DNA of 64,000 nucleotides from Pavona decussata (taxonomy: Eukaryota): assembly GCA_977016875.1 (NCBI GenBank), contig CDRNST010000089.1:1364001-1428000 (forward strand), read 5' to 3'. This document shows, one piece after another, positions 1 through 64,000 of the stretch. The translations under genes were made by a program, and so were the position numbers. Every line of letters begins with the position of its first letter. Positions within the stretch are counted from its first letter, which is position 1. The notes under the pieces were generated by a model that searched no databases, had not been told where the DNA came from, and worked only from the letters and a program-made list of their open reading frames with translations.

Positions 1-3000
1 AAAAAGCATCGTAACGTTGTAAGTAGCCTCTCTTTCGTAGCCGATTCATAAATAATGTCATTAAGTATTAAGTTTCAGTAATATTGTAGAACGTGAAGAA
101 CCCTTTTTAAAAAAGCCATTTATCTAATAGAGAACCTACACTCTTACAACAAATTGACCCTACATTGTTGGAAATAGCGTCTAAATTTCAAAGCTTAGTT
201 TAAAAAGTTGAGATGGAATTATACCGTTATAAAATTTAGATTTTCTTATCGTTTATTTTCGTTTTTACATTTTTTGCGCGCCACCATTTTGGATTCTATG
301 ACTTCAAACGGATTTCCAATTATTCTACACAAGAACTTCTGCTTCCTGACAAAAGCGGCAACCTATGACGTTTTAAAATCGAAAATGAACACTAAAATGT
401 TGTCTTCGCTTTCTAAGCTAAGCTTTGAAATAATGACAATATTTCCAACAATTGAACGTCAATTTTTTTTGTAAGACTATCTTTTTTTAAGTTGGCTGTT
501 AAAATAGATTATACTAACTTTTGTTGAACATCGTTTCTTCAAAGACATGCTCTCTGAAAACTGCGGTATTATTATGTGCAGGGTTTTTCTTAACTCAGAT
601 TGTTTTAAACTTATTCTCAAGAAAAGGCTTGAAGAAGACACCTTCATAGAGCTTACTCGTAAATGACTACCATTTTAATATGTTTTCGTTCGTATTCAAA
701 TTAGCCCTTCTCCTCTTTCTTAAACTCAAAATCCAATGAGCGAGGCAAGAAGGGCTAATTCGAGTGCAAGCAAAAGAATATTAAAATGACGGCCATTTTG
801 GCATAAGGTTTATTTAAACAGGGTAAAGTACACAAAGTATACAGAAATTTATAATATTCAATATAATGAGATTAGATAAAAGGCAATGCAAATACTTTGC
901 AGAGCGGCTAAATGTACTTGGAAAACTGAACAGTGCTTCACTTAACACCGCCTTGTATATCTTTAGCGACGTGCACAAATAATTTAATAAGAGGCTTCTC
1001 GCCATCCTTTGTATAGTATCTACAGTTTCAACACGCGTTACATAAAGAAGTATAACAAAGACACTTTGACTACTATATGGAATATGGTGATAATGGTACA
1101 GAGACCTGGTATACGTAACTACTAGTCACAGATCTTGAATACGTGCACGCATGCATGCATGCATGCATCCATCTATTCATCCAAAGACCAGTCAAGCCAA
1201 CGAACCAACGCGACAACCAACCAAACCAGCCAGTCATCCATCCGTCCATTCAAAGGCTCATCAAACGCGTAGACGTAGCTGACTCCCCTTACCAGAAGCT
1301 CTGCGAGGGTAGACTGACATGCCGACAAATGTCAGCTCGGACTTTTACAAATAGGCACAACTTAACGTCATTCCGAATTACGAGGACATATATCTTTTGC
1401 CTTTATTTTGTCTTAGAAATCTTCAGGAAAACAAGTTAAAAAGAATTCAAAAGCCCATGTTCGAGGGTCTAGTTTGGTTGAGAGATCTGTAAGTAAATCG
1501 TTTCATTGTCTGGATCGGTATGACTTCTTTTTGGTGCACTTCTCTTCTTCACAACAGTTGACAAGCTTTTGCGTTAATGGCTAACACTTCCATTTTCTGT
1601 TTCGCTTTTCAGGTTTCTTGCAGAAAACTTCATTTCTCAAATTGACGAGGACGCTTTTGTTGGGCTTCATCAATTAAGATATTTGTAAACTTTATTTTTC
1701 TGGAACAGTCTGATAAAAGTTAAATAGGATTGATCGATATATGAATGAGAATAATTTTCGTATAGTTTCACTTGGTCAAGTTTCGTTCCTTAAATCTAAA
1801 AGGGAACTCAAGGTAAACCAATACACTGGAGAAAAAACATCTGCTGAGCCACTTAGAATAGTAGCCGGGTCATACACCTCCCTACGGTAAAATTGATATG
1901 TTGCTCTAACAGGAACGTACGCAAGATTATGTCTTCATGAAAATATCCAGCCGTATTGTCAATTTTCTTTGAATTCCTTTCATGGATAAGCATTTGGTTA
2001 CGTAGAAACATAAGTGACTAGTAATAATTTAATATTACAATTTTAATTACGATTTTAAATTTTTTTTCTTTGTTTATTTGGAACCAGAGATTTAACAGGA
2101 AACTTATTGCGAAAGATAAAAAATAAAGCATTGGGCCATTTGACGGATTTATCTTTTCTGTAAGTAAACAACTTAGTTATTGATCATGACACTTTTTTGC
2201 AATTTATTCCTTTTTTAAAATTGTTCATGCGCATCAGAGAGAATAATCTGTTTGGACGACACTGAACCTCAAACTATTGTTTCCAAAACCAAGAAGTACG
2301 AAGAAGTTCCAAAAAACTCATCAATGAAATGCTTCAATTCAAAAAGCGTTATCAATTTTATTTTAGCTTATAACAATGCTGGACGCGCTGCTAAAGTTGT
2401 TTAACATCACGCATAACATTTGTTAAAATTTGGTCGAAATGTTTGAAGACCAGCAAAACATTCATCCAACCAAAAATATTGTTCAAACATTATCTAACAT
2501 GGGCAGCTAAACGTCTCGATGACAAAATGAATAGTGCTGTGCCCCGTTTCCCCAGTTCACCGAAAAAGCTTGTTCCTGGGGTCTTTGCATTTCACTTCAG
2601 TAGAAAAAATCATGCAAAGCCCCTTTTGCTCGAACATTCCAACATGTTAAAAAAAACTTATCGTCCAACCCCCTCCAAAACTGTTATTTCCGTAAAGATC
2701 GCTGAGAAACAATGGACTGGATCTAGGAAATTCTTCTGTTCCAGACGACAACAAGTTATCAGCAGTAATAACATTGTAAGTAATCCTGTTTAATTGTTAT
2801 TGCTTTTTGTTTTGGATTTATGACTAGCCAGAGAGGACGTCCTTCAGTTTTTCACTTCGAATAAAAGGAAAAAGTGAAAATATTGAGTCGAAATCAGTGT
2901 TAAATCTTTTTCAACGTATTTTTTGGGGGTGAGGTTATAAAAAACCTCAAGATTCATTTATCCCCCTGACTCGACTTTTTACACACATCTCATCCTTAAA

Positions 3001-5960
3001 ATGATGTAGTTTATTGTAATTTGCAGTAGTTTTTTTTGTGTATAAAGTGTCAAGATAGTAATTTGTTATGAGTCTAATAAATGTCCAAGTACGCATGCAT
3101 TTGTCAATGACTGAAAAATTACCTCAATCATTTCACGGCACCAGACTTAAACATAACATCACATTTCATTCACAAGAGATGCTTCGTTTGTCAGTCTAAT
3201 CAGGTGAAATTAGTAGACGTGAACCTATTTTAATGCAATAGGTCATTTTCCAGTTGCTGTGAACCTCAATATGAAAGCGAGGCTCAGTGCAAAGCTTTTC
3301 ATACGAAGATTAGTTTTGTTTGCGTTTTAATGAAAACTAGACTTAACACTTAGCCTCGCTTTGACAATGAGGTCCAAAGCAACTCGGAAATGGCCTATTC
3401 ATCTGAAGTAGGATGTGAAAGAGGGTACAGTCACAAAACGCTGTTGATCATAATTTTGATATGATTACCAACTTTTTTCCAGAGATCTTTTTGGTAATCG
3501 CATAAAACGAATAGAACGAGACATTTTCTCCACGATGCACTTTTTAGACCTGCTGTGAGTGTAATTACATTTTTAACATCACAGACTAAAGTTAAAGGGA
3601 CTGTTAACACAGGAGGGAGGCTGGGAAGAAATAGAGACATTTGTACATTTTTACGAGCTAGCCGGGAATACAATAAAACGAGTACAGGAATGGACTTGTG
3701 TTCGCTTGGTCACTCAGCTGTAAACTACCTGGGGATTTGATCCAGTAACTTATTGAAAAAGGACAGCGGACTCAAATGAGCACATAAAGGTGTCACGAAA
3801 TAATTACTTGTTTAAGTGAGCACGTTTTAATGGTATGCATGAAAGTTTCAAGACGCTCTACAGCATCCTTTTTAAACTATGAACTCACGCTCTATTTGTT
3901 GTTAGGGGGTAAAATTTACTGGTATGCGTGGAAGCTTTAAGGACGATAATTTCGAATGAGACATTACCATTGCCGGATATGGCGTCCGCATCAAAGAGTA
4001 TTTGAGCCATCACGGTAACGATCCAGCAGAGCTTCTTTTAAGAAGGTCTTCTGGACGTTAAAACATTATTTTAGAGGGCGGAAATGATCCGAATGGAATG
4101 TATAGTTAAGAGAGTGATTTGGATCGTCATTTCAAAAATGAGAACGAGTTAAGAATCTAGGTAAGCAGCAGTAAACTTTCACACAAGACGTCGCTTCGCA
4201 GCTGCCACGCAACCGAGCAAATGGTCTTGAAATGCAATGAAATACGATTCAGATCGCTTGCCACGTTAGAAACTTTGCTTATTTCACGAAATAAATCTTC
4301 GAATTTATATTTGGCAGCGTAGAGCTCAAACTTTGTGATTGAAAACATCTTTTTTGAGCGTCAGAGTAAAATAATCTAGTTCAAGCACTCGTAAATATCG
4401 AGTTACGGCTGGCGTCCTCGTTTTGTATTCGATTTTCATCATTATTATTCAGAAAGGAACTTATTCCACATCTGCCCTTTTTCATCCAGATTTGCAGGAT
4501 ATGTTGCCATTCTATTTTGCAAGTCTCCCAAAATAATTAATGAACATTGACCTATTACTTAAAGGGTATTTCACACAAAAAATTAAATTGCTTCGTTAAA
4601 AAGGCCTTGTACCTATACGTATTTAGTTGTACCGTTTTATTAATAACCACAAAACAAAATACATGATTTCTCATATTAATCATTTTCTGTACAACAATCC
4701 CCTTATTACAAGAAATGGATGCAAAACAAACATATGACGCCCAAATACAACGACCACATTTATACACTAGTTTATATCCTCTGCATTCACGAGTTGCTCA
4801 TAAGAGCCTATTTTAAATTTAAGGGAGACTTAAAGATTTCTTGTGTACTTTAGGGAGAGGTTGTGTTGTATTTGTGTACCTAATATGCTGCAGTGACAAC
4901 ATAGGAGAATTTTTGAAGAGCACGTACCACAACATTTTGTATTCTAGTTTTTAAACCGCCTGTTTATTACAGTTTTTTAGCACAAAAATCATAAATCTTA
5001 ATCAATGAAACTGTTAGGGTGTATAGCATGTCCAAATCTAACGTGAATAAAATATGACGGTGACGTCATTTGTTCCATGCAGACGCCATCTTGAATCCGC
5101 CATCTTGGATTTCTTGGTTCTCCATTACCTCGCTAAACCGTCCAAATGTTTGGTGTTATATATTAAAATTTGTCCCTTTGTGCTTTGTGGCAATCAATAC
5201 AAAGAACTCAATACCCAGAATCAGCCAGTTTTCTTGATTATCTTTCCTTTTTTGCAGGTCTTTATCTCTCAATCAAATCACGTATATTGATGAGGAGGCT
5301 TTCCAGTACAATTTCTTCCTCAAATACATGTAAGATAATACAGACACAGAGTGCTGAAATAATACAGATTAATTGCTTAATACAGGTTAGAATGTTTTAT
5401 AGAGACATTCCACGAAAGACGATTTCAGGGAAATGGAAGAAGACCGGCAAAATGATTTTACTGCTTTCAATACCTTTTAGTCTTCCCGATTTGCTAAATG
5501 CACTTTCAGCATTTTATTACCAATATGATCACAGTTAGAATGATTTCATTTTACTTAGTGGTCGCTTGATACAGGTCAAGCTTAAAACTTTTTACATCAC
5601 AAAAGGTGACCTTGCCCCTTCCGTAGATGTGAAAGCTTACAACAAAGTAAGAGAGGAATTGTCCAAGACAGTTCACTTAGAAGATGGTCATTGCTTCAAC
5701 GGGGCCCTGTAAAAGAATTCAAGCCTCATTTTTTAGTGGTTTCTTCAGGTGGCAATTTGCATGCTTGTGAGGGCATTTTTGGGTACCCGTTTTCCAAAAC
5801 AGGCTTTCCGGACCTTTTGGGTGTCGCATTTGAACCTGGTGCACCAAGAACGCCTGAGATAAAATGGGTTATAAAAATAAGCTTCACAGGCTTTTTCGGT
5901 AATGCTTTAGAACACAGCCTTACCTTTGAAATTATGTACAGAACAAGACCTTGGACGTTA

Positions 5961-5991
<31 letters not shown>

Positions 5992-8900
5992 AGGAAAGAA
6001 AAAATGACCTTTTTTCCTGTAACTTCCCAATTCCGGGTAACTATCAATTAACGCATTGCCTTATAAATTTTATAGTTGTTTCAGTTGTTATACTCAAAAC
6101 ACAGAGCGAATGTATTTTCTTTTTCTAATTTTATATTCATTAGATTTCTGGATGGAAATCGCATTCGTAGAATCAACAGACGTCATTTCTCTTGGCTGGG
6201 TGCAAAAGAGCTTGAGATTCTGTATGTACCATGATATACACAGTGGTTTATATATCTGAAGACAAGCTAACAATGTGAAATGCCTCAGAAGAGAAAGGCT
6301 CTATGATGTTGACCTTTAGAGTGGGTTTCCCTTGAGTGCAGGAAAACCAAAACCAAAGTAATTACTCTGGTCAATCACAACAGACGCAAACAATGACTCG
6401 AAGCAAATACTGTAACCGGTCCGTGGCGAGGGAAAACGCGTGCGAGCAAGTCATGGTTGACATTGGTTTGGTTCCCCCATCTGTTGAGAAAGTGCCGCGA
6501 GTTTTTCTTATAAATCACAGAGCGTGTTTTCGACACTCAATTGAAAACCACTCTATTAACCATACACAAACACTTAATAACGAAGTCAGTAGACACATAT
6601 TTCTACAATTTAAACGAAAAGCTACATATGTAATTAGGTCCCTAACTGCTTATGGTCATGTAATTTACATTGTATTATATAAAGGGAGCATCCGAAATGA
6701 AAACAGAATGTGGCCGAAGTGCATGGTTAAGTTGAGACATCTGATGTGAGTTACTGTGACTCATTAAGTGTTGCTCATCGCCTGTTTTTCAAAATAACAA
6801 ATGGATCGCCGCCATTTTGAATACACTAGAAGGCCCTGGGACACAAATTTCGTAGCCGCAAATAGCACAAGAAGAAAGTTAATGCTAACCAGCTTTTATT
6901 TGAATGCTCACACTTTTAACTTTTTACCCTATGTAGACCCCCCGTGGGGAGAAGGGGGAAGATATTCTGTCCGCGCCGACTTTAAACGTTTTGAGCACAG
7001 GCCATCAAACCTTGTGACCTTTTGAGAAATTTATCTGGGAAAATTTCCATGCGATAGATCAGTGGTCACTGAATTTGATGTTACCATATCAAACAAATTT
7101 TGAGGGGAAGTGTTTTAGAATTAGTAATATTCGTGTTTTTAATGACGAAAAATTAACTATCTTACAGTAATTTCCATGTTCTTAGATCAGATAAGTGTTT
7201 TTACTTTGGCTTTTGATTGCGTTTGATCAATTTTCGTGGTTTCTGACGTTTTGGGGTAATTCAGAAATCCAAGATGGCGGATCCAAGATGGCCGACGTTT
7301 GGAAATGATGGCGTAATTTCTACGTAATATGACGCCTTCAATTCCCACTGTGGGAAACATCATTGGGAAACATCATTGGGGTACTATCTATGCTCCCTTC
7401 CCCCACCCTCTCCTCCACACCACCCCCAGCCACTGAAGACGACAAAGATCCCGGTCTAGATAGGGGTAAAAAAGTAAGTTCATCTATGACGCCAGACTTC
7501 ACTGCATGAGGAAAAAAGATTAACAACTAATGCATTGCTCTGCAGTACTCTTTCAGGAAATCCACTCCGGGTGATCGAAGAAGGTGCTTTCGACAGATGT
7601 CAGAACCTGGCGACCTTGTAACTATGTGCTTTGCTCCTTCTTGAACTTGGTTATATCGGATGCAATTTTAATTAATTCAAACGTTAGGTCTTATCCACTT
7701 AGTTGAGTCCAAGGATTCGCCCTGGCGAAGGGCTAGCGCTCGAAAGGTCAGCTCTCGAAACTCTTTACAAGTGAACAAATATTCGTTTCCACTTCCCATA
7801 AACGCTGCACCACAGTTTCTATAAGAGCTAGGACTTTAAAACAATGTGATAATCACACCAGAGATTCTGGGAAAATGTAACCGCGATACCTTAACCACTT
7901 TGTGTTTTTGGATTTCAGATTAATGGTAAACACAGAAATAAAGACAATACAGTTGAGGACATATTCGGCCTTGCCAAGCCTGCAAGAAGTTTTCATGTAC
8001 GCTTATCGAATTATAACGATGTAGAATGGACCTTGTTTTGTTATTTACAATTAGAAAGATAATAACGCGAGATTAAATACCGTGTGCCATTCTCTTTCTT
8101 ACAGTTGGTCTTTTAAAGAAGTCGGTTTCAGCCCGGTTCTATTACAGACACGTTCAAATTCAGTAGCCGGCTTATGCTTAAGCTCTATTCTATTTTTATG
8201 ACAAATCAGTATGAGAAAACTGATTTTAATTTACAGCTTACCTTCACTTGCGAAGTCGATTCCTGTCTTTGTGCCAACACCAGTTAATGTATATCTGGAA
8301 GAAACTGGTTACACGTGCCTATCCGATGACCACTGGCAAAACTACTACGCATGCTCACCATGCAGCTATGGTACTTATAAGACTGAGGAGGGATGCACTC
8401 CTTGTCCTCCAGGTAAAATAGCGGTGATTAAACTAATCGCCCACGGGTACGTTATAATTATACATCTTGGTTCACTTCTTAGTGGTCTCTGCAAATAACA
8501 TGTGCTAATTGCATTGGACAATGGAACCCTGTGTTTAATCGGCTGCAGAGAGTACATAGTTCATTCTGATCAGTGGCTACGATTATCATGATGACGCATT
8601 CATGCGCGGTGCACTACTGGGTTTCCTTAAAACAGTGAATTTGACGAGGCATCAAGACATTTTATGATAAAAATGATTTGCAAAACATGACAAGAACAAT
8701 GAATCACAGATGAGATTGTTTTGGATATTGCAAAACGAGTACACCAATAACTGCTTAGAAATGACCAAAGCTACCTATTAGGGTGCAAGTGTTCAAGTTT
8801 CAAGTCAAGTTTACTGTGTAGATACGCTAAGCTTTAGTGAGACAGCTCACCAGCTAGTTTTCAGATATTAAGCACGAAAATAAATTTAAAACAACTAAAC

Positions 8901-11900
8901 ATCGTGGCTATACACAAGTAACTAGAATAACAAAGAAGCTATAAAAACGAGCACTTACGTTGTGCCCCAGTCAGGTTGTCTCTTGTACACATGAGATTGG
9001 CCCTGATAATCACTGGATTTTAGTTGCTCTCACAAAAATTCAGTGTGATATTTGTTTCCTTCACAGTATCATGCTGGCCACTTTCGTCACAGCGCATGAA
9101 TTTAGTCGGTAATATACAAGGCATACGCCACATACGAGACTAGTAAATGACGTACCTAGTTCAATCAACTAGGTGAGTCCTTCATAATAGGCCATTTCCG
9201 AGTTGCTGAGAACCTCACTATGAAAGCGAGGCTAAGTGCAAAACTTCTCATATGAAAATTTGTTTTGTTTGCATATGAATGACAACTAATTTTCATAACA
9301 AAAACTTTGCACTTAGCCTCGCTTTCATAATGAGGTTCAAAGTAACTCGGAAATGGTCTATTGATGACACATCGATACAAACATTAGGGAGTCTTTCCTA
9401 GAAATTAACCCGGCAGAGGGTTATGAAACTATTGCATAATATCAAAAGTGATTTTCCATTCCAGGCGGTTTTTATCAGGACACCTTGGCGCAAGAAGGAA
9501 TAATTGCGCATGGTACGGGCTGCAAGGAGTGTCCTCCAGGTACCTATGTTGATCCTCTAAGAGCTCCTGGCAAAGCAGAGTCAGATTGTTCAGCTTGTCC
9601 TAAAGGTATAATTTCTTTGTTTAATAAATAAAACCATTTTGCTCCTCAAGATCCTCCCGTTCATGATGGTAACCAGCGTGATTATAAGGTGTCCGTTGGC
9701 TTTGTTTACGATATTGAACCATTTCTCCTGTTTTAACAGTTTACTTATTTCAATTTTTCTAACGACTAAATATCTCGCCAAAGGCCACTAATTTTGTAAC
9801 CTATCTTCTTAATCCAATCAAATACGTGCAAAAAAGTTACAAATGGTTTAACATCTTTCGACAGGTACAAACCTAAGAGTTTTTGCGGGCTTCAGAGCAT
9901 GCTTCTGTCTCCATGGTAACTATCGCCTGGACCGATTCGGTGAATGCCTGGCCTGTCTTCGAGGGTACAAATGTGGTAACGGCACCGTTACTTTAGCCAG
10001 AGGCTTTTACTGGAAGTGGTCTCATCACAAGACAAAAGAACTGTATACTCGGTTCAAAGACAGCCTGCAGATAACTGATAATTCATACAATAAAAGGTTG
10101 ACGAAATACCCAAATTTTTTGCCTTTGGCGTACGCGTGTCCAGTTGTTGAGTCATGCCTTGGAACCATGGACTCGACTTGTTCCCAGGGCTACGAAGGTC
10201 CTCTCTGCGGTGTATGCGCTGAGGGATATTTCAAGTTGTTAACCAAATGCCAGAAATGTCCATCATTACCTTGGATCGTTGCTCAATTCCTTGTGGCCAT
10301 TATCCTCGTATTCCTTGTCACATTTCTGTCGCTCAGGGATAAGAAGAAGGAGGCAAACACTCAAAGATCTGTGGCAGACGTTTTACTTGCAAGGTTCAAG
10401 ATAGTTATCAGCTTCTATCAAGTCACTTCCGGGACATTGAACGCTTTCTCGTACGTCGAGTGGCCTGAGACAATGGCAAGTATCGGCAAGTACACGGGAA
10501 TGCTGCAACTCAATCTTTTCCAAATCGTCCCCATCCACTGCTTGAACAACTCGGCAAAAGTCGACGCTTACTCCACATTGCTTATGTTTGTTGCTGTCAA
10601 CGTCTTGGCAGTAGCCATTCCAGCATTTTTCTTTCAATGTAAAAAGATCATCGTCAATCGACGAGATGAGATGCCTCTTGGGAAGAAACGTGAAGTCCTA
10701 AAGCTCACAAAGGAGCGTTCCTATCGCGCTGCGTTTCTGGTGCTTTTCATCACATACCCATCAACGTGCATCCAGATCTTCAGAATGCTCCCTCAGACGT
10801 GCCAAGAGATTTGTAGCGAGGACCAGAATGCTGGCTGTTAGTCCTTCCTCCAAGCAGACTTCTCTGTAAAGTGCCATGATGAGAAATACAATCATTTCGT
10901 AAAATTTTCGTACGTCCTCACCGCCTACCCAGTTGCCTTTCCACTGGTGACTCTTCTGGTCTTATGGAGGTGCCTTTCCAAATCAAAAGAACCAAGTAAT
11001 CGAAACGAGCTTCATTCCGCTTTGGCCAGGGGGTTGAGATTCTTCTACGAAAACTATTCGGACAATTGTTGGTTCTGGGAGATTGTGGAACTGGCGCGCA
11101 AGGTGCTGTTGACTTCAGCACTTTTACTTGCGGATGCCCAGAGTCGTACATACATTGGTTCGGCGGCTATTGTGTCTGGACTTTACACAATATTGTTTGC
11201 ATGGTACAAGCCTATAAAGGACTCCTCTGAGCACTGGTTACAGCTGATTTCACTCATGGCATCCTCTGTCAACTTTACAGTTGGAATGTTGCTCAAAGTA
11301 AGATTCTGATTTAGTATCACGGATTTAAAATATCAGGAGATTGACCTTTTGCAGTGACTAAATTAGTTTATTGGTTTTCATGTGCGTTGATGTGACGATA
11401 GCTTTCAGTTTAACGATAGGTCTGTTTAGATCTTCGACTCTGAGACATACTCCGAGATTAAATCAAAAAAACTTTTTCTAGGGTATTTTCTAGGGTATAT
11501 TTGGGACTATCTGAAGATAACCACTCAGGTTAGCCATTCACAGTTTCTTATTTCGACTCTTTCAGACAAGTACGCTAGCGTCGTTTCGGGCAACCTTCGA
11601 AACGAGGTTACGTACTACTTTCATCAGAATAACCTCCTCGGTCTCAGCCACTAATTTGTTCTGCTGTTTTAAAACCTTTATTTGTCTTGGTTGTTTGTTT
11701 CTTTTTTTTTTACAGATTCCAGACGAAGTTATCTCCTCAGCGGGTGACAAAGAAGTGGATAAGATAATGATTACTGTTTTGCTCGTAACGGCCAACATAA
11801 TGGTTATCGCCGTAGTGGCAGGTACAAATATTACGACAAATCAACCTTTAATAAATAATTGTCGTCCAGCATATTTTTTCTAAATGGTAGGTTAAAAATA

Positions 11901-12416
11901 GGCTGGGGAATTCGATAGGGATCGACATCCAGATAAATTTAGCTACACCAAACTATGTCATTGTTAAACTGTGCTCCCAATTTTAGTCTAACGTATTTAC
12001 TCGAAAAAGCGATGTAGTGCTGATTAACGACGGTGTCTCCTAGTTCACGAATCCCTTCTTAGATGTATCCCAAGTATTGCTTCAATAGCCTGTTGTCATC
12101 CACCGATGTTTAATCTGTACTTTTCTTCTTCACAGTGCAGTATTTAGTGAACCTTGGTCGGATGCTGTGGGAGTGGCGTCAGAACCCTCAGTGCAGTGTA
12201 GACTGCTGCTTGTCACTTGTACTCACACTGCAAGACATCGGCAGTACGGCAACCACGGATCAACAACCTGAGCTCAACCAAGGAACATTTGAAGAAAGCT
12301 TTGATATGTCAGAATTGGGGGAAGCTGATGATAAAGTGGAACAGGAAGGTGCAGCGAAGAGGAAAGACGCCATCAAACGCGGTCACATGAATCGGAACTC
12401 ATCCGCGTTGACATAA
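1..12416 (+). CDS. LRR + Cys-rich repeat + ~9-TM receptor-like membrane protein; 5'-incomplete; one in-frame TAG at 10839-10841 (possible null allele or young pseudogene)
   Basis: Phase-consistent AG/GT exons: <1-18, 1417-1488, 1613-1684, 2088-2159, 2698-2775, 3483-3554, 5258-5329, 6144-6221, 7546-7617, 7919-7996, 8237-8412, 9465-9605, 9865-11297, 11716-11821, 12136-12416. The 72/78-nt exons each encode one LRR (e.g. FLAENFISQIDEDAFVGLHQLRYL, TLSGNPLRVIEEGAFDRCQNLATL). They are followed by CSPCSYGTY/CTPCPPGGFY/CKECPPGTY repeats, CSQGYEGPLCGVCAEGYF, and a multipass region containing GLRFFYENYSDNCWFWEIVELARK. ORFs 10098..10841 and 10947..11309 are in the same frame, separated only by the TAG. 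Confidence 0.88.
646..813. mobile_element. Palindromic MITE-like element
   Basis: Imperfect inverted arms: cattttaatat...caaattagcccttct and agaagggctaattcg...atattaaaatg. Confidence 0.6.
1143..1250. repeat. Degenerate tetranucleotide repeats (ATGC)n/(CCAA)n/(ATCC)n
   Basis: Directly visible; explains spurious ORF 1143..1439. Confidence 0.75.
3237..3399. mobile_element. MITE, copy 1 of a family (TA TSD, GGYC...GRCC ends)
   Basis: aataggtcattttccagttgc...gcaactcggaaatggcctatt TIRs; clearly homologous to 9186..9362. Confidence 0.8.
6317..6555. mobile_element. MITE (tagagtgggttt...aaaaccactcta)
   Basis: Terminal inverted repeats; a related partial copy ends at ~55097 (acactcaattgaaaaccgctc). 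Confidence 0.7.
6923..7470. mobile_element. Non-autonomous piggyBac-like DNA element
   Basis: tttaCCCTatgtagacc...ggtctagatAGGGgtaaa TIRs with TTAA-like flanks. Its internal segment (aatccaagatggcggatccaagatggc) matches ~5085-5112 in inverted orientation. Confidence 0.55.
7715..7753 (+). ncRNA. Decayed minimal type-I hammerhead ribozyme motif of a Penelope-like repeat
   Basis: gcc-CTGGCGA-agggc-tagc-gctc-GAAAG-GTC-agct versus the core CUGANGA-helixII-GAAA-NUH; the core is mutated. Confidence 0.55.
9186..9362. mobile_element. MITE, copy 2 of the 3237..3399 family
   Basis: aataggccatttccgagtt...aactcggaaatggtctatt; almost fully palindromic (atgaaagcgaggctaagtgcaaa / tttgcacttagcctcgctttcat). 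Confidence 0.85.
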
Positions 12417-36204: not shown

Positions 36205-36866
36205 GTGTTTACCATTTACAAAACCTTTCCGGAAATTCTCGTTGGAATGCAAATGGACACGACTTCTTGGATCGTGCCAGTGAAAAATTACCGGAAGAAA
36301 CGGAACTTTTGTAAAGGTAGTCCGGTTTTCCTGGTTGGACCGTTCCGAATGGAAATTTGTGTTCCACTCACATGTCTCGCATCTTTCATAACAGTTTCAG
36401 ACCTTTGGTTCTCACAAATGATGGATCAGATTATTAACTCTGCAGTGTTTGTTAAAGTGCTTATTAAGTTAATTCATGAATTTCCCAATGAGCGTTTGCC
36501 CTAGTAAGGAAATGGGAGACCGGACGAGGCAAAGAAAAAAAATACGACTTTTGAGGGAATCGAACCCACGAACCCTGGATTTGATCGACCGTTGCTCTAT
36601 CGACTTAGCCACGAGGCCAGACAGGAGCAAGTTGTGGGTTACTAGTATGGTGATAATTGCGGCAATGTGAATGTGAAGGGCACAAATGAATGTTGTGCCT
36701 CTAACACTAAGGGCAAAACATTCTTTGGCTTTCACCGCAGCCGTGCCAAATATGTGTCTCAACCGAAATTACACCTTCTTGGATTGAATGGAACATATTC
36801 TACCCGAACGGAAATTCCCAACCAAAATGTCCGTCCGGGATTTTTTAGCAAATTGATGGTAAACCT
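36205..36866. mobile_element. TIR element interrupted by a tRNA-derived repeat fragment (~36480-36710, - strand)
   Basis: gtttaccatttac...attgatggtaaac ends; internal reverse complement ggcctcgtggctaagtcgatagagcaacgg...gtgggttcgattccc is a tRNA-like head without a valid cloverleaf. Confidence 0.5.
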
Positions 36867-39800
36867 CGATTTTGCTATATTCCGAAAGCCTCCTGTTTAC
36901 ATTTTCTTCTACCGTTTTCTTTCACTCTATAATTACATGAAGAATCAAGCAAACCAGTAGCTTGAGTAATGAATAATTAAAACTGTCTTCCCCTGATGAC
37001 ATTTATTTTGTGGGTTCAGAATCGCTTTGTGTTTTTGTGCACGCGATATGACCTAAACTGATTGACAGCACGAACCAAGCAACTAAAGAGAGTCAAAGTC
37101 CTCATGAGATTTAATTCAGTATAAAACTGGTGCATTTTTATGCCGTAGGAAGCTATAGTTCTTTCTGGAAACAAAAATTACTCGGGAGTATTTTGGTAGC
37201 GACAAAACATGCCCGCGTTTATAGTATCAGTGTTAATTTAAAGTTCTAGTGTTTTTGTGATCATTTTCGTTTCACGCTTTCAAGTAAAGTAGTTAGTGCA
37301 TTCCAATGACCAACGCGCTGCTACCAAAGCTTTATTGCCAACGTTAAATAACTTGAATAGTCTACGTTTATGTTTTTATTTTTATAAGTGCCATTATGAG
37401 TTTGGTCGCGCCTATCTTTGTCTTTACAAGAATCCTCTTCGAATTAACTTTTGTCTGAGGGATGGCCTGTTGAAAGTTATATTTTTTACACCAATGAGCA
37501 GATATTCGTTTCATTTTTAAATTTCAAATATGTTACACTGTAGTCCACTGCACAGTGTTTCTTTTTTCGAACTGGAATTGTATACCAATTTTTCTCACGA
37601 AAAACAAGAACCATGCACTCTTAAATTTGTTTACTTGTCTCAGTTGAGCGTTGAGGTTGATCTGCGAAATTTCATGTGAATTTGATAAAAACGGCACCAG
37701 AATCAGATTGACTCCCTCCTTCGGCAATCCTTTGGTGATTGTTACAAAATTTTGAGTTTTTATTTCCCTCAGTAGACATGGTTAACTTTGATTGAACGGA
37801 AATTGTCTTCGTGTTAATGGATTAATATCGAGCTACTCTCTAAATGATTTTAAATCGAGGAATAATTGGCATTGGGAAGTGCTCAGTATTTCAATTTTGT
37901 GCGGTGGATCACGACTGTTTTTTGACACATACAAGTCTCGCCAAATTTTGTCACTTTTGCTAGAGCTCTATACATCTACCGATTAAACACCTTTTCAGTT
38001 GAGGATTTCGTCTTCGTTCAAGGACAGCTTAATTTCTGCGCGTGTCAAAACAATTGTTTTTGATTTTGTTATTTCAGTCTAAAAGCTATTAGCTTTCATG
38101 GTGCTTAAAATTGCGAAACAGCTCTTATCACGAAGTTCTCATTCGTTGAGTACTTGACAGATCTCAGATTAATTCCAATGAAGTGAAAATTCCATCTTCC
38201 GCCGGGCCTATTATAGAATTAACTAATGATGTTTTAGTGTTGGCCCATTCATAAGTTTTCGTGCAAGTCATTTCCAGTAATATTAACATAACCACAATTT
38301 CATGAAAATCATTAAACACGCTAGTACTAAGCTGATCTATCAAACACCGGCGCTAATAGTGACCTCAATATGAGACGTATTTTTAAAAATTAACAATCTC
38401 AAACCACTTTGTCTGCAATGCGTTTCACTGTAGATTTACAAAAAAAATTGCTTTTATCTTGCAACAGCGTAATTACCGCTGCTGTTTATGAACGCTGTCT
38501 GTGGCTCCTTTTTGGGGGCGCTAGATCATTACAAATTTAGCACTGGACTGAAAGCTGCGCGCGAAAAGATGATTTTTACCAAAAACCACAGGAAACCACA
38601 CTGTTTACCTAATTTTAATTTCAAGCCTAATTTTCGTTTAAAAGAAACTGTTTTCGTATTTTTGATTGCTTTTACTATTTTCCTTTTCTCATTTATAATG
38701 CCTACAGTTATTCATCGCAAAAATCGTGATTGACTGTATTTGTAACCACGGCAGACCACTAATAATTTGTCTAATTTGAAAGCTTACGGTGGCCTGAATT
38801 TCTTTTAGATTCTTTCGATTCTGTGTTTCATGTAACAGTGTTTTTTATATAAAACTCAAACCAATATCCTGTTCGATGAGTGAAAAGGAAAGTCTTTCAG
38901 TGGATCAGTTGGCTAGCTTCGGTACAATTCTGCGTGGGAGTATTAAAACTAAAATAATTAAATATTCTTCGCTTTTCAACATGTCTTTGTTAACGGCTTT
39001 TTTGAGTCACATAAAAGACGAGATCACTCTTGGCCGCTTTCTTCTAACAAAACATTCATCAACCGACAGAAAATAGTAAAATCAATCTGATAAAATTAAA
39101 AACAATCGAGGAAAAGTGTGGGTGGCCGAACGTGCGTGCCGAATCCATCTTCACCGAGGTGCTGAACAAAAGAAAGACCAACAATTTGGATAAAACATGT
39201 TTGAAGCAACTGACAAAATACCCTGAGCCGGGTTATCTTAAAATTCAGCGTGAAAGTAAACTTCCCATTTTTATCTATTTGCATTGCTTCATGGTTTTAG
39301 ATAATTTCCCGTTGCTTAGCTACGGTCAGTTAACTATAGTATATTTTCTCTGAAAGCTGACGTGAAGATTTCATGTGAACGCGTCGTATCTTTTGTCTTT
39401 CGTAGCTAGTTGCTGAAAAGAAGACTTTGTACCGCCCAAAACAGTTGAATTTTTGGAAGAGAAACAATTTTAAATATTAAAATATAGGTGCGGCTAGCTT
39501 AAAGAATTGGAATTCTTTTTTCCAGCTGCAAAAACAGCGGCATGACGCCATTCAAGTGAACTTTGTAAATTATATAGGTTTGCTTTGAACGAGCACGATT
39601 CTTTCCTTATTGCTTTACTTTGTTTTTCCTCATCATAGTGAGCAAGGCAGGGAAGGTCCCAAAAACACTGAGAGGTTACTTTCCAATAATTCGCAATATA
39701 TTTACTTGCTTCCAATAATCGTTCGTTCAAGTAATAAAATAACGTTATGGAATAATTTATGATCAGTGTAAATTAAATATTTGGAGATAAAAAGTTGCAT

Positions 39801-40506
39801 TTGCATACTTAAATGGCCACTTTTTCGCCTTTATATATAGATTTTTTTTTGGGTCTCAGAATGACCTCGCTAGATCGCACGAATTAAGGGACGGAGAAAA
39901 ATTACTTAATTGATTCGATTTCCATTCCAGTTGAAGAAAAAGAGTACAATGGAAATGTTTATTCATCAGTAAGATAAATTGTTGATCCAGTGTCTATTGA
40001 GACGTGTTTTGCCATGAAAAGCGGTGCCAATGGAAACCGCGAAGAATTCTAAGCGATTATTTGATGAGGCTTTCATGAAGACTAAGACTGTCACTCGGTT
40101 ATATTGACAAGACACACGCGGCATTGTCTACCGCGTAGTCATGAATTTGTAAATGTAAATCATGTTTCGCAGCTAATAAACAGTTGGTTTCAGCTGTTTA
40201 CATTAGGACGAAGGTGGTTTAAAGTGCTTCAAATTATATTATTTTCACGCGAGGCCACTCCGAGCTTACTTCATCTTACTTCAACCGGCGCGATCGTTAA
40301 AGACGTTGTAAAGTCGAGTTGAGCCGACGGCTGCAAATGAAATTCTTGGGGTAATCTCATTTCATCCCGCGATGTCTCCGACTGTGATTTGTTATATCAC
40401 AGTAAGGCAATATTGATTTTTCTGTCGTTTTTCTGAGGTTTGAATCTCGACGTTTGGATCGATATCAGCATCGGCGACGATTCGAGGACTTATTGTGAGA
40501 TCTCAA

Positions 40507-43500
40507 ATGGAGACGGAAACGTCGAAGAACCCCTCGAAGCAATGCCAGAAATTCGAAAACGAATCGATGAAAATGTCTAAAAAGATCTTGAACTCAATCG
40601 ACAACGACTTGGTCGTGCCGAAGTTGTCTTTCTTTTTCTTCTTTATGGCAACCGGTGCTTTCCTTCCATATCTTGGAGTGTTCTACAAACAACTTTGGCT
40701 TACAGCTCGACAATCTGGGATCCTACTCGGCGTTCGCCCTTTCGTCAAGATGCTGTGCTCTCCGCTCTGGGGAATGGTCACCGATGTCTGCAATAGACCC
40801 AAGCTTATACTCGTTGTCTCTATTCTAGGAACAACTGTGGCCCACTTTTCACAGAGCATCGTTTCGCCATTTAATCTCCCGTGTTATCCCGAGACTAACG
40901 GGACAAACTTAAGCCATAACGGCCAACTCCTTATAGGAGACGCGGCTATCGATCGCTCCGCGCGCCGAAGCGGTTTTGGAAACGCTAAAACGGATTTACA
41001 AAATGGGCAGCATGTTATTACGAGAAAAGGTAAAATAAATATTTTACATGGTGGCTTGGATGTGACCACAGCGCCTCAAATCTCAAGTGATGTGGAAAAA
41101 TTGGTTGGGAATTCCGATTATGACAAGAGGAAAGATTTCAAGAATGACATAGGGCAAGTTAACAATCCGGACGATTCCAAGTTGGTTCAAGAAGAGAGTT
41201 CTGAGGAAAACGAACCGAGACACGAAGATAATCCGAGAGTAGCCAAAGAAAGCCCATCGAAAATATTGACAAAAAACAAAAAGCGCAAAAAGCCAAATAT
41301 GAAGGATGATTTCCGCGTAAAGGACAACCAGACAATCTTCATAACACTGCTCGTGATCGTGTTTCTTGGTGAATTTATCGCGGCGCCAGCTCCCATGTTG
41401 ACCGATAGCGGAACACTCGGCATCTTAATCGGACGCGAGCATGAGTATGGTAGACAGCGACTGTTTGGCTCAATAGGATGGGGAATAGGATCTCTGATGT
41501 CCGGAGCGGTCGTCACGGCTTTCAACACATGTCCATATGAGGATAGCATCAACTATGTGCCAGTGTTCTACGTGTTTGCAAGTGCAATGATTGTAGATTT
41601 CTTCGTGGCATTCTTCTTCAAGTTCCAACCGGCACCACCGAAACACGACGCGCCGACGGAGAACGAATTCTGGAAAGGACTTAAGGTTTTTTGCAATCTG
41701 AAGAACGGAGCGTTTATCTTCACACTCCTTTTTCTGGGATTTTCTCACAGTCTTCAGCTTTCATTCCTGTTTTGGTTTCTTCAAGACATCGGTGGAACTC
41801 CAATCCTCTTCACCATTATTGTTGCCGTTAACTGCATGTCCGAGGTGGTGATGTTTTTCATGGCAACCTACTTTGTCCAGAAGATTGGCCACGATGCCGT
41901 GCTGTACACTGGCCTGGGGTGCTATGGGTTACGATTTTTGCTATACTCGTACTTGCAGGAGCCTTGGTGGGTGTTACCCTTAGAAGCTCTTCAAGGATTC
42001 ACCTACGGAGGCGTGTGGACTGCAAGTGTGGCGTACGTTGGACCACAACCAGGTAAAGAGGTTTTGAAACTTCCCGTTAAAATGGTTCAGTAAAAGTTCT
42101 ATTTAGACACAAAACTTTGTCTTCAGCATATGCATTTACGTTTATTGGTGTACATGAAATCGACAAATCTTAGGTTGCTTTAATCATGCCTTAATTCTTA
42201 ACCTATAAAAGGTATAATTTGTCCTGAGTCCGAGGTAATCTAAAACTGAAACCAAGTTAACGTCCAGATTCCTGAGAACTGGAATCTGGGTCCAGGTTAG
42301 AAGAATTCAGTTTTTTTTCCTATCAGGTACTGGATCACTAGCAATCACCAAGAATCCATTTAGTTTAATTTCTCTTATGGCGCTTTAATTTTATACTTCT
42401 AAGTCGATCGCTTGGCATTAACAGTCAAATGTTTGTTAGCACAGCAGTTTAGTGACTTCAAATTCTTGACGTCTTGTCTTTCAGCGTTTGCTTCAACTGT
42501 CTGGCTGATCAAATAACATAACTCGGGTTATAGAGGAACACAATTCCTACATTTCTTTTTTTTTTATGTGCGAACTAAAAGGTGCTTATTTGAAAGAGTA
42601 AATATATTTAGCTAAAATAAATGCGCTAGGAGTTCCAGCGATCACAAAGGGTACAGCCTTGGATGAACTGTCGAAAAAACCGTTTGTTTACTCAAAATTG
42701 GAAAAGACGTTTTAAACAAACAGGAAAAATTGTATTTCTATTCGTTCAGTACCTATTAAGCAAAACCTTCAATTAAATGCTTCGGCCTAGCTTTCGAATA
42801 ATGGAAACTTATTTTACGATAAAAATTTCCTTGCGGGATAATATGTCTGGTCTTCAAATTGACATTCTTGGCAATATCGATTATTTCGTTTTTACTCACA
42901 CAATTTTTGCGTTTCATTATTCCCTAGCAAGCAGTGTGCAATGCGCTAATCTTTATTCCTGAAATTTTAACTCCTTTAAATTCTATACTCTGTTATTCCG
43001 CGTCCACTTCTGACTCCCAAAATGCAAAATTGAAGCTCCACTTGATCTTAAGACAAAAATAAGTTAACGAATGAATGAAAGAAAACTTTTTCAGTTAACG
43101 AGGGAAAGTTCTAGAAATTGGGGGTTGAACTAGTATAACAATTAAGGCAGCGAGAAGAGAATATGATCTTCACACCTTCCCGCTAGTCAGTCTTTTGAGA
43201 ATCTAAGCGCCTTTTGAATCACTTACGAGTGAAAACGCCTTTTAGTTACCTCATGCAGTAGCCGCACGACGATTTTCTTGGGTCATTGTAAAGGGGCTTA
43301 TCTGAGAAATTCATCAGAGTAAAGTCGAGAAAAAAAGAAAGCATTTGTCTTCTTCTGAACCAAAAAAAATTCAAAAGCAGTTATTCGCGAATCGGAATAT
43401 AAAATGAGTCTTGAATATCGAGTGCGAGCAAGAGTTTGCAGAGACGGTATGGATGCTGTTGACCGGAATACGGTCAACCGGCCCGAACAGCGGCCTTGGA

Positions 43501-44889
43501 TTCCTCAGGATCAATTAATTTCAGCCAGTACAGCCGGACAATGGAATGTGACGAACAGTTTGACAAAATAACAAGAAATAATCCATCTTTATACATCAAA
43601 TACTCTTCGTAATAGATTAAAACAAATCACTTAGCCGGTATGCATAAAGCTGAGAAAGCGACTTGCTAAATTAATTTAGAATTCCTGGACGTTAAGCCGG
43701 TTTGGGCGCGTTGCTACGATACATTAAACTAACTCACTAAATTATTTACACTTTCTTTTTATGACCTTAATCTCGAATTCTTTTCTTTCTTTCTTTTCTT
43801 CTCAATGCCCGCTAATCGCTTATTATGTATCTTCCGGAGCATCTGGTAGTTTTCCTTTGGGAAGTGTATTCCCCGCTTTTCCGCGTAACATACATATAAA
43901 AACAAGAAGTATTTACTCAAACCCCCCCCTGACAAAATATAAAAAACTTTATTTTCCTTCTCCAAACACGATGTCACACTTCGAGTTCTCAGCTTGACAG
44001 AATTTTAAAAAATCATTTGACATATTTGTTCTTGAAGTCTTAATCCGGCTAAAGATCAATTATGATTTCTAAGCTGAGAACAAATTAAAAGTTTCCAATT
44101 CGTTGGCTAGTATTATTTTTGGTTAAATTTGTTATTTTAAGAACTTTTTCAAATAACAAATCGAAATGAATTGCCCCAGGTTAATCTTTCCTGAGCTATA
44201 CGTCTATAAAATTGATCGTGTTCTAGATTTTCTAACATATTTTTTTTCAACTTTTTCAAAAACCAGAGATCTTCCGCCTGTTTCCCATAAAATAAGTTGA
44301 TACAGGCTGCCGGCTGTGTGCGTACGTGATTTTCTTTCTTTCTTTCTTTTAATTTGCGTTTTAAGTGTCGCCATGTGCAGGGATATTTTCATTTTTTCCT
44401 GCCATATTACTCTGATTACAGCCTTCTCTCGCTCCAGGCCGGGACGAGAGACGGTTGTACGTATTCACAATCCATTTACAAAGTAGATAACCTTGTTTTG
44501 TGGTACTAAGACAGTCAGTTAAAAAGCAGGGCTTAACCTTTCAGTCTCCAGTTCTCACTAAATCTAAATCTCATGGCAACTTTTTCCTTTGTTCGAGTCC
44601 AGGTTCCGGAGCGACAATCCAAGGCATAATTCACGGAGTGTACTGGGGACTAGGAATGGCAGTTGGTGGAGTCCTGGGCGGAGTTATGGTTCACGTGATT
44701 GGTGCGCGTTTGACGTTCCGCATTGAGGCGGTTTTCTCTTTTGTAATCCTTCTTCTGTTTTTCGCCATCAATAACTTCCACGAGAAAAGTAGTAGATATT
44801 CCAAGATTCCTTCGGACGATCAGGATGAGGAGATTAGAGATGACGTTAAGGGAGCAGAAGAATGCGACAGCTCGATGGATTCTAAATGA
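40507..44889 (+). CDS. MFSD6: MFSD6-like major facilitator superfamily protein, paralog A (~610 aa)
   Basis: Exons 40507-42052 and 44603-44889 (phase 1). Motifs KLSFFFFFMATGAFLPYLGVFYKQLWLT, PLWGMVTD, YGRQRLFGSIGWG, FLFWFLQDIGG, SEVVMFF, PWWVLPLEALQGFTYGGVW, TIQGIIHGVYWGLG. The start could instead be the ATG at 40567. Confidence 0.9.
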
Positions 44890-46418
44890 AGTAATTTATT
44901 GAAAAATCCAGAAATTTAGAGACACGCAAAATAATGTGTTATGGGAAAAAGTTATTTTTATTTAATTTTTTACAGTATGAATTACTTTATTCGAAGTAAA
45001 TTATATTTATTGTGGATTTTTAGATACTTTGGGTAATGGTGGCTTTAAAGCCGTTGTTGATTTTATAGAAGAAAAATATCATTGGTTGTAAGAACTAAAA
45101 TGCGAGAAATTAACTCGACTCAAGCAGATTAAAAGTCTGATCCAATGCAGTCGATAATTTGAAAGAGTGGGTGGCGGAAAATATGTTAAATATTTGAGTA
45201 AACTGTTTAAAATTTCGTGAAAGAAATTTAAAATTTCTTTGAAATAAGTTAAATATTTTAATCACGTGACTAACCACGTCCAATTTTATTTAACAAAATA
45301 TTTTAAATCGAAATTTCCACTAGTTAGCGTGCAACTTCTGAAGCACTTACATTGGAACGCCGGGTGTACTGGTACAAAAACTGGGTCATTTAAATTTCGG
45401 AGAGGAACTGGCATTAGTCAAGAACAACACAAAAACGTTTACCCTTATTTCCAGTGGATTCCTTAATTCCTTCTTAAGGTAACAACTAGTAATATATAAC
45501 CTTCAATGCGTTAAATACAGGAAGTCCTTTCACAAGCTAGTTATCAGAAGCGAATGAGGTGTGGCCAATCAAGTGACCTGGGTAGTTTGTTCGCAGTTTT
45601 CACCTTCATGGTTTGATTCATCAGAACATGTTGCTTTTGTAAAGCTTTGGGGTACGATTTACTGAAAAAAAAAATATTGGGAAAATTAGCATCACAGAGA
45701 ATTGAGAACAGATCTTCAGAATGACAAAATTTTCGCAATAGCTCGTGTGAGATTAATATGAGATAAATATTTCTCCTTTTGAACTTTTTAACACCAAAAA
45801 CCGATTCGAAATTTGGCTTTCAGGCGAAAATTTCATGTTAAAAACTTTGAGATTAGTCAATATTTCACGTTTCAGTGTATTCCAGCACCCAAAAGGGCAA
45901 AATAATTAATATATTAAACAGTTTCAGAAAAGAAGAAAACGAAAAAAGCTCAACACACTAGAAAAAAAAACAAACAATTTATGCACAACGTTTTTTTCTG
46001 AACTGTTCTGCTATAACAAAAAAATATATTATTTTTCTATTGCCACTGCTCTTGGTCCAATCAAAATTAGATATAGGAAAATGTTAGTTGTGAGATGCTT
46101 AGTAGGTACAATATCAATCTCTTCCTCTTGGTTTATCCTACAACGGGACATGGGACACATCACCTGTGTAACATTTAACGGTGAAATAAACGAGTTTAAA
46201 TTATTTCATCTTTGTTTCCTTTATAATGTGGCTCTTCTAATTTTGTTGAGCTGATTATAGTTTTACCATCGCTTTTGAATCTGTAGGTTTGATTATTTTT
46301 TAAAATGTAGGGCGAGATGCTCTTCAAATTTTGACAATTAATTAAATTAGTCAAATTATGGGTAATCTGGAATGTGGAGACTGATTATCAGTTATGTCCA
46401 TGCACAGACAAATATCCT

Positions 46419-46797
46419 TACCGTATTTACTCGAATAAGCGCCGCGGCGCTTATAAAATATTTCGCGCCTTAAATGCGGCGCTTACTCGAGGGCGGCGTT
46501 TATGTGACAATTGGACGCGACAAAAAATTTTTCCTTTAATTTCTCGGTATATTTTCTATCTGTACGAAAATTTAACAGTAACTAACAGAAGCGTTTTTTT
46601 ATTGTCACCATTCGTCTCTTTGGACACTTTTCAATTACTTTAAATACCAATGCTCTGTTAGAGTTGCTTTGTAGTGGTTTTTTAGTTATACTAAATTCCT
46701 CGAATAAGCGCCGCACCGGGGCCGCGGCGCTTATTAACTATTTTGTTCCAAATGCGGCGCTTAATCGGGGGCGGCGTTTATTCGAGTAAATATGGTA
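46419..46797. mobile_element. Tc1/mariner (pogo-like) MITE with TA TSD
   Basis: TA-ccgtatttactcgaataagcgccgc...gcggcgtttattcgagtaaatatgg-TA, with repeated gcggcgctta subterminal motifs. Confidence 0.85.
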
Positions 46798-46911
46798 GCC
46801 CCAAATTATCCACCGTCAATAATCTCTGTTGTATTAGAAACTCTTTCCTGTTGAATCGGTAGCCTGCTGGACAGGCCGTGTTTGATTGACCGCCCTCGCC
46901 GGAATGCTCAA

Positions 46912-47094
46912 CACAGTGGAACCTCTCTTTACGGACACCTCTATAATACGGACACCTCTCTATTACAGACAGTTCACTTGGTCCCTGAGAGACCGAAATC
47001 CATACAAAGCCTACTTCTCTAAAAACGACACCGGCTATAATCCGGACACCTGTTCCTGTCCCCTTGGTGTCCGTATTAAAGAGGTTTGACTGTA
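46912..47094. mobile_element. Tc1/mariner-type MITE, inverted copy of 15841..16005
   Basis: cagtggaacctct...tcctgtccccttggtgtccgtattaaagaggtttgactgTA. Confidence 0.8.
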
Positions 47095-49624
47095 CCTATA
47101 AGGGAACTTCTCCCAGTTCTCCGGTCTAATACAAAAGGATCGAAATCTGGACTAGTATTCAGAGGAAGAGCTGGTCGTGTGCATGTAAGTAGATAATAGT
47201 TCTTGTTATTGAACAATAAATCTACTTTTATTTCGGTGAAAAATCACTTTTTGTCTGTTTGTCCTATTCTCTCCTCTCGCTCCCTCTCCACCACTCAACA
47301 GTTTTGTACTCCGGTCAGTCACAGACCCGGTGAGGATACTGCTTGGAATTTTTGGTGGGAGTGTGCGGCTCGGTTCTCCAAATCCTGTCCCTGTTTCAGA
47401 CCAGAATATGTAATTTTCGGTACTCTTCAGACCTTTCCTCTAAAATTCATACCGTATTTTTACTTGATTCCTGAAGAATCCATAACCGTTTTCAGACTTC
47501 AAACCAAAATCGTTCGGTCAAAATCTATACCCTATTTACCCGAAACGGATCAAAACTTATATAAGAGAGTAGCCCCCCCTCCCCCACCCCTCTCTCATGG
47601 GTCACAGGTTCCTTAGGCCGCATTAAAAATGGAGTTACAACTTACTACAAATAGAAATTATTCAATACAAGGGAAATTTGGAGTCCGCTTTGAACAGTCG
47701 ACACTGCATACCGGCCTGTACCAACTGTTGTATAAGCTAGTATTCGGAGAAGTGGTATATCCAGCTTTTGAAAAATAACGAGAAGTCGGCCGCGGCTTTG
47801 AGAATTTCGGAGGTGTTTTACAGTTTGCAAGTGAAGCACAATCAATAACCTTTCTCATACAAAACTAGCTGGTGGCCAGTATAAGGACTGTTATCTGAGT
47901 GAAATCATTTGTATATCTTTCAATCGAAGCTATTGTTTGGTCACCACCCTCTTTTATAATAAGTAAGGTGGAGATCTACAGAAAGATCATTTCCAGTATG
48001 CTCCACTAACTCTCAGTGCATCTGCTCTTAATTTTCGACCCTTCGCTTACTGTATTCGTCGGTCTTTCGATATCTAATGACGTGCAAATATCAGATCAGT
48101 GCAAACAGTAACGCATTTTATGTTTGTATAACTTACTCCACTGGCAGATCGACCCTCGTTAGTACAGATTTTCTCATTAGCATACTAAACCTATTGTCAG
48201 CCCCGGGCAAGCAAATTCAGAAATTATCATACATTTATTAATATTATAAGAAATCGACTGATATTGAATATTGACGAACAGTTTGATTTTTCTTTTTCAG
48301 TAGTAACGCCGAATTTGAACAAGGCACGCCACATGGTCTAAATATATCGAAGTACACAGGCGCAACAAAGTCAAGATACCCAAACAACGTACTTCTTTCC
48401 GCGAGATAAACCTGGCGGGGAATCTTGTTCAAAGTAAAATAGTCGTAAAACAATACGTAAGGAGACAAATTGGCGTAAAAGCCGCACCTGCCAATCGGTC
48501 AGGATAAGTTTGTTTGTCCGGTTTTTTATCTATATTTGTGGCTGGCTAGTTTGTGCATCGTCCCATAATGAAGTTCTCACTAAGCTTTTTTTGGAGTATG
48601 AGAGAATGAAGAAGTCACCTGATTTGCATGTGACAAGGAAAACAATCTCTCCTCTCTTTTATCGTTAGTCATAATTCGATAAAACGGGCGACAAAAAGCC
48701 GTGCTTTTAGTTTGGTATTACTTCTTGATAAAAATCTGACGCATAGTCTGAAATTCAATTTATTAAAGCACATTTTTCACGAAGGTAAGGCAAGAATGCA
48801 CTAGCCCGCAAATAGCATAGGCTAATCTAGGCGGGTAGTGCAGTTGATTAGTATATATTTACAGAATATAATTTAAAGATATACCAATAATTAATGTGTA
48901 ATAAGTTAAGTAAAAAATAATGACTGTCTAAATTAAAATTAAGAAAGTTTCATATTAGCTAATCATACCACTGATATTTGAAGTTTTTAATCAGAGTGTT
49001 GAGTGTTGAGTGTTGAAATAAAGGAAACAAGATGGCCCACTCAAAAAGATACTGCGTTTTCATGCGTTATTTTCCTTCGAGTTTGAACTTGTTTTTAAAT
49101 TATCGCCCACTAAAAAGGGCAAAGGGTAGGTTATGTGCGGATTATTCCGGCTATAAATGGGCATGATTTAAATTTTTGTTTCCCAGGAAAATGAAATCCA
49201 AGTTGGGCAGGCTGTATCACGGCGTCACGCAAACCAACAGCTTGACTGCTGAGCCTGTTTAGTAATACCTTTGGATTAAATCAACAGAGGATTCATAAAA
49301 CTCATCAATTTTTTCTGTACGATGGCAGCTCTCTACCCGCTCTTTGTCGGATAACAATAAGTTTGCAACTGACTCTACAATATTGACTTGATTATTTGTT
49401 ACCAAACTGTTTTTGTTTGCGGTTGACTGCCCACAGATGAAAGACAAATTATGACATTTATTAGCATATTTAGTTACGAGGGGTGATGTATACGACTTTT
49501 ATTCTTGCATACTAATGCTACCGAAGCGTCTATGTTATTCTCTTGTCAAGCGAGCGAACTTTCTTACTCTCAATGAAAGCTTTCAAAAAATGTAGGCCAA
49601 ATTTGCCAGTGTCTCCTGTAGACA

Positions 49625-64000: not shown

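Follow-up and report, generated by a model that had tools for sequence, protein, structure and literature searches.

A 64,000-nt stretch of the Pavona decussata genome (the window, whose numbering is used throughout) carries a real, spliced coral gene that encodes a leucine-rich repeat (LRR) sensor, a cysteine-rich stalk and a nine-helix membrane domain. We propose, with a probability of about 0.72, that this locus belongs to a large family of surface proteins that cross the membrane several times, carry a Flc/Pkd2-like module and have expanded in cnidarians; intact members of the family would combine ligand sensing with possible calcium flux.

Gene structure and extracellular region

The locus lies on the plus strand and comprises at least eight one-repeat LRR exons (1417-7996) followed by exons A (8237-8412), B (9465-9605), C (9865-11297), D (11716-11821) and E (12136-12416). 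GT..AG is found at splice sites throughout, and all exons examined are open apart from a TAG in exon C. The gene, or a near-identical copy of it, was found, correctly spliced, in contigs from runs that a tool guessed to be RNA: a 2519-nt contig of run X7 has four introns spliced out and shows 37 differences from the window within exon C, and a contig of run X9 has the first two introns removed. Exon A encodes a linker and the first Cys repeat (..CSPCSYGTY..CTPCPPG); the intron behind it (8413-9464) is spliced out in both contigs, and CTPCPPG|GFYQD reads across the splice 8412/9465. Exon B, with Cys repeats (GFYQD..CKECPPGTY..CSACPKG), is defined by its open frame, its motifs and the spliced contigs, and exon C (1433 nt), spanning the Cys-rich stalk, DUF7630 and the first eight membrane helices, is unbroken in the X7 contig. 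Joints in the latter also place exon D, which encodes an outer loop ahead of membrane helix 9 (about 11764-11821, seen in a paralog model), and the X7 contig together with the open frame supports exon E, which encodes an acidic cytoplasmic tail ending in the stop codon TAA (12414-12416). Exons were searched separately, as was the sequence on either side of the TAG, and only D and E were joined, to read a split codon. A Pfam scan of the acidic tail in exon E matched no family.

The ectodomain consists of at least ten leucine-rich repeats, one per small exon, and starts upstream of the window. Within the window, eight AG..GT-bounded exons of 72 or 78 nt carry tandem repeats of the xLxxNxLxxLxxxxFxxL type. 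The first of these (1417-1488, 72 nt, one repeat) begins with 1 nt of a split codon and follows the pattern xLxxNxIxxIxxxxFxxL; exons of the same length and kind lie at 1613-1684, 2088-2159 and 3483-3554, and one of 78 nt at 6144-6221. An intervening 72-nt exon (5258-5329) fits only a looser pattern and is a probable member of the series, which continues with a 72-nt exon at 7546-7617 (LRR pattern, weak LRR_8 match) and closes with a last LRR-like exon of 78 nt at 7919-7996. The X7 contig extends 150 nt upstream of 8237, the summed length of these last two exons. At least two further LRR exons and an LRRNT-like CPxxCxC exon upstream of the window fit the same pattern. SRCR and Sushi pieces lie 2.6-6 kb upstream of the window and may be part of the gene. 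A single LRR exon scores only 13.4 bits on Pfam LRR_8, and the relative P0031 scores 50.3 bits.

Judging from profile matches, the stalk is made up of probable ephrin-receptor-like/TNFR-like repeats and DUF7630. The latter (PF24633) lies directly before helix 1 at 10134-10259 on the plus strand, where it occupies residues 95-136 in the open frame 9852-10838; it scores 33.3 bits (cut-off 27) and was matched in 32 of 33 relatives. When exons were scanned apart, Ephrin_rec_like (PF07699, formerly GCC2_GCC3) scored 20.1 bits in exon A and 17.3 bits in exon B, below the cut-off of 23.1, because introns split the repeats; it exceeds the cut-off in relatives P0011 (25.7 bits) and P0031 (28.2 bits). 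Exon B also matched TNFR_ELAPOR1_6th below cut-off (26.7 bits).

The nine-helix membrane domain

Intact single-exon frames of the paralogs L002 and L003 were folded with AlphaFold. The model of L003 has nine long helices (pLDDT 75.6, pTM 0.73), and helices 1-8 were mapped onto the window from the model of a 97%-identical copy (pLDDT 83.4, pTM 0.80). Helix 1 (10266-10355; model residues 139-168) is followed by helix 2 (10371-10445), which holds the invariant K-I...Q of KIVISFYQ, helix 3 (10566-10661) and helix 4 with a cytoplasmic extension (10677-10784). An outer Cys-rich beta-hairpin loop (10800-10871; model strands 317-340), in which C317, D336 and C341 are invariant, leads to helix 5 (10881-10985). 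Short cytoplasmic helices (11019-11048) stand ahead of the conserved FYENY motif, and the conserved helix 6 (11076-11132; W-E..EL.RK), helix 7 (11145-11207, ending ..YKP) and helix 8 (11223-11297; EHWLQL..) complete exon C. Plain hydropathy recovers only six strongly hydrophobic segments, with helices 2, 6 and 7 being amphipathic. Given an outward-facing ectodomain and the number of helices, the N-terminus is probably outside and the C-terminus inside.

These results bear out an earlier note on this DNA, which had described LRRs, Cys repeats, about nine helices and an acidic tail (now seen in exons, Pfam matches and AlphaFold models) and had reported no TIR, kinase, GPS or GPCR features, consistent with the Pfam scan of all exons, in which no such family and no 7tm was matched. 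The motifs it quoted were all found on the plus strand where it had placed them, CKECPPGTY and CSACPKG in exon B and KIVISFYQV (helix 2), VEWP, SFLQADFSVKC, GLRFFYENY..WFWEIVELARK (helix 6) and YKPIK in exon C.

The membrane domain has neither a GPCR fold nor the canonical six-helix TRP/polycystin fold. Profiles A1 and A2 returned only chance matches among all PDB chains (E 1.4-8.4), and Foldseek searches of PDB with a stalk-plus-membrane model and a membrane-only model gave nothing at E<1e-3. With VIA-align, the best matches of the two models (Z 7.3 and 8.2) were unrelated helical proteins, and no GPCR or TRP stood above Z 5.7 except for one partial 76-residue match. Where GPCRs, TRPs, transporters, pannexins or Hrd1 surfaced in the fold searches, the matches were all weak and partial. 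Among predicted models, by contrast with these solved structures, the same fold was found at TM-scores of 0.59-0.85, in clusters whose commonest recorded phyla are Cnidaria, Porifera, Chlorophyta and Haptophyta.

Family and relation to fungal Flc/Pkd2 proteins

At least 83 related places in the P. decussata genome and 76 database relatives (best E 1e-271) were found, and the architecture is therefore not a product of chance. The family is expanded in cnidarians; corals, sea anemones, echinoderms and many protists each have from dozens to thousands of such proteins. Cnidarian and echinoderm DUF7630 proteins belong to the same family, being 36-82% identical in the stalk and membrane domain and having the same order of LRR, Ephrin_rec_like and DUF7630; one NCBI name for them is 'DUF7630 domain-containing protein', and they differ from the window copy in the latter's premature TAG. 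Protist Ephrin_rec_like proteins, mainly of haptophytes, green algae and ciliates, have the same predicted membrane fold (TM-score 0.69-0.74). They bear ectodomains and tails of their own (BspA-type LRR, Chlam_PMP, He_PIG, HYR, EF-hand, TIR, START) and reach 2645 residues; TIR_2 occurs in some of them and is absent from the tail exon of the window. The nearest neighbours by language-model features are likewise protist proteins with Ephrin_rec_like and membrane domains, some of which carry PF06011. Toll-like receptors and LGR-type GPCRs share with the coral protein an LRR ectodomain with Cys-rich flanks in a membrane protein; the coral protein, however, lacks a TIR domain, a single-pass anchor and the 7TM rhodopsin fold, and has nine helices in a different fold.

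The membrane domain appears, from profile similarity, to be a divergent and distant relative of PF06011, the Pfam TRP family of yeast Flc1-3 and fission-yeast Pkd2. Flc proteins were first described as flavin carriers. The window piece 10842-11306, which includes helix 6, scores 19.4 bits on PF06011, below the cut-off of 28.5, and the intact 97%-identical copy scores 15.3 bits. Among relatives, P0022 (44% identical) reaches 30.0 bits and others 20-26 bits, all colinear; at E<=0.01 the family was matched in 10 of 33 relatives, always colinearly (profile positions ~148-400), and in five of 39 more distant ones (best E 3.9e-9). All these matches cover only profile positions ~148-408 of 426. A six-frame PF06011 search gave nothing above cut-off in the whole genome or in 14 control genomes, the best match of the genome (27.4 bits) being another gene of the same superfamily with LRRs and a membrane domain. 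PF14558, the ML-like TRP_N domain of most fungal members, is absent from every exon and relative scanned.

The closest known proteins are those of PF06011, among them Flc1-3 and Yor365c of S. cerevisiae, Pkd2, Trp663 and Trp1322 of S. pombe, and Cryptococcus Flc1. As in these, the membrane domain of the coral protein has ~390-405 residues and nine predicted helices, preceded by an N-terminal domain on the outside and followed by a disordered C-terminal tail on the inside; for Pkd2 the nine helices, the external N-terminal domain and the disordered internal tail are taken from the published description of an AlphaFold model (bioRxiv 10.1101/2022.08.11.503631). No structure has been solved for either group, and neither is similar to canonical TRP channels. 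Unlike the fungal proteins with their ML-like TRP_N, the coral family has an ectodomain of LRRs, Cys-rich stalk and DUF7630, and most of its members, including the window copy, fall under the PF06011 cut-off. It is also an animal family with dozens of copies per genome, whereas surveyed fungi each have at least two Flc-like proteins.

The distant likeness to Pkd2/FLC proteins that the earlier note had suggested thus holds, given colinear PF06011 matches in those 10 of 33 relatives, one of them above cut-off, and so does its view that this membrane domain is joined to varied ectodomains among protists and non-vertebrate animals, as seen in the model clusters and the Pfam content of relatives. 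Its suggestion of an undescribed system stands only in part: we found no study of the family, but databases already know it as Pfam DUF7630 and under the NCBI name 'putative leucine-rich repeat-containing protein DDB_G0281931'. Our literature search returned no paper mentioning DUF7630 or the DDB_G0281931 name, and nothing on the family; no member outside fungi is known to have been studied, and no experimental structure is known for the superfamily, fungal Flc/Pkd2 included.

Proposed function and alternatives

In intact members, the LRR and Cys-rich part would bind an outside ligand or surface and would relay the signal to the Flc/Pkd2-like membrane module. This module may pass calcium or regulate its flux, by analogy with Pkd2 of fission yeast, which in reconstituted form lets calcium through under membrane stretch (PMC9727806). 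A conserved charged cluster at the inner face (the helix 2 K, FYENY, WE..EL.RK and YKP..D..EHWLQ) probably forms the gate or coupling surface. If an LRR ectodomain does control a calcium-permeable module, a new kind of surface sensor would be at work in animals relying on innate recognition of symbionts and microbes, and the fungal Flc/Pkd2 field would gain natural ectodomain swaps for gating studies. We consider it doubtful, though worth stating, that intact members are single-chain 'recognition channels', in which the ectodomain binds a microbial, symbiont or prey ligand or senses contact and thereby directly gates a calcium-permeable nine-helix pore. We are just as hesitant about the accompanying idea of a receptor-channel class without a solved structure, present in dozens of coral copies, with nonsense alleles segregating as in fast-turnover receptor families.

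Function as a ligand-gated channel is suggested here by analogy, and the status of Flc/Pkd2 proteins as pore-forming channels is itself unsettled, channel activity in fungi resting on one reconstitution study. A less probable alternative, which we nevertheless take seriously, is that the family is real and its nine-helix domain is no channel, acting instead as a transporter or carrier, or as an anchor or trafficking scaffold, with the LRR and Cys-rich part serving adhesion or matrix binding. One paper (PMC9600462) uses the name flavin carriers for Flc proteins and describes what PF06011 proteins do solely in terms of calcium homeostasis and stress response; no likeness to any solved channel fold was found, and the varied partner domains of relatives (Chlam_PMP, He_PIG, HYR, START, CAP-Gly) would suit a general membrane module. 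The calcium passage seen with reconstituted Pkd2 argues against this alternative, as do the conserved charged residues within helices 2, 6 and 8, and the EF-hand pairs in three relatives and TIR domain in one suggest signalling. It is scarcely credible, on the other hand, that the protein is an unusual LRR-bearing, LGR-like GPCR or a canonical TRP/polycystin channel. LRRs with many helices superficially recall LGRs, and the weak Pfam match bears the name 'TRP', but Pfam returned no 7tm, ion_trans or PKD_channel family, the helices number nine rather than seven or six, and such structures (GPCRs and TRPM4) surfaced in Foldseek only as noise, with TM-scores of 0.10-0.15.

The reading of intact members as Flc/Pkd2-like sensors is compatible with, and not opposed by, the window copy being a dead gene or null allele, which is probably the case and would make the finding one about the family rather than the locus. 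The in-frame TAG (10839-10841, plus strand) lies in the outer loop that joins helix 4 to helix 5 and stems from a single G-to-T change, the codon being GAG (Glu) in a colinear copy on contig C104; the product of the window allele would lack the most conserved half of the protein, helices 5-9. Assembly error was rejected as its source because the same TAG stands in an independent contig from another sample (X4), which matches the window without a difference over 10778-10986. The C104 copy is colinear over >30 kb at 91-96% identity and, in the exons examined, intact from exon B to the stop codon. Against a dead gene, the TAG is the sole lesion in the exons examined, with canonical splice sites and all other exons open, and dN/dS between the window and C104 copies is 0.18, as if both were under purifying selection; the stop is therefore recent. 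Colinearity and variants shared in mosaic among samples favour alleles over a segmental paralog, and the mosaic suggests that the two copies are alleles of one expressed locus. The window locus alone matters less, as one more family member with a null allele. That the TAG is instead decoded, by readthrough or recoding, so that the window copy makes full-length protein is very improbable. Such decoding would fit the presence of just one in-frame TAG in the 1433-nt exon, which is intact otherwise, but cnidarians use the standard genetic code and the codon is a normal GAG in the 97%-identical copy. Among the other 82 genomic matches, three contain one stop each, which is TAA or TGA and never TAG.

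Gene structure and transcription

One plus-strand gene was located in the window, which comes from a 602 Mb cnidarian genome, by three-frame translation and by tblastn searches with related database proteins. Its 3′ half consists of five plus-strand exons, A (8237-8412), B (9465-9605), C (9865-11297, 1433 nt), D (11716-11821) and E (12136-12416, with the stop codon TAA at its end), and all introns between them have GT..AG borders. A single 2519-nt contig from sequencing run X7 lacks all four introns at these same borders, and a contig from run X9 lacks the first two. These runs were called RNA by the tool's guess only; their correct splicing speaks for an RNA origin, and therefore for transcription and splicing of the gene or of a near-identical copy. 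Exon C of the X7 contig has 37 differences from the window.

Further upstream on the same strand are small exons, 72 or 78 nt long, that each encode a single LRR and open on the final base of a codon divided by the preceding intron; they start at 1417, 1613, 2088, 3483, 5258, 6144, 7546 and 7919. Together, those at 7546 and 7919 measure exactly 150 nt, as does the stretch of the X7 contig upstream of 8237. Two further LRR exons, at -851..-780 and -53..18, begin before the window start, as does an LRRNT-like CPxxCxC exon at about -1205..-1086, and the true 5′ end of the gene was not found in the window or the upstream sequence. Open plus-strand pieces coding for SRCR and Sushi/CCP lie at about -2599 and -5952 (L015, G000:C89:1354001-1364000), 1.4-4.7 kb upstream of the LRRNT-like exon, and represent either 5′ exons of the gene or a separate gene.

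All motifs quoted in the earlier note were found in the gene, most of them within exon C and the tail, and CTPCPPG/GFYQD and CSACPKG/TN each span a splice junction (at the slash). A Pfam scan, run one exon at a time, placed DUF7630 (PF24633) immediately N-terminal to the first helix (33.3 bits, cut-off 27), gave sub-threshold Ephrin_rec_like and TNFR_ELAPOR1-like matches in exons A and B, and found no family in the tail. Across all exons TIR, kinase and GPS domains were absent, as had been stated from the sequence, and so was any 7tm family.

A nine-helix domain probably related to Flc/Pkd2

Structures were predicted from the intact single-exon frames of two paralogs. The model of L002, a 97%-identical copy that extends from the stalk to helix 8, reached a pLDDT of 83.4 and a pTM of 0.80, and that of L003, covering the membrane domain alone, 75.6 and 0.73. 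The latter contains nine long helices, bearing out the original estimate of about nine hydrophobic segments. Plain hydropathy marks six strongly hydrophobic segments in the gene; helices 2, 6 and 7 are amphipathic and bear invariant K, E and R-K. An extracellular ectodomain and nine helices would fix the orientation in the membrane: the two Cys-bearing loops, which follow helices 2 and 4, would lie outside, the FYENY/WFWE and YKP..EHW segments inside, and the acidic tail would be cytoplasmic.

Based on sequence comparison, we propose with a probability of about 0.85 that this domain belongs to the fungal Flc/Pkd2 family (Pfam 'TRP', PF06011) as a divergent branch, since matches to this profile recur and are colinear. 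PF06011 is the sole recurring membrane family among the matches, is detected at E<=0.01 in 10 of 33 relatives, and invariably aligns helices 3-9 with profile positions about 148-400. The related protein P0022, which shares 44% identity with the intact copy, exceeds the cut-off of 28.5 bits with a score of 30.0, further relatives reach 20-26 bits, and the profile was also detected in 5 of 39 distant relatives (best E 3.9e-9). The likeness suggested earlier is thus upheld by the colinear matches and by P0022, but Pfam's threshold leaves the window gene itself outside the family, the piece beyond its premature stop matching weakly at 19.4 bits. Judged against the published description of the AlphaFold model of S. 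pombe Pkd2, the coral gene has the same layout of an outside N-terminal domain, a nine-helix domain (405 residues in Pkd2) and an inside tail, which is disordered in Pkd2 (bioRxiv 10.1101/2022.08.11.503631).

Fold searches of the PDB with both models, which included the comparison with GPCR and channel folds proposed at the outset, revealed no resemblance to a solved TRP channel, GPCR or transporter, in agreement with the identity of only 1-2% between fungal Flc1 and human TRPML1 and PKD2 (PMC9600462), and the family profiles matched no PDB sequence. 'TRP' is therefore a misleading name for this fold. Reconstituted Pkd2 let calcium through in stretched vesicles (PMC9727806), and fungal Flc1 affects calcium homeostasis (PMC9600462). 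The LRR/Cys-rich part may bind something outside the cell and could control an Flc/Pkd2-like module affecting calcium flux. That the nine-helix module is itself a channel, as the earlier note had envisaged, is a tentative reading that we consider somewhat doubtful; its main rival is a non-channel role as a carrier or scaffold.

A premature stop codon and a second copy

An in-frame TAG interrupts the gene at 10839-10841, within the outer beta-hairpin loop joining helices 4 and 5, and a product ending there would be devoid of helices 5-9. An assembly slip is ruled out by a second sample (X4), one contig of which shows no difference from the window across 10778-10986. Another contig, C104, carries a colinear counterpart of this region at about 480-514 kb, with ~95% identity over the gene region and 91-96% over an 8-kb flank, introns included; it is either a haplotype left uncollapsed or the product of a very recent segmental duplication. 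The colinear span is G000:C104:480000-514000 against window 9465-21000, interrupted in C104 by a roughly 20-kb insertion (487699 to 508006). In C104 the codon at the TAG site is GAG, and exons B to E are open there. The two copies of exon C differ by 22 synonymous and 14 non-synonymous changes, the nonsense change included (36 in total; dN/dS 0.18), and other samples are mosaics of the two variant sets. We read the TAG copy as a probable recent nonsense allele, or just-dead duplicate, of a constrained gene.

Family size and distribution

A 155-residue piece past the TAG matches at least 83 places in this genome, most within open frames of 510-580 codons, with 16 on C332 within 1.1 Mb, eight on C49 and seven on C78. 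Arrays occur on contigs C332, C49, C78, C118, C183, C240, C24 and C40. On C78, C118, C24 and C240 the family members are spaced at 80-500 kb, and open-frame lengths of 560, 572, 579 and 581 codons recur, a pattern suggestive of duplication of large units.

A word search retrieved 76 related proteins, the named ones from Oculina, Acropora, Actinia and the sea cucumber Apostichopus, all uncharacterised. A second coral subfamily with plant-type LRRs is homologous to the window family (hhalign probability 97%). A member of this subfamily, L013 (G000:C143:3359986-3363456, minus strand), combines these LRRs with the nine-helix domain and gives the best PF06011 match of the genome (27.4 bits). Its coding sequence is divided between two frames that overlap (1856-3433 and 1366-2073); the 90%-identical protein P0077 (795 aa) is intact, which points to a frameshift or short intron.

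The distant relative P0076 retrieved 1857 cluster representatives at E<=1e-3 from a 1.84-billion library. In these proteins of up to 2645 residues the membrane domain lies mostly near the C-terminal end, and partner domains comprise Ephrin_rec_like, DUF7630, BspA-type LRR, LRR_8, He_PIG, Chlam_PMP, HYR, EF-hand pairs and TIR. EF-hand pairs are joined to the same membrane domain in P0129 and P0131, immediately preceding the first helix, and in P0139, C-terminal of the domain in the presumed cytoplasmic tail; TIR_2 occurs on one other relative. The ESM Atlas contains the same fold (TM-score 0.59-0.85) in clusters recorded most often from the phyla Cnidaria, Porifera, Chlorophyta and Haptophyta, and by features the nearest named clusters are ciliate. 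Together with the P0076 relatives, these clusters support the anticipated combination of one membrane domain with variable ectodomains in protists and non-vertebrate animals. The family had also been put forward as a candidate for an undescribed system: it is absent from the searchable literature, but is already catalogued in Pfam (DUF7630) and NCBI protein names.

Repeats in the window

A very high-copy repeat, probably a small transposable element, occupies 9077-9496 in the A-B intron and also 8797-8936. Its summed contig depth reaches 656,531 in X4, a DNA-like run, and 105,974 in a run from a metatranscriptome, and many contigs break off or rearrange there. A dispersed repeat of about 730 bp (13174-13900), found at >40 places on many contigs at 71-78% identity, resembles a transposon bounded by terminal inverted repeats, its ends also matching inverted (query 724-897). 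A local inverted repeat of about 225 bp lies at 19818-20042, with 80% self-identity in reverse orientation.
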